A stretch of DNA of 64,000 bases from an uncultured Phycisphaerales bacterium (GTDB lineage Bacteria; Planctomycetota; Phycisphaerae; Tepidisphaerales; Tepidisphaeraceae), in NCBI GenBank assembly GCA_963755915.1, contig CAVWLP010000002.1:1280001-1344000 (forward strand). The letters are read 5' to 3'. The notes beneath the pieces were generated by a model. The model did no database searches and had not been told where the DNA came from. It worked only from the letters and a program-made list of their open reading frames with translations. The position numbers and the translations under genes are program-made. The stretch's first letter is position 1, and the number at the start of each line of letters is the position of its first letter. Shown piece by piece: positions 1-64,000 of this stretch.

Positions 1-1371
1 TTCGCGGGGATGGTGGAGAAACGGTTCTGGAGCTGGTGGCAGGGGCCCGATCCGGGGCCGATGAATATTCGGCGCAGCGCGATTCGGACTGTCGCTCGCG
101 CGGCGTTTCGATGGATGATGCTGATCCTGATCGGCGGATGCGTGGCGTGGGCGATGTGCTTTCCGCTGATTGCGTATCACTTCAACCAACTGAATTTCTG
201 GTCGGTGCTGGCGGGGGTGGTGATTCTTCCGCTGACGATCGTCGCGATGGCAGGGGGGATCGCGAAAATCGTGCTGACGCTGCTGTGGCCAAGCGGGGCG
301 CATCTGTGGGCCACGATGGCGTGTGGGCCCGTGTCGCTCATGCATCATGCGATTGAATTTCTGGATCGGCTGCCCGGGGCGTCGATGACGGTGGCGCCGC
401 CAGGGATTGGGCTGATCGTGGCGTATTACTGTTTGATCGCGTTATTTTTCGTTCCAATCAGCGGGGTTGTTTTTCGATGGAGCGCGCGGGCGGTGTGCGC
501 AATTGCGTGCGTCCTGTTTTTCTTCGCGCCGGGTCTGGCCGGGGGAGCGCCGCTGGCGGCGGGTGGTGGCGGGCTTCACATTGCGCTGCTTTCTGTCGGC
601 GAAGGGCAGGCGGCCATCATTGAGCCGCGGGCGGGACACGCGGTGTTTGTGGATGATGGGTCGGAGACGATTTCCGATGTGGGGCGGGGGGTGATTTTGC
701 CGTATTTGCGATTCGAGGATGATGGGCATGTCGACAAAATATTTCTGAGCGAGTGCGATTTCGATCGCATCAGCGGGACGGGGCAGATACTGGGCGAATA
801 TGGGTCGCCGGCGGTTTTTACCGGCCGGCAGTTCGCGCAGTTGGCGGAGGGGAATTTCGCGGCGCAGTCGCTGGCGAGATTTCTGGAGAGGAGCAATCAT
901 CCGGCGGCGAATATTTCGCGGGGGGATCATGTGGATTTGGGAAACGGGGCGACGGTGGAGGTTCTCTGGCCGCCGGCGGATTGCGACATGACTTCGGCGA
1001 ATTGCGGGTTGGTATTGAAATTGAAATTCGCCGCGACTTCGGTGCTGTTTACGGCGGATATCGAAGAGCCGGCGCAGCGGGCGCTGCTGAGGCATCCCGA
1101 AGAACTTAGCGCGGATGTGCTGATCGCGCCGCACTATGGGAGCGCCGAGGCGTCAACGGCGGCGTTTCTGCTGGCCGTGCATCCGCGGTTTATCCTGGCT
1201 TCCAGCGGGGAAAAGCTGACGCGCAAGCAGCGGCTGTTCGATATCCTGGCAAAGAATTATTCCTTTTACCGAACCGGGGAGTGCGGCGCGATTGATCTGA
1301 CGATCGGCAACGATGGGCAGATTTCCGTGCGAACGTTTCTCACGAAAGCTGGCGGACAATCCGGGAAATAA
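1..1371 (+). CDS. comEC: ComEC/Rec2 family competence protein, C-terminal part (membrane domain end plus metallo-beta-lactamase-fold domain); 5' end lies before the window
   Basis: Hydrophobic helices ('FPLIAYHFNQL'), then 'SVGEGQA..VFVDDG', 'VEVLWPP', 'VLFTADIE', 'ADVLIAPHYGS', 'YRTGECGAI', the typical ComEC MBL domain motif order. Confidence 0.85.
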   Translation, partial: FAGMVEKRFWSWWQGPDPGPMNIRRSAIRTVARAAFRWMMLILIGGCVAWAMCFPLIAYHFNQLNFWSVLAGVVILPLTIVAMAGGIAKIVLTLLWPSGAHLWATMACGPVSLMHHAIEFLDRLPGASMTVAPPGIGLIVAYYCLIALFFVPISGVVFRWSARAVCAIACVLFFFAPGLAGGAPLAAGGGGLHIALLSVGEGQAAIIEPRAGHAVFVDDGSETISDVGRGVILPYLRFEDDGHVDKIFLSECDFDRISGTGQILGEYGSPAVFTGRQFAQLAEGNFAAQSLARFLERSNHPAANISRGDHVDLGNGATVEVLWPPADCDMTSANCGLVLKLKFAATSVLFTADIEEPAQRALLRHPEELSADVLIAPHYGSAEASTAAFLLAVHPRFILASSGEKLTRKQRLFDILAKNYSFYRTGECGAIDLTIGNDGQISVRTFLTKAGGQSGK

Positions 1372-2239
1372 TTTCGGCTAAGTTGGCGGCATCGCCGCTG
1401 GCCTGGGCGCGCTTGATCGGCAATTGCCCATCCGGGCCGCCGAGAATGGCGCGGATTTCGATTTGATTGTCGAGGACGCTTGCGTAAACGCCGATGGGGG
1501 AATGACAATCGCAGCGCATGGCGGCGACGATGGCGCGCTCGGCTTCGACGGCGGCACGCTCGCGCGGCTCATCGCAGTCTTCGAGAATCCTTCGCGTTTT
1601 GGTGTCGTTTTTTCGGCACTGAAGCGCCAGGCCGCCCTGCCCCGGCGCCGGCAGCATAACCTCGGGGGGAATCGAAAACATGATGCCTGGATCGAATAGC
1701 CCCGCGCGGCGCAGACCCGCGAGGGCGAGGATCGTCGCGTCGAATTCGCCGGCGCGGAGTTTTTTGATTCGGGTGTCGATATTTCCGCGCAGGGGGGCGA
1801 AGCGCAGATCGCTCCTGCGGGCGAGGAGCTGGCATTTCCGGCGGAGACTGCCGACAGCCACGGTTGCGCGGGGGGGCAGTTCGTCAATGGTGGCGGCTTT
1901 TTCACAGATCAATGCATCGCGCGCTTCCTCGCGCATGGTGATGGCTGCGATGACCAACTCCGATTCATCCACAAGGGGCATGGTCACCGGCATGTCCTTG
2001 CAACTGTGGACGGCGAAGTCGATGCGGTCCTCCAGCAGGGCCAGTTCCAGTTCCTTGATGAACAGCCCCTTGCCCCCTTCTTCGTAGAGGGGGCGATCGA
2101 TGATCTGGTCACCGGTCGTTTTTATGATGACCGATTCGAATTCGAGATACGGGTGACGGATGTTGATGAGCCTCTGCACGAGCATGGCCTGCATGCGGGC
2201 GAGCAAACTTCCGCGGGTTCCAAGACGAAGGCGAGGCAT
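1340..2239 (-). CDS. hemC: Hydroxymethylbilane synthase (porphobilinogen deaminase)
   Basis: 'LGTRGSLLA', 'KTTGD', 'GKGLFIKELE', 'AVHSCKDMP', 'LRGNIDTRI', 'CDCHSPIG'. Confidence 0.97.
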   Translation of the reverse strand: MPRLRLGTRGSLLARMQAMLVQRLINIRHPYLEFESVIIKTTGDQIIDRPLYEEGGKGLFIKELELALLEDRIDFAVHSCKDMPVTMPLVDESELVIAAITMREEARDALICEKAATIDELPPRATVAVGSLRRKCQLLARRSDLRFAPLRGNIDTRIKKLRAGEFDATILALAGLRRAGLFDPGIMFSIPPEVMLPAPGQGGLALQCRKNDTKTRRILEDCDEPRERAAVEAERAIVAAMRCDCHSPIGVYASVLDNQIEIRAILGGPDGQLPIKRAQASGDAANLAEIISRIVRQLS

Positions 2240-2257
2240 CCGCGTATCTTATAGCCA

Positions 2258-3184
2258 ATGGGCGAAAGAGTATTCGTTACCGGCGGCAGCGGTTTCGTCG
2301 GCTCGGCAGTTTTGCAGGAGCTTTCGCGGCGGAATATTCCGGCAACGGCGCTGGTGAATCGGCGGAATCTCCCGGCCGCCGGCGGGGATGTTGTCAGCTT
2401 CAAGGGGGATATATTTGATCCCGGGTCGCTCGGCAGGGGGATGAAAGATTGCAGCGCGTTGATTCACCTGGTGGGGATCATCTTTGAGAAACCGGGGGAG
2501 GGGATCACCTCTGAGCGGATGCATGTCGAGTCGACGCGAAGGGTCGTCGAGGCGGCGAAGAAGGCCGGGATCCGGCGGTTTATGCACATGTCGGCCCTGG
2601 GCGTCCGGCCGGAGGCGGTGAGCGACTATCACAAAACCAAGTGGCGTGGCGAGGAGATCGTCCGGACCAGCGGGTTGGATTGGACGATCTTTCGGCCCTC
2701 GATGATTCATGGACCCGCCGGCGAATTTATGAAGATGGAGGCCAGGTGGGCCAGGAAGCAGGCGCCGCCTTTTTTGTTCATGCCTTATTTCGGGGCGGGG
2801 ATTTTTGGGACGGGAGGGGCGGGATTGATCCAGCCGGTTTATGTGCGCGATGTCGCCAGGGCGTTTGTGGAGGCGGTGGGGAACGGCAAGAGCGTTTCAA
2901 AAGCGTATCCGCTGGCCGGCAAGGCACGGCTGAGTTGGCCGCAGATGCATCGGCTGGCGAGTGGGGCGATCGTCGGTAAACCCCGGCTGGCGCTGGGGAT
3001 TCCGGCGTGGTACGGCAGGGTTTTGACGTCGGTGGTTCCGCGGGCGCTGCTGCCGTTCAATCGCGATCAAATTGTGATGAGTCAGGAGGATAACACCGCG
3101 AATATGGCGGAGTTTATATCTGATTTCGGTTGGGAACCGGCGGATTTTGCCGGCACGTTGCGTGAATATGTGGATAAGTTGTGA
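2258..3184 (+). CDS. NAD-dependent epimerase/dehydratase, complex I NDUFA9-like SDR
   Basis: 'VFVTGGSGFVG', 'HMSALG', 'YHKTKWRGE', 'WTIFRPS', 'QPVYVRDVA'. Confidence 0.9.
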   Translation: MGERVFVTGGSGFVGSAVLQELSRRNIPATALVNRRNLPAAGGDVVSFKGDIFDPGSLGRGMKDCSALIHLVGIIFEKPGEGITSERMHVESTRRVVEAAKKAGIRRFMHMSALGVRPEAVSDYHKTKWRGEEIVRTSGLDWTIFRPSMIHGPAGEFMKMEARWARKQAPPFLFMPYFGAGIFGTGGAGLIQPVYVRDVARAFVEAVGNGKSVSKAYPLAGKARLSWPQMHRLASGAIVGKPRLALGIPAWYGRVLTSVVPRALLPFNRDQIVMSQEDNTANMAEFISDFGWEPADFAGTLREYVDKL

Positions 3185-3326
3185 TCGCCCTGTCGCGCCG
3201 ATTGGCCGTTTTTTGTGGTTAATAAATTTTTCCAAATACTGAGGATTTCCCGCTGGCGAACACCTTAAGCTTGGTTATGTTGCCACTCTGGCTGCAGGGA
3301 ATGGGAACAGGGAAGCAGAGCAACGA

Positions 3327-4601
3327 ATGTCCATTGCAGTTGGCGAAGATCCGGTGACAACCGATGCGGTTGCCCCCCACGGCGGTTCAGTTGGCGATCC
3401 AATTGGCGATCCAATTGATCGGGCCGTGGCCCGCGACAATTCGACGGCGTCGCCGCACTTTGAGTGGATCGACGCTTTGCGCGGCTGGGCGTTTCTGGGG
3501 GTGCTGGTTTGTCATGTTAGCCAGAAAGTCGGCGGCAGCCTGCCGGGGTGGCTGGGGTTTTGGGCGTCGAGCGGGCGCTTTGGGGTGCAGCTTTTTTATA
3601 TCGTCTCGTGCCTGACGCTCTTTATGTCGCTGGATTCGCGCATGCATCGGGAGGCGCGGCCGATCGCGGCGTTTTTTATCCGCCGGTTCTTCCGAATCGC
3701 TCCGCTCTTCTGGCTGGCGATCATCTTTTACAACGGCGTGCTATGGCATGAATCCGCCGCTTGGGCGCCGCATGGGGTCTCGGCCGCCGACATCGCTTCA
3801 AATGTCATTTTCATGCACGGGTGGCATCCGAGTTCGATCGACTCGGTCGTGCCCGGCGGGTGGTCGATCGCGGTGGAGATGAATTTCTATCTGCTTTTGC
3901 CGATCCTGTTTTTATGGGTGACCAATCTGCGCCGGGCGGTCTGGTGCGCGGCGGTTTTTCTGCTGCTGAGTGTCGGGGCGGACCGGTTTCTGACGCACGT
4001 CATCCAGCCGCACGTGGCGGCGGGGAATCTGGGCGATTTTTATAGCTTCCGGCAATTCTGGCTCCCCAGCCAGCTTCCGATCTTTGCCCTCGGCGCGGTG
4101 CTTTTCCATATCCTGCGGCAGTCGAGGTTGACGCGGGAAAACGGCAGATCGCTGGCGATTCTCCTGGCGATCATCGCGCTCTTTCTGGTTGCCAGCGGCC
4201 CTTCGCGATTCGTCCGGCACGATATGACTTTCGCCCTGGCGCTTTTCCTGGGCGCATGGGCCATCGCCCTGCAGCCGGCGCGGCTGCTGGTCAATCGCGT
4301 TACCCGCTACCTGGGAAAGATCAGCTTTAGCGGATATCTGACGCACACGGCGGTGATTCTGCTGGCGATGCGGCTTCTGTATCACGGCTCGCCGCAGGTG
4401 GCGGGGATGGGGAATTTTGCAATCCTGCTGGTCGCGAGCCTGATTCTTACGGTGATCTTCTCGACGGTGACGTATCAACTGGTGGAAGCGCCGGGGCAGG
4501 CGATTGGCAAATGGTTGATCGCCCGCACGGTGAATCGCACGGCGCCCGCAGTGGCGGGAGAGGGGCCACTTACTCTCCCGCAGCTTTCCGCAGCGTCGTA
4601 A
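3327..4601 (+). CDS. Acyltransferase-3 (OafA/YrhL-like) membrane O-acyltransferase
   Basis: 'IDALRGWA', 'GVQLFYIVS', 'FFIRRFFRIAP', 'WSIAVEMNFY', 'GKISFSGYLTH', 'YQLVEAP'. Confidence 0.9.
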   Translation: MSIAVGEDPVTTDAVAPHGGSVGDPIGDPIDRAVARDNSTASPHFEWIDALRGWAFLGVLVCHVSQKVGGSLPGWLGFWASSGRFGVQLFYIVSCLTLFMSLDSRMHREARPIAAFFIRRFFRIAPLFWLAIIFYNGVLWHESAAWAPHGVSAADIASNVIFMHGWHPSSIDSVVPGGWSIAVEMNFYLLLPILFLWVTNLRRAVWCAAVFLLLSVGADRFLTHVIQPHVAAGNLGDFYSFRQFWLPSQLPIFALGAVLFHILRQSRLTRENGRSLAILLAIIALFLVASGPSRFVRHDMTFALALFLGAWAIALQPARLLVNRVTRYLGKISFSGYLTHTAVILLAMRLLYHGSPQVAGMGNFAILLVASLILTVIFSTVTYQLVEAPGQAIGKWLIARTVNRTAPAVAGEGPLTLPQLSAAS

Positions 4602-5418
4602 TCGCCTCGCGCACCAATTCCAATCGCTGTCGGCCTGTTTCCTGCTCGATGACCAGCGGCCCGCTGTATCCGGCCTCGCGAAGCGCCCCGAGAAATTCCC
4701 CCCAGTCCACCTCCCCCTGCCCGACGGGAACCTGCTTTCCCCACTGCACGCCCGGCTCATCGGAGGCGATCGCGTCCTTCACATGCACGTGCCGGATGTG
4801 GCGGTCGAGGACGCGAATGGCCTCGATGGGGTTTCCACTGCCGTAGAGAATCATGTTGGCGGGATCAAAATTCACGCCGGCTTTCCGGCCAGGGAATTCA
4901 TTGGGTAGGTCATTTAGAAACTGGAGTAGCTCGGAAGCGGTTTCCTGGCCGGTTTCCATTGCCAGGGTGACGCCCAACTCGCCCAGCGCCGCGGAAACCT
5001 GGGCGACGCGATCGAGCAGTTTGGGATAGTCCTCGTGATTCGACTGCGGAATGAAGCCGACGTGCGTCGTGAGGACCGAAATTCCCAGCTCGCGGGCGAG
5101 CTTGGCCGCCTGGAGGGTTAGCTGCCGGCGAAGGGTCCAGGCGTCGTCGGGCACGAACCCGCCGGTGGCGCGTATTCTGGCGATGGTGGAATAGTCCTCG
5201 CCGGGGAAGGAGATCATGCCGGCGGTGATGGTCAGGCCGCTGCCGCGCAGGAATCCCAGCTCGCGATGTTTCTGCTTGTCGTCGAGAAACAGGAGGGGGG
5301 CGAGGGCGAGCTGGAGGTGAGAAAGCCCCAGTTCCTTCACGGCGGCAGTAAGGTCAGCCGTTCCTGCGGCATTCAGCGACCAGCTACAGACGCCCAGGTC
5401 GTGCGAGTCGATTTGCAT
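4570..5418 (-). CDS. Sugar phosphate isomerase/epimerase (xylose-isomerase-like TIM barrel)
   Basis: 'LAMETGQE', 'VNFDPANM', 'HVHVKDA', 'GQGEVDW', 'LVIEQE'. Confidence 0.9.
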   Translation of the reverse strand: MQIDSHDLGVCSWSLNAAGTADLTAAVKELGLSHLQLALAPLLFLDDKQKHRELGFLRGSGLTITAGMISFPGEDYSTIARIRATGGFVPDDAWTLRRQLTLQAAKLARELGISVLTTHVGFIPQSNHEDYPKLLDRVAQVSAALGELGVTLAMETGQETASELLQFLNDLPNEFPGRKAGVNFDPANMILYGSGNPIEAIRVLDRHIRHVHVKDAIASDEPGVQWGKQVPVGQGEVDWGEFLGALREAGYSGPLVIEQETGRQRLELVREAITTLRKAAGE

Positions 5419-5489
5419 GGGTGAATTTTAGCGGGGAAGGGGGGAAATGCGGAGGGGGCGGCGAAGCTTTATAACTCGCTTTGATAGTC

Positions 5490-6099
5490 TTAGGATGAAA
5501 TTGGTTCAGCCGAGATTTCCCCGTATTTTTCTGTGCCGAGTGAATAAAAATCAATTGAGATCCCGCTGAGTTGATAACTCTTGCGAAATCTCATCCCGAT
5601 TTTTTCGATGACGCGTTTAGAGGCGGCGTTGCGCGTTGGCGATGGCAACGATATGGGGAAGATGCATCGTCTCGAAGCCAAATCTCAGAAGCGTCGCGGC
5701 CGCTTCGGTCGCGTAGCCCTTGCCCCAGAATGGCTTGGCGAGGCGATAGCCGACTTCGATCACGGGGGCCGGCGGACAAAATTCGGGGCCGATGGCGGCG
5801 ATGTGGGCGGGAGGCAGCACCGAGAGCACCGCCAGCCCAGCGAAGGCGCCGCTTTGGCGCTCGATCACGACCAGCCAGCCCGGAATTCCCGGCGGATGCG
5901 GAAGCGGAATTCCGTGGCGAGCATCGGAGAGGATCGCCTCCAGCCACGCTGCCGCCTGCGATGGAGATTGCGTGTTGCCGTGGCCGATGAATTGCATGAC
6001 TTCAGCGTTGGCGCCGAGGGCGATGAAATCTTCCAGATCGCCGGGGGACGCTGGCCGCAGGATTAGGCGGGGGGTGGCGAAAGTTGGGATTTTGGGCAT
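5490..6099 (-). CDS. RimJ/RimL-type GNAT acetyltransferase, split by one frameshift near 5630 (probable sequencing error)
   Basis: 'TPRLILRP', 'EVGYRLAKPFWGKGYATEAA' in ORF 5617-6099 continue into 'NAASKRVIEKIGM' in ORF 5490-5681. Confidence 0.8.
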
Positions 6100-6190
6100 C
6101 GAAGCCGCGGATTATACCGTGGGGCCAGGTGCTCAGCCTTATGTTCCTGCCGCGCGATTACGAAAGGGTGTGGCGCTCATTTGTGGTCCG

Positions 6191-6246
6191 GCCCCCCGAC
6201 TCTCCCCTCTTCGAGCCTGAGCCTCAGAGCCGAAGGCCGGAGTACG
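6191..6246. repeat. Family A palindromic element, partial, carrying the 30-nt internal module TCTTCGAGCCTGAGCCTCAGAGCCGAAGGC
   Basis: Same module followed by CGGAGTAC occurs in carB (37456-37485) and, inverted, near 55010-55037. Confidence 0.8.
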
Positions 6247-6313
6247 ACTTGTCATTACCCACATTTATTGGCGCGAAACGGCCGAAGTTATATCGAAAAA
6301 AGAAGGAAGTGTA

Positions 6314-6417
6314 TTTTCGGTTATGGTTTGCGTGACGAGAAGGTTCGTTGGCTCGAATATAAAACGCGGTTCCGCCGCGATGGCACATGGCTCTCCCGGT
6401 GACGTTCGGTGCGGCCT
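6314..6417. repeat. 104-nt dispersed non-coding repeat, copy 1 (copy 2 at 27237-27340)
   Basis: Ungapped hand alignment gives about 84 of 104 identical positions. Confidence 0.85.
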
Positions 6418-6726
6418 TGAGGTGTTGGGCAAGGAGTCGCCGCAGGCCCCATCCGCCTGGAAATATCACCCCATTTAGATACGGAGCGAGAGTTTCGGAT
6501 TTATCGGGCTTGGTCCGTAAATCGGGCTAATAATTTGCCGGAATTCACCTTCCGTTCACCGAATTCATAAACTGAACCAGTCGACTACCGATCAATACGA
6601 TAGTTTGCCACACCCGTGGCCGAATCTCGCCGATTCATTGCTTATGGAAACCTGGGAACCCATCGGCACCAATGTAAAGCGGCCGCGGGGGGTCTGAAAA
6701 CTCGAACCCGGATGATTGTGGGAGCT

Positions 6727-7581
6727 ATGACTCAGGTTACAGAAGTAAAAGACGCGGCGGATATTTTCCTGGATCAGCATGGCACCATTCAGGCGCTGCC
6801 GGAGACGGCGATCCAGCTCATTCAACTATTCCGCGATCCCAATTGCAGTGCCGGCCAGCTTCTGAAAGTCATTCAGAAGGACGCGGCGCTTTCCGCCAAA
6901 GTGATCAAGACGGTCAACAGCGCCTTTTACGGGCTGGAGACCAAGATCACCAACCTGCAGTGCGCGATGGCCTACATGGGCGTGAAGACGGTGAAGGAAG
7001 TGACGCTGGCTTCGTCGATGACCCAGGGGCGAAAGCCAACCGTCATCGGGCAATTTTCCACCACCGACCTTTGGGATCACAGCCTGGCGGTTGCGGTTTT
7101 TGTGCGCGAGCTTGCGGTGCGAACAAATGGGGCGGATCCGGAGGACGCCTTTCTGGCCGGGATGCTTCACGACGTTGGGTTGCTGTTCGAAGCGCAGCTC
7201 GAGCCCAAGATATGCGAGGGGATTTTCGCCGGCGCCGCGGCCGGGCAAAACTCGCTGGTCGATCTGGAAGAAGCGACGTTTAAGTTCAACCACTGCCATC
7301 TCGGCGAAAAAATCAGCATTCGCTGGAGATTTCCCGAGGACGTGATATGCGTCACCCGCTGGCACCACGTGCCCGAGCTGTCGCCCGAGGAACACCAGGC
7401 GATCTGCCGGCTGGTCTACGTCGCGGATCACGCCTGCTGCACAGCCGGCGTCGGTTTCGCGCTGACGTGCGCAAAGGATCCGCTGCCCGACGATGTCCTC
7501 GTGGCGGTGAATGTGACGCGAGAATCGCTGGACGAGCTGATCGCCAAGCTGCCGGTGCTGCTGCGATTGCATCGGAATTAA
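6727..7581 (+). CDS. HDOD-domain signal transduction protein
   Basis: 'DAALSAKVIKTVNSAFYG', 'LWDHSLAVA', 'AFLAGMLHDVG', 'RWRFP..RWHH'; GGAG precedes ATG at 6727. Confidence 0.92.
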   Translation: MTQVTEVKDAADIFLDQHGTIQALPETAIQLIQLFRDPNCSAGQLLKVIQKDAALSAKVIKTVNSAFYGLETKITNLQCAMAYMGVKTVKEVTLASSMTQGRKPTVIGQFSTTDLWDHSLAVAVFVRELAVRTNGADPEDAFLAGMLHDVGLLFEAQLEPKICEGIFAGAAAGQNSLVDLEEATFKFNHCHLGEKISIRWRFPEDVICVTRWHHVPELSPEEHQAICRLVYVADHACCTAGVGFALTCAKDPLPDDVLVAVNVTRESLDELIAKLPVLLRLHRN

Positions 7582-7613
7582 AAGTTCCATCGCCCCTGGC
7601 CAACCCCCTCCGC

Positions 7614-7641
7614 TTGACGCTCACTTCGCCCCCTCTAGAAT
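7614..7641 (+). promoter_or_regulatory. Sigma70-type promoter for tRNA-Ala
   Basis: TTGACG (7614-7619), 16-nt spacer, TAGAAT (7636-7641), 14 nt before the tRNA. Confidence 0.65.
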
Positions 7642-7655
7642 GGATGCGATAATCC

Positions 7656-7726
7656 GGGGCGATGGTCTAACGGGATGACGGCTGAATCGCATTCAGCAAA
7701 TCGGGGTTCGATTCCCCGTCGCTCCA
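7656..7726 (+). tRNA. tRNA-Ala(CGC); CCA tail not encoded
   Basis: Acceptor stem GGGGCGA/TCGCTCC with the G3:U70 alanine determinant; anticodon arm GCTGA-ATCGCAT-TCAGC; T arm CGGGG-TTCGATT-CCCCG. Confidence 0.93.
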
Positions 7727-8170
7727 CTCTGTTGCAGTCAGGTGAGTTTTACCACAAGACGCCGCGCGTGAAATTTCACGCGCGGCGTTGACGTGGGCAA
7801 AGGAACCTTGATCTACAACAAGTTTCCACGCTCCGCGTGGTTCCCACTGTAAGCGACGGTCGTTCAATTGAAGGTTCGAACCGACTTTTTCGAGCATATC
7901 TCTCAATTCTTGCGGATTACGTCGCTTGGCGACGTATTTCATTTGTTTAGAGCCATTTACGAACCGAGTGATCGGTTCGAACCGCAAAACGTCATCGCGG
8001 TCAAGAGCGATGAGCCCGTCTTGTAGTTTGCGTTTGGCGTCGATCGCCTCCGCCTTCCGTTTTCGGAACTCGGCCGCCGAAAAATGCCCGCATCGAGGTA
8101 TGCCGCCGTGAGGCGATCCAGTTTTCGGTCAAGGGTTGCGATCTCCGCTTCCGCTTTGCGTCGAGCGTCT
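7667..8170 (-). pseudogene. C-terminal remnant of a large serine recombinase/integrase, reading into the tRNA antisense
   Basis: Coiled-coil 'AEAEIATLDRKLDRLTAAYLDAGIF' then, after a frameshift, 'LEKVGSNLQLNDRRL', resembling large serine recombinase tails; catalytic N-terminus absent. Confidence 0.65.
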
Positions 8171-8173
8171 TGG

Positions 8174-8764
8174 ATGTTCAACTATGTTTCGCTTTGCCGG
8201 AAAATCGCCGAAATCGGACACCCCGACTTCATGGTCGGGATTCCCGTCTATTCCGACCTCGCCGAGCGACACGATTTCGTCGTACAGGCCAAGGGAGCAT
8301 TCGACCAAACAGTTCGGGGTATCATCAACCTCAAGCGATTTGGTATCAGAGTGGAGGTTCGCGTGGTGCTTCACCGTCAGACGGTGGATCGGTTGCCCCA
8401 ATTGGCCCGATTTCTCGCCCGTAACCTTCCGTTTGTCGATCATATTGCCCTGATGGGGCTAGAGCCGATGGGTTATGTGAAGATGAATTGGGATATGCTT
8501 TGGATCGATCCATTCGATTACCAGCCGCAGCTTGTCGCAGCGATTCGGCACCTCGCCGGCGCAAGAATGAAAGTATCGATTTACAACCACCAGCTTTGCG
8601 TCCTTGATCGAGAGCTTTGGCCATTCGCAAGAAAGAGCATTTCAGACTGGAAAAATGAGTATTTTGAGCCTTGTCAAAACTGCTTGGTGAAGGAGAAATG
8701 CGGTGGATTCTTTGCTTCGGCTAAGACGAGATTCAGCGATCACATATCTACGATATCTTGGTAG
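8174..8764 (+). pseudogene. hxsC: His-Xaa-Ser system radical SAM maturase HxsC, N-terminally truncated
   Basis: 'GIPVYSD..HDFVVQAKGAFDQT', 'RNLPFVDHIALMGLE', 'SIYNHQLC', 'SISDWKNEY..C..C....CGGFF'; the CxxxCxxC motif is missing. Confidence 0.88.
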
Positions 8765-8912
8765 CTCAATAACAACGGCGCCGGTTTAGTACAAGAAAGC
8801 CAGTGAGGACGGGAAAAAACGCAACCGCCGCGTATTCGCCGAAGTCAGATCCGTAATTCTTGGACTTCCCTAGCAACCTTCGGTAGAATTTTGTCGTTTT
8901 CGAGGGAGAAAA

Positions 8913-9827
8913 GTGGCCAAACCTTTCGTGATTGTGCTTGTGATTTTGCTGGTCGCTGATTTCGCGGCCTGCGCTGCGCCAAATACAATCAGCACGGGGT
9001 ACGATAAATTCAAAGACCAGACGACCGTTTCAACTCCACTGGTTAATCAGCGGGCCAAGCCGGGCGGTGACCCATGGCTTATCCGCGTTTCGGCGGCCTA
9101 TAGCTATCCCGGTCAATCGCTCACGTCGCCGCCAGACGGAGCGACAATCACTGTCGTTACATGGAGTAAGAACGGATTATGCTTCGATGGTCAAAAGGAT
9201 TCACTTGTTGCCAATATTGATTGTGATAGAGATAGGTCAACGGCCGCCATTCAAAGTTACGACGGGAAACTGTCTCAGGGGCTCGTATCGAGGGCGGGGG
9301 CCCAGGGAATGGAAACAGTAGAAGATGATAACTACATCGAGACGCTTACCTTTCAGATACCCGCCGAAGTCTTCGCGAAAATGGCGTACAGCAGTCAAGC
9401 CGGAATGGAGATCGGCGATTGCCAAATCGAATTCAATGTCGACCTATTGGATTTTATGAAGCAACTGGCCGTGTTGGGTCGATTCGGGAGACGCATACCT
9501 TCTCTGTCGTCAGCAGCCGCACTTCCAACAACAATGCCTACAAGTCAACCTTCCACCGCAAACGGTCCGGTGCTCGCTGCCTACCGGCAGGCGATGGAGA
9601 AATGTATTGAGAAGTTGTCCAACACCGATGAATACAAGTCCGCAAAAGCGGCGGTTGATCAGGCAACACAAGCGCGAAATTCGGCATCAGATGAGGACAT
9701 CCCAGCCGCCGCCCAAAAACTACTTGAGGCGAGGACAAGGCTGCATCAGCTTGAACGGGATGCTTGCGACGCCGATCCCGACGTTCAAAAAGCTAAATCT
9801 TCCATATCTCAAGCACCACAAAATTAA
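8913..9827 (+). CDS. Secreted hypothetical protein (signal peptide, Thr/Pro linker, C-terminal helical domain)
   Basis: GGGAG upstream of GTG; hydrophobic N-terminus; 'YDKFKDQTT' follows the signal peptide; 304-aa ORF. Confidence 0.7.
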   Translation: MAKPFVIVLVILLVADFAACAAPNTISTGYDKFKDQTTVSTPLVNQRAKPGGDPWLIRVSAAYSYPGQSLTSPPDGATITVVTWSKNGLCFDGQKDSLVANIDCDRDRSTAAIQSYDGKLSQGLVSRAGAQGMETVEDDNYIETLTFQIPAEVFAKMAYSSQAGMEIGDCQIEFNVDLLDFMKQLAVLGRFGRRIPSLSSAAALPTTMPTSQPSTANGPVLAAYRQAMEKCIEKLSNTDEYKSAKAAVDQATQARNSASDEDIPAAAQKLLEARTRLHQLERDACDADPDVQKAKSSISQAPQN

Positions 9828-10029
9828 CGTCGCTTTATTGTGCGGGCGCATTGCGCGATTCGGTTGATCGGCGTCGCTGATCACTGCCTTCCGATCATGA
9901 AGTGGGTGGAGTTAAGACGGGATTGTACCGAAAATCTCGCGAGAACGACAGGCGGCGATGAACAAGTTATCGGCCCTCTGCAATCAGCCTCCCAATTGAC
10001 AGACCGCCGCAGGGGTGTAGCTTTTTCTT

Positions 10030-10926
10030 ATGGAAAGCGAATTAGCCAATTCTTCCGAGCCACGACCGGAACTGACTGACGACCCGCACAATCAGCTTGA
10101 TCGAGCGATCGGCGCCGGGAAAAGCAGCCGTTGGATTCGAATTGTGATTCAATCGGTGGCGGGCGCTATTTCGGCCGCCACCGGCGGCTTTTCGTCACTT
10201 ATGGCGGGGGCTGCCGCGGGCGGGGTTTCGGGCTTGACGGGAGCTTGGTCGGAACATGAACAGCAGCGAATCAATCAATTGCTGGCCGAATGCGTTCGTC
10301 TGGAAAAGAAACAAATTGAAGATGTGAAGGACAATGTCCTGCAGATCATGACGCGGCTTAATCTTGACGACGACGCCATCGCCACCCGGGTCGAAAGTCC
10401 CGAGTACCAGAATATGCTGCGACGTGCGTTTCGGCTCTGGACATTCGTTGAAAGCGAAGAACGGCGGGAGTACCTACGCCGGCTATTGACACACGCCGGC
10501 GATCCGCGAATCAAAGAAGACGACTTCATTCGCCTCTTTATCGACTGGATCGGAAGATACAGTGAATTGCACTTCCACGTGATTCGCGAACTCCATCAGC
10601 ACCCCGGCTCAACGCGGGCGGAAATGTGGCAGGCGATCCACGGCGCGGATGTGCGAGAAGATTCAAAAGAGGCAGATATATTCAAATGTTTGATCAGCGA
10701 CCTGAGCATCGGGCACGTCATTCGCCAGGAGCGGCAAACAGACCATCAGGGGAATTTCCTGAAACAGCCGCGTCAGAAGACGCCGCGAGGTTACGCTTCG
10801 CCCTACATGACATCCGCCTTTGAGGACTCAAAGTCATACTATTTGACGGCGATCGGCACTGAGTTCGTGCACTTCACGATGACCGAACTCGTTCCTAAGA
10901 TCGAAGATTCAGCACCCAATACGTGA
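10030..10926 (+). CDS. Hypothetical island protein, architecture reminiscent of Abi-alpha/DUF4393 proteins
   Basis: 298-aa ORF; Gly/Ala-rich hydrophobic N-region, helical middle 'EERREYLRRLL', wing-like end 'YYLTAIGTEFV'. Confidence 0.7.
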   Translation: MESELANSSEPRPELTDDPHNQLDRAIGAGKSSRWIRIVIQSVAGAISAATGGFSSLMAGAAAGGVSGLTGAWSEHEQQRINQLLAECVRLEKKQIEDVKDNVLQIMTRLNLDDDAIATRVESPEYQNMLRRAFRLWTFVESEERREYLRRLLTHAGDPRIKEDDFIRLFIDWIGRYSELHFHVIRELHQHPGSTRAEMWQAIHGADVREDSKEADIFKCLISDLSIGHVIRQERQTDHQGNFLKQPRQKTPRGYASPYMTSAFEDSKSYYLTAIGTEFVHFTMTELVPKIEDSAPNT

Positions 10927-10931
10927 CGCGA

Positions 10932-11159
10932 TCAGCCTCGCACTACTCGCTTGACAGTCGCAATACTCGGCTTAATCGGCTCGGCAGGAGTAAGCGTCGC
11001 CAGATCGAAAGCCTCCTGTATTTTGTTAGCGCCGGCGAACCACACACAGAGGGCGGCGTCATCGCGACCGCTATGGGCGTAGTCGCCGATATCTTGAATC
11101 GTCATAACAGGCCCGCCGCTTTTCAGTCGAACGGTATCACCTTTCTTGAACTCCGACAT
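10932..11159 (-). CDS. YodC/DUF2158 family small protein
   Basis: 'FKKGDTVRLKSGGPVMTI...CVWF...F....L' signature. Confidence 0.88.
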   Translation of the reverse strand: MSEFKKGDTVRLKSGGPVMTIQDIGDYAHSGRDDAALCVWFAGANKIQEAFDLATLTPAEPIKPSIATVKRVVRG

Positions 11160-11269
11160 AGAATTCTCCCGATTTGGATTCCTTTGATGATTCGACAATC
11201 AGCATTCGTGGTGAGATTTTAGGATGCAGGTTGGGTATATTTCCGCAGAATAAAACCGGAGGCACTCAA

Positions 11270-11485
11270 ATGGCTAAAAGAGTCACGAGAATCGAGACGC
11301 CGCGGCCTCAGCAATTGCCGCCAGGAATGTCGGAGCAGGAAGCGATCGCGGCAGGTTGGAAAAGAGCACACACTACGGATGGGATAAAGTGGCTGGCACC
11401 AGACGGGGTAAAAAAGGCAACCAAAACAGCCCGAAAGATGAAAGCCGAGGATTTGCGAGAGCAACGAAAGAAAAAATCAATATAA
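11270..11485 (+). CDS. Small basic hypothetical protein (71 aa)
   Basis: GGAGG ribosome-binding site before ATG; Lys/Arg-rich; followed by GC hairpins. Confidence 0.55.
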   Translation: MAKRVTRIETPRPQQLPPGMSEQEAIAAGWKRAHTTDGIKWLAPDGVKKATKTARKMKAEDLREQRKKKSI

Positions 11486-11595
11486 CCCCCGGGGGAGGCA
11501 CTCCGGCGGGGGTGACGCGAAGCGTCGGGGGTGGGGACGCCCCAGCAGCCAAACAAAAACAGCCCGCGTTAGCGGGCTGTCTCGTGCAGTAGCTT

Positions 11596-11736
11596 CTACT
11601 GCTCCTTTTTGACCGGCCTGACACCGCGGATTGCGATGAGGTGCATCTCAATCCTGCCGAGGCGTTTCCGGATGTCGGTCAACTTCTCCTCCACCGTCAC
11701 CGGTTCCGGCTTCGGCGGTTGCTGTTGCGTGTTCAT
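11596..11736 (-). CDS. Small hypothetical protein MNTQQQPPKPEPVTVEEKLTDIRKRLGRIEMHLIAIRGVRPVKKEQ (46 aa, below the ORF-track cutoff)
   Basis: Hand translation; amphipathic helix pattern; co-oriented with neighbours. Confidence 0.45.
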   Translation of the reverse strand: MNTQQQPPKPEPVTVEEKLTDIRKRLGRIEMHLIAIRGVRPVKKEQ

Positions 11737-11778
11737 GTTCGTGAATGTTGGCTGATAATTCGACCTTTTCGCCGCCTG

Positions 11779-11915
11779 CTAATACTCCTTCGGGAGCATG
11801 ACCGTCGTGAATTTCCGGTCGGCGTCGGTGATGACCCAAAATTCCATCCCATCGTCGGTGCGGTAGGCGGAGTTGAGGGCATACCGTGGCAAGCTGTAGA
11901 TGAGGCCAGACCCCC
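11779..11915 (-). pseudogene. C-terminal fragment of a small plasmid/ICE-associated protein ending 'SAYRTDDGMEFWVITDADRKFTTVMLPKEY'
   Basis: Hand translation; resembles the 'SAY...WxITxADRxxTTxLLPxEY' ending seen in mobile-element hypothetical proteins; in-frame stop upstream removes the N-terminus. Confidence 0.6.
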
Positions 11916-12004
11916 TTCAAGCTGTTCGGGGTCTGGTTTCGTTTTGGCTATGGACGGTTAAGAATTAAAAAAGCCCGCAGAGATGCGAGCTTGGCGGGCA
12001 GGAA

Positions 12005-12244
12005 TTAGGCCTTGATGACGCCGATGGCGATTCGGCCCCCGTCCATCGGCGAAAGAATGAGGCGGGTGTTCCCTGGGCCACCTTCGTGAGACGAGGATCT
12101 GACGAGAACCATGTTCGGGACTTGGTGGCCCAGATCGATATGAATGCGGCCTAATTCCGTCACGATGTCGATCGCATCGAGATCGTTCGGTAATTCGATC
12201 CCCACCCCGTCCCTGGCGCCTTCGATACGTAAAGGTTTCGGCAT
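12005..12244 (-). CDS. Small hypothetical protein (79 aa)
   Basis: AAAGGA upstream of ATG on the minus strand; beta-rich pattern; hairpin plus T-run downstream (about 11966-12000). Confidence 0.55.
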   Translation of the reverse strand: MPKPLRIEGARDGVGIELPNDLDAIDIVTELGRIHIDLGHQVPNMVLVRSSSHEGGPGNTRLILSPMDGGRIAIGVIKA

Positions 12245-12331
12245 GTGTTCCTTTCGATGAGTCTGCGGTCATGATACGGCAGTTGCGAGTCCTGCGCCAG
12301 AGATGCCCATGGACGAGCATCCCCTATTTGG

Positions 12332-12556
12332 TGTCCCCCTCGTCCTCCTTAACCCGTTCGGTGAGGGCGAAGCCCTCTGTCGGTTGGTTCCTCTCCCCTC
12401 CCAGAGATCGTGTCGAGAAACCCGTTGCGGTGCTGTGAAGCACCAACCGAGTCCCCCGTGAGGGGGACGAGGAGCCGGACTTTTTCTCCGAGCGTGAGCG
12501 AGAGGAACCGATGAACGTGAGTGAGGCGGTTCCGACAGAGAAAAAGGACGGCTGTC
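12332..12556 (+). ncRNA. Candidate structured RNA or single-stranded-DNA signal with multiple GTGA-capped hairpins
   Basis: GGTGCT-GTGA-AGCACC, GTCCCCC-GTGA-GGGGGAC, GAGGGC-GAA-GCCCTC, long stems AGCCG..CTTTTTCTC/GAGAAAAAG..CGGCT and GGAACCG/CGGTTCC. Confidence 0.45.
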
Positions 12557-12714
12557 GGGGGGTGCGAGAGACAATAAATCAGCCGGAAACCTTTGTAGCG
12601 CAAGGCTCAAATGAAAACAGGGGGTATCCCCAGGCGGGGATACCTGTGGGGATACCCAAAAAACGATACAGGACTAGTCATTCCCAGGCAGGGTTGTCCT
12701 TGAAAAACTCTCTG

Positions 12715-12759
12715 ACTGCTGTGAGTAACTCGTCACGAGTTCGAATCCCGTCTACTCCG
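12715..12759 (+). pseudogene. Orphan 3' half of a long-variable-arm tRNA (Ser-type); att-like remnant
   Basis: ACTGC, variable arm GTGAG-TAA-CTCGT, T arm ACGAG-TTCGAAT-CCCGT (one mismatch), acceptor strand CTACTCC-G; no matching 5' half upstream. Confidence 0.7.
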
Positions 12760-12858
12760 CTCCAATTTCGAGCCCCTGTCTTATGCGATAGACAGGATCT
12801 TCCTCTCCTACCGGGCATTCGATATCCCCCCGTAATATCTCTACAATCGCCCGATCAA

Positions 12859-13509
12859 ATGTTCCGCCAGGTCCCAAACGCCCTCACTGGCTCGCGCCTT
12901 CTGCTTGCCGGTGTCTTCTTCGCGATGCTCGCCTACTACCAGAACCAGAGCACCGTCGCCCGCCACGGCGACGTGGTCTGGCTCAACATCGCCCTGGCAA
13001 TTTACGTCGTCGCCCTGGTCACCGATTTCCTCGACGGCTATCTGGCCCGCAAATGGAAAGTCGAAGGCGCCTTCGGCCGGGTGGTCGACCCGTTCGTTGA
13101 TAAGGTTCTGGTCCTCGGCAGCTTCATTTTCTTTGCCGGGAAAAATTTCACGGAAGTCACGAGCGCCCAGAACGTCACCACGATCACCGGCGTTGCCCCG
13201 TGGATGGTGGTCGTCATCCTCGCCCGCGAGCTGCTCGTGACCAGCCTGCGCGGCAGCATGGAAAGCACCGGCCACGCATTCGGGGCGCAGCTCAGCGGCA
13301 AGCTGAAAATGGGGTTCCAATCCGCCGCCATTTTGGTGATCCTCCTCTACGTCAACTACCGCACCCGTCTTGATTCCCAGACGCTGCTGGTCGCCCAGAT
13401 CCTGCGCAACATCAGCATCTGGGGAACGCTGCTCATCACCGTCACCAGTGGGTTGATGTATGTTCAAAAGGCTGTGAAGCTTTTCTGCGAGCACGGCAAC
13501 GCACTTTAA
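12859..13509 (+). CDS. pgsA: CDP-diacylglycerol--glycerol-3-phosphate 3-phosphatidyltransferase
   Basis: 'VPNALTGSR', 'TDFLDGYLARK..FGRVVDPFVDK', 'ARELLVTSLR', 'GKLKM'; start moved to ATG 12859. Confidence 0.93.
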   Translation: MFRQVPNALTGSRLLLAGVFFAMLAYYQNQSTVARHGDVVWLNIALAIYVVALVTDFLDGYLARKWKVEGAFGRVVDPFVDKVLVLGSFIFFAGKNFTEVTSAQNVTTITGVAPWMVVVILARELLVTSLRGSMESTGHAFGAQLSGKLKMGFQSAAILVILLYVNYRTRLDSQTLLVAQILRNISIWGTLLITVTSGLMYVQKAVKLFCEHGNAL

Positions 13510-13517
13510 AGCCCCGT

Positions 13518-14149
13518 ATGAAGAAATTCTCAGGGCCTATCTGATGAATCCTGGCGCGGCCAGACGAAGTGGATTTCGCTCGCGTGCAAGAAGCGACGAC
13601 GAGCAGTATTGTAAGGAAATACGGCGAGAAGGAGCGACGCCGCACGTGAGCGAAAGACACGAGTATGGACCGCGAGGATTCATCAGACAGGCCCTCATCA
13701 CCATGGGCGGCGTCGGATTCCTGCCCGCCTCCGGCACCTTCGCCAGCCTGCTGACTTGTCTGATCCTCCTTCCCATCCTCGCGTTTCTGCCCTACCTCTG
13801 GCAAAACATCGCCGCCGCCGCGGGTCTGTTGATCTTTTCCGCGATGAACATCGCCCTGGCCCCCTGGGCCATCGCCAAATTCGGCGACAAAGACCCCGGC
13901 CAATTCGTCCTCGACGAAGCCGCCGGAATTTGCCTGACGATGCTGTTCCTACCCCCGCGCACCGGCTGGGAAATCTGGATCAACCTCGCCGCCGCGTTCG
14001 TTGCCTTCCGCATCTTTGACATCACCAAGCCTCCGCCGGCACGGCAGCTTGAGCGTTTGCCCATGGGCTGGGGAATCCTCATGGACGACCTCGCCGCTGC
14101 GGTCTACGCGAATCTGCTTTGCCAGGTAATTTTGCGATTTGTGTTTTGA
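13518..14149 (+). CDS. pgpA: Phosphatidylglycerophosphatase A carrying a MITE-derived N-terminal insertion
   Basis: 'GFLPASGTFAS', 'KDPGQFVLDEAAG', 'FRIFDITKPPP', 'GWGILMDDLAA'; ATG 13518 is in frame only if one A is missing from the AAA run near 13524, otherwise the start is 13544. Confidence 0.9.
13533..13694. mobile_element. 162-bp MITE with 20-bp terminal inverted repeats and TCA target duplication
   Basis: Left GGGCCTATCTGATGAATCCT vs reverse complement of right end GGGCCTGTCTGATGAATCCT (19/20); TCA at 13530-13532 and 13695-13697. Confidence 0.85.
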
Positions 14150-14154
14150 CCCTA

Positions 14155-14199
14155 TTTCCCCCGCCCCCGGTAATCCGGGGGAGGGCAAGGGAGGGGGTT
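14155..14199. repeat. Family A palindromic element (CCCCCGCCCCCGGTAATCCGGGGGAGGG..GGGAGGGG), intergenic
   Basis: Near-identical to copies at 21184-21230 and 58172-58215. Confidence 0.85.
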
Positions 14200-14238
14200 C
14201 GCGCACTCGGCCCCCGAGAGAAATCCATCCCCGCTCCT

Positions 14239-16203
14239 TCACACTTTCTCACTTTCACACCACTCCCCCCACATCTCGCGATACGCCCCCTCCACCCCCC
14301 GCGCAAACCGCGCCCGATTCATGATCGGCGACCCCCGCATCCTCTCCCGCATCGACATCCGCACTTCCGCCAGCCGCGGCAGATCCTTCGCCAGATCGCT
14401 GGCGGTTTGAACATACTGCTCCACCGATTCCGCGATCAATTCCGGCAGCTCCAGATTCCGCAGGATGCTCACGCCGCTTCTTCCTACCCCCGTTCTCCCA
14501 CTTAGCGTCACCGTGGGCACACCCATCCACGCGGCATCGCACGTGGTTGTCCCGCCGGTGTATGGAAATGGTTCCAGGGCAATATCGATCTCACCATGCA
14601 TCCCCAGAAATTCCACGAAGGGAACTCTTCCAACAAACATAACTCGCTGCGGATCGATTCCCGCACTCTTAAACATCTCGCCTACGCGCTGGCGATGTCC
14701 TCCCTCCGGCGCATGCAAAATAAGCTGCGACCCCGGCACCGCCTGCAGCAACCGAATCCACGCATCCAGCGCCCCCGGCGAAACCTTGCAGAAATTGTTC
14801 AAGCTCCCAAACGTCACGAATCCATTCGCCTGCGCCGGACACGGGGTCACCTCCGGCGCCTGCGCATCCAGCTCGTAGCACCAGTACGTCTCCGGCAATC
14901 GCACCGTCTTTTCCGAGTAAATCCCCTCGTCCATCCCCGGCGGATCGAGATGCGGATCCGTGAGCCGGTAATCGATCGTGCTCACCCCTGTCGTCGAGCA
15001 GTACGCCAGATAGGTCGCCTGCACCGGCGCCGGCTTCTGGGCGAAGACCAGCATCCGGTTCCCCGCCATGTGCATGGTCAGGTCGACCAGGATGTCGATC
15101 TGATCCACCCGGATCATCGCGGCCACGGCGTCGTTGGAAAGCCCCATGGTGCTTTTCCACTGCCCCGCACAGGCGCGAATCTTTTCCGTCAGCCCGTCGG
15201 GCCGGGCGACATCCGCGTAGCAAAATATCTCGAATTCTTTCCGATCATGCGCCGCCAGCAGCGGCAAAATAAATCGCCCCACCGGATGGTAGCAAAAGTC
15301 CGGCGACACGTAGCCGATTCTCAATGGCCGATCGGCGCTGGCCTCGTTCCTGTGCGGCCGGACCAATTTCCTCAGCGGCTCGGCATGGTGCGCATTCCAT
15401 CGGCGATGCTCCTCAAAAATCATCTTCGCGTCGTAGGCCGGATCGAAGTGCAGCGCGTAAAGCAGATTGCTGTGCGCTGAGCTGTCATTGGGACGCAGCG
15501 AAACCGCCCGCCGGTACGATGCGATCGCGCGGTCCATCTGTCCCATGTCCTTCAGCACGTTGCCAAGCTGGTTATACGTTTCGGAAAACTGCGGATTAAG
15601 CTGTGCCGCCCGGCGAAGGGGGGTCATCGCCTCATCCAGCTTCCCCCGGTCCTTCCAGAGCACGCCAAGATTTACCAAGGCCTCCAGATAATTCGGGTTG
15701 ATCTCAATCGCCCGCTGATAAGCGGCAATCGCCTCCTCAAATTCCCGCCGGCGCGCGAGCGCGTTTCCCAGGTTGTTATATGCCTCCGCCGAATTGGGAT
15801 TGATCTCGATCGCCCGCCCGGCTGCTTCAATCGCCCCATCGAGCTTTCCCAGGTCTTTCAGCGCCGCCGACAGATTGCAGAGCGAAATAGCATCCTTCGG
15901 ATTCAGCTCCAGGGCTCGCTTATAGGCCGTCACCGCTTCCTCCAGCCTTCCCCTGCGACAAAGCGAATTCCCCAAATTTATATGCGCCTCCCGATACTCC
16001 GGCTTGATCGCAACGGCCCGCCCGATCAATTCAATCGCCTTCTCATCATCCCCAAGCTGCCCGGCAACGAGCCCAAGCAAATTCAACGCCCCCGCATGAT
16101 TCGCATCCCGCTCCAGCACCTTTCGATAGACTTCCTGTGCATCCGCCAGCCTACCGGCCCGATGATGCGCTACGCCGGTCTCAAATTGCTTTTGGAGGTC
16201 CAT
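14239..16203 (-). CDS. TPR-repeat SPINDLY-family (GT41) O-linked glycosyltransferase
   Basis: Multiple TPRs ('AEAYNNLGNAL'), 'LRIGYVSPDF..HPVG', 'IDILVDLTMH', 'PAPVQ', 'FPYTGGTTTCDAAWMGVP'. Confidence 0.93.
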   Translation of the reverse strand: MDLQKQFETGVAHHRAGRLADAQEVYRKVLERDANHAGALNLLGLVAGQLGDDEKAIELIGRAVAIKPEYREAHINLGNSLCRRGRLEEAVTAYKRALELNPKDAISLCNLSAALKDLGKLDGAIEAAGRAIEINPNSAEAYNNLGNALARRREFEEAIAAYQRAIEINPNYLEALVNLGVLWKDRGKLDEAMTPLRRAAQLNPQFSETYNQLGNVLKDMGQMDRAIASYRRAVSLRPNDSSAHSNLLYALHFDPAYDAKMIFEEHRRWNAHHAEPLRKLVRPHRNEASADRPLRIGYVSPDFCYHPVGRFILPLLAAHDRKEFEIFCYADVARPDGLTEKIRACAGQWKSTMGLSNDAVAAMIRVDQIDILVDLTMHMAGNRMLVFAQKPAPVQATYLAYCSTTGVSTIDYRLTDPHLDPPGMDEGIYSEKTVRLPETYWCYELDAQAPEVTPCPAQANGFVTFGSLNNFCKVSPGALDAWIRLLQAVPGSQLILHAPEGGHRQRVGEMFKSAGIDPQRVMFVGRVPFVEFLGMHGEIDIALEPFPYTGGTTTCDAAWMGVPTVTLSGRTGVGRSGVSILRNLELPELIAESVEQYVQTASDLAKDLPRLAEVRMSMRERMRGSPIMNRARFARGVEGAYREMWGEWCESEKV

Positions 16204-16332
16204 GTGCCCACGTATTGTAAATTGTAGATGCGATTCGTGCTTCTGGCCCACCCGGGGTGTCCACCCCCAAACGCTTAGTTGCACACGGGAATCTGAAACA
16301 TTCGTCCCATTTACTGGAAAGGAACGGCTTAT

Positions 16333-17157
16333 ATGCCCACCATCACCACCAAAGACTCAGTGGAAATCTATTTCAAGGACTGGGGCACCGGACAGCCCAT
16401 CGTATTCAGTCACGGCTGGCCCCTCAGCGCCGACGACTGGGACACGCAAATGATGTTCTTCCTGGCTCACGGCTATCGCGTCATCGCCCATGACCGCCGG
16501 GGTCACGGCCGCTCCACCCAAACCAGCGACGGACACGACATGGACCACTACGCCGACGACCTCGCCGCGGTCACGGCGCACCTCAACTTAAAAAATGCCG
16601 TCCACGTCGGCCACTCCACCGGCGGTGGCGAGGTCACTCGCTACATCGGCCGCCACGGCCCAAGCCGCGTGGCCAAGGCAGTCCTCATCAGCTCGGTACC
16701 CCCGCTGATGGTCAAGACCCCCGCCAACCCCGGCGGTCTGCCCAAGGAAGTCTTCGACAACCTTCAATCCCAACTGGCCGAAAACCGCAGCCAGTTCTAC
16801 CTCGATATCCCCACCGGACCCTTCTACGGCTTCAACCGCCCGGGCGCAAAAACGTCCCAGGCGATGATTCAAAATTGGTGGCGCCAGGGCATGATGGGCG
16901 GAGCCAAGGCCCACTACGACGGAATCGTCGCCTTCTCCCAAACCGACTTCACCGAGGACTTGAAGAAGTTCACCGTGCCCACTCTGGTAATGCACGGAGA
17001 TGACGATCAGATCGTCCCCTATGCCGACTCCGGGCCCAAGAGTGCCAAGCTGGTGAAGGGCGCGATCCTGAAAACGTACAAGGGCTTCCCGCATGGCATG
17101 CCCACGACGAATGCAGAGCAGATCAATGCCGATCTGCTTGCGTTCATCAAAAGCTGA
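16333..17157 (+). CDS. cpo: Non-heme chloroperoxidase/arylesterase (alpha/beta hydrolase)
   Basis: '[19 protein letters not shown]', 'HDRRGHGRS', 'GHSTGGG', 'HGDDDQIVP', 'PHG'. Confidence 0.92.
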
Positions 17158-17225
17158 CGGGCATTCCGTGTAGTTGCGGCGAACCAAGGGTGAACGCAGA
17201 TTTGCGATCGAGCGCTCCGCGCATT

Positions 17226-17290
17226 TCTCTCTCTCCCGGTAATCCGGGAGAGGGCAAGCGGGCGTAAGCTCGCGCGGGTGAGGGCCTTGA
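17226..17290. repeat. Family A palindromic element variant; a degenerate copy of the 30-nt module follows near 17330-17360
   Basis: CTCTCCCGGTAATCCGGGAGAGGG...GGGTGAGGG; CTCTTCGAGCCCGAGGTTCAGAGCCGTAGG. Confidence 0.7.
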
Positions 17291-17427
17291 GCGCGTTAGT
17301 TTTTTCCATTGCCGTCATTCCATGCCTCTCCTCTTCGAGCCCGAGGTTCAGAGCCGTAGGTAGTCGAGCGGCGCTGCCATGCGGTCCGAATTTCTGGAAT
17401 TTCTCCCGCTGCAAAAAATGAAGAGGT

Positions 17428-17484
17428 TTCGCGCAGAGGCGCGGAGAATGAAATAGGTATTTGTCGCCTCTCTCAGCGCCTCTG
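17428..17484. repeat. Family B palindrome (CGCAGAGGCGCGGAGA...TCTCAGCGCCTCTG), 3' arm interrupted by the intron and completed at 19458-19464 (CGTGAGA)
   Basis: Removing 17485-19457 restores TCTCAGCGCCTCTGCGTGAGA, complementary to TTTCGCGCAGAGGCGCGGAGA. Confidence 0.8.
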
Positions 17485-19457
17485 GTGCGTCAGTGAAACC
17501 GGTTTTGTCTTGTGAACTGAAAGGAGTTCACCATGGAATGACCCGTTAGCCGTGTAGCCGCCCGGGCGTGACGACGGAGCAATCGGTCGCGCGAAGCCCC
17601 GGAAGGCGAAGGCGCGAGCCGTAGCGTTAAGCGAACCCAAACCAGCCTCGTTACGCCAATGGGAGTGGCCAACCCGTCAGAGAGGGCCAAGCCGGCGCGG
17701 ACGATGAAGCAGCGGGTGCGAGCAATCGTCCGGCTCCTCGGGGTCGATGGGGACGGCGCGTGCCGACAGACAAGATCGGGAACTGAGAGACCCCACGCAT
17801 CGTTGTGCGGCTCGTTGGAAAGACATAACCAAGGGACGGGAAGCGTGGGGAGTCGGATGGGCTCATAGTAGCTGAGAAGCGGGGTAATGCCCGTGAGCGG
17901 AGGCGAAGCCTGCCGCGAGCCAAGGAGCCCTGACGGTATCGAGCGGAAGTAAGAAGAAGAGAGGCCCGCTTGCAGGGACAACCTGACAGTACGGATGATC
18001 CGACAGACTTGCCGGAGCACCTGAGGGTGAACTCCAGGGGTCTGCCGGGGAAAGTCTTTCTTCTGAGACAGAAGCTATACCTCAAAGCCAAGCGGGAACC
18101 GGGGTTTCGGTTTTACACCTTGTACGACCGGATCTGCCGGCGCGATGTTCTGGAAGCGGCGTGGGACCGGGTGTCCGCCAACGGCGGGGCGCCCGGCTTG
18201 GACGGGGTGAGCATCGAGAAGGTGCAAAACTCCGAGCACGGCGTCAGTGGATTCCTGAGCGAGATCGAAGAATCGCTCAAGACCCGCACCTACCGCCCGC
18301 AGCCGGTGAAGCGCGTGTACATTCCCAAAGCCAACGGCAAGCGGCGTCCATTGGGCATCCCCACGATCCGAGATCGCGTGGTGCAGATGGCGGTGCTGCT
18401 GCTCATCGAGCCGATCTTCGAGGCGGATTTCCTGGACTGTTCGTATGGATTCCGTCCCGGTCGCTCGGCTCACGATGCGCTGGAGGCGATCAAGCAAAAC
18501 CTCCAGCAGGGCCGAAGGGAAGTGTATGACGCGGATTTGCAGTCGTACTTCGACACGATTCCCCATGAGAAACTGATGGCGTGTGTCCAGAAGCGGATCA
18601 CGGACGGAAGCGTGCTGAAGCTGATCCGGATGTGGCTGAAGGCGGTGATCGTCGAAGAAGGCGAGAAGCCCGGCGATCCACCGAAAGTCACCCGGAGCAA
18701 ACAGGGAACGCCGCAGGGCGGAGTGATCTCGCCGCTGCTGGCCAACCTATATCTGCACTGGTTTGATAAATTGTTCCACCGATCCGATGGCCCGCATCGC
18801 TGGGCGAACGCCCGGCTGATCCGGTACGCCGACGACTTTGTCATCATGGCAAGGTATATAGGCCCTCAGATCAAGCAGTTCGTGGAACGCACGCTGCAAG
18901 GCCGGTTTGATCTGACGATCAACACCGACAAGACCCGCACGGTGAAGTTGAAAGAGCCGGGCGAAAGTCTGAACTTTCTCGGGTACAGGTTCCGGTACGA
19001 CCGGAGCCTGCAAGGCGGGCCGGGGCGTTATCTGAACCTCTGTCCTTCGAGCAAGTCGATGCAGCGTGAGCGGGACAAATTGCGGGAGATGACCGGACCC
19101 GAAGCAGGCTTTGTGCCCATCCCGGCGTTGATCGTACAGATCAACGAGCACCTGAGAGGATGGGCCAACTACTTCGGCAAAGGCTATCCGCGCAAGGCGT
19201 TCCGTCAGATCAACCGATTTGTGCAGGAGCGACTGGAACGACACCTTAAACGTCGCAGCCAGCGTCCGTTCCGTGTGCGCGGAGCGAGGAGCTGGTACGA
19301 ACAGTTGCAGCGTCTGGGCCTCATCAGCCTGCGACCTGTTCCGACCGTGAATGCTTGAGAAGAACAATACCGTGAGAGCCGGATGCGGGAAACCCGCTCG
19401 TCCGGTTCGAAGAGGGAGAGCTGAGCGGCAATCGGGTCGTTCAGTTCTCTACTCTAC
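17485..19457 (+). mobile_element. Complete group II intron (ribozyme plus intron-encoded protein)
   Basis: 5' GTGCG at 17485; domain V GAGCCGGATGCGGGAAACCCGCTCGTCCGGTTC with AGC triad (about 19376-19408); domain VI ending CTACTCTAC at 19457. Confidence 0.95.
17970..19358 (+). CDS. ltrA: Group II intron reverse transcriptase/maturase, no C-terminal endonuclease domain
   Basis: '[14 protein letters not shown]', 'SYGFRPGRS', '[17 protein letters not shown]', 'RYADD', 'FLGY', domain X 'LRGWANYF'. Confidence 0.97.
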
Positions 19458-19887
19458 CGTGAGATTCTTCTGAAGATGCCCCAACCCATTACAGATTCTT
19501 TCGAATTTCAAAAATCTCAACCCAAAAATTCCCAGATTTCCCCAAAATAGGTACAAAACGTACACCCTTTGGACCTGTATATAGAGCTGCAATGTTTTTT
19601 CTCGCAGCCCCTATGTCAACCCTGTCCAACGAATCCCCATTGATCCCGGAACGCCCACCGCGCCGCGGTGGGGAAATCTCGCGATCCGATCATCAACCCC
19701 CCTTTCCTCCAAAAGTGGGAAATTTTGGGAAAATGTGAGTAATCCCCGTTCTTCCAACCTCACCGAACCCCAACTGCGCGCCCAGCGAAGGGGCTCCCCA
19801 GTTCAACCCTGTGGCGTCAACATTTATCTGAATGGTATATTACCCCCGGAATTTGATTCACAGGGTTTCCCAGCGGAGGGCACGAGA

Positions 19888-20514
19888 ATGACCCTGCACC
19901 GCGCCTCCTTGCTACTGCTGGCGGCAATCGGACTCCAGATCGGCGGATGCGGAAAAGAGTCCGCATCCCCGGCAACGCCAACACCAACGTCATCAACCGC
20001 CAACGTCCCCGCCGATCCCGCGCCAACCGCGCGGCAAAGCGTCTCAATCCCCGGCGTCCCCCTCGTCCTCTCCATTCCCGCCGACTGGAACGTCGTCGCC
20101 CCGGTCACCGAGGCCTACCTGGTCGGACCCGGCATAAGGATCGCCGTCACCACGCTCGATTACATGGACGACACCCGCCGCCGCCTTTTTGTGAGCGAGA
20201 TTCTCGACCAGGGCCGCGAACATCCCTATCGCATTCACGCCCGCGAGCTAAAAGATGCCGATGGAATGCAGGTGATCGAAAAGGTCGCCTACCTCGACAT
20301 GCCCGCCGTTTCCCCCTCAAAGCCCCCGCCGGCGACCGAGCCCTCCCAGCGCCTCTTCTGGACCGCCACCATCTTCGTCCCCGATCAGAACCGCTTCATT
20401 CCCTGCAGCCTGGAGCTGGCGAACATCACCGAAGCGGAGTATGAAGCCGACGAGGCCTCCGTCGAAACCATCGTCAAAACCGCCCACCAGGGCCAGCTCC
20501 CCAACCTGCAATGA
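19888..20514 (+). CDS. Putative lipoprotein
   Basis: Hydrophobic signal ending 'IGGC', Pro/Thr linker; stop overlaps gluQ start. Confidence 0.7.
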   Translation: MTLHRASLLLLAAIGLQIGGCGKESASPATPTPTSSTANVPADPAPTARQSVSIPGVPLVLSIPADWNVVAPVTEAYLVGPGIRIAVTTLDYMDDTRRRLFVSEILDQGREHPYRIHARELKDADGMQVIEKVAYLDMPAVSPSKPPPATEPSQRLFWTATIFVPDQNRFIPCSLELANITEAEYEADEASVETIVKTAHQGQLPNLQ

Positions 20515-21506
20515 ACATCCGCAAAACCCGCCTCGCCCCCTCGCCCACCGGCGCACTGCACCTCGGCAACGCCAGGACGTTTCTGGCCAACTGGCTCCTC
20601 GCCCGCCAGAAAGGCTGGCAAATCCTCCTGCGAATCGAAGACCTCGACGGCCCGAGAATCAAAACCAGCGCCGATCGCCTGCTCATCGAAGATTTGCAAT
20701 TTCTCGGCCTCGACTGGGACGAAGGCCCGATCTATCAGTCCTCGCGAACCGCCGATTATCGGGCCGCCATCGATTTACTGATCGCCCGCGGCCTCGCCTA
20801 TCCCTGCATATGCAGTCGGCGCGAAGTCGAGCTGGCCGCCAGCGCTCCCCACGCCGAAGACGGCGCCAGCATCTATCCCGGCACCTGCCGGGGAAAGTTC
20901 GATTCGATCGAATCCGCCGAAAAGGCCTCAGGCCGCAAACCGGCGATCCGGTTCGCCGCACCCGACCGCGACGTGCAGTTCAATGACGGCTTTGCCGGCC
21001 CGCAGAGCATCAACGTCGCCCGGCGTCTGGGCGATTTCGTCATCGCCAAATCGGACGGCACCGCCGCCTATCAATTGGCCGTCGTCGTGGACGATCTCGC
21101 CGCCGGCATCACCGATATCGTTCGCGGCAACGACCTCCTCGAATCCACCTTCCGCCAAATCCTCATTTACGATTCCCTCCGTCTTCCCCCCGCCCCCGGT
21201 AATCCGGGGGAGGGTAGGGGAGGGGGTTTTCTGCCCAGCTACATCCACCTTCCCCTCGTTGTCGGCCAAGACGGCCGCCGCCTCGCCAAACGCCACGGCG
21301 ACACCCGGGTCGAAACCTATCGCCGCCAGGGCGTCGCCCGCAGCCGGATCCTGTCGCTTCTCGCCAAATGGTGCGGGGTCCAGGATTGGGAAAACCTCGT
21401 CGATGATCCCCGCCATTTGATCCCGCGATTCGAACTGACGAGAATCCCGCCGTCGCCGATCGTTTTCACGTCGGCGGACGACGCCTGGCTGCGGCAAACC
21501 GGATGA
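20511..21506 (+). CDS. gluQ: Glutamyl-Q tRNA(Asp) synthetase with an in-frame repeat insertion
   Basis: 'RLAPSPTGALHLGN', 'LRIEDLDGPR', 'AYPCICSR', 'AYQLAVVVDD', 'RLAKRHG'; no anticodon-binding domain. Confidence 0.93.
   Translation: MNIRKTRLAPSPTGALHLGNARTFLANWLLARQKGWQILLRIEDLDGPRIKTSADRLLIEDLQFLGLDWDEGPIYQSSRTADYRAAIDLLIARGLAYPCICSRREVELAASAPHAEDGASIYPGTCRGKFDSIESAEKASGRKPAIRFAAPDRDVQFNDGFAGPQSINVARRLGDFVIAKSDGTAAYQLAVVVDDLAAGITDIVRGNDLLESTFRQILIYDSLRLPPAPGNPGEGRGGGFLPSYIHLPLVVGQDGRRLAKRHGDTRVETYRRQGVARSRILSLLAKWCGVQDWENLVDDPRHLIPRFELTRIPPSPIVFTSADDAWLRQTG
21184..21230 (+). repeat. Family A palindromic element translated inside gluQ (PPAPGNPGEGRGGGF)
   Basis: Matches the intergenic copy at 14155-14199; reading frame preserved. 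Confidence 0.9.
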
Positions 21507-22612
21507 ATCAATCCAGGGAATCGCGATTTCGGCAGATCATGGACGGTTCAGATCGAACCGCATCCGCACAACTCCTGCGCACGGCCGCGGCCATCGCCGA
21601 GCCCTTCTATTCCCTCGCCATGCAGTGGCGAAACCACTTTTACGACTGGGGAATTCTGCCCAGCCATCCCCTCGGCCGCCCCACGGTCAGCGTCGGAAAC
21701 CTCACCACCGGCGGCACCGGCAAAACGCCGATCGTCCAGTGGCTCACCCGCCGATTTCTTGCCGAGGGACAGCACCCCGCCGTCCTGATGCGCGGATTTA
21801 AACCCACTTCCAGGGTCGGCAGCGACGAGGAAAAACTGCTGGCGACCGATCAGATTCCGGTCATCGCCGATCCCGACCGCATCCGCGGCGCCGCCAGCGC
21901 GCTTCAGAAATATCCTCAGACCACGGTCTTCGTGCTCGACGATGGCATGCAGCATCGCCGCGCTCGGCGTGATTTCGAGCTGGTGCTGCTGCACGCCGCA
22001 CACCCATACGGATATGGGCACATCTTTCCGCGCGGGCTGCTTCGCGAATCGATCTACGGCCTGGCCCGCGCGGATGTGGTCCTGCTGACCCACTCCAGCG
22101 AGTCCAATGAGCGGGGTTTGCAGGACACGATCACTGGCCTCCACGAGCGCCATCCGCAGACCCCGGTTTTCCAGTGCGATCACGTGATCCAGGCGCTTCA
22201 CCCTGCCGAAGGATCGCCGATCCCCATCGAGCAACTCTCCGGCCGCCGATACTACGCCTTCTGCGGCATCGGCAGCCCGCAGAGTTTTTTCGATGGCCTG
22301 AGCAAGCATGGCGGCATCTGTGCCGTGGTGCGCGAGTTTGACGATCATCATGATTACACCAAGGCGGATATTGCCGGCCTCATGGCCGAAGCGAAGGCCG
22401 CCGGGGCGGAGATGGTGATTACGACCCAGAAGGATTGGGTGAAGGTTGAGCGCTTTGCGGATAAGTTTTCGATTCCGATGTTTTGGGCCGAACTTTCCAT
22501 TCGCTTCCACGCCGATCACGAGGAAAAGCTTTGGCAGTTGATAACGGCAAGACTGGCTCGCGCAGAGCGCCGAGAGATTAGGATCGGATGGCTCAACACA
22601 ATGGAGAAATGA
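21503..22612 (+). CDS. lpxK: Tetraacyldisaccharide 4'-kinase
   Basis: 'SVGNLTTGGTGKTP', 'LDDGMQH', 'PRGLLRE', 'FCGIGSP', 'FDDHHDY', 'TTQKDWVK'. Confidence 0.95.
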   Translation: MNQSRESRFRQIMDGSDRTASAQLLRTAAAIAEPFYSLAMQWRNHFYDWGILPSHPLGRPTVSVGNLTTGGTGKTPIVQWLTRRFLAEGQHPAVLMRGFKPTSRVGSDEEKLLATDQIPVIADPDRIRGAASALQKYPQTTVFVLDDGMQHRRARRDFELVLLHAAHPYGYGHIFPRGLLRESIYGLARADVVLLTHSSESNERGLQDTITGLHERHPQTPVFQCDHVIQALHPAEGSPIPIEQLSGRRYYAFCGIGSPQSFFDGLSKHGGICAVVREFDDHHDYTKADIAGLMAEAKAAGAEMVITTQKDWVKVERFADKFSIPMFWAELSIRFHADHEEKLWQLITARLARAERREIRIGWLNTMEK

Positions 22613-22613
22613 C

Positions 22614-23099
22614 GTGATGAATCCAGCAAAAAACACGATTTGCCTCTGGTTTAATCGCGACGCCGAGGAGGCGGCGCGGTTTTACGCCAGGACCTTTCCC
22701 GATTCGTCCGTCCTGGCCATGCATCGCGCGCCGGGAGACTATCCATCTGGAAAGAAAGGGGACGTATTGACCGTCGAATTCACCGTGCTGGGAATTCCCT
22801 GCCTCGGACTCAACGGCGGACCCGCGATCAAGCACAACGAAGCGTTCTCGTTTCAGGTCGCAACGGCTGACCAGGCCGAAACTGATCGCTACTGGAACGC
22901 GATCGTCGCCAACGGCGGCCAGGAGAGCGAGTGCGGCTGGTGCAAGGACAAATGGGGCTTGTCCTGGCAGATTACCCCGATCGCACTGACGAAAGCCGTC
23001 TTCGGTCCCGATCCTGCGGCCGCCAAGCGCGCGTTCGATGCGATGATGAAGATGAAAAAGATCGACATCGCTGCAATTGAGTCGGCGTGCCGCGGGTGA
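22614..23099 (+). CDS. VOC-family (PhnB/3-demethylubiquinone-9 methyltransferase-like) protein
   Basis: 'ICLWF..DAEEAA.FY', 'LNGGP', 'CGWCKDKWGLSWQI', 'MKMKKIDIA'. Confidence 0.92.
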   Translation: MMNPAKNTICLWFNRDAEEAARFYARTFPDSSVLAMHRAPGDYPSGKKGDVLTVEFTVLGIPCLGLNGGPAIKHNEAFSFQVATADQAETDRYWNAIVANGGQESECGWCKDKWGLSWQITPIALTKAVFGPDPAAAKRAFDAMMKMKKIDIAAIESACRG

Positions 23100-23154
23100 G
23101 ATCGCATCTTCGTCGCGTGCATTTTTGGGTGCACCAGGGGCAGACGGCGAGCGG

Positions 23155-23944
23155 TTATTGGGACTTTTTCCAGACGGTTTCTATGTAGGCCAGGCGGAGG
23201 CCCGCGCTGCTGGTTGCGGAAGCTGGGAGATCCGAAATCGGCGCCGCCGATGACGAGTTCGTATCCTTGTGCGAAGGCGACGTGGAGGCGGTGGCGGAGC
23301 ATGGCGGTGTGGATGCCGCGCCGGCGGAGAGTTGGGATGACGGCGGCGTTGCGGAGAGAGCACCAGGTGTCGGAGGCGGTGGCTCTGGAGAGTTCGCAGA
23401 TTCCAGCTGGCTCGTTCCGGTGACGGGCGAGGAAGAGTTGGAGATGTTCTTTGTGGATTGATTTTCGGACGCCGTTCTTGGCGTCGTCGCGCCACTGCGG
23501 GGGCCATTCGTTGGCCTGGGTGGCGATTTCGGCGGCGAGTTCGATGGTTTGAGGGGTGACTAATTCGATCGTGATTTCGGGGGGCAAAGTGGGAGGCTGG
23601 GGGGTGGGTGGGCCGTAGAGGATGGTTTGTTTCCAGTCGTGGAGGTAGTAGCCGGCGGCATTCAGGGCCTGGCCGACTTGGGGGGTGAAGTGGGCGTGGA
23701 CGAGATAGAAGATTGGGGAGGTGTTGCCGAAGAAGGCGAGGATTTCGGGGAGGCGGGGGACGTCGTCGTGATTGAAGCCAAAAACTCGGCTGGGGGGCCA
23801 GGGGCCGTTTTGTTTGCAGGCGGTTGTATTGCCGAACCGGAGGACCTTGGGGCCGTGGGGGTCAGTGGGAAGAGTTTCTTTGGGGGTGACGCAGAGTTCG
23901 AGTTGGCGGGTGAATTCGGTGGTGAGGATGGGGAGCTGAGGCAT
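23155..23944 (-). CDS. GNAT family acetyltransferase; frameshift near 23203 (probable sequencing error)
   Basis: 'LRNAAVIPTLRRRGIHTAMLRHRL', 'GSPSFRNQQR' continuing in a shifted frame as 'AGLRLAYIETVWKKSQ*'. Confidence 0.8.
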
Positions 23945-23998
23945 TTTTGCGTCTCGCGGTGGTGGGATCATACAGAAGATGAGGTGATAGGGCCGATG

Positions 23999-24040
23999 TT
24001 GAGATGTGTTCTCAATTGATCGTTGATACTGAGTCTCAGT
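23999..24040. promoter_or_regulatory. Two tandem Fur-like operator boxes upstream of the FTR1 iron permease
   Basis: TTGAGA-TGTGT-TCTCAA (23999-24015) and TTGATA-CTGAG-TCTCAG (24023-24039); 7-1-7 geometry like TGATAATnATTATCA. Confidence 0.6.
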
Positions 24041-24100
24041 CGATGTATTATGGGTTCCGCTTAAGGATTTGGCGGTGTCGCCGGTAGAAGGTGGTTGCAG

Positions 24101-25183
24101 ATGAGTTCGGATCGACAAGTGTTTGTGCCTGGGACAGTTACGCCGGTGCAACTGAATTATGCGCCGGTGCGGGCGGACGTACTGCGGCTTAAGCGGCTGG
24201 GGTGGGCGGGGGTTTTGGTGGCTGCGGCAATTGTGATCGCGATTTTGTTCTGGCAGGGGGTGACTTCGGCAGGGAATCCGGATCCTACCGTCAAGGGAAT
24301 CAGCCCGGCGGCGGCAATCGTGGATACCGGGGTTTTGGTTTTCCGGGAAGGGCTGGAGGCGATCCTGGTCCTGGCGGCACTGACGGCGAGCTTGGCGCGG
24401 ACGGAAGAAGGATATTGGAAGCCGGTGGCGGTGGGGGCGGGAGTTTCGTTCCTGGCCACGATCATGACCTGGTTTGTGGTGGTGGGAGTCATCGCTGATC
24501 TGGCGATCAATAACGCGCGGGCGCTGGATGTGCAGGCGGCGACTGGGCTGTTGGCGATCGTGGTGCTGCTGGTCATCATGAATTGGTTCTTTCACCGGAT
24601 CTACTGGACGGGATGGATCACCCATCACAATCGAAAAAAGCAGAGCTTGATTCGCGATGGGGAGCGGACGCGGCTGGCAATGTGGCGGGGGCTGGCGATT
24701 ATCGGGTTCACGTCGGTTTATCGGGAAGGGTTTGAAGTCGTACTGTTTTTGCAGTCGATGCGGCTGCAGGTAGGGTCGCATGTGATTCTGCTGGGGGTCT
24801 GCTGCGGGGTGGCACTTACGCTGACGGTCGCGATGCTGACGTTCGTGGCGCATTACCGGCTGCCCTATAAGCGGATGCTGGTGCTGACGGGGTTCATGAT
24901 CGGGATCGTGCTGCTGGTGATGGTGGGGGAGCAAGTTCAGGAGATGCAGCAGGCGAACTGGATTTCGACGACGAATATCAATGTTCATATCCCGGACTGG
25001 ATGGGGGTTTGGTTCAGCATTTTCCCGAACTGGGAGACCGTGGGGGCACAGGTTGTGGCGGCGACGTTTGTGATTGGGTCTTATATTCTGGCGCGGCGGG
25101 TTTGCCGAAAGAAAGTGCCGAAGGGGGTGGAGGTGGAGTGTATTGTTCCGGATTGCGGGAATTGTACGCGAGATTCGAAATGA
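24101..25183 (+). CDS. FTR1-family high-affinity iron permease
   Basis: Two RExxE motifs: 'VFREGLEAIL' and 'VYREGFEVVLF'; multiple transmembrane segments. Confidence 0.92.
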   Translation: MSSDRQVFVPGTVTPVQLNYAPVRADVLRLKRLGWAGVLVAAAIVIAILFWQGVTSAGNPDPTVKGISPAAAIVDTGVLVFREGLEAILVLAALTASLARTEEGYWKPVAVGAGVSFLATIMTWFVVVGVIADLAINNARALDVQAATGLLAIVVLLVIMNWFFHRIYWTGWITHHNRKKQSLIRDGERTRLAMWRGLAIIGFTSVYREGFEVVLFLQSMRLQVGSHVILLGVCCGVALTLTVAMLTFVAHYRLPYKRMLVLTGFMIGIVLLVMVGEQVQEMQQANWISTTNINVHIPDWMGVWFSIFPNWETVGAQVVAATFVIGSYILARRVCRKKVPKGVEVECIVPDCGNCTRDSK

Positions 25184-25530
25184 GAGACTGGAAACTAAAT
25201 CGGGGACCACGATTCTAAGACGGCGGGAAACGCCGCAGCCTAAACTTAAGTTGGCGCTGGGTTTGGGGGATGTCAGGTAAACAGACGTCGTTATGCCGGT
25301 GATGGGGGGCGAATGTTGGGAGCGGGGGGTAGTTGTGGACTTGGAAGGGCAGGGGAGATAGGGTTTGGGGCGGTAAATTTGACGAGTGAGGTATGGACGA
25401 GGCCTGAATTCTCAGTTCCCGTTACTAGCTCTATCGCCCTTATACCATCGGGCTACGATTGGCCCGCTTTCGAAGGTACCCCGAAAGTGAAGACACAGGG
25501 TGCACGTAAGCCCAATATCAGGAGTCAGCA

Positions 25531-25932
25531 ATGGGCAATAAGCTTTATGTCGGGAACTTGAGCTACGAGGCGACGAGTTCGGATTTGGAACAATTGTTTG
25601 GCCAGCACGGGACGGTGCAATCGGCGCAGGTGATCGCGGATCGTGATACCGGTCGAAGCAAGGGCTTCGGATTCGTCGAGATGGGATCCGAGCAGGAGGC
25701 GCAGGCGGCAATCGCGGCGCTGAATGGCAAGGAACATGATGGTCGCGCGCTCACCGTCAACGAGGCGAAGCCGCGTGAAGACCGTCCTCGCGGCGGTGGT
25801 GGTGGCGGCCGGGGCGGATATGGCGGCGGCGGAGGTGGTGGCCGCGGCGGCTACGGCGGTGGTGGCGGCGGCGGTGGCCGCGGGGGTTACGGCGGCGGCG
25901 GTGGGGGAGGCGGTGGCCGCGGCAGGTATTGA
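25531..25932 (+). CDS. RRM RNA-binding protein with a glycine-rich RGG tail
   Basis: RNP2 'LYVGNL', RNP1 'KGFGFVEM', 'LTVNEAKPRE', repeated 'GGRGGYGGGG'. Confidence 0.96.
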   Translation: MGNKLYVGNLSYEATSSDLEQLFGQHGTVQSAQVIADRDTGRSKGFGFVEMGSEQEAQAAIAALNGKEHDGRALTVNEAKPREDRPRGGGGGGRGGYGGGGGGGRGGYGGGGGGGGRGGYGGGGGGGGGRGRY

Positions 25933-25968
25933 TGGGCCGTAATGGGTCCGTTTTAATGAAGAGTGAGA

Positions 25969-26000
25969 TGGGCCGCGCTTTCGGCGCGGCCCTTTTCTTT
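25969..26000 (+). terminator. Rho-independent terminator after the RRM gene
   Basis: GGGCCGCGCT-TTC-GGCGCGGCCC followed by TTTTCTTT. Confidence 0.85.
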
Positions 26001-26080
26001 GCGCGTCACGATAATTCGGATCTGTTCCGTTAAAGTTGGCTGGCGGAAGAAGACGAGCCGGAAGAATAGAGGAGATTGCG

Positions 26081-26506
26081 ATGGAGACAAAAGCCATTGT
26101 GGTGAAGCGGCATTTTGAAGCGTCGGCGGAGCGGGTGTTTGATGCGTGGGTGGATCCGCAGCGCGCTGGGCGGTGGCTGTTCGCGTCGCCGACGGGGGAG
26201 ATCGTCCGGGTGGAGATCGATGCGCGGGTGGGTGGGGGGTTTTTGATCACTCGGCGCGATGGGGACGTTGATATTGAGCATGTGGGGAAATATTTGGAGA
26301 TGGAAAGGCCGGGGAAACTGGTCTTTGAGTTTTCGGTGCCGCGGTTTTCTAAAGAGATTACGGTGGTGTGCGTGGAGATTGTTTCAGGCGGAAAAGGGTG
26401 TGATTTGACGCTGACGCATACAGGGGTGTTGCCGGAGTGGGTGGAGAGGACGACGGAGGGGTGGGGGAAGATTTTGGAGGGGCTGAATGAGAAAATAGAG
26501 AGTTGA
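26081..26506 (+). CDS. SRPBCC/AHSA1-domain protein
   Basis: 'RHFEASAERVFDAWVDP', 'DARVGG', 'G.YLE.ERP.KLVF', 'GWGKILEGL'; GAGGAG before ATG. Confidence 0.9.
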   Translation: METKAIVVKRHFEASAERVFDAWVDPQRAGRWLFASPTGEIVRVEIDARVGGGFLITRRDGDVDIEHVGKYLEMERPGKLVFEFSVPRFSKEITVVCVEIVSGGKGCDLTLTHTGVLPEWVERTTEGWGKILEGLNEKIES

Positions 26507-26538
26507 AAGTAGAGAGTAGAACGGGGGAGGAGAGGAGA

Positions 26539-27077
26539 TCAGTTTCCGGCGCCCAGGCGTCCCAGATATATTCCCAGGAAGAAGACGACGGCGCCGCCGA
26601 GGATGACCTGGATGATGGTTTTGGCGAGGGGAGTTTTCATGTAATGGAAACGGATGCAGGCAATCGACAGTAGCTCGATGATGACGACCACATAGGCAAA
26701 TTGCAGGGCGAGGTTGAGGTTTTTGATCAGGAAGGGGAGGGTGTGGAGCATTCCACCGATCATGGTGGCGAGGCCGGTGATGAGTCCGCGGGCGAGGGGG
26801 TGGCCGCGGCCGGTGACTTTGCCGTCGTCGGAGAGGGCTTCAGCAAGAGCCATGCTGATGGCAGCGCCGACGGAGGCGGCGAGGCCGACGAAAAAGGCGG
26901 TGAGGGGTTTTTGGGTCAATATCGCGGTGGCGAAGAGAGGGGCAAGGGTGGAAACGGAGCCGTCCATAAGGCCGAGCAGCGCGGCTGGACTTTCTGGAGG
27001 ACGAATTGGTGTTTGTGGTGAGTGTCCGCGGGGGCTTGGAAAATCGCCGCGGGGAAGATGGGGGATTCGACGGACAT
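26539..27077 (-). CDS. VIT1/CCC1-family (MbfA membrane-domain-like) iron transporter; frameshift near 26980 (probable sequencing error)
   Basis: Hand-joined '[26 protein letters not shown]', '[25 protein letters not shown]'. Confidence 0.85.
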
Positions 27078-27236
27078 TTTTTGTTTTTTACCTTCTCTAT
27101 GTCTATCGAATAGTTTAGTGGGGTGGAGGTGGAAATGCCTAGATTTTCAGGGGATTTTTGCAGATTGGACTGAGTCTCAATCCAAATGTGAGGGGGTGTG
27201 GCAGAAAATTTTGTTTGATCCAGAAGAGGAGGATTG

Positions 27237-27340
27237 TTTTCGGTTTCGGTTTGTGTGACGAAAAGATGCGCTGGCTCGTATGTAATACGCGGTTCCGCTG
27301 CGGGAGCACGTGGCTGCTCTGGTGACGTTCGGGGCGGCCT
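27237..27340. repeat. 104-nt dispersed non-coding repeat, copy 2
   Basis: Colinear with 6314-6417, same orientation. Confidence 0.85.
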
Positions 27341-28618
27341 AGTGGTGGGGGGCGGGGGAATTGGCGGTGGCGTTGTAGATTTCGGCGATTTGGCGGACTT
27401 TGCCGTCCCAGCTTAGTTCCTGGGCGCGATGGAGGGCGGCGGCGGAGAGGGATTGGATTTGGGTGGGATTTGAGATGAGCGAGCGGATGGCGGTGGCGAA
27501 ATCGGTGATGCTTTTCTCGCGGGAAATCATGCGGATTTTGATGCCGGAGGTCTCGGTGACGGCGACGGACATGCCGCAGGCGTCGTGACAGATGACCGGG
27601 AGGCCGAGGGAGAGGGCTTCCATCACGACTGTGGAGGTGCCTTCCTGGAGGCTGGTGAAGAGGAAAACGTCCGATTCGCGCATTTGAGAGAGGGCTTGGT
27701 CGCGGGGGAGGTGGCCGATCCAGGTCAGACGATCGGTAACGCCAAGTTGCTGGGCGAGGGATTTCCAGGATTGGGTTTCGCGGCCGGCGCCGAGGATTTT
27801 CAGGGTCCAGCGATTTCGGGTCGCGGGGTCGTTGAGCCGGGCGAGGGCGTGCAGGGCGAGGGGGAGAGCTTTGCGGCCGACGTGAAGGCCGCTCCAGATG
27901 AGTTGTAGCGGGCGCTGGGCGTCGTATTTGCGAAGGGCGCCTTGAAGGTCGGGGCGCCGGTGTCGAGCATCAAATCGGAATCGGCGTGCCAGTGGGTTTG
28001 GGCCATGCGGCGGTCTTCCTCGGAGGTGGCGAGGATTTTTTGGGCGGCGTGGGCGGCTTTGCGCGGGCGGGGTTTCAGGCGCTTGTGGAGTTCGTTGACG
28101 ATATTTTTCAGCGTATAGAACATGCGATCGTGGAGGGAGAAGGTTTTGAAAAAGGGCCAGGGGATGTTGGAGGCGCCGGCGATGGGACCCCAGATAAAAG
28201 GGATCGGCAGTTTCCAAAGATAGCCAGGCTCGCGGAAGCCGGTGATGGTGAGGTGGTGGGCGATGTCGAAGGGTTTTTGGGCGTGGAGGCGGCGGGCCTC
28301 GGCGAGGGCTTTGCGTTGCCAGGCGGCGTAGCCAAGGAAGAAGAGAGGGGCGGCGAAAGAAATTAACGGGCGCTGGAAGAGACGGGAGAGAAGCGGGGGG
28401 TTGACGTAATGGACGGTGATGCCTGGAATCGGGCCGTGGGATTGGAGGTGTTGTTCGATTTCGGCGCGGTAGTTTTCATCTGCGAGTTGTGGGGAGCAGA
28501 GGATGGTGATGTCGTGGTATTGGCCCAGACGGGAGGCGATGTTCCAGCCGATGCCGGGTTCGGAGCCTCGGGCCGGGGAGCAGGCGAAGGCGGAGAGGAG
28601 GACGCGTTTGCGGGGCAA
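27339..28618 (-). CDS. Glycosyltransferase family 4; frameshift near 27945 (probable sequencing error)
   Basis: 'VLLSAFACSPARGSEPGIGW' at the N-terminus; 'FLFTSLQEGTSTVVMEALSLGLPVI' at the C-terminus in the second frame. Confidence 0.88.
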
Positions 28619-28621
28619 GCG

Positions 28622-29989
28622 TCACCGCCTGCGGCGATGCCGCCGATTGATGGGGATCTTGCTGCCGATGTTTCTCGGCGGGAGGGGAGTGGGGGTGCCG
28701 GTGTTGGGGGACGCGTTTGCGCTGGCGGCGTAAGGGCGATCGAAGCGGGAGACGACGGGTTTCGAGGGGCCCGACGACTCGGAGGGTTTTTCTTCGGTCC
28801 AGTCGGAGGGGGTGGGGGAGGGCTCGAAGCCTTCGAGGGTGGCCTGGGTGATGACCATGTTGATGAGGTTTTCGATGCGGGTGAGCTCGTCGCCCTGGTC
28901 ACGCGAGACGAGGGTGAATGCTTTTCCGGCGGCGCCCATGCGGGCGGTTCGGCCGACGCGGTGGACGTAGACTTCGGGGTCCTCGGGGACGTCGTAGTTG
29001 ATGATGTGGCTGATATCGGCGACGTCGATGCCCCGGCTGGCGAGGTCGGTGGCGATGAGGACGTCGAACTTTCCAGTGCGGAAATTCTTCATGACGCGTT
29101 CGCGTTTGTTCTGGGCGAGGTTGCCGTGGATTTCACGGCACTCGATGCCGTCTGCGTGGAGGCGCTTGGCGATTTTTTCAGCGCCGCGCTTGGTTCGGCA
29201 GAAGACGATGGCGAGGTCGGGGTTTTCGCGGACGAGGAGCATGCGGAGGAGGCGGTATTTGTCCCAGGGCTGGACGGCGAGGTAGTACTGCTCAACATTT
29301 TCGACGGTGGGTTTGTCGTCAGCGCCGGGGGCGATGAGCTTTTCGACGGGCTCGCGCATGTACTGGCGGGCGAGCTTTTCGATTTCGGGGGAAATCGTCG
29401 CGGAGACGAACATTGTTTGGTGATGGGCTTCCTGGCCCATGCCTTTGACGCGGGAGAGGATGTTGCGGATGTCGTCGCGGAAGCCGATGTCGAGCATGCG
29501 GTCGACTTCGTCAAGGACGACGAAGCGGATGTTGTCGAGGGCGATGATTCGGCGGTCGAGGAGGTCGATGACCCGGCCCGGAGTGCCGACGATGACTTCC
29601 GGGCCGTGCTTGAGGAATTTCATCTGGGCGGCGATTTTCTGGCCGCCGTAGACGGGGACGGTGCGGATCGGGGTGTGCTTGGCAAGGCGTTTGACTTCGG
29701 CGTCTACTTGCATGGCAAGTTCGCGGGTGGGAACGAGGATGATGGCGGAGACGGCGACGCCGCGGACCGAGTTCTGGAGAATGGGGATGGCGAAGGCGGC
29801 GGTTTTTCCGGTTCCGGTGCGGGCCTGGCCGAGGATATCTACGCCGGCGAGGGCACGGGGGATGAGGAGGGTTTGGATCTCGGAGGGGGTGAGGAAGCTC
29901 TCCTCGGCGAGGGCGCGGAGGATGGAGGGTCGCACGCCGAGGGCGGCGAAGGCTTCGGGCAGGGGGGGGTGTTCGGCTTTGTCGCTCAT
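28622..29989 (-). CDS. DEAD-box ATP-dependent RNA helicase
   Basis: 'ARTGTGKT', 'PTRELA', 'TPGR', 'DEVD', 'SAT', 'SRGID', 'HRVGRTAR'. Confidence 0.97.
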   Translation of the reverse strand: MSDKAEHPPLPEAFAALGVRPSILRALAEESFLTPSEIQTLLIPRALAGVDILGQARTGTGKTAAFAIPILQNSVRGVAVSAIILVPTRELAMQVDAEVKRLAKHTPIRTVPVYGGQKIAAQMKFLKHGPEVIVGTPGRVIDLLDRRIIALDNIRFVVLDEVDRMLDIGFRDDIRNILSRVKGMGQEAHHQTMFVSATISPEIEKLARQYMREPVEKLIAPGADDKPTVENVEQYYLAVQPWDKYRLLRMLLVRENPDLAIVFCRTKRGAEKIAKRLHADGIECREIHGNLAQNKRERVMKNFRTGKFDVLIATDLASRGIDVADISHIINYDVPEDPEVYVHRVGRTARMGAAGKAFTLVSRDQGDELTRIENLINMVITQATLEGFEPSPTPSDWTEEKPSESSGPSKPVVSRFDRPYAASANASPNTGTPTPLPPRNIGSKIPINRRHRRRR

Positions 29990-30052
29990 ATTTGTGTGGG
30001 GAGAAGTTATGGTCGCGGGGGTGGATTTGCAATTTTGTGGGGGAGGGGATTG

Positions 30053-30121
30053 GCTATTGCCTATTTCCTATTGCCTATTTCCAATTTGAAAATCGGCAAT
30101 AGGCAATTGGCAATTGGAAAT
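30053..30121. repeat. Family C inverted heptamer array (ATTGCCT-like units, then GGCAAT-like units)
   Basis: CTATTGC-CTATTTC-CTATTGC-CTATTTC...GGCAATA-GGCAATT-GGCAATT-GGAAAT. Confidence 0.8.
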
Positions 30122-30129
30122 CGATTTTT

Positions 30130-30942
30130 ATGCGTTACAAAATAGTGCTGGCATATCGGGGGACGCGCTATCACGGGTGGCAGCAGCAGCCGGTCCTGGA
30201 GACTTACAAGGGGGAGATGCCGGCGGAGGGGGCGGGGATCCCAACGATTCAGGAGACGTTGGGGGCGGTGGTAGGGGCGGTGGTGGGGCATCCGGTGGCG
30301 GTGGTGGGGGCATCACGGACCGATGCGGGGGTGCATGCCAAGGGGCAAGTCGCCCATTTCGACACCTCCCAGACGCAGATACCGGCGGAAAGCTTGCGGA
30401 GGGCCGTGAATCATCGGCTGCCGGGGGATATTTTGATCCGGGAGATCGAGGCAGTCGCGGAATCGTTTGATTCGATCACCGCGGCAAAAAATAAACGGTA
30501 TCAATATTTTATCTGGAACCATGCGGATCGAAATCCATTTTTTCCCGATCTGTGCTGGCATCGGTGGCAAAAGCTGGACGTGGAAGCGATGAGAGAGGCG
30601 GCGGGGCATTTTGTGGGGGAGAAGGATTTTGCCAGCTTCGCGCGGCCGGGGCATGGGAGACAGACCACGGTGCGGACGGTTTATGATTGCCGGGTTTCGA
30701 GGCGCGGGGGGATGGTGGTGATCGGGGTGGAGGGGTCGGGGTTTTTGTGGAATATGGTGAGGATCATGGTGGGGACGATTGTGGAAGTAGGGTTGGGGAG
30801 ATATCGCGCGGAAGAGATCGTAGGAATGCTGGAGGCGAAGGATCGGGAGGCGGCGGGGAGTACCGCGCCTCCGGAGGGGCTTTTCTTGCAATGGATTCGG
30901 TTGGGGGAAGGTGTGAAAAGTGTGAAAGTGGGAGGGGGTTAG
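30130..30942 (+). CDS. truA: tRNA pseudouridine(38-40) synthase
   Basis: 'AYRGTRYHGWQ', 'ASRTDAGVHAKGQV', 'DFASF', 'GFLWNMVRIMVG', 'TAPPEGLFL'. Confidence 0.96.
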   Translation: MRYKIVLAYRGTRYHGWQQQPVLETYKGEMPAEGAGIPTIQETLGAVVGAVVGHPVAVVGASRTDAGVHAKGQVAHFDTSQTQIPAESLRRAVNHRLPGDILIREIEAVAESFDSITAAKNKRYQYFIWNHADRNPFFPDLCWHRWQKLDVEAMREAAGHFVGEKDFASFARPGHGRQTTVRTVYDCRVSRRGGMVVIGVEGSGFLWNMVRIMVGTIVEVGLGRYRAEEIVGMLEAKDREAAGSTAPPEGLFLQWIRLGEGVKSVKVGGG

Positions 30943-32516
30943 TGGGGGATCGCGTACCACTGGATTTTGATGTCGGGGAGTTCCTCGGAGCCGGTGAGGG
31001 GGTAGCGTTGGGCGACAAAGCTCTCGGTGATGCGATGGCGGTCGGCCCAAAAGTTGTCGTGGGAGAGGACGAGGACGATTTGTTGATAATGGTGGGCGGC
31101 GAGTTTTTGTTTCAGGGGGTCGAGGTCCTTTTCGGTGAAGACTTGGCGCATGGTGCGCGGGGGGTTTAGATCGAAGAAACCGGCGGGGGCGCCGGTGTGG
31201 TCGTCGGTGGGGAGGTAACGGTAGTAGTAATCGAAGGGGAGTTCGTCGTCATTGGCTACGAAGATGATGAGGCGATTTTGTGGCGCGAGGGTGGAGACGA
31301 TCTGCGCGGCGGCGCGCCAGTTTTCCTTGGGGTCTTCGAGGTTGTGGCTGAAGAGCGTGAGGGCGGACAGGGCGATTAAGAATATTGCGCACGTCCAGGT
31401 AATGCGCTGCATCATTTTGGAGAGGGGCATGCCCAGGGGTAGGAGGATGAAGATGGACATGAGGGTGGTGGAGGGTTGGAAGAGCTTGGCGGTGAAGAGG
31501 GGGGTGCGGATGACACTGTAGAGAGCGACGAAGAGAAGGGGGAAGAGAGCCATCGTGAGGAGGCCGAGCGCTTCGCGGCGGCGATTGCCCCGCTGATGGA
31601 AGATGGAGAGCCAGGCCGAGCCGATCATGAGGACGCCGGCGATGAAGATGGGGCGGGTGTTTTCCCCGAGGGGGAGATGGATGCGGTCGAGGAGGTGGGT
31701 CCAGGTCCAGTAGTGTTTAACCCCGACGAGATTGACGATGGCGTCAAGGAAGATGCCGTGCTTGAGGGGATCGACCCAGAAGGCGTGGCGGATCATGGCG
31801 AGCTGGGCGGGCAGGCCGATGAGAGCCCAGGGGAGATAGAGAACGAAAGAGGCGGAAGTAACTAGGGTGATGTCGATGAGGCGGTGCTTGAAGGAATGGG
31901 TGGAGGGGAGAATGAGCCAGGTGAGCATGGTGGCCAGAGCGTAGGGGGCCATCATGTTGTGGGTATACATCGCCGCGGCGATGAGGAGGGTTTGGACGAT
32001 GAGCCAGCGGCGATGATGGGAGGCGAGGTGGCGCTGCAGGACGTCGAAGGAGGCGACGCCGAGCAGGCCCATGAGCGCGTAGGCGCGGGCTTCGCGGGCG
32101 TACCAGGTTTGCAGGAAGGAGAGAGCCATGAGCCAGGCGGCGGCGGCGACCGCGGGGGGATTTTTCAGCGTGCGTTTGGCGATGGAAAGGGCCAGGAGGA
32201 AGGTTAACAGGCTGAAGAGAGCGGAGAGGGAGCGGAGTGCGGCTTCGGAGTTGCCGAAGATTTCGGTCCAGAAATGGGTGAGGAGGTAGTAGAGAGGAGG
32301 AGCGGTGTCGGCCAGGATGAGGCGGATGATTTCCCGGGGGGAATGGGAGACCATCCAGGCGGTGTAGCCTTCGTCGAACCAGAGGCTCTCGCGGCCGATG
32401 TGGACGGTGCGGAGGAGGATGGCGGTGAGGAGGGCGAGGAGGGTGAGGAGGAAGGCAATGCACGCGCAGGTTTTGGTTGGGTGCGCGATGGTTGCGGGGG
32501 CTTGGGTCCGGGACAT
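30939..32516 (-). CDS. GT-C fold membrane glycosyltransferase (family 39/ArnT-like)
   Basis: 'ESLWFDE', 'PPLYY', 'SEAALRSLS', 'YAREARAYAL'; many transmembrane helices. Confidence 0.88.
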   Translation of the reverse strand: MSRTQAPATIAHPTKTCACIAFLLTLLALLTAILLRTVHIGRESLWFDEGYTAWMVSHSPREIIRLILADTAPPLYYLLTHFWTEIFGNSEAALRSLSALFSLLTFLLALSIAKRTLKNPPAVAAAAWLMALSFLQTWYAREARAYALMGLLGVASFDVLQRHLASHHRRWLIVQTLLIAAAMYTHNMMAPYALATMLTWLILPSTHSFKHRLIDITLVTSASFVLYLPWALIGLPAQLAMIRHAFWVDPLKHGIFLDAIVNLVGVKHYWTWTHLLDRIHLPLGENTRPIFIAGVLMIGSAWLSIFHQRGNRRREALGLLTMALFPLLFVALYSVIRTPLFTAKLFQPSTTLMSIFILLPLGMPLSKMMQRITWTCAIFLIALSALTLFSHNLEDPKENWRAAAQIVSTLAPQNRLIIFVANDDELPFDYYYRYLPTDDHTGAPAGFFDLNPPRTMRQVFTEKDLDPLKQKLAAHHYQQIVLVLSHDNFWADRHRITESFVAQRYPLTGSEELPDIKIQWYAIPH

Positions 32517-32619
32517 TGGGTTGAGAATAGTATCGGCAAAATCGACAAATCCCCACCTCGGCGCGGTTCGACCAAGCTCACCGAAGTCGGTGGGCGTTCC
32601 CAGCGATTAATGGGGCGGC

Positions 32620-33150
32620 TTAGTTGGAGGGTTGCGTTGTGGGAGCGGTTGGATCAATGACGTCGATTTCGGAGATGGCGTGGATGGAGCGGGCGGGGAT
32701 GGTGTCCCCCGGGACGATGAGGCGGGCGGGGGCGTCGCGCGGGGAAAGGGGTTGGTTGTCCTGGTCGAGCGCCAGCCAGGCTTCGCGGTTGCCGATCTGG
32801 GGGAGGAGCTCGGCGAGGCTGAAGGAGACGGTGTAGCCATCCGAGGCGGTGATGACCACGACCAGGCGCAGGGCCAAATTTTTAATGCGGGGGTCGACGG
32901 CGGGACCCATCTTGAGATCGGTGTGGGCGCCGGCCGCTTTGAGAAGGGAGACGAGGGGGACGCAGTTATAGGAATGCTTTTGGCCGTGGGTGGTGAAGTC
33001 GATGGATTTTATTTCGGAGGAGAGGGCGGATTTGATCTGGTCGATCGTCCATTTGGCGGGGTGATCGACGCTGCCGGCGAGCTGGATGGATTGGGTGTCG
33101 GCCAGGGAGGTGGAAGTGAACAAAATAAGGCAGAGGGCTGTGAGTCGCAT
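32620..33150 (-). CDS. Exported molybdopterin-binding oxidoreductase-domain protein
   Basis: Signal peptide 'MRLTALCLIL', 'ASDGYTVSFSLAEL', 'ARLIVPGD'; adjacent to modE and TOBE genes. Confidence 0.75.
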   Translation of the reverse strand: MRLTALCLILFTSTSLADTQSIQLAGSVDHPAKWTIDQIKSALSSEIKSIDFTTHGQKHSYNCVPLVSLLKAAGAHTDLKMGPAVDPRIKNLALRLVVVITASDGYTVSFSLAELLPQIGNREAWLALDQDNQPLSPRDAPARLIVPGDTIPARSIHAISEIDVIDPTAPTTQPSN

Positions 33151-33163
33151 ATTGGTTCCTGTT

Positions 33164-33538
33164 TCAGGGGAGAAAATTTTTGGGGAGTAAATCTTTGTCG
33201 AGCAGATGTTCGAGTTGGATTTGCATGTCGCGATAGGCGGCGAGGACCTCGTGACCGAGTTCGGTGATTTTGGTTCCACCGCCGCGCTTTCCGCCGACCG
33301 CGGTATTGACGAGGGGGCGTGGCCAGAGGCGGTTCATCGCGTCGATGAGCATCCAGGCGCGGCGGTAGCTGAAGCGCAGGCGTCGAGCGGCTTCGGAAAG
33401 AGAGCCGTGGATTTCGATTTGCTCGAGGAGATCTGCGCCGGCTTCGGTGAAGGCGGGGAGGCCGGAGATCTGGACCCAGAGTTTGCCGCGCAGTTGAATC
33501 GGGCGGGGATGCGGAGGTTTTTTGGGGTGGCGAGGCAC
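33164..33538 (-). CDS. modE: ModE-family winged-helix regulator (N-terminal domain only)
   Basis: 'LLEQIEIHGSLSEAARRLRFSYRRAW', 'GGKRGGGTKITELG'. Confidence 0.9.
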   Translation of the reverse strand: MPRHPKKPPHPRPIQLRGKLWVQISGLPAFTEAGADLLEQIEIHGSLSEAARRLRFSYRRAWMLIDAMNRLWPRPLVNTAVGGKRGGGTKITELGHEVLAAYRDMQIQLEHLLDKDLLPKNFLP

Positions 33539-33560
33539 AGGTGGGCCTTGAGGCAGTGAG

Positions 33561-33782
33561 TTACAGTACGTCGGGGTCGGCGGAGATGATGACCTCCGTT
33601 GCTTTGATGACGGCGACGGCGGATTTCCCTTTTTTGAGCTTGAGGCGCTTGGCGGAAGAGACGGAGATGAGGGAGACGATCTCGTGACCCGCGCCGATGT
33701 CGATGACGACTTCGGCCATGACGGCGCCCATTTTTATGGAAGTTATTTTTCCCGGGAATTGATTGCGTGCGCTGAGGGCCAT
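33561..33782 (-). CDS. TOBE/Mop molybdate-binding protein
   Basis: 'LSARNQFPGKI..IKMGAVMAEV', 'AVIKATEV'. Confidence 0.92.
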   Translation of the reverse strand: MALSARNQFPGKITSIKMGAVMAEVVIDIGAGHEIVSLISVSSAKRLKLKKGKSAVAVIKATEVIISADPDVL

Positions 33783-33796
33783 GAGGGCTCCTTAAT

Positions 33797-33927
33797 GATT
33801 GCCGAATGCCGATTGCCAAATGCCGAATGAAAAGGCGGGTGCGAAAGGTGTGAAAAGTTTGAAAAGTGTGAAACGCAAGAACGAGTACGCTTTTCGCACC
33901 TTTCGCACTTTTCGCACCTTTTACACT
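33797..33927. repeat. Family C heptamer half-array joined to a family D 9-mer inverted array
   Basis: ATTGCCG-AATGCCG-ATTGCCA-AATGCCG; GGTGCGAAA-GGTGTGAAA-AGTTTGAAA-AGTGTGAAA...TTTCGCACC-TTTCGCACT-TTTCGCACC-TTTTACACT. Confidence 0.85.
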
Positions 33928-33931
33928 CCAT

Positions 33932-34930
33932 CTAATACGCGGCGTCGGGGTAATAATACTGAGACGCGTTGTCGGGTGTTACCAGGTCGACGTCGATCAT
34001 CATGTGCCGGGGGATGAATTGCGAGAGCTTTTGCTGGGTGCCGTCGCGGAGGGCGCTGGCGGCGAGGTGGATGCCTTCGGCGATCATGCTGGGGGGATAG
34101 GTGATGGTGGCGGGGATGATGGGGTTTTTGTCCTGGATCATTTTGATGACTTCTTTCATGCCGCCGCCGCCCACGACCCACATTTCGTTATCGCGGCTGG
34201 CTTCGTGGATGGCTTGGATGGCGCCGAGGGCTGTGTCGTCGTCGCCGGCCCAGACGGCGTCGATGTGGGGGAACTGGATGAGGCAGTTTTGCATCACCGT
34301 CAGGGCTTTTTCGCGGTTCCACATGGCGGGCTGGGAGGCGAGGATTTTGATGTTGGGATAATTGGCGAAGACTGCAAGCGCGGCGTTGACGCGGTCGGTG
34401 TTAACGGTGGAGGGAACGCCTTCAAGGATGACGAGGTTGCCTTTGCCGTTGAGTTTGTCGGCGATGAACTGGGCGGATTTCTTGCCGAAGGATTTGTTGT
34501 CGCCCTCAAGGAAGACGTCGGCGACGGGTTGGAGAAAGCCGCGGTCGACGTTGACGATGTATATGCCGCGCTGGTGGGCCTCGGCAGCGATGGGGGTGAG
34601 CGGGGCGCTTTCGGTGGCGAGGACGACCAGACCGTCAACGCCTTTGGCCATCATGTCCTGGAGGTCGGCGATCTGTTTTTCAGGGGTGTCTGCGGCGGCG
34701 AATTGCCAGGAGATTTCGGGATGGAGGGCCATGGCACGCTGGGCCCACCAGGCGACGCCGGCGGTCCAGCCGTGATCGGCGGCGGGGATGGAGACGCCGA
34801 TGCGCATCTGGGGGGCGGTGGGTTGCGGGGCGATGGAGATTTGGGGCTGGGGTTGTTTCGATGCGAAGTAGATGGCGGAGAGGACGCCGACGACTATGAG
34901 GATAGTGATTCGTATGACGAGATTTTTCAT
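33932..34930 (-). CDS. Sugar ABC transporter substrate-binding protein (RbsB-like)
   Basis: 'IGVSIPAADHGW', 'VNVDRG', 'GDN', 'IDAVWAGDD..ALGA'. Confidence 0.9.
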   Translation of the reverse strand: MKNLVIRITILIVVGVLSAIYFASKQPQPQISIAPQPTAPQMRIGVSIPAADHGWTAGVAWWAQRAMALHPEISWQFAAADTPEKQIADLQDMMAKGVDGLVVLATESAPLTPIAAEAHQRGIYIVNVDRGFLQPVADVFLEGDNKSFGKKSAQFIADKLNGKGNLVILEGVPSTVNTDRVNAALAVFANYPNIKILASQPAMWNREKALTVMQNCLIQFPHIDAVWAGDDDTALGAIQAIHEASRDNEMWVVGGGGMKEVIKMIQDKNPIIPATITYPPSMIAEGIHLAASALRDGTQQKLSQFIPRHMMIDVDLVTPDNASQYYYPDAAY

Positions 34931-34941
34931 TCCTGTTTCCT

Positions 34942-36066
34942 CTATCCCGCTTGTTGTACCACAGCGGCGGCGACGATGATGGCGCCTTTGACGAGTCCTT
35001 GAAGATATATCGAAACATTGAGGAAGTTGAGCATATTTCCGATGACGCCGAGGATAAGGACGCCGATGACGGTGCCGAAGATGGTTCCGGAGCCGCCTGT
35101 CATGCGGGTTCCGCCGACGACGACGGCGGCGATGACGTCGAGCTCGTAGAGCTGGCCGGTGGAGGAGCTGGAGACGCTGTTGGTGTGGGAGGAGACGAGA
35201 AAGGCAGCGAGGCCGGTGAGGGCGCCGAGGAGGGCGTAGGCGCGGATTTTTACGCGGGCTATGTTGATGCCGGAATATCTGGCGGCGGGCTCAGACGCGC
35301 CGATGGCGAAGAGGTAGCGGCCGAGGCGGGTGTGGTTTAACAGGATCGCCATCAGGATCGCGATGAGGAAGAAGATCAGGACGGGCCAGGGGATGATGAG
35401 TGGGATGTTGTTCGTCAGGTGGATGAAGGGGAGGGGGATTCCGGATTCGGCGAATTTGGGGAAGAGGTTTGGGGAGGAGGATTCGATCGTTCCGCCGTCG
35501 GTCATGGCCATGGCGAGGGAGCGGTAGGCGGCGAGTCCGCCAAGGGTGGCGATGAAGGGGGTGACGCGGAACCGGGCGATGAGCAGGCCGTTGATGTAAC
35601 CGGCGAGAAGGCCGATGGAGAGGGTGGTAACGATGGCGAGAAGGACGCCGAGGAGTTCGCTGTTGTTGAGGTGGAGGGTGATAAAAAAGTGGGCAAGCGC
35701 GGAGCGGAATCCGGAGTAGGGGGCGGGGATGTTGATCGAAGTCGCGGAGGAGATTTCGTCGAGGATTTTTTTAGCGTCGATGGCGGTGTTCATGACCCAT
35801 AGTCCGCAGGCCCCGGCGAGGGCGACGAGGGAGCCTACCGAGAGGTCGATTCCGCCGGAGATGATGACGAGGGTCATGCCCAGGGCAATGATGCCGACGA
35901 AGGACCATTCCTGGAGGATGTTGCGGAAGTTTTCGAGGGAGAGGAAGGAGACGGAGCCGGCGGTGAGTTTCTGGCAGACGGCGGTGGCGGCGATCAGGAC
36001 GAGGAGCGTGATGGGGGGGAGGAATCTTTCGAAAGCGTTGGAAGCAGAGCGGGAGGGCTCGCTCAT
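34942..36066 (-). CDS. Sugar ABC transporter permease (RbsC-like)
   Basis: 'GMTLVIISGGIDLSVGS', 'PFIATLG', 'YELDVIAAVVVGGT..GG.G'. Confidence 0.92.
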   Translation of the reverse strand: MSEPSRSASNAFERFLPPITLLVLIAATAVCQKLTAGSVSFLSLENFRNILQEWSFVGIIALGMTLVIISGGIDLSVGSLVALAGACGLWVMNTAIDAKKILDEISSATSINIPAPYSGFRSALAHFFITLHLNNSELLGVLLAIVTTLSIGLLAGYINGLLIARFRVTPFIATLGGLAAYRSLAMAMTDGGTIESSSPNLFPKFAESGIPLPFIHLTNNIPLIIPWPVLIFFLIAILMAILLNHTRLGRYLFAIGASEPAARYSGINIARVKIRAYALLGALTGLAAFLVSSHTNSVSSSSTGQLYELDVIAAVVVGGTRMTGGSGTIFGTVIGVLILGVIGNMLNFLNVSIYLQGLVKGAIIVAAAVVQQAG

Positions 36067-39000
36067 TTTTCGCTCTTGTTGAAATAGGCCTGAAGGGGTT
36101 TTACGCCCCACCCACCGGACTGGAGGGCCTTAATGGCGCGTGCGGCGGCGCTGCCGGCGGTGATAGTGGTGAGGATGGGAATCCGGCTGGCCACGGCCAT
36201 GGCGCGGATTTTTCCTTCATCGGTCGTCGGGCCTTTTTTGGTGGGGGTGTTGATGATGAGTTGAACCTGGCCGTTTTTGATGAAGTCGTTGATGTTGGGG
36301 CGTCCCTCCGCCAGTTTGCTGATGCGGGTGGCGGGGATTTCTTCTTTCGAGAGGACATCGATGAGTGCCGGCCGTGGCAAGGATTTTGAACCCCATCTCG
36401 GCGAAGGCTTTGGCAATAGGGACGGCCGACTTTTTGTCTTCGTTGCGAACGGAGATAAAGACGTTGCCGGTGGTCGGCAAAATCGTTCCGGCGGCGATCT
36501 GGCTTTTGGCGAAGGCGTGGGGGAAGTCGGCGTCGATGCCCATGACTTCGCCGGTAGAGCGCATTTCGGGTCCGAGAATGATGTCCACGCCGGGGAATTT
36601 GCTGAAGGGGAAGACGACTTCTTTCACCGACGTGTGTTTGGGAGGCGTCGGCTCGGTGACGCCCAGCTCGGCGAGGGATTTTCCGGCCATCACTTTCGCG
36701 GCGATCTTGGCAAAGGGCTGGCCCTGGGCCTTGGAGACGAAAGGTACCGTGCGGCTGGCGCGGGGGTTGACCTCGATGATAAAGATTTCGCCGTCCTTGA
36801 TGGCGTACTGGACGTTCATCAGGCCGCGCACGCGCAGGGCTTTGGCGAGGGCGCGGGTCTGTTCTTTCATCTTTTCGATAATTTCTTTCGAGAGCGAGTA
36901 AGGGGGCAGGGCGCAGGCGCTGTCGCCGCTGTGGATGCCGGCTTCTTCGATGTGCTCCATGACGCCGATGACGATGGCCTGGCCGGCTTCGGATTTGCCG
37001 GCAGGGTCGAAATCGGCGAGGCAGTCGACGTCGCATTCGGTGGCGGCGTCGAGGAATTTGTCGACGAGGATCGGGGCGTTGGCGATGGTCGAGGCGTCGA
37101 CGGCATTGGCCATGTAGTAGTTGAGCTGCTCCTCATCGGAGACGATTTCCATGGCTCGTCCGCCGAGGACGAAGCTGGGGCGGACGAGGACCGGGTAGCC
37201 GATCCGGCGGGCGATTTCGCGGGCTTCGGAAAGGGAGCGGGCGATGCCGTTTGCGGGTTGGCGGAGGTTTAGCTTTTGGACGAGAGAGCGGAACTGTTCG
37301 CGGTCGCCGGCGGCGTCGAGAGAGTCGACGGTGGTGCCGAGGATGGGGACGCCGGCTTCTTTTAGGCCGCGGGCCAGATTTAGGGGCGTCTGTCCGCCGA
37401 ACTGGACGATTACTCCTTTAACCAGGTTTTGTCGGCCCTCACCCCGACCCTCTCCTCTTCGAGCCTGAGCCTCAGAGCCGAAGGCCGGAGTACCGGGCGA
37501 GGGGGAGAATTCGGAGAAGGGGCGTCCGTTGAGGCGCTCGCAGACGTTTAAAATGTCTTCGTGAGTCAGGGGTTCGAAGAAGAGGAGGTTGCTGGTGTCG
37601 TAGTCGGTGCTGACGGTTTCGGGGTTGGAGTTGATCATCACCGATTCGAGGCCGAGTTCTTTCATGGCAAAGGCGGCTTGCACGCAGCAGTAATCGAATT
37701 CGATTCCCTGGCCGATGCGGTTCGGGCCGCCGCCGATGATGATGACTTTGGGTTTATCGGTGAGGCGGATTTCGTCTTCGCAACTTACCGATTGCCGATT
37801 GCCGATTGCCGATTTAAACGGTGTTTCATAGGTTGAATAGTAATAAGGTGTCGAGGCTTCGAATTCGGCGGCGCAGGTATCGACGAGTTTGTAGACGGGG
37901 CGAATTTGTTGGACATAAAGAGTGCTACTGATCTCGATGGGGTGAGAGTTTGAGATCTGAGCAAGTTGGAAATTGCTGTATCCAAGCTGTTTGGCTTTTC
38001 TCAGGAACTCGCACATTTCCTTTTCGGAAATGTCGGATGCACAAGCGTCGCCGGTGACGTGCAGGTGGATTCGATGGTTGTTGTTCCATAGTTCTTTTTC
38101 GAAATCCACTAGCTCCTTCATCTGGGCAAGAAACCACTTGTCGATTTTGGTGAGGTCGTAGATTCGATCGATGCTCCACCCCATCTTCATCGCATAGCGG
38201 ATGTAATAGAGCCGGCCCTGGCTGGGGACGGCGAGCTTGCGGCGGAGTTTTTCCTCAGGCACCGGCCATTCAGCGGGTTTGCCGCGCTGGGCGTTTAGCC
38301 AATTGTCGTTGGCATCCAAGCCGAAGCCGAAGCGTTTGACCTCCATGGAGCGAATCCCTTTTTGCAGGGCTTCCTTAAACGTGCGGCCGATGGCCATGGC
38401 TTCGCCGACACTTTTCATCTGCGTGGTGAGGGTTTCATCCGCATCCGGGAATTTTTCGAAGGTCCACCGCGGAATCTTAATCACGCAATAATCGATCGTG
38501 GGCTCGAAGCAAGCGGAGGTGTAATAGTCCCACTTGCCATCTTTGTTTTTCTTGCTGGTGATGTAGTTGGGGAGCTCATCTAGCGTGTAGCCTACGGCCA
38601 GTTTCGCGGCCAGTTTGGCAATGGGGTAGCCGGTTGCTTTAGAGGCGAGGGCGGAAGAGCGCGAGACGCGGGGGTTCATCTCCACGACGATCATGTCGCC
38701 GTCGTCGGGGTTGATGGCGAATTGGATGTTGCTGCCGCCGGTTTCGACGCCGACAGCGCGAATCACCGCAATGCTGGCGTCGCGCATCCGTTGGTATTCT
38801 TTATCTGTGAGCGTTTGGATGGGGGCGACGGTGATGCTGTCGCCGGTGTGGACGCCCATCGGGTCGACGTTTTCGATGGAGCAGATGATGACAGCGTTGT
38901 CGTTCTTGTCGCGCATCACCTCCATCTCGAATTCTTTCCAGCCGAGGACGGATTGCTCGATGAGGACCTCGTTGACGGGGCTGGCGTCGATGCCGCGCTG

Positions 39001-39591
39001 GACGATCTGATCGAATTCCTCGATGTTGTAGGCGATTCCGCCCCCGGTGCCGCCGAGGGTGAAGGCCGGGCGGATGATGAGGGGAAGCCCGATGTCGGCG
39101 AGGACTTTTTTGCCTTCTTCCAGCGTGTGGACCACGCCGCTGCGGGGGACTTTGAGGCCGATCTGGATCATGAGGTCTTTGAAGACCTGTCGGTCTTCGC
39201 CGCGGAAGATGGCCTGGCGGTTGGCGCCGATCATTTCTACGCCGTATTTCGTGAAGATTCCCTTGTCAAAGCAGGCCATTGCGGTGTTGAGGCCGGTCTG
39301 TCCGCCGAGGGTGGGGAGGACGGCGTCGACCGGCGTGGGCCCCTTGGATTCGAGCTCGAGGATTTTTTCGACTGCTTCGGGGGTGATGGGCTCGATGTAG
39401 GTGGCGTCCGCGAATTCCGGGTCGGTCATGATCGTGGCGGGGTTGCTGTTGATCAGGACGATTCGGTAGCCCTCTTCCTTGAGAGCACGGCAGGCCTGGA
39501 CGCCGGAATAGTCGAATTCGCACCCCTGGCCGATGACGATGGGGCCGGAGCCGATGATGAGAATGCAGCGGATGTCGGTGCGTTTGGGCAT
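36063..39591 (-). CDS. carB: Carbamoyl-phosphate synthase large subunit with several insertions; frameshift near 36365 (probable sequencing error)
   Basis: 'MPKRTDI', '[17 protein letters not shown]', '[18 protein letters not shown]', '[16 protein letters not shown]', '[12 protein letters not shown]'; MGS domain completed in ORF 36063-36416. Confidence 0.97.
37435..37507 (-). repeat. Family A element with nested 30-nt module, translated inside carB ([24 protein letters not shown])
   Basis: CCCTCACCCCGACCCTCTCC-[TCTTCGAGCCTGAGCCTCAGAGCCGAAGGC]-CGGAGTACCGGGCGAGGGG; carB frame open through it. Confidence 0.9.
37787..37815 (-). repeat. Family C heptamer array translated inside carB (SAIGNRQS)
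   Basis: CCGATTG repeated three times plus CCGATTT. Confidence 0.85.
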
Positions 39592-39632
39592 TGGAAAATC
39601 GGGGCGTAATTTACGGGGGGGAGGGGGAATGA

Positions 39633-39710
39633 CAATCCCGAATGCCGATTGCCAAATGCCGAATGAAATACGCGACTTTTGTCTATTCATTCGGCATTCG
39701 GCATTCGACT
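39633..39710. repeat. Family C inverted heptamer array, intergenic
   Basis: AATGCCG-ATTGCCA-AATGCCG-AATGAA...TTCATT-CGGCATT-CGGCATT-CG. Confidence 0.85.
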
Positions 39711-39726
39711 TTCTATACTTTCCGTC

Positions 39727-40731
39727 ATGCTTCACTTCGCAATTGTAGGCTGCGGGAAAATGGGGCACTTGCATGCCCAGGAACTTGGGCGGACTCCCGG
39801 CGTCCAAGTGGTGGCGGTGGTCGATCCGGTGACGAGCCGGACGGCGGAATTTCGGGAAAAATATTTTCCCAGGGCGAAGGAGTTCGCCGCCATCGAGGCC
39901 ATGCTGGCCGATCGGAGCGTGAAGGTCGATGCGGTTTGCCTCGTGACGCCGCATTCATTGCATTACCCGCACGCGAAGATGGCGCTGGAGCATGGGGTGC
40001 ATGTGCTGGTCGAAAAGCCGATGGTGACGAATTCCAACGCGGCTTACGATCTTTGGAGAACGGTGAAATCCACGGGGAAGCTGCTGGCGATTGCCTATCA
40101 GTCCCCCTATACGGATGAATTCGCACATCTGGCGAAGATGCGCGAGCGCGGGGAGTGGGGCAAGGTGCAGACGATCAGCGGGTGGCTGAGCCAGAACTGG
40201 CGGAAGGGAACCTCCGGAACCTGGCGGCAGGATCCGGAAATTTCCGGGGGCGGGCAGATGTATGACAGCGGGGCGCACCTCTTTAACGCGGTGATGTGGC
40301 TGATGAACGATCCCGTAGTGGAGGCGGCATGTTTTTACGATCGCTGCGGGACGCCGGTGGATATCAATGGGGTGGCGATCGCGAAGTTCAGCAATGGGGC
40401 GCTGGGGAGTTTTTGCGTGGGGGGGAATTGTCCGCCGTTCCGGACGGATATTCAGATCCAGACAGATCGGATGATGATTTGTGTGGATCAGTATGGGAAG
40501 ACGCTGGAGATTTTTGGGGCGGATGGAAAACGGGTGGAGACGCATGTGAAAAGTCAAAGTGGGGTGCCGGGAACGCCGCATTTGAATTTGGTGAACGCGA
40601 TATTGGGCAAGGAGAAATTGCGGGCGGGGGCGCGGTTTGGGGTTTTGCTGAGTGCGCTGATGGATGCGATGTATCAGTCGGCGGATGCGCGGCAGATGAT
40701 TCGCGTGGAGCCGGTGCCGGGGGAGATTTAA
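39727..40731 (+). CDS. Gfo/Idh/MocA family oxidoreductase
   Basis: 'AIVGCGKMG', 'VTPHSLH', 'HVLVEKPM', '[11 protein letters not shown]'. Confidence 0.92.
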
Positions 40732-40757
40732 GGGGTACAATGCCGGCGGGAGATGAG

Positions 40758-42076
40758 ATGGGACTGAGCCGGATTGTAGTTGTGATTTTGCTGGTGCTTG
40801 CCGGCGCCGCGTGGGCCGATTCGGCGGCGACGCAACCGGCTTCGCCCGAAGTTGTGGCGCTCGTGCGGGATCTCACCAGCGATCAATTTTCTGTGCGGGA
40901 ATCGGCGCAGAAGGAGTTGGAGGGGATGGGGGATGCGGTGGTGCCTCAGCTTCAGGGGCTGGTTGGGGGAAATCTTTCGGGGGAGGCGCGGCGCGGATTG
41001 GGGTGATCATCGGCAGGATTCACGAGGAGCGGGAGTTTGGGGGGTCGATTATCACGATTCATTGTCATGACGCGCCTCTGGAAAATGTCCTGCGGGATTT
41101 TGCCCAGCAGGCGGGTGGGGCGGATCTGGGGCTCGATCGGCCGCAGATTCAGGATTATGTGAATTCGCATAAAATTTCTCTGGATCTGGATCATGTGGAT
41201 TTCTGGACGGCCCTTCAGGCAATCGAGGATGGGAGCGGCCTGCACATCCGGCAGGATACGAATGGACAGATGATCCTCGACAACATCGGGTTCTGGTTTG
41301 GGCAGATGGGGGATCGGGCCCATTCGTGCATCGCCGGGCCGTGTATGGTTTGCTGGCAATCGAATGACTGGCATATGCAAGCTTCGCCCAAGGGCGTGAC
41401 GAGTTTTTTGAATGTGCAATTGATGGCGATGGTGGAGCCGAAGATCCGACTCAGCGGGGGGCAGCAGGGGGAGTGGATCAAGCAGTGCGTGGACGAGAAT
41501 GGGCATTCGCTGGTGGCGGAGGGAGTTTCGGGGTTTATGGGGGGAAGACAGTGGTGGGTGCCGCTGTCGGTGAATCTGCGGGTGTTTCCGGGGATGGGAA
41601 CGAAGATCGCCCGGATGACGGGGGAGCTATCGTTTAACGTTCAGGTGAAATCGGAGAGGATTGAGGTGGACAATCTGCTGACCGCGCACAATGAGACGAG
41701 GGCCGTCGCCGGGGGAACGCTGATCGTGGAGGATTGCAAGAATACGAATGGGCAATATCAGTTGAGATTGCAGGTGATGGGGCCGCCGAATTCATCGTTT
41801 GCGGCGATGGCGCAGAACTTCATGGCCACTTCGATGCAGGTGCAGGACGTGCTGGGGCAGCCGCTTCAACTGATCACCGGAGGGAGGACGAACGATGTGA
41901 ATGGAATGTGGTCGATATTTTTGGGATATCCGGCCAACCCCCCGGCGCGTCCACCGCAGCGGCTGGTGTGGGATATCACGACGGAGAGCAAGCGGATTAC
42001 GGTGCCGTTTGAGCTGAAGGACCTGGACCTGCTGCCGACGGAAGTGATTAACGGGCAGGGGCCCAAATCGAAATAG
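40758..42076 (+). CDS. Secreted hypothetical protein, paralog of the next gene; frameshift near 40993 (probable sequencing error)
   Basis: Signal peptide, 'ATQP', 'LTSDQFSVRESAQKEL' then 'VEPKI', 'CVDENGHSL', 'IARMTGELSF', 'VPFELKDL'. Confidence 0.75.
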
Positions 42077-42084
42077 ACGGGGTT

Positions 42085-43392
42085 ATGAAGAGATTTCTGG
42101 CGGGCATTTTCGCGGTGTTTGTGTGCACGGGGATTTGCGCGGGGCAGGATGCCTCGACACAGTCGGACCAAGCGCCGCCGGCCGAATCAATTTCCAGATT
42201 GATTTCCCAGCTCAGCGATCCGGCGTTTGCGGTTCGGGAGGAGGCGGAAAAGGCGCTGACGGCCATGGGTCCCGGGATCGAGGGCCAGCTTCGGGACGCC
42301 GAGCGGCAAAATCTGCCCGATGAGACGCGGGCAAGGCTCGAGGAAATCATCGGGCGATTCGAGGAGGCGACTTCGCTGCACGCCACGATCACGATGCATT
42401 ACAAGAATGCGCCGGTGTCGCAGGTGGTCGAGGATTTTGCCAATCAGGCGGGGTCGCGAATGGGGATCGATGATCCAATGGTCGTGAAGTTCATGAGTAA
42501 AGGGACGACCAGTATCGACATTGACGATGCGGATTTCTGGAAAGCGCTGCGGCAGGTTTGCAGGATGACGCACCTGGGGGCTGCGGTAGGGGCGAGCGGG
42601 GTCGAGCTGACGGCCTTTGGGCGAGGTGGAATGCAAATCGATATTTTTAACCGTCACACGGTCGATACGGGAGGGCTATTGATCGTGCCGCAGGGGCTGC
42701 AGGAATTGAAGCGGATCGATTGGTCGTCGGACAAAACATCCAGGATGATGCCGCTCACGATGATGGTTTTTGCCGAGCCGAAGATGCATGTGATCGGGAT
42801 GGTCGACCAGAACTGGATGAAGGAATGCGTGGACGACAAGGGGAACTCGCTGATGACGACTCAGGCGCAGCGGCGATTTTTTCCTGGGTTCATGCTGCAG
42901 AGGGGATTTCAGCAGTGGGGGTGGAATTTGGGGGGGATGCTGAACATGACCGCGGACATGGGCAGCGAGATCGCCCGGCTGCGGGGGGAGCTGAGGTTTT
43001 CGGCCCAGACGAAGGGGGCGACGCTGGAGATCGACGACATCTTGAGCCAGCAGCCGGCCTCGACACGCGACGGAACGGGATTGATCACGCTTTTGAACTG
43101 CACGAAGATCGGGATTAATTACCGGCTAACGGTGCGTTTTGAGGGGGTTACGATGAACTCGCCCGAATTTTTAGACTTCGCGAACTCGGCGAAGTTGGTG
43201 GACGATGCGGGGGGCAGCGCGATGCGGCAGAACTATCTTCCGCCCCGGCCGTTTCCGCGTGGGTTTGACGTGGACATTGTCTTTCAGCCGTCGGATATCA
43301 CGCCAACGAAATTGAAGTGGGAGAGGGTTTTGGAGCAGCAGAAGTTTGTCGTTCCGTTTGAGATGGATAAGTTGCCGTTGCCGGGATGGTAG
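42085..43392 (+). CDS. Secreted hypothetical protein, paralog of the previous gene
   Basis: 'LSDPAFAVREEAEKAL', 'AEPKM', 'CVDDKGNSL', 'IARLRGELRF', 'VPFEMDKLPLP'. Confidence 0.8.
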   Translation: MKRFLAGIFAVFVCTGICAGQDASTQSDQAPPAESISRLISQLSDPAFAVREEAEKALTAMGPGIEGQLRDAERQNLPDETRARLEEIIGRFEEATSLHATITMHYKNAPVSQVVEDFANQAGSRMGIDDPMVVKFMSKGTTSIDIDDADFWKALRQVCRMTHLGAAVGASGVELTAFGRGGMQIDIFNRHTVDTGGLLIVPQGLQELKRIDWSSDKTSRMMPLTMMVFAEPKMHVIGMVDQNWMKECVDDKGNSLMTTQAQRRFFPGFMLQRGFQQWGWNLGGMLNMTADMGSEIARLRGELRFSAQTKGATLEIDDILSQQPASTRDGTGLITLLNCTKIGINYRLTVRFEGVTMNSPEFLDFANSAKLVDDAGGSAMRQNYLPPRPFPRGFDVDIVFQPSDITPTKLKWERVLEQQKFVVPFEMDKLPLPGW

Positions 43393-43394
43393 GT

Positions 43395-44753
43395 TCAGGG
43401 ATTTGGAGCAAGCTGGCGCAGGGCGGCGGCAACGGCGTCGATAACGGGGGCCCACTGTGAAAGAGCGGGTTGGCGGAAAAGGCGCATGGTCGGGTACCAG
43501 GGGGAATCAGAGCGATCGAGGAGCCAGCGCCAGTCGGGGACATAGGCAAGCAGAAGCCACGTGGGTTTGCCCAGGGCGCCGGCGAGGTGGGCGATGGAAG
43601 TGTCCACCGCGATTACCAGGTCGAGGTTTTGGATGAGGGCGGCCGTTTCGTCGAAATCTGTCAGTTGGCTGGTATGGTCGATGAGTGTCAGAGTCTCGGG
43701 AGGATTGGAAGCGCGATTTTTCTGAAGTGAGTAGAAATCGACGGCGGGGATTTGGGCGAGTGGGGCAAGTAAGGCGAGGTCGAGCGAGCGGAGGCGGTCG
43801 TTGGGGTGGTTGGGATTGCCGGCCCAGGTGAGGCCGACGCGCCTGCGACTGGTGCGCGGGCCGAGGGTGTGTGCCCATTTTTCCACAAGGATAGGGTCGG
43901 CGGTCAGGTAGGGGATGCCGGCGGGGATTGTTGTCAGGCCGGTGCGGAAGAGGAGAGGGAGATCAAGCAGTGAGCAGTTGCTGTTGAAGGGCGGGTTGGG
44001 GCTGCCGACGGTGGCGACGGTGGTTTGAGGGAAGGATCGCTGCAAGAGGCGTGCGAGTTCGGGGGCGCTGCCGAGGATAATGCCCGCGGCACGAGGCGCG
44101 AGATGCGGAACATAACGGACGAACTGGATCGCGTCCCCCATTCCCTGCTCGGGATACAAGAGGATGGTTTTGTCGCGCGGGTCGTCGCCGGTCCAGGCGG
44201 GCTGGGGGATAACCGGCAGCGGGGGATTCAGGACGCGTTTTTTTCGCCAGAGATATTCGCGCATGCCGCGAGGAAAATCGCCGCGGGTGAGCAGGACCAG
44301 CGAAAGGTTCCAGTGGGCGTCGATGAAATCGGGTTTGAGCTGGATCGCTTTTTCGAAACATTTCTCGGCCGCGTCGAGCTGGAGGAGCTCTTTGTAAGAG
44401 ATGCCGAGGTTGTTGTGGGCGTCTGGGATGTTGGGATTCAGTTGGATGGTGCGCTGGAAGTGGGGGATCGATTCGGTGGGAGGTGCGCCGCCGAGGCGCA
44501 GGGCGAAACCGAGGTTGTGGTGGATCTGGGCGGAATTGGGTTGAAGGTGCAGGGCCTGGCGGAGGGCGGTGACGGATTCTGTGGTTTTACCAAGGCGGCC
44601 GAGGACGATGCCGAGGAGGTGGAGGGCATCCGGGTGATTCGGGTTTTGCGACAGAATCTGGCGACAGAGGGACTCGGCTTCGGCGAATTTGCCGGATTGG
44701 GTGAGGGAGGAGGCGGATTGGAGGAGATTTTGGGGATTGGGAGGAGGAGTCAT
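43395..44753 (-). CDS. TPR-repeat protein with C-terminal GT9-like glycosyltransferase domain
   Basis: TPRs; 'EQGMGDAIQFVRY', 'VGLTWAGNP', 'LDLVIAVDTSIAHLAGALG', 'DWRW...SPWYPTMRLFRQ'. Confidence 0.92.
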   Translation of the reverse strand: MTPPPNPQNLLQSASSLTQSGKFAEAESLCRQILSQNPNHPDALHLLGIVLGRLGKTTESVTALRQALHLQPNSAQIHHNLGFALRLGGAPPTESIPHFQRTIQLNPNIPDAHNNLGISYKELLQLDAAEKCFEKAIQLKPDFIDAHWNLSLVLLTRGDFPRGMREYLWRKKRVLNPPLPVIPQPAWTGDDPRDKTILLYPEQGMGDAIQFVRYVPHLAPRAAGIILGSAPELARLLQRSFPQTTVATVGSPNPPFNSNCSLLDLPLLFRTGLTTIPAGIPYLTADPILVEKWAHTLGPRTSRRRVGLTWAGNPNHPNDRLRSLDLALLAPLAQIPAVDFYSLQKNRASNPPETLTLIDHTSQLTDFDETAALIQNLDLVIAVDTSIAHLAGALGKPTWLLLAYVPDWRWLLDRSDSPWYPTMRLFRQPALSQWAPVIDAVAAALRQLAPNP

Positions 44754-45766
44754 TATAAAACTTTTACGCGTTTTCCGGTTTGGGAGGATTCGATGGCGGC
44801 GAACACCATGGCCAGACTTTTGATGTTGTCGTGACATTCGCCCTGGGGAGTTGCGCCGGTCTGCAGGGCGTGGAGGAATTCGCGCAGGGAACCGGCGATT
44901 CCCTGCGGGATTGAGTTGTCGGCGGGGAGGGTGAATTGTTCGGTGGGGTGGACGAAGCCCTCGCTTTTTACGACGCGCTGGGCGATGGGGTCGTGATCGC
45001 CGTCCCAGGTGGCGGCGCCGTGGGGGCCGAAGGCGCGCCAATGGGAATTCCAACTGGTGTTCAGGCCCTGCGCGCACCAGCTTCCCGTGTAGGTAAATTG
45101 AAGGTTGCCGGTCATTTCGAAAACGGCCGTGGCGCTGGAGGCGCCGCTATACCAGCTCCAGGCGGGGTTGAATTCGTGGCAGTAGACGGACACGGGGTCC
45201 TGGCCGGAGATCTGGCGGGCGTTGTCGAAAGTGTGGATGGCCATGTCGAGGATGAGGGGGCTCGGCATCTGTTCGCGGAACCCGCCGAAGTGGGGTGCGA
45301 GGAAAAAATCGCTGGTGAGGATTCCAAGATCGCCGGCGTATTTTCGGATCCCTGCGCGGAATGCGAGCAAGCGCGGGTCGTAGCGGCGGGATTGGCTGAC
45401 CATAAAGAGCTTGCCGGTTTTCTCGCTAGCGCGGACCATTTCACGGGCGTCGGACATGGAGACGGACATCGGTTTCTCGCCGAGCACGGGAACGCCCGTG
45501 GCGAGGGATTGGAGGGTCACCTCCCGATGGGCCTGGGGGATGGTGACGTCAACCACGAAATCCGGGCGGGATTCCTCGAGTGCTTTTCCCAGGTCGTCGT
45601 ACGGTTTCACGGCGGCGAGCTGAAGACTTTCCCTCGCTTCGGCGGCAGCGCCGGCGCGGATGTCCATCCAGGCAGAGAGCTCGACATCGGGGCAATCGCG
45701 GAGATTCTTCGCCCAGGCTTTACCCATTGCACCGGCGCCGACGAGTAGTGCTTTGAACGTCGGCAT
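44753..45766 (-). CDS. Gfo/Idh/MocA family oxidoreductase
   Basis: 'LLVGAGAMG', 'VLGEKPM', 'VSQSRRY', 'DMAIHTFD'. Confidence 0.92.
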   Translation of the reverse strand: MPTFKALLVGAGAMGKAWAKNLRDCPDVELSAWMDIRAGAAAEARESLQLAAVKPYDDLGKALEESRPDFVVDVTIPQAHREVTLQSLATGVPVLGEKPMSVSMSDAREMVRASEKTGKLFMVSQSRRYDPRLLAFRAGIRKYAGDLGILTSDFFLAPHFGGFREQMPSPLILDMAIHTFDNARQISGQDPVSVYCHEFNPAWSWYSGASSATAVFEMTGNLQFTYTGSWCAQGLNTSWNSHWRAFGPHGAATWDGDHDPIAQRVVKSEGFVHPTEQFTLPADNSIPQGIAGSLREFLHALQTGATPQGECHDNIKSLAMVFAAIESSQTGKRVKVL

Positions 45767-45768
45767 GG

Positions 45769-47181
45769 TCAAGGCCTCGTCGCCGGGACGCTTACCGGCT
45801 GGGTGGCAAGGGCGCGAATGGCTTGTTCGGACGGACGCGTCGTCGAGCGCAGCGAATCGTAGGTCAATTCCCCGGCGGTTCTGAGCAGATTGAAGTACGC
45901 GGTCTTCTGCGTGAATTGCTCGGTGGTGAGGGCGAGCTGCGCGGAGAGAAGGGTCGCCTGGGCCTGAAGCACGTCGAGATAGGTTCCATTGCCGTTTTTG
46001 TAGGTCATCTGCGCGAAATAAAACTCGCTGCGGGCCGCGACAACCTGGGTTTCCAGCTCATCCAGCTCGGCGCGGGCGAGGCCGAGATTGATATACGCGG
46101 TTTGCACGTTCTGGTCGATCTGGCGCTTGAGCTGGGACTCGGTGAGGCAGGCAGAGCGATATTGCGACCAGGCGGTGCGAACATTAGCGTTGATCAGGCC
46201 GCCAGTGTAGATCGGGACGTTGAGGTCGAGCAGCGTGCTCCACATGGTGAAGGGTTGGAAGGGGGTTTCGTAGAGGGTCCAGCCGGTGTTCAGGCCGAAG
46301 GTGGGATAGTATTGGCCGAAGGCGACCTCGACGTTAAATCGAGCCGCGCGAACCGCGGCGTGCGCCGCCTGGAGGTCCTGCCGATTGGCCTCCGCCTGCT
46401 CGACCCAATACCCTTCGTAGGTGACCGATTGCGGGGCCTGGAAATCATCCCGCAGCGGATTTTCACGGATCGGGGCGTCGACCAGATACGCGAGCATGGC
46501 GCGGCCGGTCAGCACATCCGCCTGCGACTGAAGGAGCGTCACACGCGTCTGCGACGCCTGCGAAAAGGCCTGGTCGACGTCGAGCTTGGCGGCCGAGCCG
46601 ACCTTGAATTCCTCCTCCAGGGTCTGGACGTTTTTGTCCTGGGCTTGCAGGGAGTTCGCCAGGACTTCGACGGATTGCTCGCTGGTGAGGATGGCGTAGT
46701 ACGTTTGCACCACGTCGAGAAGAACGGTTTGCTTCAGATCGAAGACAAGCTGCTTCTGCTGCTCGATGGTCTGGTCGGCGGATTTGACGGAGTAGTAATC
46801 GCGAAAGCCGTTGAAGAGGTTCCACTCGCCGGGGGCGCTGGCGGTGAAGTCTTGCGAGTGTGCGGGGAGGACCCCGCCGTTGCTGGCGTAATTCCACCCG
46901 GCGGAGAGGGAAAGATTGGGCAGGAAATTGGCGAAGGCTCTGTCCTTGGCGATGAGGGCCTGGAGATAGTTTTCGCCCTGGAGGGAAAGCTGCTCTTCGT
47001 TCTGGACGGCAAGTTTAACGGCTTCGGTGAGGGTGATGACTTTGTCAGGGGCAATGCGAACGCCGGCGGGCTGGTTGTTGTCGATGAGAGAGCGGTAGGC
47101 GGCGATTTCCTGCTTCTGGTCGGTTGCGCATTGAGCGAGAGCGAGAAGCAGGACCAGTGCCGCGAGGCGCATTTTATTCAT
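45769..47181 (-). CDS. TolC-family outer-membrane efflux lipoprotein
   Basis: Lipoprotein-like signal ending 'LAQC', two OEP-like repeats, 'YKNGNGTYLDVLQAQ'. Confidence 0.88.
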   Translation of the reverse strand: MNKMRLAALVLLLALAQCATDQKQEIAAYRSLIDNNQPAGVRIAPDKVITLTEAVKLAVQNEEQLSLQGENYLQALIAKDRAFANFLPNLSLSAGWNYASNGGVLPAHSQDFTASAPGEWNLFNGFRDYYSVKSADQTIEQQKQLVFDLKQTVLLDVVQTYYAILTSEQSVEVLANSLQAQDKNVQTLEEEFKVGSAAKLDVDQAFSQASQTRVTLLQSQADVLTGRAMLAYLVDAPIRENPLRDDFQAPQSVTYEGYWVEQAEANRQDLQAAHAAVRAARFNVEVAFGQYYPTFGLNTGWTLYETPFQPFTMWSTLLDLNVPIYTGGLINANVRTAWSQYRSACLTESQLKRQIDQNVQTAYINLGLARAELDELETQVVAARSEFYFAQMTYKNGNGTYLDVLQAQATLLSAQLALTTEQFTQKTAYFNLLRTAGELTYDSLRSTTRPSEQAIRALATQPVSVPATRP

Positions 47182-48382
47182 AACGGAGCGCCTCGATGGG
47201 GTCGAGCTTGGAAGCCCTGAAAGCGGGATAGGAGCCGAAGAAAACTCCGACGATGCCGGAGAAGACCAGCGCCAGGACAATGGAATAGATTCGCACCACG
47301 GTTGCGAAGGGGGTGTAGTCGCCGACGAGCTTGGCGACCCCCACGCCCAGGCCCATGCCGGTGATTCCACCGACGCCGCTCATCAGCATGGCTTCGATGA
47401 GGAACTGGCTGAGGATGTCGAACTCGCGGGCGCCCAGGGCTTTTCGGATGCCGATCTCGCGGGTGCGCTCGGTAACGGTGACCAGCATGATGTTCATGAT
47501 CCCGATTCCACCCACGAGCAGCGAGATTCCCCCCACGGTGCCGAGCAGGAAAGTGAACATGGTTGCCGTGTCGGTGAAGGCCTGGACGAACTCGGCCTGG
47601 TTCTGGATGAGCACATCATCGGGGGCGTGGGGCTGGATTTTGTGGCGCTGCCGCATGACGGAATAGATGTCACTCTGAACGGCGTCGAGATCGGAGTCGG
47701 GCTCAGCCTGGATATCGACTTCGCGGAGATAGTCGACGCCCATGAGGACGTGCATGGCGACGGTATAGGGGACGATAACCTGATCGTCGGGGTTGAACCA
47801 TCCCTGGTCGCCCTTGGCCTTGAGGACGCCGAGGACCGTGAAATTGATGCCGTTGATTTTGATGGTTTGGCCGATGGGGTCGGAGAAGCCGAAGAGGTTC
47901 GTCGCAGTGACGGGCCCCAGAACGGCCACGCGGTTCCAGTGCTCGACATCGAAATCGGTGAAGACTCTTCCCGAGTCGATCTCGAAATCGCGGATGGGCA
48001 GGTAGGTGGGCGAACAGCCAGTGATCTGCGTGAGGGTATTCTGGTTCAGATATTTCACCTGGAACTGCCGGCCGACGACGGGGGCGATGGCCTTGATGTT
48101 GTCGACTTTCTCAAGCACGGCGCGGGCGTCTTCATCGGTGAGATTGAGCTGGGTTCCGGAGATGACGCCGGCGCTGCCTTTGGGGGAAGGGCGGATGATG
48201 AGCAGGTTGGTGCCCATGGAGCTGATGCGATCCAGGACCTGCTGCTTGGCCCCGGTTCCAATGGCCAGCATGGCGATGACCGCGCCCACGCCGATGATGA
48301 TCCCCAGCATGGCCAGGACGGAGCGCAGTTTGTTCGCCATGAGGCTTTTGATGGCGACTTTGATGATCATCCAGAAGAGCAT
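47174..48382 (-). CDS. MacB-type ABC transporter permease
   Basis: 'ANKLRSVLAMLGIIIGV', 'GGIGIMNIMLVTVTERTREIGIRKALGA', 'LDPIEALRYE'. Confidence 0.95.
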   Translation of the reverse strand: MLFWMIIKVAIKSLMANKLRSVLAMLGIIIGVGAVIAMLAIGTGAKQQVLDRISSMGTNLLIIRPSPKGSAGVISGTQLNLTDEDARAVLEKVDNIKAIAPVVGRQFQVKYLNQNTLTQITGCSPTYLPIRDFEIDSGRVFTDFDVEHWNRVAVLGPVTATNLFGFSDPIGQTIKINGINFTVLGVLKAKGDQGWFNPDDQVIVPYTVAMHVLMGVDYLREVDIQAEPDSDLDAVQSDIYSVMRQRHKIQPHAPDDVLIQNQAEFVQAFTDTATMFTFLLGTVGGISLLVGGIGIMNIMLVTVTERTREIGIRKALGAREFDILSQFLIEAMLMSGVGGITGMGLGVGVAKLVGDYTPFATVVRIYSIVLALVFSGIVGVFFGSYPAFRASKLDPIEALRYE

Positions 48383-48389
48383 GGGAATT

Positions 48390-48470
48390 CAATGCCGAAT
48401 GCCGATTGCCAAATGCCGAATGGAAGAGTGCCTTTTCATTCGGCATTTGGCAATCGGCATTCGGCATTCG
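48390..48470. repeat. Family C inverted heptamer array inside the exporter operon
   Basis: AATGCCG-AATGCCG-ATTGCCA-AATGCCG...CGGCATT-TGGCAAT-CGGCATT-CGGCATT. Confidence 0.88.
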
Positions 48471-48491
48471 ATGATTTCCATGGGGGGTTCC

Positions 48492-49211
48492 TCACACCGG
48501 CTCCGTTGTGGCTTCCGCCATATCGTTGTGTTGTTCCGCCGGGTCTTCGCGCGGCGGCTGGGCGATTTTGCCGTCGTGCAGATAGATTTCGCGCTGGCAG
48601 TAGCCCGCGACGTGGGCGTCGTGGGTGACGACCAATATCGTGCGGCCCTGGGTGTTCAGCTCTTTGAAGAGCCCGAGGATTTCTTCACCGGTCCGGCTGT
48701 CGAGGGCGCCGGTCGGTTCGTCCGCGAGGAGGATGGCGGGGTTGGTCACCAGCGCGCGGGCGATGGCGACGCGCTGGCGCTGCCCGCCGGAAAGCTGGTT
48801 CGGCTCGTGATGGGATCGGTCGGATAGGCCGACGATGGCCAGGGCTTCTTTCGCCTTGTGGGCGGCGTCGCGCCGGCCGGCGTAGTGCAGCGGCAGCTCC
48901 ACGTTTTCCAACGCCGACATGCGCGGCAAAAGATTGAAGTTCTGAAAGATGAAACCGATCCGCCGGTTGCGGATTTCCGCCAGGGCATTCTTCCCCAGGC
49001 CCGATACGTCTTCCCCGGCCAGAAAATAGCGGCCGGAGTCGGGCCGGTCGAGGCACCCCATGATGTTCATCAGCGTCGATTTCCCGCTGCCGGAGGGGCC
49101 GCGGATGGCCACCATTTCCCCTTCAACAATGGTCAGGCTCACGTCGTCCAGGGCGTGCACTTCCTGCCCGCCGAGCACGTAGGTTTTAAACAGTCGCTCG
49201 GCGCGGATCAT
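48492..49211 (-). CDS. ABC transporter ATP-binding protein (MacB/LolD-like)
   Basis: 'GPSGSGKST', 'LSGGQRQR', 'LLADEPTGALD', 'VTHD'. Confidence 0.96.
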   Translation of the reverse strand: MIRAERLFKTYVLGGQEVHALDDVSLTIVEGEMVAIRGPSGSGKSTLMNIMGCLDRPDSGRYFLAGEDVSGLGKNALAEIRNRRIGFIFQNFNLLPRMSALENVELPLHYAGRRDAAHKAKEALAIVGLSDRSHHEPNQLSGGQRQRVAIARALVTNPAILLADEPTGALDSRTGEEILGLFKELNTQGRTILVVTHDAHVAGYCQREIYLHDGKIAQPPREDPAEQHNDMAEATTEPV

Positions 49212-50550
49212 CAGCGCCTCCCCGGCATTCCTGCGGCGGGGATTCGCCTGACGATCGCCGCCGCGGACCAGACGCTGGTGGAATCGTTCTTGTGCACCAG
49301 GACCTGCTCCCCCTCGGAAAGTCCCGAGAGAATTTCCTCGTCGTTGCCGTCGTTGATGCCCACGCGCACCTGCCGCTGCTCGGTCGAGCCGTCCGGCTTG
49401 ACGACCGTCACATAAAACCCCCCCAGCTTGCGCCGATGGCCAGCACGGGAACCGTGAGAACGTCTTTGCGGCTCGCTTCGATGATATCGACGTTGGCGGT
49501 CATCTCCGGCTTGAGAAGCTGCTTGTTGGGGCTGGTGACTTCGATTTTCACTTCGAAGGTGACCACGTTGCTGGTGTTCACGCCCGTCGTTGCGATGCGG
49601 ACGACCTTGCCGGCGAAATGTTTGCCCGGATAAGCATCGGCGGTGATGTCGACGTCCTGATCCTTCGTGACGCCGCCGATGTCGCTTTCATCCACGCTGG
49701 CCATGACGAAAATGTGGGAGAGGTCGGAGACGGTTAAGACGCTGGTTCCTCCGCCCACATTGCTGATCGCGGATGAGATGATGGTTCCCATCTGGATTTC
49801 CAGGTCGGAGACGACGCCGTCGAGGGGCGAGGTGACGGTGCAGTATTCAAGTTGCTGCTGAGAGTTTTCGAGGGCGATGGTATCGAGCTGCACCTGCTCC
49901 TTTGCCAGCTCCACGTCCTCTTTTTTCGTCTCCAGGGCAACCTCCTGGCTCTTGAGCTCTTCCTTGGCGATCTTGGCGTTCTGGAGATCGTCCTCCGCCT
50001 GGGCGGCGTCGGTTTCGTCCGATTCGAATTCTTCCTCGGACGCCAGGTTCTGGGCCAGGAGCTGCTTCTGCCGGTCGGCTTTTTTCTCCAGGTTCTGGGC
50101 CTTGGTGATGGCGGAGACGATATTGGCATCCGCCTGCTCGGTCGCGGTCCGGAGGTCCTGCTCGGCAATCCGCTCGTTTTCAACCGCTTCCTTCAGCTTC
50201 GAGTTGGATTGCTGGAGAGTCACCTTGGCCTGGTCGAGGACGACCTCTTCGTCCTTGGTGTCAAGCTGCACCAGCAGATCCCCCTTTTTGACGTTGTCGC
50301 TGATGTCGTAGGGGAGCTGGATGACTTCACCGTAGGCGCGGCACTTGATGGCGACGTCGAGGTTGGAAGCGACCGGGCCAGTCGCGGAGACGATCTGGGA
50401 AAGGTCTTTGCGGATCGAAGGGGTGACGAAGGCGTCGTCGGGGAGGGTGGTGGCGGCCGCCCTGGCGGCGCGGCTATGGACAAAGAGCCCAACCCCCGCC
50501 GCGGAGGCGACGACCGCAACGCATAGGACTAAAACGACAGCCCGTTTCAT
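49211..50550 (-). CDS. MacA-type periplasmic adaptor; frameshift near 49420 (probable sequencing error)
   Basis: 'VKKGDLL', long coiled coil, 'SPLDGVV', 'VDESDIG', 'LKPEMTANV'; tail 'VRVGIND...EILSGLSEGEQV' in ORF 49211-49411. Confidence 0.9.
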
Positions 50551-50598
50551 ATTGGGAGGCTCGTGCTTACCTGCCTATTGAATCACTACTCTACTGAC

Positions 50599-51168
50599 TT
50601 AGCGGGCGGTCACACCGTGCAGCAGAAAATTTGCCATGTGGTCGATCAATTCACCGCGGTCTTCGACCTTGGGCCCGTAGAGCATAATCGCTCGCATCAT
50701 GGCCATCAGATAAATTCCCACGCGCTCCGGACGGGCGTCGCGGAATTCACCGGCGGCGATTCCATCGCGAATCACCTGCTCGATCAGGGCGGCACACTCG
50801 CGCCGCTTGGCGTCCCAGTTTGTGTCCGGGTCGGGAATGGCGACCGTCCGGAGCACCTCAAAAAACTGCGGATGCTCCACGGCATGGTCGACCATGCGGG
50901 TCACCACCAATCGCAGTTTAGTCGCATGGTTCGGCGCCGGGGTGTTCACCTGGGCCTGAACTTTCTCGACCAGCTCGATGAACCCGTCGAAGACCAGGCT
51001 GTAGTACAGCTCTTCCTTATTTTTGAAATAGATGTATACGGTTCCTTTCCCGACTCCAGCCGCGTCTGCAACATCATCCAGCCGCACTTTGTGAAAAGGT
51101 TGCTCGGAGAAGAGCCGTGTGGCTGTCTGAACGATCAGCCTTCGCTTGTTTTCGTCTCGTAGTCTCAT
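50599..51168 (-). CDS. TetR/AcrR family transcriptional regulator
   Basis: 'DVADAAGVGKGTVYIYFKNKEEL'. Confidence 0.95.
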   Translation of the reverse strand: MRLRDENKRRLIVQTATRLFSEQPFHKVRLDDVADAAGVGKGTVYIYFKNKEELYYSLVFDGFIELVEKVQAQVNTPAPNHATKLRLVVTRMVDHAVEHPQFFEVLRTVAIPDPDTNWDAKRRECAALIEQVIRDGIAAGEFRDARPERVGIYLMAMMRAIMLYGPKVEDRGELIDHMANFLLHGVTAR

Positions 51169-51289
51169 AGATTCCCGGATAGAAAGTTGCGAGGGTCAGC
51201 CAAATTGACCCGTAGTCGCTTAATATTAGAGAATTCTTAGGGGAGTGCAAACACAATCAAAACGGTGCGGCTCAGATTCTTCTAGCAAA

Positions 51290-52356
51290 TCAGGGAGCAT
51301 TAAAATTAAAAAGATTGCCGCTTTGAAGGAATGTTGCTTGTAAATTATTGTTGGCAATAGATTTGCCGCTGGCATCGGCGAAGTTGCAAAAGCCCCCATT
51401 CGGCCGGTCGGGACCGTCAGGGCCGGCAGACACAAGAATGTAAGGACCGGCATATTTGATCGTTTGTCCGGCTGGGATTGCGTCTTGAAATTGTCCACCA
51501 GACTCGGCATCGCCAAGCATCCACTGGATTGCAAGCTCGGGGTGAAACGCAGTCGCGGCGGCGGTTGGGTCGGGCCAGGGCTGCGCGTAATCGGTTGCTT
51601 TGGTGACTGGATTCGGATCATTCCATCCGGCATCGGATGCGCTGGTGCTGAAGAAGACCGTGCCGTCGCGCCAATCGTAAAAACAATTCTGACCAGATTC
51701 ACTATCGACGGATTTAGGTTGGCAATATCCGAACAAAGGACCGGTTGCGATTGGTTGGGACTTCGAGAATTGCCCGGCAAGGGTGGAGTCTGGCAAGCGG
51801 TTGCTGACCGGCCCATAGCGCGGGAAATATTGAATCACCTGCCCCCAGCGATCGAGGATCACCGGCCGGCCAGCCGCGGGGAGCTGCGCGCCTCCGCCCC
51901 CCGCGGGGATCGCCGAGGAGATGAAGACGCATTTGAAATTTACAGGCGAAACGTACGGCCCCCACACTTTTCCGCCCGGCGTCGTGCAGAACCCCGGGCC
52001 GTCGTGCCCGTCCCCAAACTCCTGAAAGTCGGCGTCGCCGCCGCGGGCATTGGTTGTCGTCGCCGGGCCGGGGCCGATGAGTGCGGTGGCAAGTGATGGA
52101 TAGAACGGCGCAGGCTGGACGCCGCCGTGGGTATTCCAGGTGGTTAGCGCGGGGTTTCGCGGGTAGTCGCCAAAATCGGCTTTATAGGCCTCCAGCCCCG
52201 CCGCGATGGATTGAAAATCGGCGCGCTGCTCGTCAATCTGCGAGGTGCGGTGGCGCAGCCGGTAAATACGATCGTGAGGAACAGGCTGAGGAAGAGGATA
52301 GGCAGGGCGATGAGAAGGTCGGTGCGGGTGAAGGCGCGGCGAAGGGGTAAGGGCAT
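51290..52356 (-). CDS. Prepilin/pseudopilin-like protein with degenerate N-methylation motif; frameshift near 52260
   Basis: 'RRAFTRTDLLIAL' then, frame-shifted, 'QRADFQSIAAGLEAYKADFGDYPRN', 'ILDRWGQVIQYFPRYG', 'YILVSAGPDG'. Confidence 0.75.
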
Positions 52357-52381
52357 TGCGCGGTCGGGATGGGAAGATCGT

Positions 52382-53883
52382 TTATGGGTGATCGAAGTTG
52401 TAGACGTTTTCGCTGTTGGTGAAAATCTTCAGCACCTGCGCGGCCTGAACAGGATTCCCGCTCCCGTCCACAAGATTGCAGAAACCGCCCAGGTTGTTGT
52501 TCCCGAATCCATTTGTGGTTCCATCGGGCCCATTGGGGCCGGCGGAAACCAAAATGTAGGGGCCGTCATAGTTGAGTTTGGCGCCTCCCGTAATCGCGTT
52601 TTGGAACGAGCCTGAGGCATCAGTGTCGCCAAGCATCCATTGGAGGGCGTACTGGGGGCAAAAGGTATTGCCCGTGGTTGTTGGATCCGGCCACGTTTGT
52701 TCGTAGAGCGTGGGGCTGTTCGCGGCGATGGGATTAGACCAGGCAATAGATGTGTTGGCAGATGGAGAGAAACACGGCGCAGCGTCGCGGAAGTCGTAAA
52801 TGGCGTATTGGCCTTTGCTGTTTGCATCCACGGATTTTGGCTCGGTGTAGCCATAGAGCGGGCCGGCGGCTACCGAAGTGTTGGGGCTGGCGTAGGCGGA
52901 GGAGTCGGCGGTGCGATTACTCACGGGGCCATAGCGTGGGAAGTACTGGATGACCTGGCCCCAGCGGTCAAGGATGACGGGTTCGCCAGCGGGGCCGAGG
53001 ACACTACTGATAGGCCCTCCGGTAGAACTCCCTGGAATAAAGGCGACTTTAAAGTTGTCAGAGGACAGATAATTCGGAGTGACCTTACCGGTCGGGAGCT
53101 TAACCAGATATTTGTCGGTTGCGAAATGAAGTGTTGGGCCGAAGACGGGCTGGGCCTTAAGGACCAATTGATCGGGATAAAGGGTTTGGTTCACATAGAA
53201 TCCAACGGTCTCTTCATATGGGGTTCCCACGGAAAGCGTGACCGAGCCGGTTTGGTTTAAGGTCATATTTGCGACCTGCGGTGGGAATCCAGACACCGTT
53301 ATTGTGTACGGGGCGTCGTGAAGTTCACACTGCTCACGGCATATGCAGGGTTGCCGGTGTTGAAGCCAATATTCACGGATTGAGCGGCGAAGCCGAGGCC
53401 GTCGGCACCGTCACCGAGTTCATAGACTTCAACGTTTGGGGAGATCTGGATGGTCTGCGTTGACAGGGGGCCAGGCCCGATGAGGGCGGACGCAAGGGTG
53501 AGGTAGATTGGAGCGGGCGTATTCGTGGGACCATTTGGCCCGGTTTGATAAACATTCCAAGTGGGCAGGACCGTATTGCGCGGATAGTCCCCAAAATCCG
53601 CTTTGTATTGCTCCAGCGCGGCCGAAATGGTCTGGAAATCAGCCTTCTGCCCAGTGATCTGGGCGGCGACGCGCATATGGTTGACGGCCGGAAGAAGAAG
53701 CCCCGCAAGGATCGCGATAATGCCGACGACCACGATCAGCTCGATCATGGTGAAGGCGGTGATTCGCGCAGTCGTGGTCCCATCGGAAACCGGCCCCCTC
53801 CCCAACCCTCCCCCGGAGTACCAGGGGCGGGGGAATTTAATGAAGGCGTAGGATCTAACTTTTACGCGCGTGTTATTCGGCAT
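52382..53883 (-). CDS. Prepilin-type N-terminal cleavage/methylation (GspG-like) protein; frameshift near 53300; exact start uncertain
   Basis: 'AFTMIELIVVVGIIAILAGLLLPAV', 'ALEQYKADFGDYP', 'ILDRWGQVIQYFPRYG', 'YILVSAGPNG'. Confidence 0.85.
53793..53835. repeat. Family A element overlapping the putative prepilin leader; another variant at about 53899-53941
   Basis: CCCCCTCCCCAACCCTCCCCCGGAGTACCAGGGGCGGGGG; CCCTCACCCCTGCCCTCTCC...GGGAGAGGG. Confidence 0.8.
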
Positions 53884-53990
53884 TCAGAAATTCCGGTAGG
53901 CCCTCACCCCTGCCCTCTCCATGGGGACAGGGAGAGGGGGGAAAACGAGGGAACTCACACTATAAAGATTCGCCTTGTCCGGGGGTTTCG

Positions 53991-54929
53991 TCAATGGATC
54001 ATTCGATATTGCTCGACTGTCAGGTTTGCCGCCGCCGTGGCGGCGGTTTTGAACGGCTCCGGCTCATTCTCCAGGTTTTGCAGAAATCGGGGGGCGGCAA
54101 GCTGGTCGGCCCGGCGGGCCGCATTGAAACGATATCTCCCCAGCTTCAGAATCGCCTCCACCCGCAACATCCGCTCCTGCGATTTGAGGGCAAACCGAAA
54201 AACGTCCCCCGCGTTGGTCGCGATCTTTTGCAGGTCCACGCTGGCCAGAACGTCGTAGATCGGCCGAACCGTGTTCTGATCGAAATTCGCCAGCGCCGTT
54301 TCCTGGTCCTGAAGCGTTTGCGACGCGGCCGCGTCTTTCGACTCTAGCTCAGCCAGCCCCGCCAGCGACCCGTCCATCAGCTTCAGCCCGGCGGAATATT
54401 CGTCATAGTCCACCCGCTCGCCAAGTAGATTCAGCCCCATTGCGTAAGCGGCCAGGAGAAACTGCTTGGCGTCGTCCGGTTTGCCGGCCCGGGCCAGGAG
54501 AATCGCGGCGCCTTGCATCTGCTGCCCGATGAGCACGAGGTTGTCGAGGTCGGGATGATCGGACTGGTAGTCGATGATCTTGCCCGGATCCCTGGCAAAC
54601 AGATTCATCTGCGAAAGATGGGCGGCGTCGAGAATATCCTGGATGGGAGCCGGCGGCGGTCCCACCGGGTTGCGCGCGTAGTCGTCGCAGGCGTCGGAGT
54701 TGTCCTCGTACCCGGCCAAGGCCGCGGCATATTTATCCCCCGCGTTGCCCGGCTGATCTTGCGCGACGATCGCCGGCGCGGGCGGAGAGAGTGGCGCGAG
54801 ATTTTTTTCCTCCAGCGACAGCGCCGTCGGGTCGGTGATCTGCATCTCGTTGTGCAGCCCCACCGCAACCAGAACCGCGACGAGAAGCATCGCAACGGAG
54901 ATTCGCAGGCCCAGGGCGTTGCCGAACAT
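53991..54929 (-). CDS. Hypothetical exported or membrane-anchored helical protein
   Basis: 312-aa ORF with N-terminal hydrophobic segment; codon style like the backbone genes. Confidence 0.7.
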   Translation of the reverse strand: MFGNALGLRISVAMLLVAVLVAVGLHNEMQITDPTALSLEEKNLAPLSPPAPAIVAQDQPGNAGDKYAAALAGYEDNSDACDDYARNPVGPPPAPIQDILDAAHLSQMNLFARDPGKIIDYQSDHPDLDNLVLIGQQMQGAAILLARAGKPDDAKQFLLAAYAMGLNLLGERVDYDEYSAGLKLMDGSLAGLAELESKDAAASQTLQDQETALANFDQNTVRPIYDVLASVDLQKIATNAGDVFRFALKSQERMLRVEAILKLGRYRFNAARRADQLAAPRFLQNLENEPEPFKTAATAAANLTVEQYRMIH

Positions 54930-54985
54930 GATGATTAGTGTAGCAAATAAACAGGCGCGAGCCGCCAGCTAAATGCTGCCCTGCT

Positions 54986-55059
54986 TTTTCCCCCGCCCCC
55001 GGTATTCCGGCCTTCGGCTCTGAGGCTTGCTCGAAGAGGGGAGGGAAGGGGAGGGGGGG
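54986..55059. repeat. Family A element with nested 30-nt module, intergenic
   Basis: CCCCCGCCCCCGGTATTCCG-GCCTTCGGCTCTGAGGCTTGCTCGAAGA-GGGGAGGGAAGGGGAGGGG. Confidence 0.85.
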
Positions 55060-55086
55060 CTTTCCAACTGGCGACTTGCAACTCAT

Positions 55087-56550
55087 TCACTTCGTCAATA
55101 CCACGATACGGGTGTCGCCGGGCCAGGAGGATTGCGGTTGGACAATGAGGGATTTCGCGGCCGCGGGATTTGGGGACGAAGACGTGAGCTCCTGAAGAAC
55201 TTGCAGGGCGAGGGGATGACGCTGCCATTGCGGGACTGTGACCTTAAGCGGCGTGTTTGGCCCATACTGGGCGATCTGCCGGACCGCGGCGAGCTGGTTA
55301 GAGAGCGTGAGGCCGTATTCGTCGGATGGCGTTCCGCCATTTTTGGCGATTGTGGCGGCGACAATGAACGTACAGATCACCAGGAGTGACGCCTGGAAGC
55401 CGAATAAGGCGGTCGCGAAACTTCGCGTGAGAACCTGAAGGCGTTGAATTGCGATCCACGCAAAGAAAATGTAGACGACCCAGGTGGGGTTGAAATAGTC
55501 CGGAGCGAAGGAGATGCGTGAAAGGCCGTCCAGAAAAACCTGCGCGACAAAGACACCCCACCCGATGAGACAGACATGGTCCACTGGCTGGGCAAGATTG
55601 GAAGCAAGTGCCCGACGCGCGTGCGGCAGGCCCAAAATCATGCCGATCCACACGGCCGGAAGCGCGATGAAGAGCGTGATAAACCGGGCGATGGTTATGA
55701 AACCAATGAACAGGCTGGGGGCAGCCTCCTGCCACCCGTCCCCCGGCATGATCCTTCCCAGGCCCAGGGTGAGTTCCTGACCCCCGTAAAGCGGATAGAC
55801 CCAGCCGATCCACGCGGGGTTGGGCGAGACGTGCCCCAGGTGCGTGTAATTCCATAGATAATACCAGTACGGCCAGGAGATGATCGCAAGGAGGAGCGTG
55901 AGGAGGATGATCGCGATCGCGGCAGCGTCTAGTTTCTTGATGTACCGTCGCCCGAAAATCAGCAGGTGTACAGCAAGAGGGACAATCAGCGCCAGGCTCA
56001 TGAAATGGATCAGCAGCATCATGAACCCGCAGAGAATCGACAGCGCCGCCGGCCACGCCCGGCGCGTCAGGAGAAAATCAGCGTAAGCGGCCAGCGTCAT
56101 CGCGCACAGCGGGACGCACAGATCGTTGTCCCACAGTTGTCGCGCATAGATCCAGAGCCAGGGCGAAGTCATGGTGAGAACGGCCAGCCACGGCGTGCAG
56201 CCAAGGGTCCGGCAGAGCCACAGCAGCGCGACGGCGCTCACCGCAGCGCACAGAAATGCCCGGATCGCCAGCATGGTGATCGGATCGCGCGTGAAGCGGA
56301 GGAAGATCTGGTCCGTCCACGCCGGCAGGGGCCCGTAGCGAGCGCCCACCGTGCCCACCAGCCCATAAGGGCAGGGCGTAAACGGGAGATGCAAGCCGTA
56401 GAGGTTGCCGGCCGCATGGTTGTATCGGAGGGCATATTCCATCAGGATGGCTTCGTCATTGACGAACGGCCCATCGCCCGGACGAATGACCGTGAGGATT
56501 ACCAGGACCGCGATCGCGGCAATGGGCCAGGGGCGAAGAGACGAGTTCAT
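55087..56550 (-). CDS. Polytopic membrane protein, probable GT-C glycosyltransferase
   Basis: 'FVNDE' acidic loop after first helix, 'YGPLP', 'SPWLWIYARQLWDN'; many transmembrane segments. Confidence 0.7.
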   Translation of the reverse strand: MNSSLRPWPIAAIAVLVILTVIRPGDGPFVNDEAILMEYALRYNHAAGNLYGLHLPFTPCPYGLVGTVGARYGPLPAWTDQIFLRFTRDPITMLAIRAFLCAAVSAVALLWLCRTLGCTPWLAVLTMTSPWLWIYARQLWDNDLCVPLCAMTLAAYADFLLTRRAWPAALSILCGFMMLLIHFMSLALIVPLAVHLLIFGRRYIKKLDAAAIAIILLTLLLAIISWPYWYYLWNYTHLGHVSPNPAWIGWVYPLYGGQELTLGLGRIMPGDGWQEAAPSLFIGFITIARFITLFIALPAVWIGMILGLPHARRALASNLAQPVDHVCLIGWGVFVAQVFLDGLSRISFAPDYFNPTWVVYIFFAWIAIQRLQVLTRSFATALFGFQASLLVICTFIVAATIAKNGGTPSDEYGLTLSNQLAAVRQIAQYGPNTPLKVTVPQWQRHPLALQVLQELTSSSPNPAAAKSLIVQPQSSWPGDTRIVVLTK

Positions 56551-56661
56551 CCGGCCATAGATGATACCGGCACGCCTAATGAATTCGCCTCCCGCAGATT
56601 TTCCCCATTCGCGTCCGAAAACCGCCAGACATTCGCGATCTTTGGCAATATGGTTATCGAT

Positions 56662-58280
56662 ATGGAACTCGACCCCATGGAACTCGATCCCGCCATTTGC
56701 TATCGCGCCGTCCTCGCCCGCGATGCCCGCTACGACGGCCGGTTCTTCACCTGCGTGAAGACCACCGGCATCTATTGCCGGCCCATCTGCCCCGCCCGCC
56801 CGCCGAAGCTTTCCAACTGCATCTTCGTCCCCACCGCCGCCGCCGCTCAGGCCGCCGGCTTCAGGCCCTGTCTCCGCTGCCGGCCGGAAAGTTCCCCAAC
56901 CCTCGACGCCTGGCGGGGCACGGAGGCCACCGTCTCCCGGGCCCTGCGAATGATCGAAACCGGCGCCATGGACGATGCCGATGTCGAGGCCCTCGCTGAG
57001 CGCCTCGAGATCGGCCCGCGCCAGCTTCGGCGGCTTTTCCAAAAACACATCGGCGCCGCGCCCGTCACCGTCGCACAAACCCGCCGAGTCCTCCTCGCCA
57101 AGCAGCTCATTCACCAGACCAGGCTCTCCATGATCGAAATCGCCATGGCCAGCGGCTTCGGCAGCGTGCGACGATTCAACGAAACCTTTCAGCAAATGTA
57201 CGGCCGCCCCCCGCGCGACCTCCGCCGCGGCGCCGGCGCTTCCCCCGCGCCCGAGATTTCCCTCCTCCTGCCCTATCGAGCCCCCTACGACTGGGACGCC
57301 ATGATCCGCTTCCTTTCCGCCCGAGCGATCGAAGGCCTGGAACTGGTAAAAGATGACGCCTATAGCCGCGTCGTGGAAACCGCTTCATCCGCCGGCTCCC
57401 TCACCGTCACTCATGAGCCCCGCGCGTTTGCCTTGCGTGTCGTCGTCCGCCTCGCCGACCTTCGCGCCCTGCGGACGATCATCGCCCGGGTCAGGCGTCT
57501 GTTTGACCTCGGTGCCGATCCAGGCGCGATCGCCGCCGTCTTATCGCGCGACCCAATGCTCCAGCCGCTGGTCGCCGCCAGGCCCGGCCTGCGCGTGCCG
57601 GGCGGCTGGGACGGATTCGAAACCGCCGTTCGCGCCGTGCTGGGCCAGCAGATCACCGTGAAAGCCGCCACCCAACTCGCCGGAAAACTCGTCGCTTCCC
57701 TCGGTCCCCAGATCAGCGATCGCGCTGGACTGCCCGGATTGACTCATGGTTTCCCGCCCCCGGAGAAATTTGATGCGACCAGCCTCGCATCGCTGGGTAT
57801 TCCTCGCGCCCGGGCCGCCGCCCTCGCCGGATTGGCCCAGGCCGTCAGGCGTGATCCCAACCTCTTTGAGCCGCGGCGCGATCTCGCCGACGCCGTCTCG
57901 CGCCTGACCGAGCTCCCCGGCATCGGCCCCTGGAGCGCACAGTACATTGCCATGCGCGTGCTCGGCGAATGCGACGCCTTCCCAGCCGCGGACATCGGAT
58001 TACGACGGCACTTTGAAGCCTGCGGCTTGCCCTCCTCGGATACAGACCTCATCCGCCGCGCCCAGCGCCGGCGCCCTGGCGCGCCTACGCCACCCTGCAT
58101 CTTTGGATGGCCGATCACCAGCCCCAGCGAATTGCCAAACAGCTTCCAAATAGACGACCACCATTCTCGAATTCCCCCCGCCCCCGGTACTCCGGGGGAG
58201 GGCAGGGGAGGGGGTCCGAAGGTTCGAGAATCGCGCCCGCCAATTCAGCAAAGGAGACCCATCATGCAATTTCGGCTTGA
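56662..58280 (+). CDS. alkA: Ada/AlkA fusion (Ada Zn domain, AraC HTH, 3-methyladenine glycosylase); frameshift near 58075; C-terminal tail includes a family A element
   Basis: 'TTGIYCRPICP', 'FRPCLRCRPE', 'FETAVRAVLGQQIT', 'LPGIGPWSA', 'DAFPAAD'; shifted frame gives 'PWRAYATLHLW...KETHHAISA*'. Confidence 0.9.
58172..58215 (+). repeat. Family A element in the alkA 3' end
   Basis: CCCCCCGCCCCCGGTACTCCGGGGGAGGGCAGGGGAGGGG. Confidence 0.88.
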
Positions 58281-58796
58281 AAAATCTGCGCCCCCGTTTG
58301 TGAATTGACGCTAATCACCGACGACGACGGAATTCTCCGGGCCCTTGATTTCGACGGCCACGAGCCGCGAATGCGCCGGCTCCTCCGCGACCACTACGGC
58401 CACTGCGATCTCTCCCGCGGCCCCGCCCCCAAATCCCTCCTGCGCGCTCTCGACGCCTATTTCGCCGGCGAGATCCATGCACTCGACGACGTGCCCGCCC
58501 AAACCGCCGGAACGGAATTCCAACGCCGCGTCTGGCGCGCACTTCGAGAAATCCCCGCCGGCCAGACGCGAAGTTACGGCCAGATCGCCGAGAAGATCGG
58601 CTCCCCCGGCGCCAGCCGCGCCGTCGGCGCCGCCAACGGCGCCAATCCCGTCGCCATCGTCGTCCCCTGCCACCGCGTCATCGGCGCCGACGGCACCCTC
58701 ACCGGCTTCGGCGGCGGCCTCCCCCGCAAACGCTGGCTCCTCGACCACGAACGCCGCCACGCCAGGGCCGATCTCTTCAGCGCGGCCGCGACCTAG
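58264..58796 (+). CDS. ogt: Methylated-DNA--protein-cysteine methyltransferase; frameshift near 58290
   Basis: 'GTEFQRRVW.AL.EIP.G.T.SYG', 'RAVGAANGANP', 'PCHRV'; AAGGAG before ATG 58264. Confidence 0.93.
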
Positions 58797-58879
58797 GCAA
58801 CGCTGCGACCCTGTTGAACATTCCCCGCCGATGGATACCATTTCCTCTCCGCTGTTTTCGATCGAAATCGGCGCGGTTC

Positions 58880-58952
58880 GGGCAGATAGCTCAGTTGGTA
58901 GAGCAATGGACTGAAAATCCATGTGTCGCCGGTTCAATTCCGGCTCTGCCCA
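58880..58952 (+). tRNA. tRNA-Phe(GAA); CCA tail not encoded
   Basis: Acceptor GGGCAGA/TCTGCCC; D arm GCTC-AGTTGGTA-GAGC; anticodon arm ATGGA-CTGAAAA-TCCAT; T arm GCCGG-TTCAATT-CCGGC. Confidence 0.97.
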
Positions 58953-58971
58953 ATTTTGCCGCAAGGCAAAA

Positions 58972-59088
58972 TTAGAGCAGTAGAGCAGTAGAACAGTAGA
59001 GGGGAAGAAAAATCAAGAAATTGGGGGGCGCCTGGACGGCAAGAACGCCGCTCCACTGCGGTCTACTGATCTACTGTTCTACTGCTCT
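58972..59088. repeat. Inverted octamer array downstream of tRNA-Phe
   Basis: TAGAGCAG-TAGAGCAG-TAGAACAG-TAGA...TCTACTGA-TCTACTGT-TCTACTGC-TCT. Confidence 0.8.
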
Positions 59089-59126
59089 TCTTCGCATTTC
59101 ATCCGGGATGCCCGAAGGACCCCTCA

Positions 59127-59999
59127 TTGCCCTTCAACATCGTCCATGTCCAGCCCCCGGGAATCGACGCCACGATGGGCCACCACGACATCGCCCGCCT
59201 GCTCTTTTTCTCCTTCGAATCACTCGGCCACGAAGTAACTCTGCGAATCAACAAAATCGACCCCAAAGCCATCAACATCATCGTCGGCTACGAACGCCTC
59301 GCCTCGATCCCGCCCGCTTCCGTCGCCTCCTGCATCCCCTATCAGCTCGAGCAACTTGGAACCCGCGAAGAATCCATCCCCGAAAATATCCGCGAAATTT
59401 ACCGCGGAGCGAAGGAAGTCTGGGATTACGACCCGCACAACATCGAGGTGCTTAAAAGCATCGGCATCACCAACGTCAAATTCCTCCCGCTGGCCTATCA
59501 CCAGAAGCTCGCCACGATTTGCCGCACCCTTGAGGACATCGACGTTCTCTTTTACGGCATCATGACCGATCGCCGCCGAGCGATCATCGAGGAGCTGCGC
59601 CCCAAAGTCCGCACGCTGGCCCTCGAATACGTCTACGGCCCTGAGCGCGACAAGTGGATCGCCCGATCCAAAATCGTCCTCAACATCCATCAATACGAAA
59701 CCCAATTGGCCGAGCAGGTTCGGGTAAGTTACCTGCTGAACAACGCCAAATGCGTGGTGAGCGAAAATTCGCAGTGGGATCCGCTGGGACAATGGTGCGC
59801 CCTGACGCCGTATGAGGGATTGGTGGACACCTGTCTGACGCTGGTCGCGGATAATTCCCAGCGGGAGGGGATCATAAGCGCAGTGCGCGAAGGCTATGGC
59901 CAAACGTCGATGGTGGAGAATCTACGAAAAGTGCTGGAGACCGAACGCCCAACGTCATCGCAAGCGCCCCCATTTAGAGCATTTTCATTTATCATGTAG
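59127..59999 (+). CDS. Putative GT-B glycosyltransferase-like protein; 3' end reads into the IS630 inverted repeat
   Basis: 'YQLEQL', 'EVWDY', 'DIDVLFYG', 'RSKIVLNIH', 'RVSYLLNN..CVVSE'. Confidence 0.7.
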   Translation: MPFNIVHVQPPGIDATMGHHDIARLLFFSFESLGHEVTLRINKIDPKAINIIVGYERLASIPPASVASCIPYQLEQLGTREESIPENIREIYRGAKEVWDYDPHNIEVLKSIGITNVKFLPLAYHQKLATICRTLEDIDVLFYGIMTDRRRAIIEELRPKVRTLALEYVYGPERDKWIARSKIVLNIHQYETQLAEQVRVSYLLNNAKCVVSENSQWDPLGQWCALTPYEGLVDTCLTLVADNSQREGIISAVREGYGQTSMVENLRKVLETERPTSSQAPPFRAFSFIM

Positions 60000-61006
60000 C
60001 GTATACCCTGTGTGCCTGAAGAAACCTTCGCAGTCGGAGGCGGTGACCGCGGCCAGTGCTTCCTCCACCGCTTGGCCCAATGTCTCCACCGTCCGGGCCG
60101 CCAGTGAACGAAGCTTCTGCTTCACCTTGGACCACATCGGTTCGATGGGGCTGAAGTCGGGACTGTACGGCGGCAGATACAGCAGACGGGCCCCCGTGGC
60201 CTCGATCGCCTGGCGAATCCCGCTGACTTTGTGGGATTGCAGATTATCCATGATCACCACCTGCCCGGGCCGCAGCGTGAGGACCAGGGCGTCCTGGACA
60301 AAGTTGCGGAAGATCTCGCCATCGCAAGGAGCGTCGACGGTCACGGCGGTTTGAACGCCGCGAAGCGTCATGGCCGCGATGATGGTCAGCACCTTCCAAT
60401 GCCCATGCGGCACGGCGCTGACCAGACGATCGGACCTGAGGCATCGTCCACGCGTCCGCATCATGTTGGTCACGGCGCAGCTTTCATCGATCACCACAAG
60501 GTTTTTCAGCGGTATGTCCTTCAACTGCTCGAACCAGACTGCCCGCTGCGCCTGGACGTCGGGCCGCTCCTGTTCGGCGGCGTGGACCGACTTTTTTTAA
60601 AAGAGAACTTCTGCTTCCGCAGCGCCATCCACAACGCGCCGATGCTGATGCCGATTCCCAATTCCGTTTTGAGCCGGTGTCTCAGTTCCTCCAACGTCGC
60701 ATCGGGCTGACGACGCACCTTCTCCAGCAGCCAATCACGAGCGGCCTGATCCAGCTTGGGTTTGGCGCCGGAATGGGCCGCGGCTCGATGCTGCCGTCTT
60801 CCCGGCGACGTTGTTTTAAACGTCGCACCCATGCCGGCGACACTTCGAATTGCTCCGCGACTTTTTTGGTGGGCTGGCCCCCATCGCACGCGGCCAGAAC
60901 TCGCTTACGAAGATCCAAAGAATACGCTTCCATGCCGACGATCTCCTGTCGGCATTTAACTTATCGCATCCTTGCCGCTGGCGCTAGAGGCTACGTGAAA
61001 ATGCTC
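59977..61006 (-). mobile_element. IS630-family insertion sequence with TA target duplication
   Basis: TA|GAGCATTTTCA ... TGAAAATGCTC|TA; transposase inside. Confidence 0.93.
59985..60933 (-). CDS. IS630 transposase in two parts joined at an A7G slippery site (about 60590-60598); an extra frameshift near 60770
   Basis: 'YSLDLRKRV', 'PDATLEEL', 'VIDES', 'IMDNLQSHK', 'YLPPYSPDFSPIEPMWSKVK'. Confidence 0.9.
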
Positions 61007-61149
61007 TAGCGGCAACTCCCATAGGGTAGCGCCCGCCTTGGGTGCCGCCGGTGTCCTCACCGGCGGAATTCAAAGCCCGAAACTCATACCATGGATCCAG
61101 CCACCGCAATGATCATGACCCAAAACCCAGCGCCTGCTGCTCCGACTTT

Positions 61150-61260
61150 TTCGCATTCTGGGGCCACGGCTTCGCCACCGAAGCCGCGACGGCAGTGCGG
61201 GACTACGGGTTCAAGACGCAGAACCTATCCAGAATGATCGCGATCATCGACTCCCCCGCT
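61150..61260 (+). pseudogene. Fragment of a RimJ/RimL-type GNAT gene
   Basis: 'FWGHGFATEAATAVRDYGF..QNLSRMIAIID' without the rest of the domain. Confidence 0.65.
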
Positions 61261-61285
61261 GGCATTATTTTCCCCTTTCACACTT

Positions 61286-62938
61286 TCAAACCTTCACACC
61301 TTCGCACCATTCCCTCCACATCTGCCGATAGACAGCCTCAATATTCCTCGCGAACCGCGCCCCATCCATCAGCGCCGACCCTCGCATGCGCGGCCGAATC
61401 GTCCGCCGGATCTCCGCAAGTCGTGGCAGATCGTCGGCCAGCTCGACCGCAATCTTCACAAACTCCTTCGGCGTACGCGCGATCAGCTCCGTCATCCCAA
61501 GATTCGTCAGTTGCGACACCCCCGCCCGCCCGGTCGCCATTTGCCCCGCAAGCGTAATCACCGGAACCCCCATCCAGCACGAGTCGAGACTGGTCGTGTG
61601 GCCGTTATACGGAAACGCGTCCAGCCCAAGGTCGATCTTGTGATATTGCTCCAGATATTTCCCGCGCGGCACGAAGGTGGCGAACTCAATCCGCCCCGCA
61701 TCGACTCCCTGCGACCCAAAAACGCTCAGCAGAGATTGCCGGTGAGCCCCCTCCGGACAAAGGATTATCAACCGCGAGCGAGGCACGTCTGCCAACACGT
61801 GCGCCCACAGTCGCAGAACCTGATCATTTATCTTGATGAAATCATTGAGGCACCCGAAGGTCACGCACCCGCCCGTTTGCGCCGGCAGCGTCGAAATGGG
61901 AAGATCGCCGTCCAGCGGATCGTAACACCAGAAGGTTTCCGGCAGTCGAATAGTCTTCTCCGCATAGAACTCGTCCCCCACACCCGGCGGATCGAGATGC
62001 GGATCCGAAAGCCGATAATCCATCGCCGAAAGTCCCGTCGTCCCCGGATACGCCAGCCACGCAACCTGCACCGGCGCCGGCTTTGCGCAAAGATCAGCAG
62101 CCGTCCGCCCGCCATATGCATCGTCAGATCGACGAGAATATCGATCCGGTCCTCGCGGATCCGCCGCGCGGCATCCGCGTCGCTGAGCGCGGTGATCTCC
62201 CGCCACTGGTCGGCATAACCGCGAATCTGCTCAGTGAACGGTCCAGGATGCGTGACGGATGAATAGCAGAATATCTCGAAGTTCCCGTGATCGTGATTGG
62301 AAAAGAGTGGAATCGTAAAAAGCGTCTGGCAATGCTCCCGGAAATTTGGCGAGACGTACCCGATGCGCAGCCGTCGATCGGGATTGCGATCGTTAAGGTG
62401 TGGCTCGATGAATTTCGCCAGCGGCGCCGCAAACTGCCGCTCCCATTTGCGCGTTTCCCCGAGCACCATCGCGGCATTTGCCGAAGGATGAAACGGCAGA
62501 GCGAAGATCAGATTTTCATACGCGTACAACAGATTCGGATTGAGTCGGATCGCCTCGCGGAAACAAGGGATGGCTTCGTCGAGCCGCCCAGCGTTTCGCA
62601 GAGCTTTGCCCAGGTTTGCGTGGGCCTCCGCATAGTCGGGCTTGAGGCGGATCGCCTGGCGATACGCGGCCATCGCGTCGTCAAGCTTGTCCATCCCCTG
62701 AAGCGAGATACCCAGGTTGTACCAGCCTTCGGGAAAGGGCCGCGCATCGAGGGCGCGGCGGATGAGATCAATCGATTCACTCGTTCGCCCCGCCTGCGCC
62801 GCGAGCACGCCAAGAAGATTCAATGCGTCGGAATTATTAGGCTCGCGCCAGAACCTCCCGGTAGATCCGTTCCGCCTCACCGAGCCGCCCCGCCTGGTGA
62901 TGTGCGACTGCGGCGGCCAATTGCTGCTGAATCTCCAT
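61286..62938 (-). CDS. TPR-repeat SPINDLY-family (GT41) glycosyltransferase, paralog of 14239-16203; frameshifts near 62848 and 62085
   Basis: 'AVAHHQAGRL', TPRs, 'LRIGYVSPNFREH', 'IDILVDLTMHMA', 'KPAPVQ', 'FPYNGHTTSLDSCWMGVP'. Confidence 0.88.
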
Positions 62939-62951
62939 CGAATCTTTCGCG

Positions 62952-64000
62952 TCAGTTGGTGATCTGGAACGTCTGGGATATCGGTTCGGCGGATTGAACG
63001 CGCGGGTCGATCGTGCGCCCCCATTGCCAGGCGACGACAGTAACCGCAATGGGAAATTTCGAGCGCGGCGGAATTGGCGTAAACGTCAGCTCGCCCGCAT
63101 CGTCAACCTCGGCAGGACCTTCGCGGACGTAGTAATAAACGGGAAGATTCGCCGATGATGTTGCCTGCAGTTTGATCGATGGCATGGATGGCGAGGCGTG
63201 CTGGTCGGGGATTTGGGGAAAGGTGATTTCCTGGGGCGTGCCGACGGTGTTGGTGAGGGGAAAGCGCAGCTCGGCTTGCTGAACCATTTTCTTATATTTG
63301 CCGTCACCGGGGTAGGTCATGATGAGCCAGATGTCGTTCGCGCGTTTGGGGTTGTCGAAGCCGACGCGGTCGAAACGGATTTTGAAGGTGTCGGGGGCGC
63401 TCTGGATGACGGGGCCTTCGATTCGCGCGATGCTGAGCAGATTATCTTCGCCCTGTGGGTGCGGGATGGGATCGTCCTGGGAAAATGTGGCGACGCCTTC
63501 GCCCAGCCAGCCGTCCCATTCCGAGCGCTTGCCGTCTTTGGTTGGGGGAACATTGTCCCAGAAGCTGCCGGTGAGTTTGAAGGTCATGCCGTCATCCTGC
63601 GGCTCAAACTTAAGATGGACCATCGCGTGGTCAGCGGTGGGGGGCGTAAGCCCGGCGCTTTGGCGATACCCGATAAGGACATTGGTCTGGCCACGATATC
63701 TGGACTGGAAATTCTCGATGGCTTTGGCCATTTCGCCGTCGAACGCCCAAAAGGCGGTGTCGGGTTTTCCCGTGAAATCTGCGACGGGAGCGCTGGCGGC
63801 GGATGGAGGAGCGGCGGCGTGCCAGACTTCATAGAGCCAGCCCTGCTTCGCCGCGTCAATGGGGATGAGCGTGGGGGCATGGCCGGGCGCGGAATCGGCG
63901 GGAAGGCGATATTGAACGGCTTTGCGAAGGAAGAGGCCGATCAGATCGATTTTTTCGGGGCAGGCGGCGAAGTGGCCGTCACCTGGATCGACGACCTGCG
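62952..64000 (-). CDS. Hypothetical protein, C-terminal part (possible alpha/beta hydrolase end plus Ig-like domain); start lies beyond the window
   Basis: Frame stays open to the window edge ('VVDPGDGHFAACPEKIDLIGLFLRKA'); beta-rich tail 'QEITFPQIPD...ATSSANLPVYY'. Confidence 0.65.
   Translation of the reverse strand, partial: QVVDPGDGHFAACPEKIDLIGLFLRKAVQYRLPADSAPGHAPTLIPIDAAKQGWLYEVWHAAAPPSAASAPVADFTGKPDTAFWAFDGEMAKAIENFQSRYRGQTNVLIGYRQSAGLTPPTADHAMVHLKFEPQDDGMTFKLTGSFWDNVPPTKDGKRSEWDGWLGEGVATFSQDDPIPHPQGEDNLLSIARIEGPVIQSAPDTFKIRFDRVGFDNPKRANDIWLIMTYPGDGKYKKMVQQAELRFPLTNTVGTPQEITFPQIPDQHASPSMPSIKLQATSSANLPVYYYVREGPAEVDDAGELTFTPIPPRSKFPIAVTVVAWQWGRTIDPRVQSAEPISQTFQITN

Follow-up and report, generated by a model that had tools for sequence, protein, structure and literature searches.

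A group II intron copied repeatedly into one position of a hairpin-forming intergenic repeat in an uncultured Phycisphaerales bacterium

The complete group II intron at 17485-19457 (forward strand, as are all features of the intron and its site given below) of the window, the 64,000-nucleotide stretch of DNA analysed here, has been copied at least 13 times into one position of a hairpin-forming intergenic repeat, as the flanks of its copies in the genome confirm. The genome carries 12 full-length copies that are 100% identical, together with a copy that has an internal deletion and two fragments. A 5' junction could be recovered in 14 cases, each reading GCGCCTCTG|GTGCG and each within the same repeat family, and the 3' flanks (n = 13) begin with CGTGAG in seven cases, CGCGAA in four and CGCCTCGG in two. 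Each of the 13 copies keeping both ends has an upstream inverted partner (at most 4 mismatches of 16), and predicted folds place the junction in the 3' arm at 13/13. The insertion point is within that arm, at least 7 nt from the arm end and always GCGCCTCTG|CG; positions -6 (C) and +2 (G) are invariant at 13/13 sites, and 2/13 copies occupy the penultimate unit of the arm rather than the outermost. By crude GC3-based gene calls, 11 of the 13 copies lie 75-360 nt past the end of a co-oriented ORF. The association of the intron with the palindrome 3' arm is confirmed as not due to chance, and the claim of an earlier note, made from the window alone, that the intron uses a multicopy repeat as its homing site is borne out by comparing the flanks of all copies (14/14 5' junctions at the same repeat position, no copy in an unrelated target). 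We consider it likely that the element is an endonuclease-less (En-less) group II intron, active now or until very recently, with an IIB-like, E/F-type ribozyme, and that it spreads by retrohoming into the repeat via EBS pairing.

All group II intron hallmarks are present (a GUGYG 5' end, domains V and VI with triad, bulge and branch adenosine, and an RT/maturase ORF in domain IV). The 1973-nt intron (GUGCG...CUCUAC) begins with GTGCG at 17485 and ends with CTCTAC at 19457, and two Rfam models matched: Intron_gpII (RF00029) with 53.6 bits (gathering score 40) at 19374-19457 and, for part of domain I, group-II-D1D4-6 with 51.2 bits (gathering score 49) at 17523-17753; the Rfam 15 paper does not tie the latter model to a class. 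Domain V (19376-19409, predicted fold z -5.2) carries an AGC triad and a bulge of 2 nt, and its loop is GAAAC/AAA, not a GNRA tetraloop, with an apex of GCGG-GAAAC-CCGC or, alternatively, a 5-bp stem with an AAA loop, and domain VI (19410-19457, z -8.0) has the branch adenosine A19451 bulged. The intron-encoded protein (IEP), whose longest ORF of 462 aa runs from a TTG at 17970 to 19358 (true start uncertain), has RT and maturase (X) domains with YADD present and the D/En domain absent. Its Pfam matches were RVT_1 (1.4e-33) and GIIM (8.6e-14) only; GIIM stops at residue 434 of 462, and Pfam detected no endonuclease, HNH or DNA-binding extension after domain X. Among NCBIfam models the general TIGR04416 alone matched (389.9 bits, cut-off 300), with no class-specific model. 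Excluding the ORF, the ribozyme is about 640-670 nt. In DNA contigs from 4 runs of 2 studies over 17200-19720, the intron pieces were deeper (summed) than the flanks, a depth sum that is not a copy number; no joint spanned the intron, and none of the contigs formally bridged a junction.

The repeat element is palindromic, non-coding and roughly 70-90 bp long. At the window site its 5' arm (TTTCGCGCAGAGGCGCGGAGA) occupies 17427-17447, its loop 17448-17470 and the first part of its 3' arm (TCTCAGCGCCTCTG), where the 5' exon ends, 17471-17484; the remainder of the 3' arm, CGTGAGA, starts the 3' exon at 19458-19464 and is followed by a T-rich tail. Excising 17485-19457 restores the partner arm, as had been claimed: 18 of 21 positions of the 5' arm are complementary (hand count) to the rejoined 3' arm (17471-17484 + 19458-19464), and once rejoined the site is predicted to form a long hairpin (-46.8 kcal/mol, z -4.7 versus 60 shuffles) with the junction within the 3' arm; the 5' exon by itself, folded as DNA, gave z -2.4 to -2.7. 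The opposite strand of the 5' arm contains an exact, unoccupied 11-base target (C2 1297442, minus strand). The arms are built of a repeating 8-base unit, GCGCCTCT, which contains GCG-N-CTCTG|C. The multicopy nature of the repeat, also proposed earlier, is visible genome-wide only: in the 64-kb window alone the repeat is seen once (4 matches at no more than 1 mismatch versus 3.1 expected), whereas the genome has 51 exact 11-mers (control 8) and, by a PWM trained on the exact matches, about 71 arm sites (control 0). About 70 uninterrupted arm sites are left in the genome.

The target appears to be read by base pairing via EBS1, EBS2 and EBS3. EBS1 (CAGAG, 17678-17682, in the terminal loop GUCAGAGA) pairs with IBS1 CTCTG (17480-17484), EBS2 (CGC, 17654-17656, within GUUACGCCAA) with IBS2 GCG (17476-17478), and EBS3 (G17746), located by column covariation, with IBS3, C19458, the first base of the 3' exon. 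In covariation sets of about 30-44 relatives (44 distinct intron/exon rows for EBS1/EBS2, 31 introns for EBS3), EBS1 formed 5/5 pairs in 31 of 44 rows and at least 4/5 in 43 of 44, versus a mean of 5.0 and a maximum of 10 rows with 5/5 pairs when exons were shuffled among introns (500 shuffles). The longest EBS2 run averaged 4.80 versus 4.26 shuffled (0/500 shuffles reached the observed value), with EBS2/IBS2 pairs among relatives including CGC/GCG, CAC/GUG, AAACCC/GGGUUU and AAGGGC/GCCCUU; the EBS2-IBS2 pairing of the window intron is 3 bp only. The EBS3 column, in which all four bases occur, was complementary to +1 in 26 of 31 introns (next-best column 18/31). The pairing with the 5' exon that the earlier note had suggested looking for is present, CAGAG/CTCTG plus CGC/GCG, and covaries across relatives.

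Because EBS1, EBS2 and EBS3 covary with the exons, the intron is IIB-like (E/F type) and not IIC. A CGC triad is typical of IIC, and here the Rfam match and the fold agree on AGC. In the available parts of PMC3753933, IIC introns have no EBS2-IBS2 pairing, a short EBS1 and a small ribozyme (412 nt in O. iheyensis), and IIE/IIF introns are IIB-like, 450-700 nt without the ORF, and have a domain V capped by a 5-nt loop rather than a tetraloop. Membership of class C/IIC fails on the covarying EBS2, the size of about 640-670 nt and the AGC triad, in agreement with the non-IIC reading of the earlier note, which had also noticed the triad and the lack of an endonuclease domain. The window intron has a size in the IIE/IIF range and a domain V apex of the 5-nt type, and the label "class F-like" would thus refer to IIE/IIF RNA traits from PMC3753933, not to an RT tree. 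Just one other domain V/VI match was found in the genome (C3:86234-86312); being of the same type, it provides no internal IIC reference.

The minimal paired motif, GCG.CTCTGC, has 120 unoccupied sites in the genome (118 in the reversed-genome control), only 38 of the 120 with an inverted partner, and many of the roughly 80 non-palindromic ones fall in apparent coding sequence. Since 120 minimal motifs are unoccupied, yet 14/14 insertions are in the repeat, pairing alone is insufficient for the restriction, and protein-read extra positions, the hairpin or the loss of genic insertions must add to the pairing specificity. A structure-guided, IIC-like explanation, in which the repeat's hairpin in single-stranded DNA is what the RNP recognises and the short pairings only fix the exact cut, would account for insertions confined to the palindrome despite the roughly 80 non-palindromic motifs, but IBS1 and IBS2 are base-paired in that hairpin, so folding should hide the target, not expose it. 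The 3' arm location at 13/13 own copies agrees with structural guidance, although "3' arm" is not independent across the copies of one genome because the palindrome puts the motif in the same arm on both strands, and the two copies in the penultimate unit speak against it. Relatives in clear hairpins (fold reading by eye; L023, L040, L041, L044, L051, L072 twice and L085) also have the site in the 3' arm near the stem base, but among 30 relatives whose two ends are defined, about two thirds lack a strong hairpin at the site (again by eye), and an ungapped inverted partner was present in only 6 of 29. The closest solved RT structure is that of a IIC enzyme, GsI-IIC RT (E 6.7e-65, about 37% identity by hand count). 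On balance we regard structural guidance as unlikely, and the hairpin itself is probably not the recognised feature.

Still less probable is that there is no extra specificity, the intron inserting wherever about 9 paired bases occur and selection purging the genic copies so that the repeat copies remain. The unoccupied minimal sites outside palindromes, many apparently coding, and the expected neutrality of intergenic terminator-like positions are consistent with such purging, but a burst that left 12 identical copies must be too recent for much of it; moreover, the invariant C at -6 and G at +2 hint at a longer recognised site, and the sister intron described below and distant relatives are also in phased repeats.

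The same-genus genomes show that the repeat is older than the intron. The 14-base site is present in 12/12 of them at 1-85 copies (control 0) and at 0-1 copies in 13 other genomes searched. Full-length intron was found in just 1/12 (three others gave short weak matches), or in 2/13 genus genomes when G000 is counted. For two other copies of the intron, the comparison covered the orthologous sites in sister genomes G002 and G012, which are empty and read ...GCGCCTCTGCGTGAGAT... unbroken with phased units present; for the window copy, the G002 region loses similarity just past the upstream hydrolase gene. A sister-species intron in G003 (81% identity, full length) has EBS1 = CCAAG and lies at ...GGCGTCTTGG|CGTCTTGG, a different phased repeat; to judge from this close relative, two base changes in EBS1 shift the intron to another repeat family. 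That the phased 8-base arm units are a by-product of intron activity and not a pre-existing host is hardly credible: the unit length equals the IBS2-to-IBS1 span, and class F Ge.ur.I1-1 has, in the part of PMC3753933 at hand, alternative 5' splice sites at repeated IBS motifs, but a periodic sequence shows its unit at every period, so the match in length is expected, the repeat is far more widespread in the genus than the intron, and the units are already there at empty sites.

Several known systems resemble the one preferred here, retrohoming into the repeat by EBS pairing. In the available text of Nagy et al. 2013 (PMC3753933) and Toro & Martinez-Abarca 2013 (PMC3552965), class F introns (Ge.ur.I1-1 of Geobacter uraniireducens, Pe.th.I2) share with the window intron the En-less IEP, the compact IIB-like ribozyme in the 450-700 nt range with EBS1 and EBS2 in domain I, and a domain V loop other than a GNRA tetraloop, and the phyla of the relatives of the window intron overlap the hosts named for basal class F (members Ge.ur.I1, So.us.I2, Pe.th.I2 and c-Ku.st.I1). 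The repeated 5'-exon IBS motifs of Ge.ur.I1-1, 9 nt apart, resemble the phased units of the window repeat; however, in the same available text exon repeats are not presented as a dispersed palindromic family or as the usual target. IIC introns insert after intrinsic terminators or integron attC hairpins (accessible parts of Zimmerly & Semper 2015, PMC4424553, and PMC1702495) and are likewise En-less, multicopy and found at intergenic hairpins or terminator-like sites that follow genes. Unlike them, the window intron has a covarying EBS2, a 5-bp EBS1, an AGC triad and a larger ribozyme, and it inserts inside the 3' arm at a specific sequence rather than after the stem of any terminator. IIC-style insertion just past a terminator or attC stem-loop was rejected on the sequence-specific site GCGCCTCTG|CG within the 3' arm. 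The evidence favours recognition of base-paired sequence over that of hairpin structure, and the parallel with IIC is therefore one of outcome more than of mechanism. RmInt1 of Sinorhizobium meliloti, as described in the parts of PMC1802570 and PMC8914252 available, is En-less, homes into the multicopy ISRm2011-2 by EBS/IBS pairing and has a reported lagging-strand template preference; its host element is an IS, whereas that of the window intron is a non-coding palindrome. ISPpu9 and ISPpu10 (IS110 family; bioRxiv 10.1101/2025.01.17.633520 and 10.64898/2026.03.19.712850; Tobes & Pareja 2006, PMC1525189; available portions) share RNA-DNA pairing into a multicopy intergenic palindrome, a bridge RNA guiding insertion into REP, but use a recombinase and a guide RNA where the window intron has a ribozyme and a reverse transcriptase. 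The papers searched do not describe any non-IIC intron that specialises in REP-like palindromes; closest are the "2 of 9" KT2440 intron copies associated with REPs in a table of PMC1525189.

The repeat is, as REP/REPIN elements are, a short, multicopy, intergenic palindrome. A RAYT flanked by the repeat was not found: there are two Y1_Tnp matches (C3:1125127 and C3:576500), and neither locus contains an arm-like motif. The T content of the 14 nt past the arm was 49% over 42 arms, mostly without an unbroken T run. Cumulative GC skew, long-ORF strand bias and 5-mer skew decomposition gave no replichore signal, and two dnaA-like genes lie at 1.09 and 2.25 Mb of C2. Along C2 the copies keeping both ends are ordered one minus, eight plus, two minus (11 of 165 arrangements have as few runs, hand count), which is suggestive only for the lagging-strand idea.

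We propose that the excised intron RNA with its bound reverse transcriptase would reverse-splice into DNA where EBS2 (CGC), EBS1 (CAGAG) and EBS3 (G) pair with GCG-N-CTCTG|C, a motif corresponding to the 8-base unit in the arms of a genus-wide terminator-like palindrome. As the paired motif is the repeating arm unit, dozens of near-identical intergenic targets are offered, on both strands of each element. Insertion is precise, without duplication, and lies downstream of genes, usually in sense orientation, so that read-through transcription could express the intron, which could then be removed from the transcript by splicing. The copies are probably still mobile, and priming may come from replication-fork DNA, by analogy with other En-less introns.

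Relatives of the intron were found in Acidobacteriota, Planctomycetota, Verrucomicrobiota and Desulfobacterota; they number at least 586, of which 44 were analysed here. A PLSDB tblastn search with the RT gave at best 46% identity, to sequences that carry no class label. Distant relatives are likewise in phased repeats, and those outside the phylum are often in the 3' arm of similar palindromes of 7-10-base units. It is conceivable, at somewhat less than an even chance in our judgement, that this E/F-type En-less lineage (Planctomycetota, Acidobacteriota, Verrucomicrobiota, Desulfobacterota and Bacteroidota at least) has its own habitual target class, namely terminator-like palindromes with arms made up of arrayed 7-10-base units; EBS2 and EBS1 would read them, and one or two EBS changes would retarget the intron as the host repeat family changes. 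Only three target-choice modes are listed for bacterial group II introns in a 2015 review. If true, the habit would add a fourth strategy to the use of ordinary homing sites, terminators and attC; it would be the RNA-guided equivalent of what IIC introns do, with palindromic repeats as the long-term reservoir of the lineage.

The present case shows a route by which a non-IIC intron can reach high copy number with the host unharmed: an intergenic palindrome family that existed before the intron has a repeating unit matching the intron's guide sequences, and dozens of neutral sites are therefore available. Bacterial group II introns are usually rare and restricted to other mobile DNA. Such introns offer targetron scaffolds that are compact and by nature multi-site. 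If this habit is general in the lineage, it would explain where class F-type introns persist, and a single life cycle would join two kinds of selfish DNA.

Excision of 17485-19457 joined TCTCAGCGCCTCTG to CGTGAGA and restored the inverted partner of 17427-17447, so the group II intron splits the 3' arm of a palindromic repeat (5' arm 17427-17447, loop 17448-17470, 3' arm 17471-17484 plus 19458-19464), as the earlier note had proposed, exactly to the base. Folded, the rejoined site gave a long hairpin whose 3' arm contains the junction (z -4.7). The intron begins with GTGCG at 17485 and ends with ...CUCUAC at 19457 (+ strand), and Rfam located domains V/VI at 19374-19457 (+, 53.6 bits against a gathering score of 40) and part of domain I (group-II-D1D4-6) at 17523-17753 (+, 51.2 bits against 49). 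Folding of domain V gave the AGC triad described in that note, a 2-nt bulge and the apex GAAAC (or AAA), and domain VI had a bulged A at 19451, 6 bases from the intron end. The ORF at 17970-19358 (+) carries RVT_1 and GIIM, contains YADD and scored 389.9 bits with the NCBIfam group II RT/maturase model (cut-off 300); the domain search returned no domain in it beyond these two and nothing downstream, in agreement with a protein that lacks an endonuclease domain.

The genome assembly comprises 6.63 Mb in 3 contigs, with the window at C2:1280001-1344000. Searching it with the intron DNA gave 17 matches, namely 12 full-length copies, all 100% identical (3 with a slightly lower score), one copy without positions 1403-1933 that counted as two matches, a 5'-end fragment of 118 nt, a 3'-end fragment of 273 nt, and 41 nt that are part of another intron. 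The copy without 1403-1933 (C2:2850190-2851629) has lost domain V together with the tail of the RT gene and some of domain VI, and is dead though in an otherwise normal target. Apart from the copies of the intron, domains V/VI were matched at one place in the genome (C3:86234-86312, 53.3 bits). The domain V there is nearly the same as that of the studied intron; with an upstream ORF of just 196 aa and nothing matched by Rfam for domain I, it is probably a decayed relative.

When the flanks of the copies were compared, the 5' junction read GCGCCTCTG/GTGCG in 14/14 recoverable cases, all in the repeat, and the 3' flanks (n=13) started with CGTGAG in 7, CGCGAA in 4 and CGCCTCGG in 2. An inverted partner lay upstream (<=4 mismatches/16) at all 13 copies with both ends, and the palindrome loop measured 27-39 nt in 12 of them and 101 nt in the other; the junction fell in the 3' arm in 13/13 predicted folds, with z <= -3.4 in 11 of them. 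On the opposite strand of 7 occupied elements the exact 11-base target is still unoccupied. The analysis placed neither an origin nor a terminus of replication in the genome, which left no replication frame for interpreting how the copies are oriented. The genome has two dnaA-like genes (C2:1091682 and C2:2252977) and many identical IS-type ATPase genes with weak Bac_DnaA/IstB-like matches, one set with 9 identical-scoring copies and another with about 30.

The exact 11-mer GCGCCTCTGCG occurred 51 times in the genome and 8 times in the reversed genome, and a weight matrix with an 18-bit threshold recovered 71 uninterrupted arm sites and none in the control; as its training set was the exact hits, this count is partly circular. 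Each arm is made up of the unit GCGCCTCT, present one to three times. T content in the 14 nt beyond the arm was 49%, against about 20% genome-wide, and a co-oriented ORF, by a crude GC3-based call, ended 75-360 nt before 11 of 13 occupied elements (at the window copy, the end of an alpha/beta-hydrolase gene lies 327 nt upstream); with these T-rich tails and this position, the repeat looks like a bidirectional terminator. The multicopy part of the earlier description as a REP-like element stood, but a REP in the strict, RAYT-associated sense is unsupported, since the repeat flanks neither of the 2 Y1-transposase genes in the genome. Beside the palindrome, the window spacer at 17211-17360 holds at least 2 further dispersed repeat families, and stretches of the spacer (query positions ~612-732 and 726-775) had dozens of matches in its own and same-genus genomes at 75-100% identity; the spacer around the window copy reads as a mosaic of small repeats.

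The 14-mer GCGCCTCTGCGYGA was present in 12/12 other same-genus genomes (1-85 copies, control 0), and each of 13 genomes from other genera had 0 or 1 copy. Among same-genus genomes, the full-length intron was found solely in the studied genome and in G003 (81% identity), with short, weak matches in three more; several of these genomes are fragmented, which leaves absence unproven. Two copies have an empty orthologous site in a sister genome, with the repeat uninterrupted there (G002, ...GCGCCTCTGCGTGAGATCCTCTTC...; G012, ...GCGCCTCTGCGTGAGATTCTTT...), which indicates that the repeat is older than the intron burst and that insertion was exact. At the orthologue of the spacer of copy C2:3493498, the genome G011 (contig C26) has another kind of palindrome, made of ATCTG-type units (...TTATCTGCGTCCATCTG...), similar to the targets of introns at the relative loci L041, L072 and L074, while the studied genome and G012 have the GCGCCTCT-type palindrome there; palindrome families thus seem to replace each other at one intergenic position.

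For target reading, at least 586 loci were found to encode RT relatives, and the 80 best of them were taken (43-79% identity). In 45 of the 80 a 5' end was placed, the profile alignment serving to position by eye 16 starts that lack GTGYG, and 44 entered the boundary analysis. In the alignment of the first 330 nt of the introns and the 5' exons, two loops change together with the exons. EBS1 (CAGAG, 17678-17682) is complementary to CTCTG at exon -5 to -1, and with G-U allowed all five pairs formed in 31/44 distinct rows and at least four in 43/44; in 500 shuffles that reassigned exons to other introns, a mean of 5.0 rows and at most 10 had all five pairs. EBS2 (CGC, 17654-17656) is complementary to GCG at exon -9 to -7, and EBS2/IBS2 switches in relatives include CAC/GTG, AAACCC/GGGTTT, AAGGGC/GCCCTT and TCTCG/CGAGA; its mean longest run of 4.80, against 4.26 with shuffled exons, was reached by no shuffle, a margin that is modest because G(C/T)G is common to many exons. 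These results bear out the pairing of both loops with the 5' exon raised earlier. The EBS3 column (G17746 in the studied intron) is the complement of base +1 of the 3' exon in 26/31 two-ended introns with all four bases in use, the runner-up column reaching 18/31. The G003 intron has a changed EBS1, CCAAG, and an EBS2, ACGCC, that matches GGCGT at its site (...CCTTGGCGTCTTGG/CGTCTTGGCGG), another 8-base-unit array. Three relatives (L037, L046, L074) appear to start with GAAAGCG in place of GUGYG by profile alignment and matching EBS1/IBS1; this may reflect either a misplaced boundary or an unusual start to the intron.

The minimal paired motif GCG.CTCTGC occurs at 120 unoccupied sites in the genome against 118 in the reversed genome, just 38 of the 120 with an inverted partner, yet 14/14 insertions are inside the repeat, so a further restriction acts on the sites seen. 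All sites share C at exon position -6 and G at +2, and the restriction may lie in these extra invariant positions, in the hairpin or in loss of genic insertions.

Among the relatives, 6 of 29 with enough flank had an inverted partner without gaps in the 130 nt upstream (<=5 mismatches/21; background 0.2% of 1564 positions), and the last 8 exon bases were repeated 7-10 nt upstream (<=2 mismatches) in 16/44 rows (background 3.2% of 7820 positions). Judged by eye, folds of rejoined sites gave a clear hairpin that carries the site in its 3' arm at L023, L040, L041, L044, L051, L072 (two copies) and L085, and about two thirds of 30 such sites had no clear hairpin. In its complete Terriglobia genome the L044 palindrome is multicopy (66 matches, with 40 of 145 candidates scored) and the intron has two copies, the second at CTCTGCGCCTCTGCGCCTCTG/CGTCGAG with the same core as in the studied genome; the Chthoniobacter flavus intron (L058) is at CTCTGCGCCTCTGCGGCCTCTG/CGG. 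From these counts, insertion into phased-unit palindromes is frequent in the lineage, not universal. Tandem relatives or ORF-less derivatives (~670-700 nt) adjoin full copies at L023 (250-918 and 927 onward, the second beginning 8 nt past the end of the first), L072 (1903-3882 and 4398-5099) and L050 (~3913-3922, again 8 nt past the previous end).

RNA features exclude class IIC, as the earlier note had inferred: the covarying EBS2, the 5-bp EBS1, the ~640-670 nt outside the ORF and the insertion inside the stem, not after it. The nearest solved structure to the RT is the GsI-IIC RT (E 6.7e-65), at ~37% identity by hand count, below the 43-79% within the lineage. Nagy et al. (2013, PMC3753933) give as IIE/IIF traits 450-700 nt, a 5-nt domain V loop, a IIB-like structure with EBS2 and no En, and the intron shows these as far as examined, a match by RNA traits, not by an RT tree. 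The same authors describe a class F intron, Ge.ur.I1-1, with IBS motifs repeated 9 nt apart in the 5' exon, and the basal F group is limited to Ge.ur.I1, So.us.I2, Pe.th.I2 and c-Ku.st.I1 by Toro & Martinez-Abarca (2013, PMC3552965).

A non-IIC lineage with a phased-unit palindrome as its usual site was not found in the literature searched. Zimmerly & Semper (2015, PMC4424553) distinguish three kinds of target for group II introns (homing sites, terminators, attC), with homing used by all lineages except class C. By that scheme the studied intron is homing with a repeated element as its site, like RmInt1, for which the element is ISRm2011-2 in place of the palindromic repeat.
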